Source: Sphaerodactylus townsendi
Lineage: Eukaryota
Direction of reading: 5' to 3'
Length of the DNA stretch: 64,000 nucleotides
Assembly: GCF_021028975.2 (NCBI RefSeq)
Contig: NC_059440.1
Span: forward strand, 17,546,001 to 17,610,000
Notes under the pieces: generated by a model
Databases searched by the model: none
Seen by the model: only the letters and a program-made list of their open reading frames with translations
Told to the model about the DNA's origin: nothing
Shown: one piece after another, positions 1 to 64,000 of the stretch
Layout of the letters: every line of letters starts with the position of its first letter
How positions within the stretch are numbered: position 1 is the stretch's first letter
Translations under genes and position numbers: made by a program

Positions 1-73
1 ATGTCTGATTCCTACCACCAAATAACGTGGTTATTATCTGCACCTTTGGCATTCTCTTTTTGTTCCATTGCAG

Positions 74-8297
<8,224 letters not shown>

Positions 8298-8302
<5 letters not shown>

Positions 8303-8377
8303 AGTTTGGCGTGTGGGGAAGCTATCCCAGTGCTGCGGGTTTCTGCTTATCGCGTTTAATCCCGAGTTAATAATAAA
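8298..8377 (+). terminator. Candidate ASL polyadenylation signals
   Basis: AATAAA at 8298-8303 (overlaps the stop codon) and at 8372-8377, each followed by GT-rich sequence. Confidence 0.6.
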
Positions 8378-8850
8378 TAACAGTGGTGTATTGGATTTCA
8401 CTGAGGAAAAGAAAAGAAAAGCTTGTTGCGTGGTTTCTTCCGGATACGCTCGTCCCCCAAGGAGGAGAGGGGTGAGAAGGCATTTCAGCAGCTTGCCTGG
8501 GGTTCAGTCTTGTGCGTTTTGTTCCTGCTCTTGGTTTTCTAAACCATTCTTAGGGCTTAACTCCTGGACACAGAGTCACTGCGGGGGTGGAAAGCACCAT
8601 CAAGTTGCATCAGGTTTTTCTAGGCAAGATTCAGAGGTGGTTTGCCATTGCCTAGCTCTGTATAGCACCCTTGGGCTTCCTTAGTAGTCTCCCATTCAAG
8701 TACATCAGCAGTGGTGTAGTGGTTAAAAGCAGGTGCACTCTAACCTGGAAAACTAGGTTTGATTCCCTGCTCTGCCACTTGAGCTTATCTGGGGAACTAG
8801 ATTAGCCTTTGCACTCCAGCACACACCAGCTGGGTGACCTTGGGCTAGTC

Positions 8851-9286
8851 CAGGGGTAGGGAACCTGCGGCTCGAGAGCCGCATGCGGCTCTTCTGCCCT
8901 TGCACTGCGGCTCCACGAGCCGAGCCGCCGGCCGCATCCTTGCCCGCCCTGCAGGCAGCAGGACGGGCACACCAATTGCCTGCGGCCAGCTGGGCCATGC
9001 TGCTGGGCGTGAAGCTTCCCTCTCTCGCCCGGCTTGGTTTTGGAGCAGGGTGGGTGCTTTCCAGCTGCCGGGCGAGGCCGTGAGAAACTAGCTGGCCCCA
9101 TCCTTGCCCGCCCTGCAGGCAGCAGGGTGAACGCTTCCATGCGCTTCTCAGAATGAGCGGAGTAAAAGGTAAAAAACCCCAATATATACAGTATTATCTT
9201 TATTTTAAATGTCAAAAATTATTTGCGGCTCCAAGTGTTTCTTTTCCTGTGGAAAACGGGTCCAAATGGCTCTTTCCCTACCCCTG
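8851..9286. mobile_element. Non-autonomous hAT transposon nested in a SINE
   Basis: TIR CAGGGGTAGGGAA/TTCCCTACCCCTG; TSD GGCTAGTC (8843-8850, 9287-9294). Confidence 0.9.
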
Positions 9287-10607
9287 GGCTAGTCACAGCT
9301 CTTCGGAGCTCTCTCAGCCACACCAACATCACAGCCACATCTCAGCCACACCCACATCACAGATGTTTGTTGTTGAGGGGGTGGGGGAGGAAAGGAGATT
9401 GTAAGCCCCTTTGATTCTCCTTACAGGAGAGAAAGGGGGTTATAAATCCAAACTCCTCTTCCTTTTCTAATCTGGGTTGACCCTCCTTGCTTCCCAAGAT
9501 AGAGTGCGATTGGGTTAGCTTGGGCCATCCAAGCCAGAGCAATAGTTTTAGCCAGCAGTAATTCACCAAATGGTTACATGGACAGCGTGGTAGGTTTGCA
9601 TGTTGGAGGTGTGGCTCAAAGGCAGAGCATCTGCTCTACATGCAGGTGACCCTTACAGGAGCCTCCCTCAAATCCTGGGGAAAGGGAGCCTAGTCCAGGT
9701 ATACGTAAGCACAATCCTCAAACAATATATCCCGTAGAACTATGAAATGGGATAGAAGAACAACAACAGCAACGTGAGTTGAACCAGACTAAATTTTACT
9801 GACATATGAAACACAGCAAGGAAACATTCCAAAGGCAGTGTAAACTGAACAACAAGCTAAATGCAGAATCACACCCAAAAAAAGTTTTGGAAAGTAAATT
9901 CTAAAGAATGCAGGATCACAAAGGGGGAAATAAGCAAAACTTGATGGAAGACATCGTCAGGATGCTAGAAGCGCTGTTTCACAGATTACACTTGGAACTG
10001 AACATTCTCCTGGCTTTGATACACAGGTATGGTAGTCCCAGAAGGAAAGGTGAGGAGTGTTTCAAGCAAGAAGCGGGATCACAGTCTTCTCTGGACAGAA
10101 TTTGGGGAGGGGAACTGGACTGGAGAACAGGGAGGCTGTGCTTACGTTGCAAGTTGAAGAGTAGAAGAGGCAGGTTATTCTGAACTCCATTGATGGAGGA
10201 AGAAGAGTTGGCTTATATACCTCACCTTTCTCTATCTTAAAGGAGTCTCAAAACAGCTTACAATCACCCTCCTTTCCCCTCCCCATAGCAAACACCTTGT
10301 ATGGTAGGTGGGGCTGAGAGGGTCTGGAAAGAACTATGACTTACCAAGGCCACTCAGCAGGCTTCACGTGGAGGAGCAGGGAAAACTAATCTTGTATCAC
10401 CAGATTAGTCTTCGCCACTCATGTGGAGAAGTGGGGAATCAAACCTGGTTCTCTGGATTAGAGTTTGCCACTCTTAACCACTATGGCATGCCGGCTCTCC
10501 TGGAGTGGAACTGAACTAAATTTGCTAGCATCATGTTAACCTGCCTTCTTAGGTTATTGGTCATGAACAGGTATGCCTCACAAACGACAACTATTGTTTA
10601 TTTGGGT

Positions 10608-10825
10608 TGTGCCCCTCCCCCTCCCGCCAGATGCCGGGCCCCCTTGCATGCCACCCCTCCCTCCCTCCCCTCCCTCCCCTTCCCTTGCATGCCACCCCCA
10701 TCCCTCCCTTCGCTAGGGTGCGAGGGCCTCCAAATGCCAGCCCCCTCCCCCTCCCTTATATGCCACCGCTTAGTCCCTCCCCTCCCTTCCCTTCCCTTCC
10801 CTTGCATGCCACCCCTCCCTCACTT
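10608..10825. repeat. C-rich degenerate tandem repeat
   Basis: Repeated CCCTTGCATGCCACCCCTCCCTCCC units. Confidence 0.7.
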
Positions 10826-11408
10826 CTTGCAGCAGTGATCATATACCATACTAAAGTAAAGAACAGTGCAGGAATTTAAGCAAAAGAAGGGTTTGCTTGC
10901 TCTTGTGAATGTGGTCCTTAAAATCAGGATGTGCGAGAGAATTTACGGTCAAGTGGGAAAGGGACCGATCATAGGCTGGACATACGTATAAAATGATAAC
11001 TTAGCCTAGACTGATACGTACAAAAACATACACTAAATATTATCAAGTGACAATTATCAAGTGACAAAACATAGCAATAGTTGCGTTTTTTTTTAAAAAT
11101 GGCAAGAATGGTGTAAAAACCCTTTCCCCAGATTAACTGCAACACAGATCCTGTACAAATTAAATGACATCTTAAACTCATTCGAAAAAATAACAAATCC
11201 AAAATCATATCGTTCATAATGCGGGGAAGAATATTAACATCAGGTTCAGTAATGCTTGAAGTGGCCACACAATTGACCCTGCTGTTGTGGTTCTGGCCTC
11301 TGTACATGACGATGGCAGTACGGGATGTAGCCTGAAAATAGTGACTGAACTCCAATGACAGAGATCAATTTCCTTGGAGAAAAGGGATCTGCATAGCCTG
11401 GATTCTAT

Positions 11409-11708
11409 GAAGAAGAAGAGTTTGGATTTATATCCCCCCTTTCTCTCCTGCAAGGAGACTCAAAGGGGTTTACAATCTCCTTCCCCCCCCCCTCCCCACA
11501 ACAAACACCCTGTGAGGTGGGTGGGGCTGAGAGAGCTCCGAAGAACTCTGACTAGCCACAGGTCACCCAGCGAGCATGTGTTGGAATGCACGAGCTAATC
11601 TGGTTCACCAGATAAGCATCCACAGCTCAAGTGGCAGAGCGGAGAATCAAACCCAGTTCTCCAGATTAGAGCGCACCTGCTCTTAACCACAACACCATGC
11701 TGGCTTTC
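11409..11708 (-). mobile_element. tRNA-headed MIR/Ther1-related SINE (Squam3-like), representative full copy of the dominant family
   Basis: Head TGGTGTAGTGGTTAAGAG, core CTCAGCCCCACCYACCTCACAGGGTG, tail ATCCAAACTCTTCTTCT. Other approximate copies: 1108-1300(+), 5700-6128(+), 6920-7080(+), 8705-9468(+), 10198-10497(-), 17961-18229(-), 20661-20745(-), 25365-25668(+), 28219-28505(+), 39020-39170(+), 45221-45484(-), 48341-48624(-), 54505-54615(+), 60830-60975(+). Family name is from memory. Confidence 0.85.
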
Positions 11709-13169
11709 TACGGTATTATATACTCCTTGATGTTGGTGCTGGATTTAGATGAAGAGAGGCCCTAGGCCAAGCTATTCCACTTGTGAGGGCCCTCCCAATC
11801 CTCTACCCTCATGACCAGAGGAAGATGGAAGAGTGTTTAAAACAAAATTGAGTAAAGCCAAGGGTGTTTGAAATCCCGCAATTCACCATTTCTCCTCTGA
11901 AGGACATAAGATGTTATTGTGAAATGCCATAGTGATTGGGAAACAATGCATGAATAAAATGCACACACCTATGACCGTGTCAAAAATATTATACACCTTG
12001 GCTGGAGTCCCCCTAGATTTTGAGGCTCTAGGCTTCAGCCTGACAAGCCGAAAGGTCAATCTGACACCGCTTGATGTCCCTCAGCCTCCCGAGCCCCCAC
12101 CCAATCTCCAGGAATTTCCCAACCCAGAATTGGCAACTTTTTTATTGAAGAGGTAACTGGATGCTGAGAATACCTCCACAACTGACTCAAAGTTCCCACA
12201 ATGGAGAAAGGGACTCCTGAAACCCAACTCCTGGGCTGATTTTGCTGGCTGCATGTAATTATTGCTAGACTGCTCTGTTTTATTTATTTGTTTTTATTTA
12301 TTTCTTTTCCTTGCAGAGCTTAGGCATCGTGCAATATACACAAAACACACACAAACATGTGTATATATAATATATATAAAAACATAAATTACTAACTGGT
12401 TGCGGTGGGTCTTCTGGGCTGTGTGGCCGAGGTCTGGTAGATCTTGTTCCTAATATGTCGCCTGCATCTGCGGCTGGCATCTTCAGAGTATCATAGAGAA
12501 AAGTCTGTTTCACACTGTGTCTAGTGAGAAGGGAAAGTTTAGTGGAGTATAGTGTCCATGTCCCAGGGTGGGGAACCAGTCAGTAAGTGTTTGAGTGGAA
12601 CTTCCTATGCAAAGGTGTGGTTGAGTGCACTCTATTGCGGGTGGGGTTATCAGTCCATTTTTTAAGTACTGGTAGTCAAGCTTTGCTAATTTTCAGAGTC
12701 CCTTCTTTCTTGTTGAAGTTGTCTTGGTGTTTATGAATTTCAACGGCCTGCCTGTGCAGTCTGACATAGTAACCTTCCGAATTGTCCAGAATTTCTGTGT
12801 TCTCAAATAAAATGTTATGTCCCGTTTTGTTTAACACATGTTCTGCAACTGCAGATTTTTCAGGATGGTTAAGCCGACAGTGTCTTTTGTGCGCCTTAAT
12901 GTGAGCCTGAATGTTTCACAGTGTGAAACAGACTTTTCTCTGTGATGCACCTCTGAAGATGCCAGCCACAGATGCAGGCGACACGTTAGGAACAAGATCT
13001 ACCAGACCACAGCCACATAGCCCAGAAAACCCACAACCGTGAAAGCCTTTGACAATACATAAAAAAACAAACTTTAAAAGCAGTGTATTGTCAAAGGCTT
13101 TCATGGCTGGATTCAACTGGTTCTGGTGGGTTTTCCGGGCTGTGTGGCCGTGGTCTGGTGGATTTTGTT

Positions 13170-13210
13170 CCTAACGTTTCGCCTGCATCTGTGGCTGGCA
13201 TCTTCAGAGG
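13170..13210 (-). ncRNA. Minimal hammerhead ribozyme motif, intact core
   Basis: Exact reverse complement of 13450-13490. Confidence 0.75.
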
Positions 13211-13449
13211 TGTATCACAGAGAAAAGTCTGTTTCTCACTGTGTCTAAGTGAGAAGGGAAAGTTTAGTGTGGTATATTGTCCGTGTCCCAGGGTGGGGAA
13301 CCAATCATTAAGTGTTTGGGTGGAACTTGCTATGCAAAGGTGTGGTTGAGTGCATTGTCTTGCGGGTGGGGTTATCAGTCCATTTAATGTGCGCCTTAAT
13401 GTGAGTCAGAATGTTTCACAGTGTGAAACAGACTTTTCTCTGTGATACA

Positions 13450-13490
13450 CCTCTGAAGATGCCAGCCACAGATGCAGGCGAAACGTTAGG
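13450..13490 (+). ncRNA. Minimal type I hammerhead ribozyme motif (PLE-associated), intact core
   Basis: CCT-CTGAAGA-T-GCCAGC-CACAGAT-GCAGGC-GAAA-CG-TT-AGG: CUGANGA and GAAA boxes, helix I CCU/AGG, helix II hairpin, palindromic ACGU in place of helix III, and GUU cleavage triplet. Confidence 0.75.
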
Positions 13491-13689
13491 AACAAAATCC
13501 TCCAGACCGTGGCCACACAGCCCAGAAAACGCTCCAGAACCAGTTTAAAGTCAGTGTTTAGAATGGTAGCAAGTAATTATTGTTAGACTATGTTTTATTT
13601 GTCTCACACTATCGGTCAGGCCGGTCCAAAGTCCAGCCTGTGCACAAATAAAATTGTTGGATCACAGAAACGCACCAAGGCAAAGCCCT

Positions 13690-13831
13690 GGCAAGCCCTC
13701 AAGCAAGATGGCCGCAGCGGGCACTTGTAACCAGGGGGAGGGAGAGGACAGTCATTGGCTCTTGACAGTCAGCTGAGCTGGAGATCAGCTGACCTCCTTC
13801 CAGGGTGCAGAGTCCTGGCTGCAAGCGAAGC
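13690..13831 (+). promoter_or_regulatory. GUSB proximal promoter / 5'UTR
   Basis: GC-rich stretch before the ATG. YY1-like CAAGATGGCCGC at 13704-13715, ATTGG at 13754-13758, and two TCAGCTGA E-boxes at 13769-13776 and 13785-13792. Confidence 0.5.
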
Positions 13832-16800
13832 ATGGTTTTGCTGGCGCTCGTGGTGTGCCTGGTGCTGGGATGGAGCCCGGCCCTGGCCCTGGAAGGAGGG
13901 ATGCTCTATCCTCGGGAATCGCCCTCCAGGGAGCTGAAGGACCTCAGCGGCCTCTGGAGCTTCCGAGCCGACCGGTCCGAGCGAAGGGATGCGGGCTTTG
14001 TGCAGCGGTGGTATGAGCAGCCGCTCCGGCAGGTGAGTAGGCAGTCCTGGCTTGCAGAGAGAGAGAGGGGTTCCAGCCCTGCAACCTTATGGGGAACTGT
14101 CCATGGTGATTTCCTTTCGAAGGAACTGCAATCTGTACATGCTTCAGAGCTTTCTCATCTTTCTGAGTGCCTGTGTGTTCTAGAGGCAAGCCCAGAGTTC
14201 AGATTCAGGGTGGAGGTAGCAGCGAGGTAGCCTGCCTCTGTCCATGGAGGTTCTATTTAGGTATCCTATCACCGCTAGACCATTGGCAGTTGCCACACCG
14301 AGCCTCATTGGTGACCATCCTCTGTTTCTCAGGACGGGCACTCTGTCCTTGATAATTTCTATTTATCTGTTACATTTTCTGCTTCCTTCAAGAGCTTACA
14401 GCAGCACATGTCTCCATTTTGTCCTGACAGCTTTGTGGGGTTCTAGCCCTGCTGCCTTGTGGGGTGAAAGGTGACTTCCTTTTAGAAAGAACACCACTTT
14501 GATTTTCGGGGTCTTTGGGGCAGTGCAGGTCTCCTGACCTACATCACAGCAGCCTGGCTGGCCCTGACCGGACCAAGAATATCCAGCCCAGCTCCCTGCT
14601 TCCCACAGGAGCCATCAGAATCTCCAAAATTGTCCACAAGCAAGGCAGGATTGCCACAGTTCCCGTTTGCTGTCTTTGGCAAATATCCCCACCCTTTGAA
14701 AGGGAACCTTGGGGTCTTGGCTGCTGCTAAATTCATTCCAATCAAGCCAGGAGCAGAAAAGGCCAATTGCTCTTTCCTTCAGCTGTTCTGGAAAGAGGAA
14801 GTGAAGCCCTTCAGCGGTTTCTGTGCAGCGGAAAAAGGCAAAACCACAAAGCTGGAGAAATGTTGCTTCTCAGTAAGAAACACCCTCATATGCCTGTGAG
14901 TCAGGACAGAAAAAAATTGGGGGGGGGGGGAGGGAATTGCAAGTCAGGACATTATTTCCAGCAAGGTTATTGTAATGCAAAGTTAAGAACATCAGAACTT
15001 GCCTGCTGGATCAGACCAGAGTCCATCTAGTCCAGCTCTCTGCTACTTGCAGTGGCCCACCAGGTGCCTTTGGGAGCTCACGTGCAGGAGGTGAAAGCAA
15101 TGGCCTTCTGCTGCTGCTGTTATAAGTTATAACACTTTTAAAAATGGTATAGTGTATTAGATTACTATCTACTTTATCACCCTTTACTATTTACATTTTA
15201 GGCTCTGGGTACACTCCAAAAAGTGTTAAGGAATGTCCTAGACTTCAAAATCAAACTTTCTTTTTGTAGCAGTGCAGCAAAGGCAGGTCTGCGCCATCAA
15301 ATGGCCACTTGACAGTGGGAAGCGCCTTTCCACGATCCTGTGTCGGCCTGGAGGTAAAGACAGGAGCACAGCTGGCAAGAAAAGTTGGCAGACCTACAGA
15401 GCGATGAAACTGATCTGGCGGGAGTCCCTTGCTTTGGAGATCGCTGCAAAGCTAGCCGGAGCAGAGGAGCCGTTCTGCCCTAACGTATGACTTTCTCTTT
15501 CAGTCTGGCCCGGTGATTGACATGCCGGTCCCTGCCAGCTTCAACGAGATCACTCAGGATCCCAATCTGCGAACGTATGTCGGCTGGGTTTGGTACGAGA
15601 AGGAGGTGATCCTGCCCGCCCGCTGGCTCCAGAAGGAGGCTCGGACACGTGTGGTGCTTCGGATCGGGAGCGCTCACTACTACTCGATCGTCGTGAGTCC
15701 AGGGGAAAACATTTTGACACACTGAAAATTGCGTACCTGTGCAAGGCCGGCTTTAGTGTTTGAAGGGAGGGGCTAAGGTGCCCTCCAGTGCCCATTCACT
15801 AAGCATGCAGCCCTCAGACACAGCAGAGCCTGACCTTTTCATGTTGACTGAAGCTCCAGTGATGCTGGAACAGCTCAGAGGAGCTCACTGTAGGTCTGTC
15901 TCCAGGCACAAAATGGCTGATGACCCCCAAAGCCTCCGTGACAATCCCCTATTCCTGGAGTACAAGGATGGGCCCAGAACTCTGGCTCTTCCCGGTGTAG
16001 GCTTGGCAGATTCCCCAACAAGGCGATCCTTGTCACCAGCTGGAGAAATGGGGGTCCTTGATTCTCCCCATAAAGCTTGGCTCCCCAGATTCCAGAACGG
16101 TCACATTTTTGCAGATAAAGATCCAATCACACGTCACATATCCTAGCTGATAGATCAATGAAGGTGACTTCAGGGCATATTCAGACATGCACAAATTGTA
16201 TGCATTTATTTTATCATTTGATTTACTAGGGCTCTGGGTGGTGTACAAAGGATAAAACAATTACAAAGTCACAACTAGCAATTAAAACAGAATAAATTTT
16301 AAATACAATAAACCAGCAAAAAGCAGAAAACCTAGCATTGCATGGCAACCCAGAAAAATCTCTAACCCCCTGGGAGGGGACCAGGCACAGCAAACGATGG
16401 CCAATTAGGATGGTATATATATAGGGGGGTGGCGTGGGAGGCAATCAGCAACACCCCCCCCCCCAAAGCCCAGGGAAACAATAGAACCAGGGGGCATACA
16501 TTGAAAATGCTGGGGGGAAGAATTAGGACTGGGGGGAAGAATTAGGATAAAAGGAAACACTTCTTCATGCAACGTGTGATTGGTGTTTGGAATATGCTGC
16601 CACAGGAGGTGGTGATGGCCACTAACCTGGATAGCTTTAAAAAGGGCTTGGACAGATTGATGGAGGAGAAGTCGATCTATTGCTACCAATCTTGATCCTC
16701 CTTGATCTGAGGTTGCAAATGCCTTAGCAGACCAGGTGCTTGGGAGCAGCAACAGCAGAAGGCCCTTGCTTTCACATCCTGCATGTGAGCTCCCAAAGGC

Positions 16801-19800
16801 ACCTGGTGGGTCACTGCGAGTAGCAGAGAGCTGGACTAGATGGACTCTGGTCTGATCCAGCGGGCTAGTTCTTATGTTCTTATGTTAACTCCATTTGACA
16901 GGCTCTGTGGAACTGTCCAAGGTCCCACAGGGCCCTGATAGCTGGAGGGAGAGTGTTCCATCACGCAGGGGACAGGGCTGTAAAGGCCCAGGCCCAGGTA
17001 GAGACCAGCTGCATCGTTGAGAGTCCGGGGACCACCAGCAAATTTGCCTCTGCAGATCGCAGAGGCCGAATAGGGACAAGGCCGAGAGACGGTCCCCAAG
17101 GGATGAGGGCCCCAGGCCGTGAAGGGCCTTGAAGGTCAACACCAACACCTTGAAGGCGATCCGGTATTCTGCTCGGAGCCAGTGCAGTTGGCACACAGCA
17201 GCACACGTGAACTGACACCTTTCAAAAGCATTGCATGATCTATTCACCACATTTGACACTGCTCTTCCCACAAGGGGATCGGGGCAGCTTGGAAGGTTCT
17301 TCCCCCCCGTTGCTCCAGTTTTGTCCTCACAGCAGCCCTGTGAGGTCAGTTAGGCGAAGAGAGAATGGCTGGCCCACAGTCAGTTAGAGGGTTTACTGTA
17401 TTTGAACCCAGGTCCTAGTCCAACAATCTTACCTTTACACCCCATCTGCATTTGAGTAAAACTGGAAGATCCCTTCTCTAGCAAATACAAGGGTGCAAAC
17501 TCTGAAGCATCCCAGCCTCGTTTCTGAAGCCTTCCGTTTGAGTCCGCGTCTTACATTGGGAGGAAGGTGGCTTGCATATGATTCTCTCGTATTCCTTTCC
17601 AGACCTCTGATTTATCCCCTTGCAGTGGGTCAACGGGGTACAGGTGACCGAACATGAGGGTGGCCACCTCCCCTTTGAAGTGGAGATCGGCAGCCTCCTC
17701 CAGCCCGCCCAGCTGTGCCGCATCACCGTCGCTGTCAACAATACCCTGACGCCTCACACGCTGCCTCCGGGGACTATTCAGTATTTCAAAGATGAGTCCA
17801 TGTGAGTTCACATCCCAGCAGGAGGGGTGTGTGCATAGGTGTACAGGCTGTTGGGTGGAAGAGAGAGGGAGATAGATATCACCCATTCGCTAGTCAAGAT
17901 TCCAGAATGTTCTCCCTAGATAAAATGAAGGAAGCTGTTCTGGTGTGTGTAAATGCCATCAAGAAGAAGAAGAAGAGTTTGGATTTATATCCCACCTTTC
18001 TCTCCTGTAAGGAGACTCGAGGTGGCTTACAAGCTCCTTTCCCTTCCTCTCCCCACAACAGACACCTGGTGAGGTAGGTGGGGCTGGGAGAGTTCCGAAG
18101 AACTGCGACCAGCCCAAGATCACCAAGCAGGAATGTTCCTAGATCAGCCTCTGCCACTCAGGTGGAGGAGTGGGGAATCAAACCTGGTTCTCCGGATAAG
18201 AATCCACCTGCTCTTAACCACTACACCACAGCCAACCTATGGTGACCCTGTAGAGGGTTTTCAAAGCAAGAGACTAACCGGTGGTTTGCCGTTGCTTGTT
18301 TCTGTATAGCGAACCTGGACCTTTGGTGGTCTCCCATCCATGCACTAACCTGGGCTGACCCTGCTTATCCTTTGAATGCTGAGCAGATCAGGCTAGCTTG
18401 GGCCATTCAGGTCAGGCCTTCCAAAGGTTACCTTGCATTTTTTTATTTCCAGGCTTTGGTTGTAGTCTCTTGGTATCTCAAAGAGTCTTGATCCTCTTTC
18501 ACATATGTTTGTTTTTAAGGGTTGAACCAGTTATTTGCAACTTTAAAAAAACCAGTTTCCCCATTCTTGGCTTTAAAATTTCACTTTCAAATGTCATGTT
18601 TTTGACTCAGAATGAGAACGTGTCATATTTGTGTTTCTGAATTGTTTGGTAGTAACCAAATATAACATCTTTTCAGCTGATGCCCAACCAGTGGTCACAC
18701 ACTGTTGCATGTAGGCTGCATATCATGCTGTCCATTTGCTACAGACCCATTCATGTCATCTTTCAAACTGTTGCTGAACTCCATTCTTGCTGGTGCATCT
18801 CTTCACCGACTACCAAGTGTGAAGATACCTGAGGAAACTACCTTTGTACGTAGAGAACAGGGTCTGCTGCTCTTCAGGCCTTCGGTTCAGATTCTAGCTT
18901 TGGATCTAGTCCATAAACTGACCAAGATGACCCTCCATTGGAAAATTCTCCTGGTCTGACTTTGGAATATGCCCCACAAAGGCAGGAGGACAGCTTTAGG
19001 CATTACTGTGGATCCAGTGTGGGGTAGTGGTTAACAGCAACATTCCTGCGAGGGTACGTGGCCGTGCGGCCACCATATAGGTACCACGTAGACAAGGAGC
19101 CACTTGGCAAAGGGAGCTCTCAGTTCCGCTCAGTATCTGTGATGTTTCGTGCAGAGGAGTAAAGAAAAAGAATACTTTGTACAACAATTGTAAGTGCATA
19201 TGGGAGGGTTCTTTGGGTTTTTGTTAATTATATGAAAATGAAAGGATTAGATAGACTTTTATATATTGACACCTGTATTGGTACATTTCAGATTGGCTTG
19301 GCAAAGGACTGCTGAAATAAAAACCTAATCTAGAGGTTTTATAGCCATACCTGACGGTGTACTTACCAGAAAAATTTTCTGTTTATTTGTGATAGAAAGA
19401 TAATGTTGAAATGATACTCACCTAGTGAGTTGGAGTACGCATGGGTGTAATATTTGTGACAGTACCTGTTGTACACCTGCCTTGATTATTATGGTGGATG
19501 CAAGCTTGTTAAGCAGTCTTAGGCCAGTCATATACCATCAATCTGACACTGCTTAACAGTGTTGTTGTGATGGATAAAATGGAGGACAGAAGAACAAGGT
19601 TTGGGGGAGAAAAGTGGCATACAAATGAAGTAAATGAGAAATAAATAAAATATTATCCATGCTTATTCGCAATTGGGGATTCTTCCCCCACCCCAGTCCT
19701 CTGACTTCCTTTGTCCCTTGCCTTGGTACAGGTATCCCAAAGGTTATTTTGTTCAAAAAACAAGCTTCGATTTCTTTAACTACGCTGGGATTCACCGCCC

Positions 19801-22800
19801 CGTCATCCTGTATACAACACCTTCGGCCTACATCGATGACATCACCGTGACCACAGACTTGGCAGAAAACGTTGGTAGGTTGTGCGCTTTTGCAGTTCAT
19901 GGAAGTCCAAGATGGGGTGGGGGTTTGAAATAAGAATCATAGAGCTGGACGACATCACAAGGGCCATCAAGTCCAACCCCCTGTCATGCAGGAACACACA
20001 ATCAAAGCACTCTCAACATATGTTCATCCAGCCTCTGTTTAAAAACTTCCAAAGGAGACTCCACCACTCTCCAAGGCAGTGAATTCCACCGTCGAAGAGG
20101 CCTGACAGTTATAAAGTTCTTCCTAATGTTTAGGGGGAATGTCTTTTCCTGCACCTTGAATCCATTACTCCATGTCCTAGTCTCTGAGGCAGCAGAAAAC
20201 AAGCTTGCTCCCTCTTCGACATGACATCCCTCCAAACATAACTATATCATGTTCCCCCTTAACCTTCACTTCTCCAGACAAAACATTCCCAGCTCCTAAG
20301 GGTGTTTCCAGTCTTTTTTGTACAGTGACAGTCTTCAATATTGGACTGCTCTTCTGCCAAGGTGACATTTGAACCCAGGACTTCCTTGTAGTCACTCAAC
20401 CCCCTCTTTTTCCTTCGGATCAGGTTTGGTACAGTATTTGATCTCGGTACGGGGAAGCTCTCGCTATTCCCTGACTCTAACTTTGCAAGATAGAGAAGGA
20501 GTGGTGGTGGCTACTGGAAACGCGTCAGCAGGAGGAATGAAAGTGCTGGATCCCAACCTGTGGTGGCCCTATTTGATGAACGAACAACCCGGGTACCTTT
20601 ACTACTTAGAGGTATTATATTTGGGCTTGATCGGGGGTAGGGGGGAGAGGATGCTCACGTAGAAGAAGAAGAGTTTGGATTTATATCCCCCTTTCTCTCC
20701 TGTAAGGAGACTCAAAGGGGCTTATAATCTCCTTTTCCTCCCCACTCACCTGATCCCTTGGCCCAAGCCCCGGGAACAGTTGCACATAAAATCTCCACCT
20801 GGTTAATTTGTGCAAGCAGACTTGTGCAAGCGAACACTTTCTCTATGGGGTATACAGTGGCTCACATCATGTGGGTGGGTACTGGGGGGAAAGAAGGGCT
20901 GGTGAGTGGGGGCTCATGTGCCCGGAAAGGTAATGCAAAAAGGGGCATCTTTTGGACTACAGGTTACATTATCTGCCTTTGTGGATGGAGAGGTTTTGGA
21001 AGACAAATACACACAGCCAGTCGGCTTCCGTACCGTGCAGGTCACCAGCACCCAGTTCCTCATCAACGGGAAGCCTTTTTACTTCCACGGGGTCAACAAA
21101 CACGAAGATGCTGACGTGAGTTGGGCTGGATATTTTTCCTACTAAGCCACTTGCTCAACACCAGCCGGGTACCAAAGTAAGATGCTGTACCAAAGTAAGA
21201 TGCTGTAAGGTCCTTGTCTGTATGTATTACAGACTGATAAGAAGGAATACTGGAAAATTATGTTGAAAAGAGACCTGTCCATAAACTGGTTGCGGTGGGT
21301 TTTCCGGGCTGTGTGGCCGTGGTCTAGTGGATCTTGTTCCTAATGTTTCACCTGCATCTGTGGCTGGCATTTTCAGAGGTGTATCACAGAGGGAAGTCAA
21401 CAAGATCCACCAGACCACAGCCACACAGCCCAGAAAACCCACCACAACCAGTGGTATCCGGCAGTGAAAGCCTTCGACAATACCTATCCATAAAGTCCAA
21501 CAACCTTTATAAAGGCCTCACACGCAATTGGAATCTGGAACAAGTTTAATAGTTCAGTGAGAACCAACACTTTGCCTGTTTGTTGCTGTTGATTGTTAAA
21601 ATCTATTTTATAGCTTATTTTTATCCTGTCCTTCCTCTGTGGAGGTCACAGAGCAGCATACAATGTTCTCCTTGCATTGGCTTATTTTCACAACCACCCT
21701 ATGAGATAGGATGGACTGAAAGAGAGACTGGCTCATGGTCACCCAAGCAATCTTGAAGGCAAAGTGGGGATTTGAACCCAAGATTCTGGTCCAACGCTCT
21801 ATCCAAGAGGTCCCCAATGTTGCGCTTATGGGCGTCATGGCATCTAGCAACACCTTTTCTGGCTCCCACCAAGTGTCTTTAGGGTGGGTGGGGCCAGGTA
21901 GGGCTTTTGCCCAGCAAGTCTTCTGATTGACTACTGGAGATTTAATTGGCTATGCAAATTTTTAAAATGTTGCTTTGGTAGCAGCTGCCACCACACCACA
22001 TGGATCTGCACTGTGTTACTGAAGTTAAACTGTGGCAACTATTTTGTGGCTGGCTCCCCCTCTTGCGGCAGCCATTTTGTGCTGCGGCCAACATGCTGTG
22101 TGAGAATTCCAAATGCACCCTCAGGCTCAAAAAGGTTTGGGACTCCTGCTGTATCCACTACACCACTTCAGCTCCCATGGACGAATCCATGCTCGGCATC
22201 CATTAGGGTCATGCAGTGCCCTCCTGAAACCGTGATGTAAAAATAGGGCTTTGGTTAATTCTGAGAGGGAGCTCACCGGGTTCTTTATAACACAGATTCG
22301 TGGCAAAGGACTGGACTGGTCCCTGATTATGAAGGACTTCAACCTTTTGCGCTGGCTGGGTGCCAACGCTTTTCGCACAAGCCACTACCCTTACGCTGAG
22401 GAGATCATGGAACTTTGCGATGCTTACGGCATCGTGGTAATTGACGAGTGTCCCGGAGTGGGCATGAAAGACAGGTGAGCAGTTAGATACGAGGCTCCTT
22501 TAAATATATTCCAATGTATTACAGGATTTGGTTGCAAATTGGCCTCTGGAAATAATCATTTGCCACAGAGGGACGCTGCAGGCTGGAAGAGAACTCTTTT
22601 GGTCAGGCCATTATTAGATAGAATCTTTGCTGCTCACATGAATATAAACAAGCTCTCTTAACCTGCAGATCAGCTGCTACTGTTTTTAGCTTTAAATTCT
22701 TAAACTTTAGCTTAAAACTAGTGTTTAGCTAGTTTTTAGTTTTAAATTCTTTCCATTGCTTTGAATTAACCTGGCTTCAGGGGTCTCTTGCAGAAAGGGG

Positions 22801-25800
22801 AGGCGGAGATATTGTGAATTAAAATGATTCTAGGAAGGTCTTCAAAAGACAAGTAGGAGCACCAGCCCACCAACATTTCTTCTCTCTGACCAAGACGGAG
22901 GACTGGCCATGATACCTATTCCCAAAAACTTTGCTAAATGTCTGTTAGCAAACCAATGTTTTAAATAAATAAAGTAAGCACAGCTGATTGAGAGAAATGA
23001 GGTGCATTTAGGTAGTTTCAAAGAGGAAGAAAGATGAATTGGTTGGAAGCCTAACATTTTGCTTTTTCCTTTCAGCATCAACTTTGGAGACAAATCTCTC
23101 CAGCATCACCTTATTGTGATGGAGGAACTTATCCGCCGGGACAAAAACCACCCCTCGGTCGTCATGTGGTCGGTGGCCAACGAACCGGCTTCAGAGCTCG
23201 CCCCAGCCGCTTATTACTTTAAGTGAGAATCTGTCGAGCTTTGTAAAGCAGACTTCAGCTCACGCTCTGTAAAATACGGATATTAATCTGCTTTGTCTTT
23301 GGTGAAAGACACCAATTCCTCCTCCCTCCCCCCCACCCATCCCCGAATCCTGAAAACAGGCTCTTCAGTAACCTCAAAGAAAAGGAATCTGGGCAGCTTG
23401 GTCAGGCATTATACATTTCTGCTTTTTCCTCTCGCCATGCAGGACTGTAATCGCTCACACCAAAGCCTTGGACCCGACCCGGCCCGTCACGTTCATCTCA
23501 AATGCCAATTATGCTCGTGATCAAGGGGTAAGCATCTGTCTATAGTCAAGATGTTTTTGCAGCTAGGCTGTGTTAGAAGCAGCATCCCCAAGTAACAAGA
23601 AGTAACAGTGCCCCTTGATTCCATGTTACTTAGACCTCATCTGCAGTATTGTGACCAGTTGTGGGTGCCACAGTGCTGTGACCACTTGTGGCTTTTAGCT
23701 TTCTCTGCTGCCATGGTCTGGGCGTGGACATTAATGTCAAGCCCCGATTCTGCGGACAACTGTAAGACTCTAGAGTTCAAATCAGCAGCCTTTATTGACA
23801 GACATCAGCGTGGCTAAAAGGAGCCGGTTCTAAAGAACTGTCTTTGGGTACAACCTTTATCACCTTCTCATGATAAAGTTATCATGCAAATATAAACTAT
23901 ATATAAATGAGTAATATTCTTCAGCCATGGCACCTCGGGTTATTATAAAATGCATATGTAAAGGCTCAATATTATTTATTTACTTATTTTAACATTAGGA
24001 AAATTTAATTATCCTGTTGTTTTAATTAGTAATTCTCCAGAGCCTGAGGAGTGGATATATCCTTTTAGCAAATAGAATTAAATCTGGAAGTGCCAGATAT
24101 TTCCTGGCGTTGGATCTTAAATATAGTCAAATGGTATCTGTTTTACAAATTTGTCTTTGAATTGAATGGCTAAACCCTTTTAATCCATTTTATATTTTTA
24201 CAAATGAACTGTCAAGTTGGAAAAAAAATCCATAGATGTAACATATGATTTTAAATTTAATAATAGTGTATAACCACTGTCTAATACCTAATGCCAATAA
24301 AGGTTATTGTGATTGATTTATCACCTTCTCACCCCATATCAAAAGCAAAGTAAAACAAGACAGGAACGTGATAGCTGTTGGGTTCTCAGGGCCGGTGTGA
24401 AGCGATAGTCAGGCGCCGGCACTTGGTTATTCCTCGTTCGCTGCATGTTGCAAATCAGGGAAAGGTGGGAAACAGAAAGTAAAGTGAAGGTCTATTAGCA
24501 TGACAGAACACAGTGCCTTCTTCGAAGAGTCTTCCGGACAGTACCCCACATTATGAAAGTGGCGGATAAACTATTATGAGTTCTGAGTAGAGCAACCAAG
24601 ATGGAGGAGAGTCTGGCAAGAAAGCCCTGAGTGGAAAAGTTGACGGATGCGGGTCTAGATGGGAGGGGAGACAGGATAACATCCTTTACCTACTCCCAGG
24701 GCTGCCGCATTGGAGAGGGCAAAGATTCATTCTCTGCTGCCGCAGTAGAGCAAGGCGGGATCTAATGGCTTAGGTTACACCTGGCTAAATTTCAGTTTAA
24801 CATGAGGATAAATTTCCTGTTGGCAAGTGTGATTCAGGCAGCCTAATAGCCCAGGCAGGGATATAGAATGGTATAGTATAGCCTAGTCTTGGAAATGGAA
24901 CTGGATCGATACTTGGAAAGGAGCCCTCCAAGCAAGAGTCCGCAGTGGAAGGCAATGGCAAACCACCTCTGCTGAATCACTTGCCTTAAAAACCCTCCCA
25001 CAGGTCGCTGCAACTTGGTTGTGACCTGACGGCACTTTACACACACATGCAAGTCTAGGCTGGCCCTCAGTTATCAGATTTTGGGAGTTAAGCAGGGCTG
25101 GCTGAAGTCTGTACTTGGATGGGAGGCTATGCAGAGGCATGGCAAACCACCTCTGCTTGTCTTTTGCCTTCAGAATCCCATGGCCCTGAGGTCACCATGA
25201 GGCCGCCTCCGCTTGACAGCCCACAATTATAAAAAGTGATTTAACAGTGGAATCGAATGACGGGCTCTGCCTCACTGAAAGGCCGCTGTCACGCATGCTG
25301 AATTATGCACTTTCAGAGCATTTCAACCGGCGTTTAACGTAGCTTTTGCCATTTCACACAGTAAAGCCAGCATGGTATAGTGGTTAAGAGCAGGTGGATT
25401 CTAATCTGGAGAACCGGGTTTGATTCCCCACTCCCCCACCTGAGTGTTAGAGGCTTATCTGGTGAACCAGATGTGTTTCCGCACTCCTGCATTCCTGCTG
25501 GGTTACCTTGGGCTGGTCACAGTTCTCTCAGGACTCTCTCAGCCCCACCTACCTCACAAGGTGTCTGTTGTGGGGAGAGGAAGGGAAAGGAGCTCGTAAG
25601 CCACCTTGAGTCTCCTTACAGGAGAGAAAGGTGGGGCATAAATCCAAACTCTTCTTCTCCTCTTCTTCTAAAATCCAGCTGCAAAGTTCATTGAAAGTGG
25701 TGTGAAAATGCTAGAAGTCTTCAAACAGAAGCTGGGTAGCAGTCTGAGGGAAGTTCCATTTTGGATTTCCTACAGTCAGCCGGGCATTATAGCCCCTTCT

Positions 25801-27298
25801 CAGAAAAACTACTCACACAGCTGCTTTGCTGCGGGCAGGGAGCTTGTTCTCAAAGGAGTGTGATAAAGACGCCATTCTCCTCACACAAAATTAAGATGAG
25901 GTTTTCTGCAGGCACCTTATGTGGACGTTATCTGCGTGAACAGCTACTTCTCTTGGTACCACGACCCTGGGCACCTGGAAGTCATTCAACGGCAACTCAC
26001 TTCGCAATTTGAGAACTGGTACAAAACTCATCAGAAACCCATCATCCAGAGTGAATACGGAGCAGACGCCATCGCTGGCATACACAGCGTAAGTAGGGCA
26101 TGTGGGAAGGGAAGCATTTTAAATAACATTTCGCAGTCCCCCCCACACACTATAAGCCATTGAAAAATTCCAAGGAGTTTCCTTTGCTCCTGTTACAAAT
26201 ACAGAGTGAACATTCTGAGGTGGGAAGGTACCCCCTCCTCCAGTCTGACACAAAACTTTCCAGAAGGTTCTGCCAAATGCTGTGCCAGTCACTGATCAAA
26301 CAGAGATCATTCTCTTTAAAACAGAAGCCTACCACCCCATGCTAAAACAAGAGCTCATGCACATCTCATGTTGATTTCATGTGTACGTCTCTTGTGCGCC
26401 TGTCATTCACTGGGGTCCATTTCACCCAAAGGTATCTCTTGCTTTCCCTTCCTGCTGCCTTTAGGACCCTCCCCTTATGTTCACAGAGGAATACCAAGCA
26501 GCCGTACTGAAAGAATATCACACCATCTTCGACCAAAAGAGAAAGGAGTACGTCATTGGGGAACTCATCTGGAATTTTGCTGATTTTATGACCGAACAAG
26601 GTAGGATGACGTTGGGTGAAAATTACAAACTGCTAGCAGAATGACATGTTCTGTGATTAGTCCAACATTCCATCAAACCAAAAGGGAGTCCCATAGCATC
26701 TTCAAAACCAACAAACTGACGTAAACTTTCGCTACAGTGAATCTCAAGGCACCGTAGATTGAAAGAGTTCTGGTTGATTTGGCTGAAACAGGCAAACAGA
26801 GCAAACCAGGGGCGTACCTCCTAGGGAGACATATGTGGGGTCAAATGTCCCCGGGTGTGGCCATTTAGTCAGCTATGGAGAGGGATGAGAGAAATGTGAT
26901 GGTGACTTTGAAATGACCTGGTGCCCCCAAACTTTGTTTGGTCGTGCTGGGGGAGAGCAGCAACCCATATTTGGGGGGCGGGGGGGCATAGAAAACTCAG
27001 ATTTTGCCCTGGGCTGCATTTTCCCTAGATATGCCTCTGGAGAAACCCCTCTGGAATATGCTAATGTGAAATTCTGTGGGTCTTTGCTGATGCCTTTTTT
27101 AAACTGCCTTTCACATCAACAGGAACAACACGCGTTTTGGGGAACAAGAAAGGGATTTTTACCCGGCAACGGCAACCCAAATCAGCTGCCTTTCTTCTTA
27201 GAGAAAGGTACTGGAAGCTTGCAAATGAAACTGGACTTCTTATGTTCAAACAGGACAACGTCTGTCTTCCTCAGCCCCAGGCCTTTAAATGTTCTTAA
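13832..27298 (+). CDS. GUSB: Beta-glucuronidase (GH2), complete, 12 exons, 649 aa
   Basis: Exons 13832-14032, 15504-15692, 17626-17801, 19732-19874, 20424-20611, 20963-21115, 22296-22474, 23076-23222, 23443-23527, 25912-26088, 26465-26600, 27123-27298 (1950 nt in total). Signal peptide [19 protein letters not shown], then [21 protein letters not shown], acid/base motif WSVANEP, nucleophile motif QSEYG, WNFADF and [14 protein letters not shown]. Confidence 0.98.
16536..16887 (+). mobile_element. CR1 LINE 3' end
   Basis: ORF2 end plus 3'UTR with (TTATGTTC)n tail. Same family at ~3105-3317(+) and ~14983-15120(-). Confidence 0.8.
16890..17195 (-). mobile_element. L2-type LINE ORF2 3' fragment
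   Basis: [29 protein letters not shown] motif. Related fragment at ~36305-36465(-). Confidence 0.75.
19933..20300 (-). mobile_element. CR1 LINE 3' fragment in GUSB intron 4
   Basis: Minus-strand ...[22 protein letters not shown]...WNSLP...VFKQRLD with CTATGATTCT tail. Related copies at 36030-36300 and 52611-52930. Confidence 0.85.
21283..21483. mobile_element. PLE terminal fragment with inverted arms in GUSB intron 6; hammerhead motif degenerate
   Basis: Same family as 12394-13545. The minus-strand motif at 21339-21379 reads CTGAAAA (G8 lost). Confidence 0.75.
23871..24316 (+). mobile_element. AT-rich 5'-truncated non-LTR element
   Basis: GCCAATAAAAGG plus (GATT)n tail; 15-bp TSD TTTATCACCTTCTCA (23856-23870, 24317-24331). 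Confidence 0.75.
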
Positions 27299-29029
27299 GA
27301 CATTCACATTTGGACAGAGCTGGGAATTCTTCTTGGTTCTGGAATAGTTTGCCATAGAAAATTATGCACACGGAACGCCTGCGGTAAACTGAAGCTGCAG
27401 AGGGAGAATGCTGAGCCCCGCAGAGTTAGCGAGGAGCCGAATCCTTGGATTCCCAATTCCACATTTCAACTTCAAGGAGGCCAAGAAACGTACATTCATT
27501 AGTGTCGACCCACACCCAAACTGCCACAGAAAACCTGCTCAGCCATGTTAAATGACTCAGTTGGATCCTTGATTACATTTAATACATTCACCTATGATTT
27601 GTATTTAGGTTAAAAGAGTAGCCTGGAATCTGTTTCTGAAAAAGGGATATTTGCAAGGTAAATCAAATGATTTATGTATGGCCACATGCTGGCCATAATG
27701 TTACAATCCTAACCAATGTCTGTCTACACCTATTAATTATATCATTTATACAGGCTTCCTCCCCAGAAGGGGCCCAAAGCATACGTTTTATCCTCACAAC
27801 AACCCTGCGATATAGGTTAGGGCCAAGTGTGTGACTAGTTCAAGGTCACCCGGCAAGGTCACCATTACAGAGTGGCGGTTCAAACCTGGCTCTCCCGTAT
27901 CTTAGTTTTACGCTCTAACCACTGCACGATGCCGGCTGACATACCTTTATACTGCTTGGTGTTACGGTGAGTAAGAACGGTGGAACTGATACAGCAGAAG
28001 GGATTTATTATTAGAAGAAGAAAGTAATAAGCCTATAAAAGACTGAAGTATTATTTGATAAGTGTTAAGCAAGATTGTAGGTTCAGGAAGGTTAGACCAC
28101 AGAGTGTTTAGTTTAACTAAGAAGTGCCTTTAGTATTTAAATGCAATCTCTTAGATTTCTGTTTGACTGCATAGAGACCTTGAAGAGATGTGCTGTCGAT
28201 CTGTAAATGCATTTTGACAGTGTGGTGTAGTGGGTAACAGCAGGTGCACTCTAATCTGGGGAGCCGGGTTTGATTCCCTGCTCTGCCACTTGAGCTGTGG
28301 AGGCTTATCTGGTGAACCAGCTTAGCTTGTGCATTCCAATACATGCCAGCTGGTTGACCTTGGGCTAGTCACAGCTCTTCGGAGGTCTCTCAGCCCCACC
28401 CACCTCTCAGGTTGTTTGTTGTAAGGGGGGGGGGAAGGGAAAGGAAAGCCCCTTTGAGTCGCCTACAGGAGAGAAAAGAAGGATATAAATCCAAACTACT
28501 CCTCTTTTTCATATAACCGAGAGTTTGCAGAGGCCTGTTCTAGCCGGTTTCAGCAGTGACATACACCCACTCTTTCTGATAAGACAAACTCTCAGCAGAG
28601 ATGACTCAGATACTTTTTTTTCTGAATGATGTGATGTAGCTTGAAAGGGATTTCATGGGTAGATTCAAGATGTCATTTTGAGTTTGACTGATGATTTTGG
28701 TGAGTTCTCTTTATACAAGCAGCACAGCTGGCATTAAAGAGACAGAGAGAGCGAGGGCCCCTAAGTACAGAGAGAAAATCTGGAGCTCACAGAGAAGGCA
28801 CAGAGAGAAAGGGTAACAGCACCAAAAAGCAGAGAGAGGGGCTCATGTCACTTGGAAATAAACCTTCAGGAATCATGAATGAAAAGATAAAATATGAATT
28901 AGGGGTTTTTTTTAGGGAGGGGGGTTGAAGGTGAAGGCATTCTCACGCAGCATCACCGAAGACATTTTGAAAAGAGAACAAAAACACACAGCCACAGTCT
29001 TGTGACGGGAACACTGCAAAAAGACATCC

Positions 29030-32000
29030 ACAGGTAATTTCTACATTTATTTTTATACCAAAAAAGTTATGTGCAACAAATAAACATTCTTACATTATTT
29101 ACAGGTTTGTTTAATTCCCCATTAGCAAAACTCTATTCTAGACCTCAGGATTCTGTAGTCTTACGCTGAACGTAAAAACGGAACAACTCCGCTGGACAGA
29201 GAGACAGTTTGGAGTTCAAAGCACGTGATAAAAATTTGTCGGATGGAACGTACGAGACAGGGCACACACACCAAATACTTAGGCCATGCTTAATACAGAT
29301 TTTTTTTAAAAAAAAAAAAACCCAAAATGATAACTGAATATTTTTACCCGCAACAGATTTCTTTTGCTAGGTCGTGGTTAAACAACGTTGGCAGAACCCG
29401 AGCAAAGTTTAATCTGGTTGTTGCTTCAAGTATCTCCACACAGATCAGGAGCCACAACGCCACCCGACTTTCTAACCCCCTCATCTCTGTGGGATCAAAT
29501 CATGCCCTGAAACTGAGCGGTGAAATAACTGAGCATCTTCAGGACGAAATGCGACTCACGTTGGGCTACGCTTTGGAGTACGTCTACCCCTCAGGCGCCA
29601 ACCTTACAGGGCTGTTTCCCTTCTCTGCTTGTGAATCCCTCTCTGCCAGCTTCTCCTTCTCTCCCAAAGCGGCGCCACCTGAACAGTCACAGAATCCTGG
29701 CACAAAGAAGACTTAGATTAATGGCCCCATTCAAAGATTTGTGGAGGGGTGAATCCGCTTCCGTGCAGCCATCTCCGGTGGTGGGATGCCACGCTAAATG
29801 CTACATCAGCGTCCCTGCGCTCCCATCACAGTGGGGGTGGCTTCTGCGCCTCCCATCATAGTGGGGGTGGCTTGTGGGCATGTCCAGGGGCAGAGCTGAT
29901 GTTAATCAAGTTTCTTCATGGCCACTGCCTCCCATTGAGGTGACAGCCCGGGGCTTTGGAATTACACCACCTTTTCGGGGGTGTAAGTCCATTAAGCCAA
30001 TAGGGGCTTTCTAGTGGTAGGGAGACTTATTTGCATTTTAGCCTCTCCATACTGCCAGAAAGCCCTCTTGGGAATGGCAGGCAGGAACAGCCACGACTGG
30101 GCTACCTGCTGATTGGATGGGGCTGCCAAGCGGCTGCCTGCAACTAGGCGCACTTTCTTCCACTATACCAAAAGAGCCTTGTGCTCTTCTTCTGACAAAA
30201 TCCTGGTTATACCTGGCCCAAAGCTCACCAAAGTTTTGCTGCTATCTCCTCACATTCTCTAAATTATAATCTGGATGTTCACACGTTGACAGTTGTTGCA
30301 TGACAAGGAGCCATATTTGAGAGCCGTGCATTTTTCTACATTTCATACTTCTGCTATTGTTCTGTAAAGGAGATTGTCTTGTTGTAAACTGCCCTGAGTA
30401 CTGCTTTGGCAGAGAAGGATGAGAAATAAATAAAATGTTGTTCTTTTATTGTATGTATTTGTATATTTGATTTGGATCCCAGCCTTCAAATACATTCCAG
30501 GGTGACTTACAACAATTATTCTCCTGTTGCAGGACAACTAACACTCAGTCTGACCAATGCAAATTGGGGGTGTTCAACGAACGATTTTAAGGTTCTGCAA
30601 AGAGGGTGGATAGGTTTACTGGCCCGAGGGTGCCTTCTCCCAGAAGGGACACCTGCACAGACGCCTTACTCCTCCTCAGTGAATTCAAGCCCAGAAGCCA
30701 ATGGTCTTCAGTGACTACTATGCTTTGCAGAAGAGAGAAGACCACAGTACTTGCTTCCCGCAGGCCAATTTCTCAGCCGTAACTGCCACTAACCACCAAA
30801 GAGCTAATTTTGACAGGTGACCATTGGCAAGAGTGGACAATAGAGGCCTTAACCTGTCAAGGATGGTGCACAAGATGGAACTGCTGCGGAATCGGCCAGT
30901 GACGCAGAGAGAAGCGGCGTGCGCTCTTCTGCACTCTCCCCGCCAGCTGCAGGAGTCCTGTAGTCTTCTACTGCTGTTCACCCCACATGAGAGATGGCCG
31001 AGGGCAGAATGGGGTTACGCTGGCAAGCCATGAACAGAACATCCTTTAACCACCACCACCAGGTTCCACGCAAGGGTCTCTTTAAAGCACAGGCGTCAAA
31101 CTCACAGCCCTCCAGATGTTATGCACCACAGTTCCCATCATCCCCTGCCAGGATGCTGGCAGGGGGTGATGGGAACTATAGTCCATATCATCTGGAGGGC
31201 CGCGAGTTTGACACCTATGCTTTAAAGCTTCAGCATGTATATCACAATGAGTCGAGCAAGGAGGACTGTTACGAGGAGGGGGCTTTTTAACCACTTCCTC
31301 CCCCACCCCTGCTACCAGGCTACATAGATAAGTTTCCCCTACCCCAAACCTGGGCAAAATCGTAGCTCTCTGCAAGTGGTGCAGCTTAAGGGTGTCGAAC
31401 AGCTGCTGCTCTGAATCCCTTTTCCAGCCCGTGAGACCTGAGACTCCTTCATTTCATGGAGAAGGAACGAGGACCAGAGAGGCATGCTCTGGCAAGCAGC
31501 GAAGTGAGTTGCTCTGGTTTCAGAGACTAGATTCCCCCTGAACTGAAAAGTGCACGGGAAGCAGATAATTTTTTCCCGCCAAACTCTTCCTCTGTTGAAG
31601 CCGAGGGCGGGGGTGAGAAACAGAACAGGCCCCTTCAACGACCAAATTCAACTCAAATCCAAGTCCACCTTCCTGTCGGCAAGCCAAGGGCTCAAAGGGC
31701 AACACAGTTTGCCAGCCCAAGGAGCAGACCCCAGCAGGAAAAGTGAAGAAAACTTCCCTCACCCTTTCTGCACACCTACAATTCCTTATTTGATATCCTT
31801 ACCAGGCAGAGTCCGAAAATGGCATCTTTTGTTTCATCCTTTGTTTCATAATGGCTACTGGAATGTTTTTAAAATAAAAAACAACAACTAAAAACTCAGA
31901 GGCGGACCTTCCCAAAGCGGAGAAGGCAAAACCTCAGTGGTCCCCCAGGAAATATGACAGAAGGTTCCGCCTTCCCACTCCTCCTTGGATTTCAAAGTTC

Positions 32001-35000
32001 AAGACAGGCTTTAAAACATTCTCTGATTGACACAAGGATAGACTGAAAAGCTCTGGATGAGCACAAACAGGTTCAGTGTTCTAATGTATATTATAACAAC
32101 ACAGGGTTCCCCTTCACCACCCTCGCGCTCCACGCCCCTCCCGTCCCAAGTAAAAGCTGGACGAACTTTGGCAGACATTTCAATACTGTTGGGATGTTCC
32201 TCCAGGCTGGAAGCCACTTCCGCTGAAGACACTAATACAAGAGCATTCCGTTAATACCTCCGCACTGAATTTGTCTTTTTTTTTCGTACAGTACATCAAA
32301 ACCAGGATTTCACACAGAGGCTCAAAAGGAAAGAAATTTCAGACTGAACAGAATTATTAAAGGGAGGGCTTTGACAAGCTAACTCCTGACAAATACGAAG
32401 GCGAGAAGACAACCGACGCTTGCCAATAAAAAAAAAACCTTGCAGGATTCGTATTTTGGCATCGATGCAGTGGAGAGAACACAGCATGGCTGAGATACAA
32501 TCCGAGCTAGCCCTAGATAGTTCTGCTGCTCCTCGTGACTGTATAGGTGTGCTCCAAGATCCTTTGCAAAGGATCCACCCGCAACTGTCAGACTGTATGC
32601 AGTTCAGCTGAGCTGCCTTGTTTTTCAGTGCCCCCAAGAGATGGCTTGTGTTTCCTGGTCAGAATTGCCAGCCCTGTAGATACCAACCCTACAGACTGGC
32701 TTGCCTGTGAGCCTTGACTGAATGCTACAGGTAGCAAGCAGCCTCCAAGTGACTGCAACAGCTGTTACGTTCCAACAGCTGCTACAGGCACCTGCAGAGA
32801 GCCACTATCACTACCCAATCACCCCCTTAGGCGGCTGTGTTATTCCTGCTGTTGCACGAAGGGATGAGAAATTGCAGTGACCTCCTTGTTTCTCTCCACT
32901 GCCGCAAGAAACCACAAATGGTTGCTGGAGGGCAAACGCAAATGCAGTAGCTCTGATGGGAACTCTGCATGAAGGTTCATAACTGTGCCCAGAGTTAATT
33001 GCTGCTGCTACTGTCCTCTATGGCCTTCTCATCCTGCCAAGCCTTGCTCTTGAAATCCAGTGCCAACTGTGCTAATTCCGCTGTCAACACACACTGGAAA
33101 AAGCCTGCAGGCTCAGCCAACTGGATACAATACTGCAGGGTGCACTCTCCATGAATTACCACAGCGGTAAGAGTGCAAACTACCTGCAGGCTCCACAGCA
33201 CCTGTACGGGTCTCTGTCAGTTATGGATATCAGCACAGCTGCAGGCAATTGCACACTGCACAGGTCCAACCGGCTAAAGTGGCACTCTTAGCCTCCCCCC
33301 ACAATTAGGGATCTTTTGGTATGCCCTCAGAGAAATTCATGCACAATGCTACTGCACCTTGGCATGCAAGGAGCACAAAAACATTTCCCGCCAATACTGC
33401 CAAGGTTTGTTTTCCTTTGCACATGTGAGAACACTTCTGCCTGCCAATTTCACACGCCCACAAATATTTGGTTGCTTTTGTTTGCTTTGCGGTTAAAAGA
33501 CAGAAGGCACTTTTTAAACATTGTGTTTCAGGATGACACAGACCGGGGGTGGGGAGACACAACACGGTGAACCACAATTTGCTCGAACATGTCAAGAACC
33601 ACGACCGAATCCTGAACACCTCAGTCGGTTCCAAGTAATTTGCTTATTTATTTCCTTTAACAACCCCCTACAAACACAGACACAAAAGCTCCCCACTCCA
33701 GTATATCACTTTGGGTTGGGGACAGTTGACACACACTCACTCTAATCTCTGCTAGGCATGTAGCAAAGATCCTGAATCACTTGGTCGTTATGGACATCAC
33801 CTGTACAGAAGCATTCCTCCACCAACCACAATGAAACGAAGGGAAACTGCTCAAGGGCTTGGTTTCTTTCAGCAGCTGCCCTCTGGTTTCAGTGAGGCTG
33901 GTAGGGCAAGATTTCACCATAGGCGATGCCCGAACAGTGCATCAGTTTGCCAGTAAGTTACTGGGATCCAGTGTAAGAGTCACAATTCTACACAGCAGCT
34001 TATTGAACTGGTAATACTGTCTGGCCACTTGACACTCGTTTGAAGGGAGCAACCAGTTCTGTCTCCTGAAATTCCATTCGGAACAAAGTTCATCTGTAAT
34101 AAAGAGGCGTCCTCCTCTACATTCCCTATGTCCCCACCCGGCCAAATCCTCTTTGCAGCATTCTCAAAAAATAAACGTCTTTTGCCAGTCATAAGGAACA
34201 ACTCGTATGTTACACAGAGAACCCGAAACGGTTCCATCACTTTTGAAACACATACAACTGTCAGCATCAATTTACGTCTCGTTACAGATACACGTGCATC
34301 TGTACACATACACAAACACAGGGCATCTGAGCTAACCGCAAGTCTTCCGCAGAGATGGGCTCATTTTAGCCTGTTTGTCTGGACAAGCCCTTTGTTAAAA
34401 TGATCTCCTAGCAAGAGGACAAATGATTCTTCAAGATCCTTTCGCTTCTAAACAAAGTCAGCCGAGCTGTGACAAGCTTCTGGTTTCGCAAAAGGTATGG
34501 CCGGCCCTTTCCAGCGTTACATACAGTTCTGCAGCAAGTGGTCTTGTCGCACCTATGCTTTTCGAACTCCATCAGCTACAGACATACACACACACATAAT
34601 GTAAACACGGCAACATCTCCGTACGGTACCTCTAAAGTCTAGAATAAAGTTATCATGATCATGTCTTCCGCTAGACCCCAAAACTGAATTGATGCACGCA
34701 CAAGGTACTTCCTAGCAAGTGTTTCCAACTTTAAATATTTTGGGGGGAAGGGAGCGAATGGGGAAGACAGGACAGAGAAAGAATCTGCAGCTAAGAAACG
34801 CCATCAAAGCAGAGCTAACGCTCATCTTTGATTGGATGAGAATTTCCTTGGCCGATCCTCACGATACCGACTTGAAGGTTAGCACTGAAGTTACTTAGGG
34901 GCTCTTTCCTTCCTCACTGGTTGTAATGAAGCCAGTTCTGATTCTCAGGAAAAGCATCCAATAAGAATTTTTTAAAAAGTTTCTTGTTTGCTGTGGAGTA

Positions 35001-35049
35001 ACTTGAAGTCGGGTCTTCAGATTCTGTCTGCCACAAGTTCACAGGGAAA
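29030..35049 (-). other. VKORC1L1: Probable ~6 kb 3'UTR of VKORC1L1
   Basis: Repeat-poor unique sequence downstream of the stop codon. It ends in a U-rich block with a minus-strand AATAAA (tttatt at 29046-29051). Other tttatt sites (e.g. ~30445, ~33647) could give shorter isoforms. Confidence 0.5.
31088..31219. mobile_element. Palindromic hAT MITE in the presumed VKORC1L1 3'UTR
   Basis: TIR CACAGGCGTCAAACTC/GAGTTTGACACCTATG; TSD CTTTAAAG (31080-31087, 31220-31227). Confidence 0.88.
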
Positions 35050-38000
35050 TTAATCCTGTTTGTTGGGGGAGAGTTGGCGTTTCCAGGCCTCGTTCAAGTA
35101 AACTAGTCGTTTGTAGTTGATGATAAAGAGAATGAAGTTCAGCAAGTACGTGACAACACAGACGATGCAGAATTCCTTCAGTACAAAGTATAGAATGTAG
35201 GCCAGGTACAAGGATCCTATTACAGATACTAGGGAGGACATCATGAGGACTAGGGCCGCTACTGCACTTGCCGTCGTACCTGCAAAGAAGAACACAGAGC
35301 AGTTACTGCTACTTTGTCTTGGTCTTGAAACCCACCTTGCCAGCAGGGATTCTAGCCATAACATGCACAGTCATCATGCTAAAGCATACCTTAATAAAGA
35401 CAAGTCAACATTTTCAATCATGAGACAAGGACGAAACAGACTTGTTTACCCCTGTTAAGAACTTATCAACCTCAGCAGTAACTCATTTTGAGCCAAATAA
35501 GCACGCAGCAATCTTAAAACACTAAAAAAAACTCCAGTAACTTTTTAATTCCAGATAAGGTGTCTTTGCAGCATAAAGTAATAACCCAACATTCTGCTTA
35601 TTATAGAGAAGGAAGTACCCCAAGCGTATCACGTGATTTGTATTCACTGATTATTCACATATGGACATATCACGGAAGACGACTTAAATTCAGTCATCAT
35701 AACTGCAACTTTTAATAGACAAAAATGTATTAAGATCAACCTGGATCGTGCCACCATGTATCTGACGAAGGGAGCTGTAACTTTTGAAAGCTAGAAATCT
35801 TCTTGATCTTTAAGATACCACTGAACTCGAACCTATGTTTCACTTGTTATTGGTGAGCTGACTTTTTGTCTTTTCTTGTTACAAATATCTTAAATAAAGA
35901 GTCATTTTCTTTAAAAAAGCATTTCACATTTAATGACATCACCGTGACCACAGACTTGGCAGAAAATGTTGGTAGGTTGTGCACTTTCGCAGTTCATGGA
36001 AGTCCAAGATGGGGTGGGGGTTTGAAATAAGAATCATACAGTTGGAAGAGACCACAAGGCCATCAAGTCCAACCCCCTGCCATGCAGGAACACACCATCA
36101 AAGCACTCCCAACATATGATCATCCAGCCTCCGTTTAAAAACCTCCAAAGAAGGAGACTCAACACTCTCCGAGGCAGTGAATTCCACTGTCAAACAGCCT
36201 TGACAGTCAGGAAGTTCTCCCTAATGTTTAGGGGGAATCTCTTTTCCTGCACCTTGAATCGATTACACCGTGTCCTAGTCTCTGAGGCGGCAGAAAACAA
36301 AACAATATAATGGTGCCAGACGACTCAGGATTTTAAAGGTTAAGACCAGAACTTTGAATCTGACTGGGTACTCCACTGGTAACCAATTCAGCTGGCGGAG
36401 CGCTGGACAAACGTGCTCAAGGCACAGGATTCCAGTGAGGACTCATGCGGCTGCATTCTGCAACTTGCAAGATAGTTGCTCCTTTCTCTTTTTGCAGCAG
36501 GGGAGTAGCTGAGACCCATGAGTTGCAAGGGCAAACTTTAAATGTCCTGGGCACCCCAATGCCGCGTACAACCCAGCCTTCAGAAACCCAGTCTCCACAA
36601 AGCCCACAAGAGGATTATGACGAAAGAGTGCAAACAACTTACCAAGCAGCATCTGTAATACATAAAACACAAGCCCGAAAACACTGTTCGGCTGGTTTAT
36701 TACACTGTCCTTCCCAAATATGGAGCCCAGCAGGCCGAACCCTCGACCCCATCTGCAAGACAATGGACAAAAACACTCTACATTGTAAGAACTGGCTTAT
36801 CTCGATTCCTGCTTCAATCAGTCTGACAAGCAGCAACAGTTAAACAGTCACACACAGATTGATCAGTTATACCCCTACCCAACACCTCACCCCCGGAAGA
36901 GAATCCTGCTTTGCCAAAGTCAAGAAAACTGCACAAGAATGCTCCAGGTTAACCTGCCAATTGGCTCCATCGGCCAGCCTGTGCAAACAAGATGCTATCA
37001 GTCACGTAATAGCACAAACAGAGCACTATTTCCCCCAAAGAACACATCCTTGAAAATATGTTGAACTGGTATACAGCTAAAATGCACACAGGAGTTATTG
37101 TTCTATAACACCAGAAACGGTTATACACAAGCTTTGCACACATGTTGAGGAAAACCTGCCTTACACTGTTTCAATCGTATATAGGACTTTTGAGCATTTT
37201 CCAAAATCTCCAGTTTTTCTATCAGCAAATCAGGGGGATAAAAGGAACAGCTTCTTCAGGTTTTTCAATTCTGTCTTCACATCTGTGAACTAAAGTGATG
37301 GGGCCTTTCAGTGGCAGACAGTCATTTTGCTACCCTGATTCTCTCCTGCCACAACCCATGTTTCAGACTTGATTCCCTGTAAGATTGCCAGTCCATATAC
37401 CCAACCTGGCAGGAGCACAACCCTCCCAGTATGGGCTAGCTCTCTTGAAATGAATTGACCCCAGGGAAAGGGGCAGCTTCCCTCACATTAACAACCTATT
37501 ATAACCAAAGAGACAGGAGCTGCGTGGCATAGTGGTTAAGTGCTTGCACTGCCACTCACATGGTCAAGAGTTCGAGCCCCCTGTGGGTCAGATATCCTGG
37601 CAGCTGGCCCATGGTCAACTCAGCCATCCATCCATTTCTTGGTTGGTAAATGAGTACCTGGCTCATAGCTAGGGGGTAAAGAATAGCCAGAGAAAGCAAT
37701 GGCAAACTACCCCACAAAAGAGGCTTGCCTATGAAATCACTGCTCGCAGTGGTACCTCAGGGTCAGACACGACTGAAGGGGAAACTTTACCTTTATAACC
37801 AAAGAAAAGGTACTGAGAAATTCAGCTTCAGAAAAAAAAATGGCCACGTCAACACAATGAATGTTGACGCCTTCTCTGCTCAGGAACTTCCACCAACGAA
37901 ATCAGCACTTTCCCTCTTAAGCCTTAAGGATCACTTCTGAAGTGACACATTCTAAGTTTGACAATTTTCCTGGAATCTAAAAAGACGGCACCAATTGTGA

Positions 38001-41000
38001 ACAAGGTTGCTTTAATCATGCCACAGAGCAGGTAAGATTAAAGGGATAATTCCAAGTACTCTCAAGCAACAGAACTGCTGCCTGATAACTATCTGCCCCA
38101 GTTCTCTGTGAACAGATGTGCAGGTTGTGACAAGGTTCTGACAACCTTGATTGACCGGGACATGAAGCAAAGATTTTTATGGAATGAAGGGACTTATCAG
38201 AGGTGCTTTACAGAAAATGAGAGAACAGTGGCTAGTAATTAGAATCACTCCGTGCTTTATGTCAGTGCACTAAAACAATTACACAGGGCGCTCCTGCGTG
38301 TATTTATGACTTATTGAGAAATTCTGCGTTTCCCACTTCCTGATAAACAAGCACTAGTGTTTGCGCTGCGGACAAGTTATGAATAATCAACCAACATGTC
38401 AAACAGCTAGATCTGCGTCTGGCAGCATCTTAGACACCAGCAAGATGTTCACGGCATGAGCCTTTGGAAGTCAGAGCTCCCCTCATCACCTCTTAACTCC
38501 GAAAGCTCGTACCTCAAAACTTGTGTTGATCTCTGGGGTGCTCCTGGAATTGAATCGAGCAGATCTCTTGTTCTGAATTTTCACATAGTATGGCTTGGTA
38601 ATCATAAAAGGTTGCTGATCCCTGCCTTGACTAAAGGCTCTCCCCTGATGCAGGAGCTAAGCTAAAGCTTCTTTCTGGCAAACACAAACAGCAAAAAAGA
38701 CGGGGGCAGAGCACTCCTTTTCCCCCCCCCCCCCCCCCAATTCCCACCCACTGGCCTACTGCATGCAAAGTCAGCAGTAATGCAGTACTGTTTGCATTGG
38801 GGAGCAAGAGGTTAAACTGCCCTTTGCCCCTATACGATGACACATATAGAAATGAATCTGCTGGAACATATGTTGGTGCCTTCATGAAACCATAATACAA
38901 CCCATAGTTGCAGACCAGAGATCATCCAGAGCCAATCCTCCAGTATCACCAATCAGACATCTCTCAGATTCCCCCATCTAGAATTCCACCACTGTGGATT
39001 ATTTTCAAACAGCCTCATCCTACACATGAAGCCTGTTAGTCGCAGTTCTCTCTGAACTCTCTCCATGGCACCTATCTCACAAGGTGTCTGCTGTGGGGAG
39101 AGGAAGGGAAGGAGTTTGCAAGCTGCTTTAAGACTCTTTAAAGACAGGGTATAAGTCCAACTCCTTCTAGGGAACTAGTGTACCCCTCCACCAAGATGTG
39201 CGAACACCAGCTTTTTCCTGCAGGTCAAAAACCTTGCAAAGTTTAAAAGCTGTGCAGCATCAGAAAAAGCATCTCAAGAGGAGGAGATAACAAAAGCTCA
39301 CAAACATTTTGCCACAATGCTTTGTGGACACCCAGGATCAGAGGCTGGTTATCAATAGCCAACCAGTGGTATATATAACGCTATCTCTTGTGAAGTCAAC
39401 TTTACCTTGAGCGCAGGCCTGGAGGTGGGGGGAAGATCCAGCTGTCTATACAAGTCAGAATAATTTCCAAGTGACCATGGGGAAACCACAGAAGAAGTGC
39501 AGAGGCAGGGTGGGGAATCATTTACTTCAACATCAAACAAAAAGTGAACTGTCCAGTTTCTTTTGGAAGACAGGCAAGAAGCAATTCAGGGTATGAAATT
39601 CATTATTAGAAGATCAAGCAGTTCTATAATTTTATTAAGTAATCAACGTTAGAACACCTGCTTCACAGGAGATATGTAACACTGCAGTACTGCACCTTCT
39701 TCACCCTCTGAACTAGGCAAAGACTGGATCACATTTTCAGAAGCCATCCTCATGTTTTGAGGACTGTCCTGGTATTGCACAGGCCTGTATTTTCTCAGTT
39801 CTGAAGTGCTCACAAGTGTGGGATTTCTCTGAGCGCACAAACTAGCTTTGCCTGATTTCCAAACAGATGGGAGCAGGGAACAGTGTATAGTGGGAGGCAG
39901 CAGGATACAGTGGTAAGACTGCTAGAGCACCTGACTTGGACTGCAGAGACAGTGGCCTGGCTATCATTAGCCCTGGATAAGGTATGAGTCTTTGACAGCT
40001 TAACCAAGCAAACTCTGGCCTTCGGTGTTAGCCTGTCCTTATCCCTACACTATACAGCAGCCTTCCTGAAACTGAACAGTCAGTCAGTTTCGGGATGGAA
40101 GACCCACCTACTACATCACGCACCTGGAGTTCCTGATTGTTCTTCATTCAAGGCAGGTTAGGTCAAGAGCATGATTGACCCAGTGAGCTTCATGGCAGAG
40201 CGGGCTTCCCAAATGACAGTCGGACACTGCAACCACTATACCACACCAGCTCTGTACTGCCTGGCCAACTGGGCTAGTTTTGAGTGTAACTACAGCATGC
40301 CAGACAAGAAACATGTCCAATGGTAGGGAAGTAGCACACAGCCACTATGGATCCCTTTGTTTGCCAAAGATTCACCCACCACTTCCTGAATGCAATTTTA
40401 TAAGCCAAGTACACCTTTCTCCCAAAAACAGATTGGGTCACCGAAGACAAATGAACGTATTGACTGTCATGAGCCAAGACCCACTTTGTCTGGCAATACG
40501 AACGTGATGCTACAACAAAAGGTTTCTCTTTTAAGGTGCCACAAGATTCTTGGTTATTCTTGCTGCTGCAGAAAAAAAAAAGTGTGCTCTTTGGAGTGAG
40601 AAGCCAGGTTGTTTTATGTTGCTTAGGCACTTGTCTGCACTAACCCAATTCAATTGTGGCAGTTCTTTACTCTCTCTCTCTATTACCCTGAACATCTAAA
40701 TATCTGCGCAAGCCAAGTCCACTGCACTTAGCTGCTCACTTACAACCCACTGCACAAGTTCCTGATTTAGTGACAGCAGTTTGCTCATGGCTGCTACACT
40801 GACCTATCAGTCCCAGCCCAAAGGCGTCACACTATCCGCTTTAGGGCCTGAACTCTATAAACACCTCCATCCATTCATTCAGGCTTGACAGTTGCCACTA
40901 GACACAACATAAGTTTTGAACTACAAACCCTGCATTGTAGGAAAGCGAGCCAATACAAGTCCAGTCACACCCGTCAGTGTAAGCAACCTCACCCCATTCC

Positions 41001-42174
41001 TCTCATACTCTCCTTCACATCCACATTCTCTTCCTGTTAGAAAACCCAGTCATACCCCCATTGACTCAAGACACTGAGATTCACACACTCCATGTACACA
41101 AGGCCTCCGCCCTTACTGTCAGCAATTTATTGTCCAGCCCAAACTTACTGTCAGAAACCCACTTTTCAACAAGCTGAAAAAACAGAGAGGTTACATTCAG
41201 TGAACGGGTAAAAACAAAATACACCACATGCAGACTTGTTCCTTCTCTGTATCCTCTCTGTGTCCACCCACTGATGCAAAAAATGAAACAGAACTGATTC
41301 TTCACTTTATAGTCTTTAAGACCTTCCCCCACTTAACTTATCTTGTGTTACTTTTTCAGATTTCCCAGCCTTTACAATGAAAATTATTCCCCTATGGTCA
41401 CCCTGAAGTCATTCCCATTAATATACCAATCTTTCAGTCTGCCCCAGTTATGTCACCCTTCTAAAGCACGAACAACAGCAATAACCTTACCTCCATCACC
41501 AAAAGGCCTCCCTGGGAAGTCCGTATGCTGTGATCACACCAGCACGTGAGAGCAAAGCTACAATTCTATATAATTTTTATATGTAAAAGAGAGCAAAGTT
41601 TAACTTGCCTGAGATTAGAGCCATAGCATCTTACTGCAAGTTATAACTCGGCCCCACCCACCTCGGTCCAAACCTCACCTTTGCCACAAACTCTCTGAGA
41701 GTCTCTCTCTCACGCTATAGTGAAGAATATTGCTGTTTTACCTTAAAAACCTGCAGTATAGGATACAACAAGCACCAACCACACCCTGGGCATTATTATT
41801 AGTGTACCTTCCAAAGGGCAGACCAGAGGTGGCTAAGAGGCAGCGGCTGCAGTTCCCTAGGAGGCTCGCTCTTCGGGCCTCCAGGTTCTGCCCCTTCGGC
41901 TGGCATTTCTTAATGCGGCTATCTGTACATGCCCAGAGACCCCCTTGACAGCGCCCCCTGTATACATCTAGAGGCCTGACCTGGAGGCGATGGCGGCGGA
42001 GCAGCGGACGCGCTCGCTGAGGTCGCAGACGGCCCGGTAGTGGAGGTCGCGGCCCTTCTCGCGCTCCAGGTGGCAGGCGTAGAGGGACAGCGCGATGCCC
42101 GCCAGGCACACGGCGTAGCGGGCCACCCGCTCCCAGCGCGGCACCGACACTCGCAGCAGGACGGGCGCCGCCAT
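35050..42174 (-). CDS. VKORC1L1: Vitamin K epoxide reductase complex subunit 1-like 1, complete, 3 exons, 177 aa
   Basis: Exons 42174-41981 (194 nt, [23 protein letters not shown]...[10 protein letters not shown]), 36752-36643 (110 nt, [26 protein letters not shown]) and 35279-35050 (230 nt, redox motif CIVC, ...[14 protein letters not shown]). Confidence 0.98.
35933..36029 (+). pseudogene. GUSB: Duplicated fragment of the GUSB exon 4 3' end and intron 4 start
   Basis: Colinear with 19836-19932 (offset 16097), 3 mismatches in 97 nt, and followed by CR1 at the same junction. Confidence 0.9.
37516..37792 (+). mobile_element. Sauria-type SINE (tRNA head, BovB/RTE-like tail)
   Basis: tRNA A/B boxes (TGGCATAGTGG, GTTCGAG), tail GGGTCAGACACGACTGAAGGGGAAACTTTACCTTT, TSD TTATAACCAAAGA (37499-37511, 37793-37805). 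Confidence 0.75.
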
Positions 42175-42570
42175 CTTAGCCCAGCCCTGCCCTGCCTCCC
42201 CGGCGGACTCGGCAGAGGACTGGCTCGCGACGAGCGAAGGCTGCGCCACGCACGCCCCTCGCCCATTGGTGGGCGCTCGAGGAGCCACGCCCACCCTCGC
42301 GTTCTCCTCCCTTCGGCCCGGGAACGTGGCGTTGGGCTGCCAAGGGCCAGGAGCAGACCGGCCCAGCGACCAATCGCAGCGTGCGCACCTGCGACCATTG
42401 CGTGTACGAATCCCGCCCACTTACGTGACGAAGCGGGACAAAGCGTGAGTCTGACGAGCGCCTGTATTTGGACTGGGACGGGCGAGAAGAGGGCGTGGTT
42501 TCTCGTGATCATGCTCGCCTCCCCGCTCATTCAGTTACTGAAGCAAACCGGGGTTCGAATCCCGTTTCTG
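41850..42570 (-). promoter_or_regulatory. CpG island promoter of VKORC1L1
   Basis: Dense CpG. CCAAT boxes (ATTGG ~42265, CCAAT ~42370), GC box CCCGCCC ~42412, ACGTGACG ~42423. Confidence 0.85.
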
Positions 42571-45500
42571 TCATAACCTACAATGTCAGCGGGTGTTTTA
42601 ATTTTCCAAACTGCAAAGGCTCTTTGAGACCATTCTAAGGGTTGCTTTATTCATAACTCTAGGAATTGTATATAATTCTCTTTCATTTTACCCTCATAAT
42701 GACTTTGTGAGATAGAGTAGGGTTGCCAGGTCCCCCTTGGCCCCTGGTGGGGAATGGGAGGGTAGGACTGCCAACTCCAAGAAAATCCCTGGAGATGTGG
42801 GGATGAAACCTGGGGAGAGCAGGAATCTTATAGTAAGCCATTGAGTCCACCCTCCAAAGCATCCATTATATCCAGGGAAACTGATCGCTGTGATCTGGAG
42901 ATCAGCTGTAATTTCAGGGAATCCCCAGATCTCACCTGGAGGCTGGCATCCCCAACTGACAGTCAGTGACTGGCGCAAGGGCATCCAGTGCTGGGGATCT
43001 GAATAACTATGGATTTGAATTCAGGTCTCCCAAGTTCAGCACAATTGATAAACAAGAACCAAAGCACCTCCATCGCTAAAGATGAATTTCTGTAGGCAGC
43101 TTAAAAGCTCAAGCAAGCAAGGACAGAAATAGCTGCGGAAGGGTGTGTGTGAAATGTAAGGGAAACGTTACAGGGAGATATTGGGGCGAATGGTCTGGTA
43201 TTTCAGAATAACAATACTATGACTATTTTTAAAAAGTTTCAAGGCTATTATTATGGAGATGTCGTCAAGCAGGCCAGAAACCCAGATAAGAGAAAAACTT
43301 GGAAAATAAGGTGGGAGAAAGTTTTTTGTTTTAAAGGAGAGAAAGCTCTAGAAGAATGTTCTGTGCATGAACCAATATTACTCACTGTTTTGCAGAAAAG
43401 GTCTTTCCCCCAGAGACTGGGTGAGCTTGCACCCTTTCTCTTGCTGGAGTTCTATTTGAATAAAGACCTTCTTCCTGACTGGTGCCTTTCATTTGGCTTA
43501 AAGCACGCCAGGAAACAGCCCAGTTTGGCTATCAATCTGACTGCTGCACTGTACCACACTGAAAAGTAGCTTATATTAGATAAATGAAAACACAACGTGA
43601 TCTATTTTAAATATGTATGAGATAGTTCATATGATGTAACTACAAGCAGAAGAGTCACCTGGCTATGCCCTGTGTATCACCCCCAATATACACATACATA
43701 AAATATAGCGATTAGTATTAAATACATAATTATCCCCTTTATTAATTGTGAGATTACTTCTAAGGCCGGGTTGCTCTTTTCGTGAATGACAATGGTTGTA
43801 TGCTTTCTTCTCTGTGCCCAGCATGCTCTCCTGATTACTGCCTAGGCACTGGAATGCCAGTGTAGAATGTGCAGGGAAGGAAGGGGGATTGTTGGAGAGG
43901 ACAGACCCTTACAGCTGTGGCATCTCAAGGAGGCTTATGGGTTATTTTTCTGCCAGTGGCTGCCAAACAAGTTCAGCCAGGTTGTTGAGAAGCACTTGGT
44001 AGGCTGATGGGCTTGATTTAAAATAATAATTTCAGCACTGGATGTTCCTGGACAGTTTCATCCAGAGTTTCCTTTGAGCCAAGCTCTCTTTTCTCCCTGT
44101 CTGTTCTGTTGGCCATTGTTTCTTCCTGGCTGAAATTACATCACAAAAAGCTTCTTGTTCCTGCTTTCTCTCCCACTGTAGTGACCTTTTTGTGTGTGAA
44201 TATTCTTCAGCACAATAGGGGCTGGCTGGATAGGGGCTGGCTGGAAACCTGCATTTGTCAGAACTGGGACAGAAAATAGTGTCAGCAAAATGGAGGGCAA
44301 AAGATCATGCCAATAAGGGAAAGGCGGAACTGTGAGACCCCCACGTTTTTCTCCGCAAGGCAGTCAGAGCTTTGCCCCATGCTGAGGAGATCCTGAGGCT
44401 GCTCAATAGGAGCAGACCTTTCGATGAACTTGAACCCAAGTGATAGATCAAATACATCAGTTTTTAACTAATTGGATCCTCACAGTGAGTCTCCAGTTCC
44501 TGTCTTCCCATCTGGGCTTTGCTGGAACCCTTCCACATCACCAGTTCTTCCTGTGTGCCTTTTGTTCCTTGGAACAAAGAGGGCTCTGATGGCATCTTGT
44601 GCCTTATGAATGTCATTGTTGTACAACTTGGCCGTTCCATAGGCATTTGGGAAATGATGCGAGTGAATATTCTATGGATTCACTGCCCCATCTGCTAATG
44701 TTCACTGATGGTGCTGTTACTGGAACTATATCATACAATGGAGGATTATTTGTGCAGGATTTTTATTTGGAGGGAGGAGGAGTGATGTCTGGGTTCAGAG
44801 CCTATGGATAACATCAGATAGGAAGAGCTCCTGTATACTCCCAGTGGACATTTAATAGGATCTGCGCATATGTGCTCATATTCAGCTGTCATTCGTTTCA
44901 ATAGAGCTTTGTGCAGAACTTGGAGACTGCCATGGCGAATTGTCCTTTTCCCATGGCCCAGCGGAATAGCAGGTGCAGACAGCGATTCGAATTTGTGTTG
45001 GTTTTTAATATTATACCCAGATAGCATATGAAATGCTCATTAAAAGCAATGTGCCAACAAATGCCAAAATGGATGACAAGATAAAATACTTTGTAGGTTT
45101 ATTGAGGGGGTCCCAGCCAAGAATGTTAACAAAAAGCCTTCTGGAACAAGCAAGTTTCACAGGCCTTGTTGAACGTTTGCATAGAAAATGCCTGACATGC
45201 CTCCGTTCTCTAGAAAATAAGAAGAGAAGAAGAAGAAGAAGAGTTTGGATTTATATCCCCCCTTTCTCTCCTGTAGGAGACTCAAAGGGGCTTACAATCT
45301 CCTTGCCCTTCCCCCCTCACAACAAATACCCTGTGAGGTAGGTGGGGCTGAGAGAGCTCCGAGAAGCTGTGACTAGCCCAAGGTCACCCAGCTGGCATGT
45401 GTGGGAGTGCACAGGCTAATCTGAATTCCCCAGATAAGCCTCCACAGCTCAGGCAGCAGAGCCAGGAATCAAACCCGGTTCCTGGTAAGGTGGTATAGGG

Positions 45501-46796
45501 GGAAAAAAAGGTCTGGTTGATATCAAATAAACTTGGCGGGAAAGGGTACAGCCAGAAGGGGCTGCTGGGTGTGTTTCAATTGGCAAGCAAGTACATATGA
45601 GGAAACATGATGGTCCCTTAGATGTGTGGGTCCCAGCACCTTGAACTGAGCCCAGAAACAAATTGGAAGCCAGTGTTTTAAGCTAGGATGGATTCAAGAA
45701 GTCCTTATGGAGTCCAAAGAGGGTGTTAGGAGCCTAAAGCTAGAACAAGAACTGGCCAAGCAAATGAGCAGTGACCTGAGGTTCTCTGCAGATCAGGTCA
45801 ATGTGGTAAAGTGGTGGTCATTTCCTTTGATTCATAGACTTCTTCACACCTACCCATAGCTTATGCACAGTTGCAACCTAGCTGGAATAGCCAGAATCTC
45901 CCTTTCTTAGTATCTCAAATGTGGGACTCAATCAGCACTTAGCAAACTCCTTTCTATCCAGACCAGGCTAATTCAGCCGGTTTCTCAAAAGCCAAAAGAA
46001 CAAATGATAGTGGTTTATTAATTAAGTACACACAAAACAAAGTATGGGCAAATGCTACGGAGAGGTGAAACAGAACAGAAAAAAAGATAAACAAAAATAA
46101 AATTGCTTTGCTTAATGTCTAAATACTTACCCATCTTGAGAGGTGGATGAAACCGCTACTGGCATCTGGGTTTGGCAACAGGGCAAGATGCCAAGCTTTC
46201 ATCTGGCACACATATTTTTCTGAGCTTGGGGTGGGGGAAGATGTCCCGTTTTGGACCAATCAAAAACAATGTAAAGTTGTGGGAAGAGACAAGAGCCACT
46301 GTAGGGGAGCATAGCTGGACGTTGCCTGCTGATGGGGTGGAAGGCTATGGGACCTCTTACTGTTGCCTACTTGATGCATACCATGATCACAAGGGTGGCT
46401 ATGCCAGTTAGTAGCACAGTGTACAGGTTTACCCATTCTGTTTCCATGGAAGCAGGCCCAGTTCATTCTTAGCCACAGCCTTGTGAGCACTGCCAAAAAT
46501 CTCCTTCCTCCAGCTAGCAGGCTCTTTATTTAATTATTAATGCACCGCTTTTCTCCCTAATAGGTTACAACATTTTTCTTTCTTCCTCTATTTTATCCTC
46601 ACAACCACCACCCTATGCGGTAGATTTTGGCTGAGAGACAGTGACTGGCCCAAGGCTAATCTGTGAGCTTCTCTGGTGACAGAGTCAGGATGTGAAACTC
46701 GAACCTACACACCATACTGGTTCTTGCAGCTAGAGTCCCCTTCCTCTGGAAATAAAGTGCCTCAGGCTGATAGAACACAAATTATGTAGGTATGTG

Positions 46797-47177
46797 TGTC
46801 ATGACCCTTGCTAGGTTAGCTCAGCTCCTGCCATCTCTCTTGTTATTGGGGCCCTTTTCACCCTTTTGGCCTGAGAAAAAGAGTCAAGAATGTTATCTGC
46901 TTTTTGGAATGTGTATGTCTGGGTGGCTCGTCTTGTCTGCTTTCCTCCCCCTTCTTCTCCCCTCTAGGTTCTTCATCTCTGGGAACTGGGTGTAGTGTTT
47001 GGGAGGGCACGCGGTCTGATGTATTTCTGCTGGGAACATATCATCTGTTGCTTGTAAGGGTCTGACCAGTCCAGGCAATAAAGTTATTAGTGTTTCCTAT
47101 GCTTGCCATCAATAAAACAAGAATTCTACTTTTGAAGTACTGATTCCTGTCTTTTGAGCAAGGCTGGGGCTGTGTCA
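46797..47177 (+). mobile_element. Solo LTR
   Basis: TG...CA ends, 5-bp TSD ATGTG (46792-46796, 47178-47182), AATAAA at 47077 and 47111. Confidence 0.7.
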
Positions 47178-47191
47178 ATGTGACTATCAGA

Positions 47192-47340
47192 GCCCTTTCC
47201 GCACATGCAGAATAATGCACTTTCAGTCCCCTTTCACAATTGTTTGCGAGTGGATTTTGCTATTCTGCACAGTAAAATCCAGCTGCAAAGTGCATTGAAA
47301 ATGGATTGAAAGTGCATGATTCTGCAGGTGCGGAAAGGGC
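47192..47340. mobile_element. Palindromic MITE (possibly PIF/Harbinger-like)
   Basis: Long TIR GCCCTTTCCGCACATGCAGAAT/ATTCTGCAGGTGCGGAAAGGGC; truncated copy at ~62341. Confidence 0.75.
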
Positions 47341-47394
47341 CAGATAGAGTACAGGCTTAAACTCTGCCTGGTAAATCCTGGGAATCGTCGTTGG

Positions 47395-47557
47395 CTATTG
47401 TAAAAGGCTTTCATGGCCGGGTTCATTGTGGGTTTTCTGGGCTGTGCAGCCGTGGCCTTGTAGTTATTGCTCCTCATCTTTCACCCACAAGATGCCAGCC
47501 AGCCAAAGGTGCGGGTGAAAGGTCAGCAGCAAAAACTACCAGACCACAGCCACACAA
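47395..47557. mobile_element. Older, degenerate PLE terminal fragment
   Basis: tattgtaaaaggctttcatggccggg...accagaccacagccacaca matches the ends of the same family. Confidence 0.6.
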
Positions 47558-47619
47558 TTGCATCTGTGCATGTAGGAATTCCAAGCGTGTGTGTAGGGAG
47601 AATGCCTAGCACCCTCAAG

Positions 47620-47865
47620 AAACTACAATTCCCAGCATTCTAGGGGAGCGTCCTAATGGAAGATACGAATCCAGCTAGCCAATCAGCTCTCTCGCTGTGG
47701 CTTCAAAGCGTAATAATGGATTTAGACGGAACGGAATAGCTGCAGAACGTTGGACGGCCAATGCGACAGCTAGGCTTCGTTACCAGGGCAACGCACGTGG
47801 ATACAGAGGAAAGCGCCAGCCACGTGCTGCCGAGGGCCATTGACAGCAGCGGGCGGAGACCAGCC
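47620..47865 (+). promoter_or_regulatory. NUPR2 promoter: ZNF143-type motif, two CCAAT boxes, RFX X-box, two CACGTG E-boxes
   Basis: AACTACAATTCCCAGCA 47621-47637; CCAAT ~47679 and ~47758; GTTACCAGGGCAAC 47779-47792; CACGTG 47794-47799 and 47821-47826. Confidence 0.7.
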
Positions 47866-49491
47866 ATGGCCCCGCGGCGTAGGCAGAACCGTGCCCGCAC
47901 GGTTCCCAACCCGGCCGAGGACCCACCGCTAGGCCCAGAGGAGTCTGCTTCGACCTTGGACGAGGAGTCGGAGCGGCTGGATGACTTGCGGGAGGCGGCC
48001 GGCCGCTGCGGACCGCGGGGCCCCGGCTCGGGCGGCAAGGGCCGCAGCCGCCTTGAGAGGGAGCAGCACACCAACCGGGCCGTGCCCGCTGGCCACGAGC
48101 GCAAGATCGCCACCAAGATTCGCGCCAGCCTCGCCAAGCGGCGCCGGAAGGAGCAGAAGACGGCCGGGGCGCGGGCCAAGAGACCGGTCAAGGCTAAGGT
48201 GCGCTCTTAAGCCTGGAGCGGGACCCGACAGCACATGTCGGCGTGCGCACCTTTGCACGCCACAGAGCTCATCAGGGGGCTCCGGGGAGAGGTCCTCTTG
48301 CTGCTGTTATTTCTAAGAAAAAGCACAGCAGGTCGATAGATGAAGAAAAGGAGGAGGAGGTTGGATTTATATTCCCCTTTCTCCTGTAAGGAGACTCAAA
48401 GGGGCTTACAATCTCCTTTCCCTCCCCACCCCCAAACACCATGTAGGTGGGTAGGGCTGAGAGAGCTCCGAAGAACTCTTACCCAGCGGGCATGTGTTGG
48501 CATGCACAAGCTAATCTGGTTCTCCAGATAAACCTTTACAGCTCAAGTGGCAGAGTGGGGAATCAACCCAGGTTCTCCAGATTAGAGTGCACCTGCTCTT
48601 AACCACTACAGCATGCTGGCTCTCAGATCTGCCCAGTTATGCAAAGCCCCTTCCCATTGGACCGGTGCACCCCCTCCCTCCAAGACTTCAGTAAAGTTAA
48701 TGATCTCGCAGTGCACCTTATAACCCCACTACCGCCGTTATTCACCCCCACACAGACACACACAACCTAACTGACTCTTCGTTGCTAGGGAACGCACCCT
48801 ATAGACCCCCTCCAAATATACCACCATCATTTCCCTGGAAATGTACCTGCCCCAGGTATTCCCCCCTTCCTGGCTGAATATTGGAAGCCCCCTTTATCCT
48901 GGCATCAAAAACTTACTGGTAAGAGCCTTAAGAGTGAAAATTATTCTCAGAAAACCACAAGATCTGAGTGTCTTCCAGTTGAATGCAGCACATGTACTCA
49001 TGCAGACTGCAACAAGCGTTCCCTAGGTTAGATCAGGCCATGTTTTACCAGGTGCTTCAGTCAAATGGTCCCTCAGGAACCAGTTAGTGCACACACATAC
49101 AGTATGTGATATCATTATACATGAAAGGGCCACCCTTGTCCATGAATGCAGTTGTGTATGTTTAAAGTGCTGGCAAGGTACAGCCAATTTAGGACAACCC
49201 TGGAAAGCAGGTGTGTCAAACTGATTTGTTGCAAAGACAGGATATGACATCAATGTGACTTGGTTGGGCCAGGTTCTAGTGGGTAGAGGGTGGCTGCCTC
49301 AGTTGGTAAGCCCCCAGCAGGCTCACCAGCCCAGATTTGCATAGGGAGTGGGCGGTGGATTTGCCAGTCCAGAAGACACTGAGAATTAATAGTGCCAGTC
49401 TAGACTAACTGTGGGGCTGACATCATGACAGATACCTTTTCGTTTCTTGCAGGCTGCAAAAAAACTGACTGTCGACAACCTTGGTCTGTAG
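47866..49491 (+). CDS. NUPR2: Nuclear protein 2 / NUPR1-like (p8 family). Either 114 aa unspliced (47866-48210) or 123 aa two-exon (47866-48198 + 49453-49491)
   Basis: Kozak GCCATGG at 47866 in a CpG island. p8 motif GKGRSRLEREQHTNRAVPAGHERKIATKI. Lies upstream of CHCHD2 and PHKG1 in the same orientation, as mammalian NUPR2 does. Phase-0 donor AAG|GTGCGC at 48198 and strong acceptor ccttttcgtttcttgcag| at 49452. Confidence 0.85.
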
Positions 49492-50084
49492 CTGAAGAAA
49501 CTTCTACCGGGATCTGCTGTACTTCGGGATCTCTGCTCCTGAGTCCCCCTAGCCCTGTAAACAACTGCCAGGCTCCCTCCAAGAAACGTGCACCCTGTCT
49601 GTTCAATAACACCAAAATGTAGGGCACTTGTCCAGCATCTTCTTGTGTTACTGTATCCCATTTATATTTTTATTTAATGAATTCATTTTCTTAAATTGCC
49701 AGTTTCCTTCCCAAACAGAACTGTTTCCAAGATGACAAAAATCAACGTTCCGTGGAGGAGTGTAACGCTGACATCACTCTAACAACACAGTCCAGACCAT
49801 GGAGGCGGCAGGGGATGGCACTGTTGGCGCACCAATCCTTCGCCTCCAGAACTTCATCTGGAGGCATGGGGAGGGAGAAAACAGTAAAAGCCTTCCCTGC
49901 CTCCAGAAAGCCCTCCACTGGGCCAAGAGGGTGGCATAAATCCAAGGCCAGGCTCTTAAGTTCAACTGGCTACAAATGGGCTTACTCCCCATTTCCCACA
50001 GCTGGGACTTCTAGCTTTTGCGGCGGCACTAAGGGGCATCCAGCTCCAGAGGTATACACTCTGAAAGTAAATCAAATGTTTTAG

Positions 50085-50088
50085 TTTT

Positions 50089-50128
<40 letters not shown>
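50085..50128. repeat. (TTTA)n microsatellite
   Basis: About 10 TTTA units at the tail of a minus-strand retroelement remnant. Confidence 0.9.
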
Positions 50129-51173
50129 TATCCCTCCCTTCCCAACAGAGCTCAGGGCGGCAAACAACAATACATGCTAAAAACAATACAATACAAAACC
50201 AATAATACAAATAAGCATATCTGGCCCACTTGAGATCAGAGAGTCATTTCATTCACATTTGTTCAAATTGCACCAGTGGGATGTTTTCCTGCAAGGCTGT
50301 ATTTGGCTCCAGACGGAGCCCCAAGTCATTCAAATCCCCATGAGCACCTTATGAGGCAAATCACTTTTGAGATGGGGGTCATCTTCAAATGTATCTGCAA
50401 TCCTTAACTCAATGCCTGGAGCCTTCCTTGAGTAGGTAAACTGACCCCCAAGCTTGCCCTCCTCAGCAATCAACTGCAAGGCATAAAATTGATTGTTGTT
50501 TTGTAGTGTATCCTCCATGTGTGTGCTTTTTTTAAAAAAAATACACAGTTCCTTTCAGGTTTAAGTTGTCAAAGATCATCCTTAAGAAAGAAATGTCCAT
50601 CAACTTGTCCATGAGCTTGACAGGCAGAAATCAAATAATCTTATTTACTTTGTAGTCTGCTTTTCTCATTCAGACTCAAGGCAGGTTATTACACAGAGTT
50701 CATCAATTCAGTTGATGGATGGCACATTCGGTAAACAATACAATAAGAATTAGGGTTGTAGAACCAACCAGAAGGCAAAAAAACCCAAACCTGAACTGAA
50801 GCAAAGCATAAGTATTAACACACATGAAATGATGCAGAATTCCATGGTAGGATCCCAGTGCCTGCAAGCTATAAAAAGAAGTCCAGGCCTCAGTCTGTAA
50901 AGTAACTTTGTGAAGCCGTTTGTAGAAGTGGTACCCTGTTGCCTGCATAAAAAAGCCCTCTTGTATCATTCCTTTTTTGTGTCACTTGCAGAAAGCCAGG
51001 AGAATGAGTGAATTTCAAATGTGAATTCTTTATGCAGTTAGCTAGAACAAAATTAGCAGTTAGCTGGACTGAAGGGTCCTAATTTAAAAAGGGGGAGGGA
51101 ACTGACGGACACAGGATGTCTGATTTTTTCCCCTTTTCTAGTTTTTGTAATCCCCGATCTAGTACATTGCTTA

Positions 51174-51321
51174 CAGGGGTGGCCAACCTATGGCACTCCA
51201 GATGTTCACGGACTACAATTCCCAGCAACCCCAGCCAGCATGGCCAATTGGCTATGCTTGCAGTGGCTGATGGGAACTGTAGTCCATGAACATCTGGGGT
51301 GCCATAGGTTGGCCACCCCGG
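51174..51321. mobile_element. Palindromic hAT MITE upstream of the CHCHD2 promoter
   Basis: TIR CAGGGGTGGCCAACCTATGGCAC/GTGCCATAGGTTGGCCACCCC. Confidence 0.85.
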
Positions 51322-51324
51322 GAT

Positions 51325-51800
51325 ATTAGGTGTAGCCCCGCCCATTTCCAAGAATGAAAATAGAGTCGGCCCGCCTTTCTTTCTGACATAGTAGGTGTGG
51401 CCCCGCCCATCTCCCTGTCTCTTTCTGACATAAGGGGCGGGGTCAAGCGCGTCCCTCCCGCCTCTAGGCCGCGGCGCAAGCCTTATGGCGTTGTCAAAAG
51501 TTGCGCAGGCGCAGTTGAAGCGAGGAGCAGCGTTTTGCCGGCGACCTTGAGAAAAGGGGGGAGGGTTGTCGGTTGACCGGAAGCGGAAGACGAACCAAAA
51601 AAAAGCACGTCGCAGCGGAGACAGGGAAGCTAGAGAGAAGAAGCGACCCTAGAACGAAGCTCATTTAGTGCCGTCGTCATTATGCCTCGGGGAAGCCGAA
51701 GCCGGACATCCCGCATGGCCCCACCGGCCAGGTAATGGGGAAGGGAACGCCACAGGGTCAGACGCAAGAGTAGATAGTATGCTGCGCATGTGCGGAATGA
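51325..51800 (+). promoter_or_regulatory. CHCHD2 CpG promoter with mitochondrial-biogenesis motifs
   Basis: Three GC boxes (~51335, ~51400, ~51433), NRF1 TGCGCAGGCGCA 51502-51513, ERRE-like CGACCTTGA 51542-51550, tandem ETS/GABP CCGGAAGCGGAAG 51577-51589, NRF1-like TGCGCATGTGCG ~51783. Confidence 0.8.
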
Positions 51801-54800
51801 ACAGGCCCAACATGGGTATCGTCCTCATTGGGTTGGATCTAGCCCAGGGGTCTACAACCTACGGCTCTCCAGATGTTCATGGACTACAATTCCCATCAGC
51901 CCCTGCCACCCATGGCCAATTGGAGAGCCGCAGGTTGCAGACCCCTGATCTAGCCGCTCTCCAAGGACTCTTTCTTCCCTCAAACATTGCCCTTTCCGCA
52001 AGGGAAAAGCTGTTTTAATATTGGTGGGACCCCCTTAGAACGGAAGGAAGCTCAAACTTGAGTTCACAATAAATGTAAGGTCTGATGAATTTCGTCAAAG
52101 AAACTTTGCTCGGCTTGCCTATGATTCCTAGGCGGTTTCCTTTCTAGGATGTCTGTAGGGCCCAATCTGCTTAGCCTTGGCATTGATCTCATTATTCTGA
52201 AGACTAAAGTGATAAAGAAATAAGAACACGGCCTCCTGGCATCAAGGTTCTTTCATTGGTTTAATCCTTTCTCTGACCTGATGAGTTGGGCAACAGGCCT
52301 TATCTGTGAATGTTTAACCAGCTTAAAGAGACGAGCTGTTTTGTAACACTTTCATTTGACTGAAGACGTTTTGACCGCTGATCTCAAAGGGATATTCTTA
52401 GTGAAATGTTACAGATGTATTGCCTCTATAGAGGGGGGAAATGACAAGAATTGGAATTTTGGATTATTTCAAGTGGTATCTGAGCTATCTAATAATGGGC
52501 ACTGTTAACCTTGATCACCCCACAGGCAAAACCTTATCCCTGCCCATTTATGGCTTGAATTGGGGCTCTGACTTGCAGATTTCAAAAAGCAATTATTGTG
52601 TTCTGAATGAGAATCATAGAGTTGGAAGAGAGCCTAAGGACCATCAAGTCCAACCCCCTGCCATTCAGTAACACACAATCAAAGCGCTCCTCACAGATGG
52701 CCATCTAGCCTCTCTTTATAAACCTCCAAAGAAGGAGACTCCACCACACTTGGAGGCAGTGCATTCCTCTGTTGAACAGCCCTTACTGTCAGGAAGTTTT
52801 TCCTGATGTTTAGGTGGAATCTCTTTTCCTTCACCTTGAACTCCTGGTCTCTGGAGCAGCAGAAAACAAGCTTGCTTCCTCACCAACATGACAACCATTC
52901 AAATATCTGAACATGGCTGTCATGTCACCTCATAAGAGAGGCAAACTGGAAGTCTTTAAGGGGCTAGGTAATTCTTTATGTTTCATACAGGTGTACACTC
53001 CCTATTTGTTTGCTCATGAGGGATTACACATAGTTGTGTGAAGCTACCCTAAGATCCTCCTCTATTCTTTATTAGAAGTGAATGGCCTAGGCATATCCTA
53101 CCTCATCAGATTTCAGAAGATAAGCAGTGTTAGCCCTGGTTAGTACTTGAATGGTAGACCACTAAGGATGTCCTGGGTTTCTACACAGAAGTAGGCAATG
53201 GCAAACTGCCTCTATTAATTTCTTACCTTGAAAACATTATGGAATTGCCGTAAATCACCTGTGACTTGACTGCACTTTCCTCCATAACAATGTACATTAA
53301 ACATTTGCTGTGAAAACGTTCATGTAAGCAAAGGTTAGAAGTTGTGGCATGTGTGGTTTATGTTTAAATCATTAGACTAAGAAGGAGGGGCAGATCTTGG
53401 TTCAAATGCCCTGCCTCCTTGGAGAGAGGGCAAGATGAAAATATGTTACCCTGCACTTTAAGCAGGACACTGTATTCCTGCTTTCTCCTTTCTTCAGTTC
53501 CACTTATATTGACAACAAAGGTGTTAGAGTGGAAATGGAAGTAAACTGAGTAAGAGAACTTTTCCCTGCATATTCAAGGCCAGGAGCCATTTAAAAGAAA
53601 AATCTGTTTAAACTTTATCTCACTGAGTAGCAAGCAATTCTGGATATGCAAATTTTTCCCTTGCCTTCACAGCCGGGCTCCACCAATGCGAGCAGCAGCA
53701 CCACCAGCTGCGCATGCCCCTGTCCCAGCACCCGCACCTGCGTCAGCAGTGGCTTCTCCTGCCCCCAGGCAGCCAGGCCTGATGGCCCAGATGGCTACCA
53801 CAGCTGCTGGCGTGGCTGTGGGCTCTGCTGTCGGGCACACGCTCGGACACGCAATGACTGGAGGATTTGGGGGCGGCTCTGAAGCTGCAAGGCCAGACAT
53901 CACTTACCAGGTAAGTGTGGAGGGGGACGTTTTCTGCCTTGCTGGTTTTTATACGTGGTGAGTAAAACTTAGTCCCACGTAACTCTTCTCCCACCACCCC
54001 CATACCAAAAAGAAATGTTGGGAAGTTGTTGGGCCGGCACTCACTTCTCACCCAAGGAACAAGGCTTATCCTTTGAGTTAGCAACAGGTTTGGCTGGTGG
54101 GAGTGAACTCTGACCTTTGGGATCAAAGGAAGAAATGAGAAATAAATGCCTCCTTGAATAAGGCCCCACAGCGGTCTTTATGTCCCAGAGTATTTGGAGG
54201 TCTGGAAGTCAAAAGAATGCACAACAACAAACGCAGTAGCTGTTCTGCAATAAATTATTTTAACGTATGTGTTGAGTGAGAACAGAATACTAAATGAAAA
54301 CAGTTCAGCTCTCAAGATTTTTGTTGTCATCTTTTAATCTGAATGCTTTAGGAGGGCAGCGGAAGCTTTCTGTGAAACAACAGTTAAGCAAACTGGGGAC
54401 TTGTGAAGAAGGGGAGACAACTAAGAAACCCCACTATACTCTTCAAAAACTCCTCCCAATTCTTTCAACTGAGTCTCACTTAGTCCATTTCTGAAGGTTT
54501 TCTGAACCACTCTCAGCCCCACCCACCTCACAGGGTGTGGTGTGGGGGGAGGGAAAGGAGATTGTAAGCCCCTTTGAGTCTCCTTACAGGAGAGAACGGG
54601 AGATATCAATCCAAATTAAGCTCTCTCCTGCCATCTAATTTCTGTTGTGCTTCCCCATCAGGAGCCGCAGGCTGCCCAGCCCGCAGCGCAGCAGTCTCAG
54701 TACACACCCTGCCAGTATGAAATGAAGCAATTCCTGGAGTGTGCCCAGAACCAGTCGGATCTGAAGCTGTGTGAGGGGTTCAGCGAGGTCTTGAAGCAGT

Positions 54801-56001
54801 GCCGTTTTGCAAATGGTAAGGAGCGTATTTTGGGGCAAGGAGTCTTGTAACGCACAGAAGTAAGCTGCATCACTGCAGTCGAAAGCTCTGTTTACAACCT
54901 GAGTTTGATCCCAACGGAAGTCAGTTTCAGGTAGTTGATTCAAGGTTGGTTCAGGCTTCCATCCTTAAAAAATTAAAAAACAAGAGGACCATAACCAGTT
55001 GATATACAGATTGTTGATGGAAAGAAACAGTAACGCTGCACTGATTTAGATAATAGCAGTAACAGTTGCATGTGGGATTGTAAAAAGCCAAAATGTGTAG
55101 GTTTTGAATTTCAATACAGCTATTGTTATAGAAAGGTTCTCTTTTTAATAACCAGGCTGTACAGTTTCCTGAAGAGCATATACTGTCTGACCTCCACCCA
55201 TCCCCAAGTAACTGACAGGCTTCTGAAGTCAAACTTTCATAATCAAACCTGGCACCTTTCTGGTTCTCTCTACAATCCATTGTGTCTGGAAGTCCGACAC
55301 TAGCACAAATGACGAATAATGCCATGTCAGTATTTGGTGTAGACTGAGTACCCAGCCTGATGTCTTCAGTCTTTGATCAAAGCTTCGTGCTCTTCTATAC
55401 TCGCATTTAAAGTTCCATTTGTGATCAAAAAGAATGCTGTATTGGATTTGGTTTGTTAGATGTATATACTGCTCGTCCCTGTATAGGCTTGGAGCAGTTT
55501 TCAAAGTTTCCAATACAGCTACCTGACAGATAAGACTGAAACTTAAAACCAATAATTCCTTCTGTAAGAACTGGAAATGATTGAATAGATAAGGGCTGCT
55601 TTTTCCCTTGTCCTGTGGGGCCCTCATAGAGTTTTCAATCCTGTGGGGCCCTCATAGAATTTTGAGGACGGGGAGTTGGTGTCACCACAAGAGGTAGAGG
55701 ATTGGGGGCGCTCAGAGAATGCTGGGAAATTGCAACCTGAGCATCCCTTCTCCTATGAAGTCAGTTGTTGCTGAGGTCTCCTGTTCCAGCCAAATGCAGG
55801 AAAGCCAGGGTTGACTCTCCCTTGGGAAAGAGGCAAATGGGCACCAAATCTATCAGTGGGAACACTGGGCACCATGTTGCAGATCACCGCCTCATAGGGT
55901 AACAGTTATTTGCTGAATGCTTTGATTTTTTTCTGGCCAATGACCTCTGATGCTCATCAGTGTCTTTCTTTTGTTCTTCTCAATCCACAGGTCTAGCCTA
56001 G
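51682..56001 (+). CDS. CHCHD2: Coiled-coil-helix-coiled-coil-helix domain protein 2 (mitochondrial), complete, 4 exons, 150 aa
   Basis: Exons 51682-51731 ([17 protein letters not shown]), 53673-53910 ([27 protein letters not shown]), 54662-54815 (twin CX9C: [11 protein letters not shown]...[11 protein letters not shown]) and 55991-56001 (GLA*). AATAAA at 56271-56276. Confidence 0.98.
51845..51947. mobile_element. Internally deleted hAT MITE in CHCHD2 intron 1
   Basis: TIR CAGGGGTCT/AGACCCCTG; TSD ATCTAGCC (51837-51844, 51948-51955). Confidence 0.88.
53085..53280 (+). mobile_element. 5S rRNA-derived SINE
   Basis: Head ...CAGAAGATAAGCAGTGTTAGCCCTGGTTAGTACTTGAATGGTAGACC resembles the 5S internal promoter. 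Related copies at ~25058-25220(+), ~18230-18415(-) and split 8600-8702/9468-9530(-). Confidence 0.65.
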
Positions 56002-56374
56002 CAGCTGGGCGGAACGAAGTCCAAATCCATTAACGAATGATGCTTCACTAGTAAAATTCTCTTTGAAGACGAAAAAGCTGTCTAGCATTTCTCATTTGTT
56101 TGCAACCAGCTGACCAGCTGCTCCCCCGCAAGAGCATGGAGTCCTTTTCCCTGGGGAAAAGATGGTGGTGATCTAGTTCAGCATCCATTGGGGGGCTAGA
56201 GGGGTGGGCCCAACCACACTGTCCGTCCTTGCTCGTCTGCCTGTTAGTGGTGTGCTGACTTGAGCCTTAGAATAAAAGTTGATTGCTGTTCAGAAAAATG
56301 TGTCCTGAAGTACCTGGTCTGTCGCGAATTTAGTTAGTTATATCCTCCCAAGCTAAGTAGCATATCAGGCAACA

Positions 56375-56820
56375 AGTGCTCTTCAGCCTTTCCGGTCTTG
56401 GGTGAGTGTTTCAGCCTCTTCCAATGCAATATCAAGTTTTTTCAGGTCTTGCTCAAATGTTCTCCTCCCAAGTGTTTCGGGGGCATCCTCGCTGTCATTT
56501 GGCATCAGGAGGAAACCACCTCATTGCCGTTTTTGGGATCCAACCGTTCTCCATGCGAAGGACGTGGCCATCTGGTCCAAGTCTTCTGTGTTCAACGATG
56601 ATATGGAGTTTGCACATGCCGCTCCTTTGGAGCACCTCTTCGTTAGTGATGCGATCATAATATTGGACCTTCAGGATTTGGCGTAGGCACTCCTGCTGGA
56701 ATACGTCGAGCCTGTTGTTGATACCTGTTGATGCCTTCCAGGTCTCGCTAGCATCAGTGGCTGTCGGGATCACAATGGAGGTGAATAGGCGGAGCTTGGT
56801 CTTTAGGGCAGCGGTAGGGC
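56375..56820 (-). mobile_element. RTE-clade LINE 3' fragment
   Basis: SETW...RLDVFQQECLRQILKVQYYDRITNEEVLQR...GHVLRM...IPK. Confidence 0.8.
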
Positions 56821-57618
56821 AATTAACAGTCGCTAATGAGGGGGGGGCTTAATAAATCCTTCGGCCTCTTGATAGTAATGCTCAGAAGGGAACAAGAACG
56901 GAGGGAATTTCTGTCTTTGGCCTTAACTTCATAAAGCAGGGGACTCATGAAGAGCAGCCTTTCCCACACTTCCTCCCTCATTTGAGAGAGACCTGCATTT
57001 TTTTCAATGCACAAAACAGTCAGAAAACAAAAATACATTTTCACACTCTCAATGTTTATTAGCCATAGGCAATACACACATAAACAGATACTTCAGCCAA
57101 AGCCCTACTCCCCACAGTTTACAAAAATATAAAACACATTGTGAAAATTTTTCTAGCTGTAGAGTACAGAAGCATTACAATGCTAAAGCGTTAAGTTGCC
57201 AAAGCGGAGTATCCTATATTTACTTCTAGCAGGATCTGGTTGTAATTTTAAGGGGTTTTTTTTAACCACCTTTATTCCAACTTAGCTTGTGTGTTTAGAA
57301 CATCAGTTAATCTTTCTCTGATTTTCGGTGCTAAAAACATAAATATTGCTACTTTGGATGTAACTTCAGCATACACATCGGCCATCAGAAAGCAGACTTT
57401 CTCTTCCTCACTTTCTGTCGGGCCTGACAGGATATCATTGATATATTTGTTGCGGATAGACTAAAAAGGGCAATGAAGTGTGTAGTGTATTATGCCCTCA
57501 CTCTGATTTAAGCTACAAAAATAAATTTGTGGGAGGAAAACCTGGAGTTGGTGACCTGAATAAATTGTAGAATCAGAGTGAACCCACCACAGCTAATCGT
57601 CTTGGTGTTCTTCTAGTA

Positions 57619-58334
57619 CAGTGATGGCGAACCTTTTCGAGACCAAGTGCCCAAACTGCAACCCAAAACCCACTTATTTATTGCAAAGTGCCAACATGGC
57701 AATTTAACCTGAATACTGAAGTTTTAGTATAGAAAGAACGATTGGCTCAAAGGCACACGTTACTCGGGAGTAAGCTTGGTGGCAGTCGGTGGCTTTGCTT
57801 TGAAGCAACTGTGCAACGCTTCAGACGGGTGAATCACAACCCTAGGAGGGTTTACTCAGAAGCAAACCCCATTGCCAGCAACCAAGCTTACTCTCAGGTA
57901 AAGGATTACACTTTCGTTCTTCCCATGAAAATCAGTAGGGTTTAACAGCGCTTAACAGGGTTTCCTACACTGCTTCCCCAAAACTAGGTCTTAGGTTTAA
58001 TGCTAATAATCTCCCTGAAATAATTACACCAGTGGTTCCCAAACTTATTTGGCCTACCGCCCCCTTTCCAGAAAAAATATTACTTAGCGCCCCCTGGAAA
58101 TTATTTTTTTAAAATTTTAATAGCAATTAAACAGAAAGATATATGTATTAATGTTTCTACTGCGACCATCACCGCCCCCCTGGATCGCTGCAGCACCCAC
58201 CAGGGGGCGGTGGCGCCCACTTTGGGAATCACTGAATTACACTATTATCACATGACGAACCCTGTGCATGCGTGCCCACAGAGAGGGCTCTGAGTACCAC
58301 CTCTGGCACCCGTGCCATAGGCTCGCCATCACTG
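57619..58334. mobile_element. Non-autonomous hAT transposon containing a second nested hAT (58030-58234)
   Basis: Outer TIR CAGTGATGGCGA/TCGCCATCACTG with TSD TTCTAGTA; inner TIR CAGTGGTTCCCAAA/TTTGGGAATCACTG with TSD AATTACAC. Confidence 0.9.
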
Positions 58335-59396
58335 TTCTAGTAGCCTGCTGGGTACTGAAAGAAATAAGATCTGAGTGAAATAGATGCCTTAGAAGGCTTT
58401 AAACCAGCCCCAGGAGGTTACTAAAGATGAAGGGCATTTATGCATGTACTATTGCACCCCACGGATGTTTGCTTTACTGTGGAGTTTTCCTGTGGTTTTT
58501 TGTTTGAGCAGGGATTCTTCTGCTAAGTGTCCCTAGCCAAGCCGCAATTTTGCTCATCTGCTTCCATGATGTTTGTGAAGGTTGCCTGCTTTTTTTTTTT
58601 TGGTTGCCCTTTGGTTCAACTACTTTTTTAGACCTGGTCAATTTCATATCAGTTTCGCTGTAGAGAGATCTTCAACTTCATGTCAATTTCAGGATAGATA
58701 GGTCTTCATCCTTAAATGGTGGCCCGAATAGTGGGAGGAACTGTTGTGGCGTGGGTGGGGGAAGGCAGAGAGAAAACCCAAAGAAAGCCTAATGCATGGT
58801 GATTGCCTTTGCTTTCCCTGCAAAGGGAGAGGAAAAAGTACATGTTGAGAGCTTTCAGAAATGAGATTCTCTGATCTGAGTGTGGTGAGTTCTGAAGAGT
58901 GGATTTTGTGCAACCGAGAATCCAGCCTGAGGAGATATACACTCAATGATAAGCAGATTACAAGTGTGTAAATGGCTGAAGTCTTTTCAGAAAAGAGCAG
59001 GGTAGAAATAAAACGAACATACCTTTGCTTGTGCAAATTCTGCAACTGGGTTTGCTCAGGTAAACTACAGAATGTGATTTGATGTAATAGCAGGGATAGA
59101 ATTAACAGCAGCATCCTTCAATATATTGCTAATAAAATGTAGGCTGCGAGCAGCACATTGTCACATTCTGTACCTTGTACATCCCTACTAAGGCTCTCCA
59201 AGGGGCTTAAAACTTGAAGAATAGCACAGTAGCAGATGTTAAGTGCAAACCAAATAAACTTGGTAAGGCAGTCTAAACCATGACTAGTAAAGTCCTTCAG
59301 AAGCAGCATTAGCAAAATGCTGCGGGTGGGTTGGTGGGTGGAATGACACAGACCCCCGGCCAGTCAGTGCCTTTCTACATTTGGAATATGACATCC

Positions 59397-60046
59397 ATCC
59401 CAGGGACGCTCCATCCTCCACACAACCCAGTGGTGGGTTAAAATTGAAGCCAAACTTAATGAGCTGGGCATTTCCTTGGAGGACCTGCTAATGTTAACAG
59501 AGCAGGAGGTCTATGGGGCTATCAAGAAGAGACTTTTTGACAGAGAGTTTCAACAGATGCTAGAGGAAGCTAATAAAACCTGTTCCCCAATCTCTCTGGG
59601 AATACCTGTGGATAGATTAATTGTAGCCCAGTACCTTTATCTCCTGGTTGAGGCCCGGTGGCGTAGAGCAATCACCTTAGCTAGGTGTAATGCCCTGCCT
59701 TCTTCCTTTAGCCTTGGACGCCACCTTGGAATCCCACATAAAGAAAGGAAATGCCCGTGTGGCATGGGTTCTGTGGAAACAGTATCTCATATGTTGTTGA
59801 ATTGTCCTTTTTATGAGATAGGTAGGAAGAAGCACATAATCCCCTTCCTGCATGGAAGTGAAGGCATTACAGATAAACAGAAGGTTATATATCTTTTAAA
59901 CAGCCACAACTACGAGTTGTTGGAAGCGGTGGCTAAATTTTAAAATGGTGTTATTTTAACTCGTCAGAAGTTGTAAAGGCTGTTATTATCTTGCAAAGTT
60001 AATCTTAAACTATTTATATGCCATTAAAGGTATTCGAAATCGAATC
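59397..60046 (+). mobile_element. 5'-truncated non-LTR retrotransposon (RTE-X-like C-terminus with CCHC knuckle)
   Basis: ORF 59476-59943 contains ...GRHLGIPHKERKCPCG...ETVSHMLLNCPFY; (TCGAA)n tail; 13-bp TSD GAATATGACATCC (59384-59396, 60047-60059). Confidence 0.8.
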
Positions 60047-60454
60047 GAATATGACATCCTCTTCACCTGGTACCTAAATAGTCGAATCGCTGGAGGAAAT
60101 TTGAAAGAGGAAGTGTTGTAATGAAAAATGGCCCGCAATCCCAACCTATCTCTGACAGTTTATAGACCAAGTTAGTAATCTCATATTGTACCATTGTTAC
60201 AGTAGTGAGTTGAATTACAGGCAAACCAGGATATCTGGGTAGCAACATATTCACAGCACTGTCCCAAAAAATTCCGCAGTGTACTTCTCTGCACACAACT
60301 CTTGCATTGCTTTTTTTTAACTACAGAAAATATTAAGAAATTAATATCAAGTCTAGGAAACTCGGTACAGCTACTTTGCATAAAAGTCCCACCAAGGGAT
60401 TCAGTACAGTCACTAATGTCAACATTCCTGTTCATACAAAACCCAAGTGTGTGA

Positions 60455-60590
60455 CACAGACACAGTGTGTAACAGACTTCTCACTGTGATACACCTCTGA
60501 AGATGCCAGCCACAGATGCAGGCGAAACATTAGGAACAAGATCTACCAGACCATGGCCATACAGCCCAGAAAACCCACAACAACCTGTAA
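60455..60590 (+). mobile_element. PLE terminal fragment with hammerhead motif (60494-60534)
   Basis: cctCTGAAGAtgccagccacagatgcaggcGAAAcattagg; core intact, helix III palindrome decayed. Confidence 0.75.
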
Positions 60591-61559
60591 CCAAATTCTT
60601 AAGAGAAAATACATTCTTGCATATGTTTCCTAGGTTGCTTTATAAACACAATTCTGGCTCTAATGAGATGAAAACATGGTTATGAAATGCAACAAAAGCA
60701 GTGATGCTCAACTGAGAAAATAAAGCACAAACAGGCAGTACGTAATTGTCCATTAAAGTCCATAAATCTAAATGCACTTTTCAGATGTGGCAGAGAGGCA
60801 GTAATTCAAAAGCAGGTAGTAGTTCTCAAAAAGGCTGGGTGAGCTTGGGCCAGTCACAGTTCTCTCAGATGTCTCTCAGCCCCACCTACCTCGCAAAGTG
60901 CCTGTTGTGGGGTGAGTATAAGCCACTTTGAGACCCCTTAAAGGAAGAGAAAAACGGGGTACAAAAACCCAACTATTCAACATTCATGGATTGGCTGCTG
61001 GTGGTTGCTGAGGGGCAAAGGTTGGAAATGCCCCTCATATTCACCGTGATCACTGAAAATCTTTCTGGAATTCTAATTCTGAGCTGGTTTCAGTAGCTGT
61101 GGTTCACCGGCTTCAAACCATACTTCCACAGGTATGATGGTTAGCAGCTTATTTTTTGAATGGATAGCTGAAGTTTGCTGTGCATACCAGGAGCCCCAGC
61201 TTACATGCATCTATACTTCTGCTGGGCATCAGTTTCTTGAGGATGAAACATTCGGTTTTAATCATTTTAAGCACGGTCACCCTCTTCAAAGGCAGCACCC
61301 ACGCCAGCAGTCCTATTGAATGACTTGGGGTTGCGCTGTTGCCTACAGGAGAATTTCTACGGCTCACCTCGGCTCTGGGTCACTCTTAAATACTTCAGGC
61401 TGTCAAGAGCGTTCAAATCAGAGGGCTTGGAACAGGGCCCAAGTTGCATTGCAATTTTTTATTTTTGGCATTGCAGTCCGCACAGGGGGACCGACTGGCC
61501 GTGAATTAACAGAAGACAGAACGGCCGGTTTGTTATTGTCTGCCTGAGACTCACGAATC

Positions 61560-61950
61560 GTGTCCGGTTTGGCTTTGACGCCTCGTCCTCTGGATTACCT
61601 GTCACGCTCCCCCCTGACATTTTCTGGCAATCGGTTAGAAGAGAGAGGATTCTGAAAGGGAAAGGTTATGGTGAGTGCCCGCTTTCTCGGTCAAGAAGTC
61701 CAGCCTGGTCTATAAAAAAAGATAAACGTGCAACTTCATAGGTAACAGCTGTTTACTTCTAAGTTAAGAGTACTAAAAATGACTAGGTCGTTTTTGAGCA
61801 GCAACCAAAATTCGGTCCAGGAACAAGTGTTGTGATAATGACAGATGGCAGCACTGTTAAGCAGAGTCTTTTCCCTCTTACTGTGCAGTGTTTTTCCTCT
61901 TACTGTACAGAAATCATGACCAGCCCTAACATCGTACTGAATCAAGGTCA
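61560..61950 (+). promoter_or_regulatory. Putative PHKG1 non-coding exon 1 and muscle-type cis elements
   Basis: Consensus donor ATG|GTGAGT at 61670/61671, myogenic E-box AACAGCTGTT 61744-61753, ERRE TCAAGGTCA 61942-61950. Confidence 0.45.
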
Positions 61951-62538
61951 AAACTCCGTGTCAACAGGCCAGGCTAGCCACTGCTTGGAAGTTCTGCATG
62001 TAGATCTTATGTTCTGAGTGGCTTCTGATAGAAAAGCACTCTGCACATGCATAGTGTTTTTACATGTTGAGCTATTTTTTGTGATACAAATAGAATGCGG
62101 TGGCTGATCTGAATTAAAATGATTGCTGTATGGAACGACTCCACGGGCAAACTTCTCAGAGTTCAGTGAAGCGGTTCAGCTTTAAAAAAAAATTATGTCA
62201 GTAGCAGAACAGTCACTTTTTATTTCTTTTTTACAATCAGTGCATGTGATGGTGGTTTGCAGTGCAGGGAAGAACGCAGGGGAAAGTGCTTTTGAAATAC
62301 AAGGCAGGAATTGGTATGCGGTAAAACCACACACACTAAGGCCCTTTCCGCACATGCAGAATAATGCACTTTCAATCCACTGAAGATTCTGTGTGGTTGG
62401 AAAGCAGCCTGCCCTGCAGGGTTGTCACGAGGGCAAACGTGAAGCAAAGGAGAGCCTTGAGACATGATAGCTTGCTTTCGTGCTTACTTGCATCCCGCAG
62501 TACACAGTACATACTAAAAAATACTGTTTCTTTCCTGA

Positions 62539-62945
62539 TTCTGGTGGGTTTTCCGGGCTGTGTGGCCGTGGTCTGGTGGATTTTGTTCCTAACGTTTCGC
62601 CTGCATCTGTGGCTGGCATCTTCAGAGCTGTATCATAGAGAAAAGTCTGTTTCACACTGTGTCTAGTGAGAAGGGAAAGTTTAGTGGGATATATTGTCCA
62701 TGTCCCAGAGTGGGAAACCAATCATTAAGTGTTTGGGTGGAACTTGCTATGCAAAGGTGTGGTTGAGTGCATTGTCTTGCAGGTGGGGTTATCAGTCCAT
62801 TTTTTTAAGTACTGGGAGCCAGGCTTTGCTAATTTTTCACAAACACCAGGACAACTTCAATAAGAAAGAAGAGACCACGGCCACGCAGCCCGGAAAACCC
62901 ATCAGAACCAGTTGAATCCGGCCGTGAAAGCCTTCGACAGTACAT
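62539..62945. mobile_element. PLE fragment with inverted arms upstream of the first PHKG1 coding exon; minus-strand hammerhead motif 62588-62628
   Basis: Same terminal repeat as above, plus an inverted HKHQDNFNKKEET endonuclease remnant at ~62838-62877. Confidence 0.8.
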
Positions 62946-63029
62946 TGTTTCTTTCCTGTTTTCCCTCACAGCATTTTGTCATCCTGAAATAAACCTCAAG
63001 AAGGTTTGGAACAGTGAAATCAGACAAAG

Positions 63030-63361
63030 ATGACCAAAACCGAGGAGCTTCCCGAGGGCCATTCCTCTGGGGAATTTTATGAGAAATATGAGCCAAAGGA
63101 AATCTTGGGAAGGTAAAAATATAAATCTGTTTGGCTAGAGATTGAGGTACAGTACTACCATAAAACACTTTGTCTGTTCTTCCAGAGGGGTGAGCAGCGT
63201 GGTTCGCCGGTGCATCCATAAAGTTACCAGGGAAGAATTTGCTGTTAAAATTATAGACATCACGGCTGGGAATTTGTCCCCAGAAGAAATTCAGGAATTG
63301 CGAGAAGCCACTCTGAAGGAAATAGACATCCTCCAGAAAGTATCTGGACATCCCAATGTCA
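63030..63361 (+). CDS. PHKG1: Phosphorylase kinase catalytic subunit gamma 1, first two coding exons (gene continues beyond the window)
   Basis: 63030-63112 ([28 protein letters not shown]; exon acceptor at 62971) and 63186-63361 ([12 protein letters not shown]...FAVKIIDIT...[25 protein letters not shown]), separated by a 73-nt intron. Syntenic with CHCHD2. Confidence 0.95.
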
Positions 63362-64000
63362 GTAAGTCAGATTTTCCCACTGATAAAACTGAGCACCTGG
63401 AGCAGCTCATTTCTCACACCTAGAAAAGCCAACTCTGGTTTTGGAAATCCCTGGAGATTTGGGGGTGGTGCCTGAGAAAGTGAGAGATTGGGAAGGGTTG
63501 TGATGTCATTGGGAAGGATGTGATGTCATAGCGACCACTTTTTGTAGCTGCCGTTTCCTCCAGGGGAATGGATATCTATAGTCTGGAGATCAGACGTAAT
63601 CTGAGAAGAAATTCTGAGAGCCTACAGGTGCTAACTGTACTGTGGGACCATTCACAGTGGCTATAATTGGGAATATTGTAGTCTGAATAGTTATATTAAG
63701 CAATTTAATTCTCGTAGTGGCAAAGAAATATTCCGTCTGGGTTTGCCTACTGATATACATTCCAGTTCAGCAATTTCATATTGGGATTTCCCAGTAGATT
63801 TGGGATACTTGGGAAGGTGGCCATTTTTTTAACATCCGATTTGTGTCCATTTGTTCCTTCCAGCTAGCTGCTGCGCACTTAACGGTACGCAGAAATGTTG
63901 CCAGCAAGTGTCTGGGGCCTGTTTGTCATTCTTGTACAAAGGCTTATGATTCCTGGGAGTGTTTCTCACCACTGAGGGGTTGGCAAGCTCCAGTCTGGGA

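What the first reader, a model, noticed from the sequence alone, without database searches (positions are those of the whole stretch)
12394..13545. Four-copy hammerhead-ribozyme cassette directly upstream of GUSB, with two same-strand copies exactly 500 nt apart
Seen: a duplicated Penelope-like unit with four 41-nt motifs. A 12449-12489(-) is degenerate; B 12950-12990(+) has GACA in place of GAAA; C 13170-13210(-) and D 13450-13490(+) are intact. Each has CUGAAGA, a helix II hairpin, GAAA, a 3-bp helix I and only the palindrome ACGU where helix III should be. Established: PLE termini carry such minimal type I hammerheads, which generally need a dimeric fold, and tandem-hammerhead retrozymes release monomers that can circularise. 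Inference: B and D both keep ACGU and lie on the ASL/GUSB sense strand, so one read-through RNA could form a double hammerhead. D's intact core would cut B's GUU site (12987/12988), while cutting at 13487/13488 would be impaired by B's mutation. That would be a self-cleaving barrier between ASL and the GUSB promoter (D ends ~340 nt before the ATG), or a decaying retrozyme-like unit. Pairing between C and D is a competing inactive fold.
Basis: partly seen in the sequence, partly recalled or inferred. Interest (0 to 1): 0.8.

Follow-up and report, generated by a model that had tools for sequence, protein, structure and literature searches.

The report
Dead Penelope retrotransposon stubs upstream of GUSB
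The four hammerhead-like motifs are real, but they are the standard end pieces of two old, truncated, inverted copies of a very abundant Penelope-like (Poseidon-type) retrotransposon, and nothing supports a ribozyme barrier between ASL and GUSB.

Summary
Observation confirmed. Four 41-nt minimal type I hammerhead motifs sit at the stated coordinates. C and D are intact, B has GACA, and A has GACA plus a lost ACGU palindrome. B and D are exactly 500 nt apart.

Interpretation not supported. The block 12394-13545 is two neighbouring head-to-head ("fold-back") 5'-truncated insertions of a Poseidon-type Penelope-like element (PLE). Each arm is the 3' end of a PLE insertion unit: pLTR end, min-HHR, then the first 90-120 nt of the ORF. 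The ORF ATG lies in stem II and the cut site is 26 nt after it, as published for Anolis Poseidon. Arms stop at one of two positions 31 nt apart, which is the published optional "tail". The minus strand of copy 1 still encodes the C-terminal endonuclease remnant.

The 500-nt spacing is a 721-725-nt copy offset minus a ~225-nt internal deletion. Three more copies lie in this window, and DNA runs show the family is massively repeated.

Any RNA across the block folds into 118-132-bp duplexes. Forcing the B:D double hammerhead costs +104 kcal/mol. ASL ends about 4 kb upstream. No RNA data were available.

The scan has already noted this family elsewhere in this genome (86 notes mention Penelope). 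One followed-up case reached the same verdict. Ordinary, already known.

The parts
12394..12916 (-). Copy 1, long half. A 5'-truncated Poseidon-type PLE read on the minus strand. It runs from the endonuclease C-terminal coding remnant (about 12679-12915) through the 3'UTR/pLTR, motif A and the ORF start, and ends at the tail-less terminus (AACCAGTT on the minus strand).
   Evidence: The translation shows by eye the pattern HxRHCRL..PEKSA.AEH...GH.ILFENT..LD.S..Y.VRLHR.A.EIHKH.DNFN.KE, also seen near the C-terminus of Poseidon_Ac_1p. Pfam found nothing in this 79-aa fragment. The arm was defined.
12449..12489 (-). Motif A. A degenerate min-HHR with GACA, AUAU in place of ACGU, and ACU in place of CCU in helix I.
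12917..13059 (+). Copy 1, short inverted half. It holds the pLTR end, motif B, the ORF start and the tail, ending ...GACAATACA. A ~16-nt deletion lies before the tail.
   Evidence: Inverted repeats I4/I6; tail pattern; by-eye homology to the first ~118 nt of Poseidon_Ac.
12950..12990 (+). Motif B. A min-HHR with GAAA changed to GACA (A13C). The putative cut site is 12987/12988.
13060..13083 (.). AT-rich 24-nt spacer, which is target DNA between the two tail-bearing ends. With the two tails it forms the hairpin that Rfam weakly scored as miRNA-like.
   Evidence: I7
13084..13416 (-). Copy 2, long half. It holds the tail (13084-13114), the arm with motif C, the pLTR/3'UTR (13244-13387) and a 29-nt endonuclease remnant. 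It lacks the equivalent of about 12661-12887.
   Evidence: (D2, D3)
13170..13210 (-). Motif C, an intact min-HHR.
13417..13545 (+). Copy 2, short inverted half. It holds the pLTR end, motif D and the ORF start, and ends at the tail-less terminus AACCAGTT.
   Evidence: I1: 132 nt, 94% complementary to 13112-13243
13450..13490 (+). Motif D, an intact min-HHR. The PLE ORF ATG is at 13459-13461 inside stem II. The putative cut site 13487/13488 is 26 nt after the ATG.
   Evidence: PMC11167929
12245..12284 (+). Left copy of a ~40-nt direct repeat that flanks the whole block. Unexplained.
   Evidence: local score 23 against shuffle mean 9.8, max 16
13563..13600 (+). Right copy of the same flanking repeat.

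Best explanation
The 1.15-kb block is two adjacent, old, dead insertions of a Poseidon-type Penelope-like retrotransposon.

Each insertion is the inverted, 5'-truncated structure that PLE integration typically leaves. A longer 5'-truncated copy sits on one strand. It is joined head-to-head to a ~130-160-nt copy of the same 3' terminal segment on the other strand, so both outer ends are reverse-transcription start ends.

Each of the four arms therefore carries the family's minimal hammerhead, which sits at the pLTR/ORF junction. Each arm stops at one of two alternative RT-initiation positions, with or without the 31-nt tail, and each copy has a tail at one end only.

- Shown: the motifs, the arm structure, the homology to Anolis Poseidon, dispersed copies with 11-13-bp target-site duplications, and presence of the D-side junction in two related organisms.
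- Inferred: that the structure arose by priming on both DNA strands, and that copy 2 landed beside copy 1's tail because PLE endonuclease prefers AT-rich sites or its own tail.

The motifs are most likely inert here. Any transcript through the block would form long perfect-ish hairpins (A:B, and C:D or B:C) that sequester every hammerhead core.
For: 1. Structure. Inverted arms of 118-132 nt at 92-94% complementarity. The two copies share direct homology, and copy 2 lacks ~225 nt.

2. Homology to the Repbase Poseidon_Ac sequence printed in PMC11167929 supplement 3.
- In tandem, the element's end ...CCUCUGAGG followed by ATGCCTGCC... gives the same HHR layout.
- The arm downstream of the motif matches ORF nt 1-118, including ...GAAAGCCTTCGACAA-ACA at the tail end.
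- The minus-strand translation of 12679-12915 matches the C-terminal GIY-YIG region.

3. [quoted passage not shown]

4. Ends.
- Tail-less ends: 12394, 13545, 21284.
- Ends with the 31-nt tail: 13059, 13084, 21483 and 62943/62944.

5. Dispersed family.
- Further copies lie at 21284-21483, 60458-60590 and 62538-62944, with an older one at about 47396-47556.
- Target-site duplications: 13/13 bp at 62525-62537 / 62946-62958, and 10/11 bp at 21274-21284 / 21483-21493.
- Summed contig depth over the arms is 10^4-10^5 times that of the unique flanks in four DNA runs. This is a rough indicator only.

6. Age. The copies are 88-97% alike with CpG decay in the motif, for example GAAACATT at 60497. Contigs of two related organisms, whose flanks differ by about 2-4%, start inside arm D (13520/13521) and run into the GUSB flank.

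7. No extra conservation of the motif. Variant cells are 3.5% in the HHR, 4.2% just upstream and 9.9% downstream.

8. Folding.
- MFE is -349.6 kcal/mol with D paired 41/41 to C.
- The forced double hammerhead gives -245.3 kcal/mol.
- The bare double hammerhead is worth only -7.3 kcal/mol.
Against: - Copies 1 and 2 share exactly the same inner junction (antisense endonuclease remnant ...GAATGTTT joined to CACAGTG...). Yet copy 2 is closer to the independent copy at 62.5 kb (95.7-96.9%) than to copy 1 (92%). Two independent double-priming events should not give one junction, so some inheritance of the composite or a local event is needed and is not explained.
- The ~40-nt direct repeat flanking the whole block is also unexplained.
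- Homology to Poseidon_Ac was judged by eye from a printed sequence, not by a scored alignment. Pfam did not recognise the 79-aa endonuclease remnant.
- No RNA data exist for the locus, so 'inert' is an inference from folding and the literature.
Confidence: 0.88

Rival explanations
1. A read-through RNA from ASL forms a B+D double hammerhead, and D's core cuts at 12987/12988. This would act as a self-cleaving barrier ahead of the GUSB promoter, or as a decaying retrozyme-like unit.
For: - B and D are on the ASL/GUSB sense strand. Both keep ACGU and the 3-bp helix I, and D's core is intact.
- The trans geometry is correct for a double hammerhead (Fig. 1A logic of PMC4209133).
- Dimeric and trimeric min-HHR constructs show some cleavage in vitro.
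Against: - The double hammerhead is 104 kcal/mol above the MFE. C can free at most one of B or D at a time. With A present, both B and D are sequestered.
- Helix III would be 4 bp and helix I 3 bp, worth -7.3 kcal/mol in total.
- ASL has its stop and AATAAA about 4 kb upstream.
- Min-HHR activity in vitro is low and mostly seen at non-physiological Mg.
- For Anolis Poseidon, cleavage is not needed for insertion and no reads end at the cut site.
- The same motifs occur at many unrelated places, with 3 more copies in this window.
- It is not a head-to-tail tandem, so the retrozyme definition is not met.
Confidence: 0.03
2. The inverted composite is itself a propagating non-autonomous lineage, not just two stubs. 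A fold-back PLE derivative is copied as a unit, with both ends defined by the PLE's RT-start/tail sites. Copy 2 is a younger member that homed next to copy 1's tail.
For: - Copies 1 and 2 share the identical inner junction.
- They differ in age or subfamily. In the internal part, copy 1 has 9 private differences, copy 2 has 2, and the 62.5-kb copy has 4. Arm C is 96.9% identical to the 62.5-kb arm but 89.7-93.2% to arms A and B.
- Both outer ends of both copies fall exactly on the two canonical termini.
- There is a possible 12-bp target duplication around copy 2 (9/12: 13072-13083 against 13543-13554).
- Many first-stage notes in this genome describe palindromic Penelope mini-elements.
Against: - Only two copies share the junction, and they are neighbours, so a local DNA-level event is an alternative.
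- The other composites in the window (21.3 kb, 62.5 kb) have different junctions, as expected if each forms de novo.
- A follow-up on another piece of this genome rejected a self-propagating element (s1-740868).
- No mechanism is known that would fix the 5' end of an RNA-templated copy at the antisense of an RT start site.
Confidence: 0.2
3. The block matters as a long inverted repeat rather than as a ribozyme. If transcribed, it gives 120-130-bp dsRNA hairpins about 290 nt upstream of the GUSB ATG. These could feed small-RNA or editing pathways, or influence the promoter.
For: - Predicted hairpins are very stable (MFE -349.6 to -678.6 kcal/mol).
- The insertion is shared by three related organisms.
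Against: - There is no expression data.
- The same structure is predicted for all of the family's many inverted-arm copies.
- Sharing between close species is expected for any neutral old insertion.
Confidence: 0.05

Closest known systems
Poseidon_Ac / PAc, the Poseidon-clade Penelope-like element of Anolis carolinensis (Arkhipova 2006; PMC11167929)
   Same: - The HHR sits at the pLTR/ORF junction.
[quoted passage not shown]
- The ORF start (MPA.DAGE..., ORF 12298-12513) and the C-terminal endonuclease remnant are recognisably homologous.
- The termini fall at two sites about 31 nt apart (the tail).
   Different: - The copies here are 5'-truncated, mutated stubs with no intact ORF.
- The sequence is diverged: core CUGAAGA against CUGAGGA, cleavage triplet GUU against GUC, and helix II with an A.A mismatch where Anolis has U.G.
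- They belong to another reptile's family, not to Poseidon_Ac itself.
Minimal hammerheads (min-HHR) of metazoan PLEs (Cervera & de la Pena 2014, PMC4209133)
   Same: - No helix III, with palindromic positions 15.2-16.2.
- An extra nucleotide between A9 and G10.1.
- A G10.1-C11.1 pair, a long helix II and a short helix I.
- Dual motifs 100-700 bp apart on opposite strands.
- Reported in reptiles.
   Different: - Helix I is only 3 bp, against 4-5 bp in the Schistosoma consensus. This is closer to the 2 bp of D. virilis.
- Two of the four motifs carry core mutations.
Complex tandem/inverted PLE insertions with a one-sided tail (Craig et al. 2021, PMC8557442)
   Same: - An inverted 5'-truncated copy adjoins the other copy, giving inverted repeats that flank the unit.
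- A 30-40-bp tail is present at only one end.
- Insertion is into AT-rich or microsatellite-like DNA.
   Different: There is no full-length ORF copy between the arms. Two such units sit 24 bp apart and share one inner junction.
Non-LTR retrozymes of animals (PMC7229834; bioRxiv 10.64898/2026.07.22.740005)
   Same: Type I hammerheads derived from PLE pLTRs, and non-coding short units.
   Different: - Retrozymes are head-to-tail tandem monomers with canonical type I HHRs that yield circRNAs.
- Here the same-strand motifs are separated by an antisense copy and by true insertion termini.
- No circular or cleaved RNA is shown.

Membership tests
PLE minimal hammerhead (min-HHR) | Conserved core boxes CUGANGA and GAAA | tested here: met
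   Met in C and D, and in the copy at 62591-62625. Not met in A and B, which have GACA.
PLE minimal hammerhead (min-HHR) | No helix III/loop 3, palindromic 15.2-16.2, and a cleavable NUH triplet | tested here: met
   ACGU followed by U17 (GUU) in B, C and D. A has AUAU. The descriptor scan gave 2 hits against 0 in 100 shuffles.
PLE minimal hammerhead (min-HHR) | Unpaired nucleotide between A9 and G10.1, a G10.1-C11.1 pair, and an enlarged helix II | tested here: met
   The sequence is CUGAAGA-U-GCC.GC...GC.GGC-GAAA, giving 3+2 bp around an A.A mismatch.
PLE minimal hammerhead (min-HHR) | Self-cleavage, as a dimer | not testable with these tools
   Only folding could be done. The dimer is 104 kcal/mol above the MFE in the local context. 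No RNA runs hold the locus.
Rfam hammerhead families (type I, II, III, HH9, HH10) | Reaches the covariance-model gathering score | tested here: not met
   No hammerhead hit at gathering score or at E up to 10 on 12300-13650. This is expected, because these models include helix III.
Penelope-like element, Poseidon clade | [quoted passage not shown] | tested here: inconclusive
   Only a ~70-aa C-terminal remnant survives. It resembles Poseidon_Ac_1p by eye. Pfam found nothing in it. There is no RT in the block.
Penelope-like element, Poseidon clade | HHR at the pLTR/ORF junction, with the ATG in stem II and the cut site 26 nt downstream | tested here: met
   ATG at 13459-13461 and cut site after 13487, against the statement in PMC11167929.
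Penelope-like element, Poseidon clade | 5' truncation, inverted adjacent copy, optional 30-40-bp tail at one end, and target-site duplications | tested here: met
   Target-site duplications were read. The description is in PMC8557442.
Non-LTR retrozyme | Head-to-tail tandem monomers, each with a hammerhead, so that cleavage releases unit-length RNA able to circularise | tested here: not met
   B and D are separated by an antisense arm and by two insertion termini plus a 24-nt spacer. No tandem array is present.

The most novel reading that the evidence does not exclude
The inverted composite with the shared inner junction (12916/12917 and 13416/13417) may be a self-propagating fold-back derivative of a Poseidon-type PLE. 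It would be copied as a unit, with both ends set by the element's RT-start/tail sites. Copy 2 would have homed to the tail of the older copy 1.
Probability: 0.2. Interest if true: 0.35.

Novelty: already known. Interest (0 to 1): 0.1.

Why it matters
It matters little for biology. It is one more locus of a retrotransposon family whose minimal hammerheads, inverted 5'-truncated copies and one-sided tails are all published.

Its practical value is annotation:
- The block upstream of GUSB should be masked as PLE-derived repeat.
- The miRNA-like hairpin at 13035-13108 is a tail-to-tail junction, not a gene.
- Intact-looking hammerhead cores in this genome should not be read as local regulatory ribozymes without RNA evidence.

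The only open point of some interest is whether such fold-back composites can propagate as units.

Tried and rejected
- Rfam at gathering score and at E up to 10 gave no hammerhead family. The only hits were weak miRNA-like matches to the tail-to-tail hairpin at 13035-13108. I rejected these as an artefact of two inverted tails.
- The search for RNA runs found none. The four runs laid are DNA contig sets, so they say nothing about transcription, RNA ends or cleavage. Contigs break inside the repeats, so only the D-side junction could be shown to be shared by related organisms. The left junction could not, because 12274-12388 was skipped as repeat.
- Pfam on the 79-aa endonuclease remnant gave no hit. 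My first attempt used the wrong frame.
- A simple whole-block inverted duplication was rejected. The internal parts of copies 1 and 2 are in direct, not inverted, orientation (D2).
- A recent local tandem duplication of copy 1 was considered unlikely. Copy 2 is closer to the 62.5-kb copy than to copy 1, and the tails sit at opposite ends.
- Extra conservation of the hammerhead relative to the neighbouring pLTR was not seen.
The comparison is by eye.
Full report
**What is in the sequence**

- C (13170-13210, minus) and D (13450-13490, plus) are identical. They read CCU, CUGAAGA, an extra U, a helix II of 3+2 bp around an A.A mismatch with a 7-nt loop, GAAA, CG, UU, then AGG.
- B (12950-12990, plus) has GACA.
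- A (12449-12489, minus) has GACA as well, AUAU instead of ACGU, a loop change, and ACU in place of CCU in helix I.
- The B and D cores start at 12953 and 13453, exactly 500 nt apart.
- The GUSB ATG is at 13833, 343 nt after D.
- GUSB and ASL exons were confirmed by Pfam: Glyco_hydro_2_C at 20990-21115 and Lyase_1 at 3406-3669.

The motif is not a chance match.
- A descriptor written after the published min-HHR definition found only C and D in 64 kb. It found none in 100 dinucleotide-preserving shuffles.
- Rfam's hammerhead models find nothing, at gathering score or at E up to 10. They model a helix III that this motif lacks.

**What the block is**

The repeat finder and a self-BLAST show two units, each with long inverted arms.
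- Unit 1 is 12394-13059. Its arms are 12405-12519 and 12917-13034, about 90-92% complementary.
- Unit 2 is 13084-13545. Its arms are 13112-13243 and 13417-13548, 132 nt and 94% complementary.
- The units are in direct orientation to each other and 88-92% alike.
- Unit 2 lacks about 225 nt that correspond to 12661-12887.
- The left parts are offset by 721-725 nt and the right parts by 500 nt. The 'exact 500' is therefore 725 minus a deletion and has no designed meaning.

The same repeat occurs elsewhere in the window.
- Copies lie at 21284-21483 (in a GUSB intron), 60458-60590 (a solo arm) and 62538-62944. An older, more diverged copy is at about 47396-47556.
- The 62.5-kb copy is flanked by a perfect 13-bp target-site duplication (62525-62537 and 62946-62958).
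- The 21.3-kb copy has a 10/11-bp duplication (21274-21284 and 21483-21493).

**Identity**

The Repbase Poseidon_Ac sequence of Anolis carolinensis is printed in a supplement of PMC11167929.
- Its last bases ...CCTCTGAGG followed, in tandem, by its first bases ATGCCTGCC...GGGCGAAACGTCAGG give the same hammerhead layout.
[quoted passage not shown] Here the ATG is at 13459-13461 and the cut site follows 13487, which is 26 nt.
- Downstream of the motif, the arms follow the first ~118 nt of the Poseidon ORF. Both share GGCCACACAGCCC and end in GAAAGCCTT(C/T)GACAA(T/C)ACA.
- The mechanical ORF 12298-12513 on the minus strand contains MPAADAGDILG..., against MPAIDVGETSG... in Poseidon_Ac_1p.
- The minus strand of 12679-12915 translates to a stop-free stretch. 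It shares the pattern HxRHCRL, PEKSA.AEH, GH.ILFENT, VRLHR.A.EIHKH.DNFN.KE with the C-terminal endonuclease region of Poseidon_Ac_1p.
- I made these comparisons by eye, because the published sequence could not be passed to an aligner. Pfam did not recognise the short remnant.

Unit 1 is therefore two pieces joined head-to-head.
- The first is a 523-nt 5'-truncated PLE copy on the minus strand. It runs from the endonuclease remnant through the 3'UTR/pLTR and the hammerhead to the ORF start.
- The second is a 143-nt copy of the same terminal segment on the plus strand.
- Unit 2 has the same layout.

**The ends**

Arms stop either at AACCAGTT or 31 nt further on at ...GACAATACA.
- AACCAGTT ends: 12394 and 21284 on the minus strand, 13545 on the plus strand.
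- ...GACAATACA ends: 13059, 13084, 21483 and 62943/62944.
- This is the optional 30-40-bp 'tail', which PMC11167929 maps to the interval between two reverse-transcription start sites.
- Craig et al. (PMC8557442) describe the same anatomy as typical of PLEs. It comprises strong 5' truncation, an inverted 5'-truncated copy adjacent to the unit forming inverted repeats, and a tail often present at only one end.
- Each unit here has exactly one tail. The two tails face each other across a 24-nt AT-rich spacer. That is the hairpin Rfam scored weakly as miRNA-like.
- PMC11167929 also reports that the protein cleaves and extends both DNA strands and prefers AT-rich sites or its own pLTR. This offers a mechanism for the inverted arms and for two insertions landing side by side. 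That mechanistic link is inference.

**Abundance and age**

No RNA run holds the locus. The four runs laid are DNA contig sets.
- In them the unique flanks have summed contig depth of about 30-120, while the arms reach 2-6.5 million. The tool warns this is not a copy number, but it shows a massively repeated family.
- Contigs of organism A match the flanks without a difference.
- Contigs of two related organisms differ by about 2-4% in the flanks and begin inside arm D (13520/13521) before running into the GUSB flank. The D-side junction is therefore shared and predates their split.
- Pairwise identities among arms are 87-97%.
- The CpG in ACGU has decayed in the copies at 21.3 and 60.5 kb.
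- The hammerhead is not more conserved than the adjacent pLTR. Variant cells are 3.5% in the motif, 4.2% upstream and 9.9% downstream.
- This scan has 86 notes mentioning Penelope in this genome. One followed-up case on another piece reached the same reading of dead Poseidon-type stubs.

**Would the proposed double hammerhead form?**

The context forbids it.
- RNA 12900-13550 has an MFE of -349.6 kcal/mol, with D paired 41/41 to C.
- Forcing both hammerheads with the shared 4-bp helix III and two 3-bp helices I gives at best -245.3 kcal/mol, a penalty of 104 kcal/mol.
- The bare double hammerhead is worth -7.3 kcal/mol.
- In growing transcripts B is captured by C (40/41 paired) as soon as C exists, 200 nt before D is made.
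- C can hold only one of B or D, so at most one core is free at a time, while the dimer needs both.
- In a longer read-through RNA (12300-13650), on either strand, A pairs with B and C with D, and all four motifs are sequestered.
- An isolated D folds so that its core is partly paired.
- Published assays found no activity for single min-HHRs and low activity for dimers, mostly at high Mg.
- For Anolis Poseidon, cleavage was not needed for insertion in vitro, and no RNA-seq reads ended at the cut site.
- ASL ends at 8300-8302 with AATAAA at 8372-8377. The block is 4 kb of repeats away from ASL's terminator, not between adjacent transcription units.

**What remains unexplained**

1. Units 1 and 2 share the identical inner junction.
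- Unit 2 is nevertheless closer to the independent 62.5-kb copy than to unit 1. The internal part is 95.7% against 92.2%, and arm C is 96.9% identical to that copy's arm.
- Unit 1 carries more private differences than unit 2 (9 against 2).
- Either the composite can be copied as a unit, or a local event plus uneven decay is responsible. I give the propagating fold-back reading about 0.2.

2. A ~40-nt direct repeat flanks the whole block, at 12245-12284 and 13563-13600. Its local alignment score is 23 against a shuffle maximum of 16, and it is unique in the window. I have no explanation for it.

**Verdict**

- The PLE and min-HHR identification is correct and already published for reptiles.
- The barrier and retrozyme inference is not supported.

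Noticed in passing
window 12245-12284 and 13563-13600: A ~40-nt direct repeat (about 85% identical, containing GTAATTATTG(C/T)TAGACT) flanks the whole PLE block. It lies 110 nt to the left and 18 nt to the right of the block. It is unique to these two places in the window and scores far above shuffles. Its origin is unknown: a long target duplication, a repair event, or an older repeat.
   Followed up: partly
window 12916/12917 and 13416/13417: Both PLE units have the identical junction between the antisense endonuclease remnant and the inverted arm. By sequence, however, unit 2 groups with the copy at 62.5 kb. This hints that a fold-back composite may be copied as a unit.
   Followed up: partly
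window 62837-62875: In the 62.5-kb PLE copy, a ~40-nt piece of the endonuclease coding region is inverted relative to unit 1. It is followed by an internal deletion running into the arm. This is a different inner junction from units 1 and 2.
   Followed up: partly
window 47396-47556: An older, 75-80% similar inverted pair of PLE arm fragments with a degraded tail.
   Followed up: no
window 13035-13108: A hairpin scored weakly as several miRNA families by Rfam (best 31 bits against a gathering score of 106). It is simply two inverted PLE tails around a 24-nt spacer.
   Followed up: yes
window 8680-9610, 10170-10540, 11290-11840: SINE-like repeats with extremely high summed contig depth in the DNA runs fill most of the 4 kb between the ASL poly(A) signal (8372-8377) and the PLE block.
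   Followed up: no
window 13690-13830: The putative GUSB core promoter/5'UTR has AAGATGGCCGC and an inverted CCAAT box (ATTGG). It lies about 150-280 nt downstream of the end of arm D. It was not analysed further.
   Followed up: no

What the first reader, a model, noticed from the sequence alone, without database searches (positions are those of the whole stretch)
35933..36300. A piece of GUSB exon 4/intron 4 has been copied into VKORC1L1 intron 2 together with a CR1 junction
Seen: 35933-36029 matches 19836-19932 (39 nt of exon 4, its GT donor, and 58 nt of intron) with only 3 differences, all transitions at CpG sites. Both copies continue into a minus-strand CR1 at the same base, but by my manual count the CR1 parts differ at roughly one position in ten. 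The unique segment is the 3' flank of the CR1. Inference: either CR1-mediated 3' transduction, which is well known for L1 and not something I associate with CR1, or ectopic repair/gene conversion seeded by homology between two CR1 copies 16 kb apart that captured the flank. The higher identity of the flank and the truncated donor favour the second. The direct repeat could also promote deletion of the 3' parts of both genes.
Basis: partly seen in the sequence, partly recalled or inferred. Interest (0 to 1): 0.7.

Follow-up and report, generated by a model that had tools for sequence, protein, structure and literature searches.

The report
Repair copy mimics retrotransposon transduction
A 97-base piece of one lizard-type gene (GUSB) sits a second time, 16 kb away, inside an intron of its neighbour, likely copied there by DNA break repair that used two older copies of the same retrotransposon as a bridge; this is a known kind of event and probably silent.

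Summary
35933-36300 matches 19836-20202 (35 differing columns of 370). The 97-nt GUSB piece occurs only twice in the genome, and contigs of two other samples cross its junctions, so it is no assembly chimera. The flank looks younger than the CR1 beside it: 0 of 89 non-CpG sites differ against 24 of 258 (Fisher p 0.001; intron only 0.02). Against 51 family copies the two CR1 parts carry 17 and 13 private changes and share one rare base, which recurs in 1.2% of the family. Transduction fails: the donor is a 368-nt stub, there is no tail or target duplication, and a landing 16 kb away has odds near 2e-5. Best reading (0.58): a break beside an existing CR1 tail was repaired by copying from the neighbouring CR1 into its unique flank. 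Main rival (0.3): an old whole-block duplication whose flank was later converted. A tree cannot separate them (AU p 0.51). The copy lies antisense to VKORC1L1, so its splice donor is unusable there. Such repair-mediated duplications are described (PMC2671141). The scan noted a related but different CR1 5'-end capture on other DNA.

The parts
19732..19874 (+). GUSB exon (exon 4 by recalled human numbering); source of the copied exon end
19836..19932 (+). Donor of the unique 97-nt piece: 39 nt exon, GT donor at 19875, 58 nt intron; it is the 3' flank of the donor CR1
19933..20300 (-). Donor CR1 3' fragment, 5'-truncated at about 20296-20300; 15 of 260 non-CpG sites differ from the family majority
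35933..35971 (+). Copied end of the GUSB exon (left boundary uncertain by 2 nt, 35933-35935); antisense to the host transcript
35972..36029 (+). Copied GT donor and 58 nt of GUSB intron, including the donor's own flank/CR1 junction
36030..36300 (-). Recipient CR1 3' fragment, 5'-truncated at 36300; first 9 nt identical to the donor; 11 of 261 non-CpG sites differ from the family majority
36233..36233 (+). The one rare base (G) shared by both CR1 parts (donor 20135); 37 of 3149 exact 19-mer matches in the genome carry it
35280..36642 (-). Host intron (VKORC1L1 intron 2 by recalled structure), GT...AG on the minus strand
36643..36752 (-). VKOR-family exon upstream of the host intron (exon 2)

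Best explanation
The 97-nt GUSB piece is a real second copy that was likely added to an already present CR1 by DNA break repair, not by retrotransposition. The copied tract reaches at most about 12 nt into the CR1, so whether long homology or only the short tail primed it is open. The copy is probably neutral: its splice donor is on the strand that VKORC1L1 does not transcribe.
For: Flank 0 of 89 non-CpG differences against 24 of 258 in the CR1 (Fisher p 0.001; 54 intron sites alone p 0.02; uniform-placement p 0.0003 and 0.005). Against 51 family copies: 19 donor-private columns (17 events), 13 recipient-private, 2 shared inside the element, one of them a common CpG variant. All 51 copies are closer to the recipient than the donor is, 43 of 51 closer to the donor than the recipient is (the 51 are best hits, so this is biased). 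The flank is not simply slow: a contig of organism D differs from it at 6 listed places in 104 nt. The shared G recurs in 35 other copies of 3147; the 20 fetched do not carry the donor's or recipient's other private changes as a group; chance sharing is about 4-10%. No target duplication, no tail after the flank. The junction into the CR1 is the donor's own.
Against: The tree does not reject donor and recipient as sisters (AU p 0.506; star-like tree, 2 of 51 inner branches supported). They do share one rare base at 36233, which a common origin explains at no cost. Three of four flank CpGs have changed, close to the CR1 (3 of 10 CpG columns), so the CpG clock does not show a younger flank; on all sites p is only 0.03. 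Donor and copy lie 16.1 kb apart, beyond the 5 kb within which PMC2671141 found most repair duplications. No CR1-only orthologous site was displayed by any search.
Confidence: 0.58

Rival explanations
1. Whole-block repair duplication: soon after the CR1 landed in GUSB, 368 nt (flank plus part of the CR1) were copied in one step into the VKORC1L1 intron; the flank looks younger by later gene conversion between the two direct repeats, or by chance.
For: The recipient CR1 ends inside the donor's span (36300 aligns to 20202, donor runs to 20300); one rare shared base; sister grouping not rejected; 368 nt is within the size range of repair duplications (up to 619 bp, PMC2671141); CpG decay alike in flank and CR1.
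Against: Needs a second event or a p of 0.001-0.02 coincidence; needs the copy to follow the insertion almost at once, as only 1 of about 10 rare donor changes is shared; 5' truncation at any point is normal for this family (element lengths from 288 nt up to the 1.8-kb fetch limit among 51 copies).
Confidence: 0.3
2. CR1-mediated 3' transduction: an antisense transcript through the donor CR1 and 97 nt of flank was reverse-transcribed in trans and inserted.
For: The unique piece is the 3' flank, and the recipient is shorter at the 5' end, the layout that transduction gives.
Against: Donor is a 368-nt stub without ORF; no tail after the flank and no target duplication; random landing within 16 kb has odds 1.8e-5; the copy lacks the donor's private changes; 0 of 51 copies share a 3' flank with each other or with the donor (weak test). 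Several non-L1 LINEs are thought to need stringent 3'-end recognition (PMC3747384, passages).
Confidence: 0.03
3. Capture during the insertion of the recipient CR1 itself (a new CR1 from a master element picked up the neighbour's flank by template switching), so CR1 and flank arrived together.
For: Explains a family-like recipient CR1 with a donor-like flank in one event; LINE insertion ends are known to be joined by annealing (PMC4245944, abstract only).
Against: The recipient CR1 has 11 of 261 non-CpG changes while the flank pair has 0 of 89; that paper concerns 5' junctions, and here the piece is at the 3' end and beside a second CR1.
Confidence: 0.07
4. Assembly chimera.
For: None; no long read or single contig spanning the whole stretch was seen.
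Against: The copies differ at 35 columns. A contig of organism B crosses the left junction (128 + 34 letters, 0 differences; B may be the source species). A contig of organism C, about 2% divergent, crosses the right junction (39 + 497 letters), and a C contig over the flank has depth 70 against 36-45 for single-copy contigs.
Confidence: 0.01

Closest known systems
Repair-mediated duplications by capture of proximal DNA (Pace, Sen, Batzer, Feschotte 2009, PMC2671141; parts 1-5 of 8 read, methods and supplements not)
   Same: Short (50-619 bp) two-copy intrachromosomal duplication, no poly(A), may carry partial exons and splice sites (4 partial exon/intron donors listed; one exon copied in opposite orientation into an intron), seen in chicken and zebrafish too.
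   Different: Here donor and copy are 16.1 kb apart (their confident set is under 5 kb), the genes are neighbours, and one end appears primed by a shared repeat; their pipeline excluded cases in which part of a repeat was duplicated.
Coupled homologous and non-homologous repair / one-sided invasion (Richardson and Jasin 2000: title seen in a reference list only; content recalled)
   Same: One end invades a homologous repeat, synthesis runs into non-homologous flank, end joining finishes.
   Different: Experimental system with an induced break; here a fixed or long-standing germline event with a natural, diverged repeat.
L1 3' transduction (recalled; hallmarks as listed in PMC2671141)
   Same: Element plus its unique 3' flank appears at a new site, shorter at the 5' end.
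   Different: No competent source, no tail, no target duplication, local landing, and element and flank of different apparent age.
Templated extra bases at LINE 5' junctions (PMC4245944, abstract and outline only; lead from earlier finding e1-8157127)
   Same: A LINE fragment joined to a copy of nearby host DNA.
   Different: There the piece is at the 5' end and comes with the insertion; here it is at the 3' end and the source site has its own CR1 at the same base.

Membership tests
Repair-mediated duplication (PMC2671141) | Insert of at least 50 bp found at only one other place | tested here: met
   97 nt, 2 matches in the genome
Repair-mediated duplication (PMC2671141) | No poly(A/T) tail at the insert | tested here: met
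   junction sequences
Repair-mediated duplication (PMC2671141) | Donor within 5 kb (their ad hoc cut-off for the confident 'proximal' set) | tested here: not met
   16,097 bp; so not filed in the proximal set; the paper estimates that about 41% of more distant cases are also repair events
Repair-mediated duplication (PMC2671141) | Microhomology, filler or deletion at the breakpoints, read against an empty orthologous site | tested here: inconclusive
   No orthologous empty site displayed; left boundary uncertain by 2 nt
LINE 3' transduction | Source element able to be transcribed and mobilised (full length) | tested here: not met
   Donor ends at about 20300, 368 nt; family members run past 1.7 kb
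LINE 3' transduction | Tail after the transduced flank and target-site duplication | tested here: not met
   Longest shared word between the flanks is a misplaced 6-mer; short or absent duplications are usual for CR1 (recalled), so this weighs little
LINE 3' transduction | Progeny carries the source's private changes | tested here: not met
   1 rare change shared; 17 and 13 private events
Gene conversion between repeat copies | Recipient repeat existed before the transfer (CR1-only site in an outgroup) | tested here: inconclusive
   Organism D has the CR1 end joined to the right flank (30 letters on the CR1 side, one short of the tool's bridging rule); no joint across the GUSB piece was displayed
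Gene conversion between repeat copies | Patch of higher identity with a sharp edge | tested here: met
   3 of 106 then 30 events in 264 columns
CR1 clade LINE | Reverse transcriptase ORF upstream of a short tandem-repeat 3' tail | tested here: met
   RVT_1 E 4e-22 in locus L013; AGAATCAT-type tails in the copies
CR1 clade LINE | Placement in the CR1 clade by RT phylogeny or repeat library | not testable with these tools
   No repeat library held; name recalled from the tail motif

The most novel reading that the evidence does not exclude
In CR1-rich reptile genomes, neighbouring CR1 stubs act as repair bridges that copy each other's unique 3' flanks, exon ends and splice sites included; this is a recurring, retrotransposition-free route of local exon shuffling that would be misread as CR1 3' transduction, and this locus is a datable example.
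Probability: 0.15. Interest if true: 0.5.

Novelty: new member of a known kind. Interest (0 to 1): 0.22.

Why it matters
As a single event it is a probably neutral 97-nt copy. Its value is as a clean natural example in which element and flank have different apparent ages, and as a warning that an element plus its 3' flank at a new site is not proof of transduction. If such captures are common beside CR1 tails, they add a route of exon shuffling in reptiles. The copy also makes the VKORC1L1 pre-mRNA 97% complementary to the GUSB exon 4 donor region; any effect on splicing or editing is untested and unlikely (about 3%).

Tried and rejected
Empty-site test in relatives (arithmetic): a lead only, not counted as evidence, because it rests on a part without cover and the joints table hid 81 rows. 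In organism D (about 6-7% divergent in the intron) the depth bins fit a left-flank piece of 21 letters that starts at 35908-35910 and stops near 35930, and a single contig over the GUSB piece that starts at 35935; in organism C the same arithmetic fits two left contigs running 30 nt into the piece. This is what a CR1-only site in D would give, but contigs show presence, not absence. Organism E was too shallow (depth about 2). Tree of 54 CR1 rows: star-like, no verdict. Target-duplication search at donor and recipient: nothing in register. Shared 3' flanks among 51 copies: none, a weak test of how common capture is. A G-bearing subfamily that would unite donor and recipient: not seen in 20 of the 35 other G copies fetched. 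Literature: eight searches; the listings showed no title on CR1 3' transduction and that none on CR1-primed flank capture; most subscription papers are not held, so this does not show absence from print. Richardson and Jasin 2000 is not held. The scan's notes near this place: none.

Full report
Observation. Self-BLAST of the window finds 19836-20202 against 35933-36300 on the same strand at 90.5%. In a global alignment 35 of 370 columns differ: 3 in the first 106 (35967, 35983, 35988, each a transition at a CpG) and 27 substitutions plus 3 indels in the other 264. The first 39 nt are the end of a beta-glucuronidase exon (19732-19874; best solved-structure match 1bhg, E 3e-18), followed by its GT and 58 nt of intron. 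The copy lies in a minus-strand intron, 35280-36642, between two VKOR-type exons (Pfam VKOR E 0.03, below cut-off). GUSB motifs run from 13904 to 27200 and the VKOR gene starts near 42174 on the other strand, so the genes converge and the copy is outside GUSB. Gene names and exon numbers rest on recalled human structure.

Is it real and unique? The 97-mer has 2 matches in the 1.81-Gb own genome, while the adjoining repeat has 6032 and 7913 candidates and a longer copy encodes a reverse transcriptase. Four runs were laid on 35500-36800. A contig of organism B crosses the left junction with 128 and 34 letters and no difference; B may be the source species. In organism C (13 differences in 387 and 7 in 536 letters) a contig crosses the right junction with 39 and 497 letters, and a contig over 35935-36059 has depth 70 against 36-45 for single-copy contigs, which fits two collapsed copies (arithmetic; inferred). 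No record spans the whole stretch. A chimera is very unlikely, and the copy is older than the split from C.

Two ages. At non-CpG sites the flank pair differs at 0 of 89 and the CR1 pair at 24 of 258 (Fisher p 0.001; with the 54 intron sites alone 0.02; all sites 0.03). The flank is not held by constraint: a contig of organism D differs from it at 6 listed places in 104 nt. Against this, 3 of 4 flank CpGs have changed, similar to the CR1 (3 of 10 CpG columns), so the CpG clock gives no support.

Are the CR1 parts sisters? From 58 fetched loci other than the two window copies, 51 unique copies were aligned (7 duplicates dropped). Inside the element the donor has 19 private columns (17 events), the recipient 13, and they share two departures from the majority: a CpG variant seen in 18 of 51, and a G at 20135/36233 seen in 0 of 51. 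That G stands in 37 of 3149 exact 19-mer matches genome-wide, and 20 of the 35 other carriers were aligned and do not group with donor or recipient. Exclusive sharing of one derived base occurs in 52 of 1275 random pairs; a site-wise estimate gives about 10%. So the G is modest evidence for common origin or a short conversion patch, not proof. The tree is star-like and does not reject sisterhood (AU p 0.506). The 51 copies are best hits and so biased towards the family centre.

Mechanism. Shown: a donor-type flank and donor-type tail junction fused to a CR1 body that lacks the donor's private changes from 36042 on; no tail and no target duplication. Inferred: a break near the tail of an existing CR1, invasion of the nearest similar copy (the other window copy at 52606 is only 78-80% alike), about 100 nt of synthesis into unique DNA, release and end joining. 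Since the tract enters the CR1 by at most about 12 nt, priming by the short tail alone cannot be told from priming by 270 nt of 90% homology. I put this at 0.58; an early whole-block duplication with later conversion of the flank at 0.3; capture during insertion of the recipient CR1 at 0.07; transduction at 0.03, because the donor is a 368-nt stub, the private changes are not inherited and a random landing within 16 kb has odds 1.8e-5. The outgroup test that would split the first two could not be completed; a lead from it is set out under Tried and rejected and is not counted.

Consequence. VKORC1L1 is read from the minus strand, so the copied GT donor is on the unused strand. The host pre-mRNA is complementary to the GUSB donor region; no RNA was laid.

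Comparison with what is known. PMC2671141 (parts 1-5 of 8 read; methods and supplements not seen) describes 824 human repair-mediated duplications of up to 619 bp, mostly within 5 kb, some carrying exons or partial exons, and finds them in chicken and zebrafish. This locus works like one of them but fails their 5-kb cut-off, so it is filed under the general kind, not their proximal set. Homology-initiated repair finished by end joining is recalled from Richardson and Jasin 2000, of which only the title was seen. Stringent 3'-end recognition by non-L1 LINEs comes from passages of PMC3747384.

Verdict. Real, well-defined, most likely a repair copy that imitates transduction; a new example of a known kind with no sign of function. 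Interest 0.22.

Noticed in passing
L074:1297-1534 and L075:1486-1722 (G000:C3, about 160.27 Mb): Two CR1 fragments 6.9 kb apart, inverted, 91.6% alike, both carry the same rare G and share 10 departures from my 51-copy majority (some are probably subfamily marks) and about 7 nt beyond the tail; a close pair is expected 0.005 times among 35 random copies. Possibly another local copy or conversion.
   Followed up: partly
window 35738-35804: In organism B, otherwise identical here, one contig has 212 unlike letters before 35805 and another stops at 35737, which suggests an insertion or replacement polymorphism in a small repeat.
   Followed up: no
window 19837 / 35934: Contigs of organisms C and D start to match at 35935, not 35933, so the shared AT at the left edge may be a later coincidence (CpG decay in a synonymous GUSB codon) and the true boundary may be 35935 (inferred).
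   Followed up: partly
window 52606-52906: A third CR1 3' fragment in the same orientation, 78-80% alike to the two studied, from an older or different subfamily.
   Followed up: partly
window 12394-13548, 21284-21483, 60458-60588, 62535-62950: A young palindromic repeat family (MITE-like, copies 86-96% alike), several copies clustered or nested just upstream of GUSB.
   Followed up: no
L064:1916-2214 and L073:1-298: Two loci on different contigs share 299 nt at 95.7% outside the CR1 studied; probably another young repeat.
   Followed up: no
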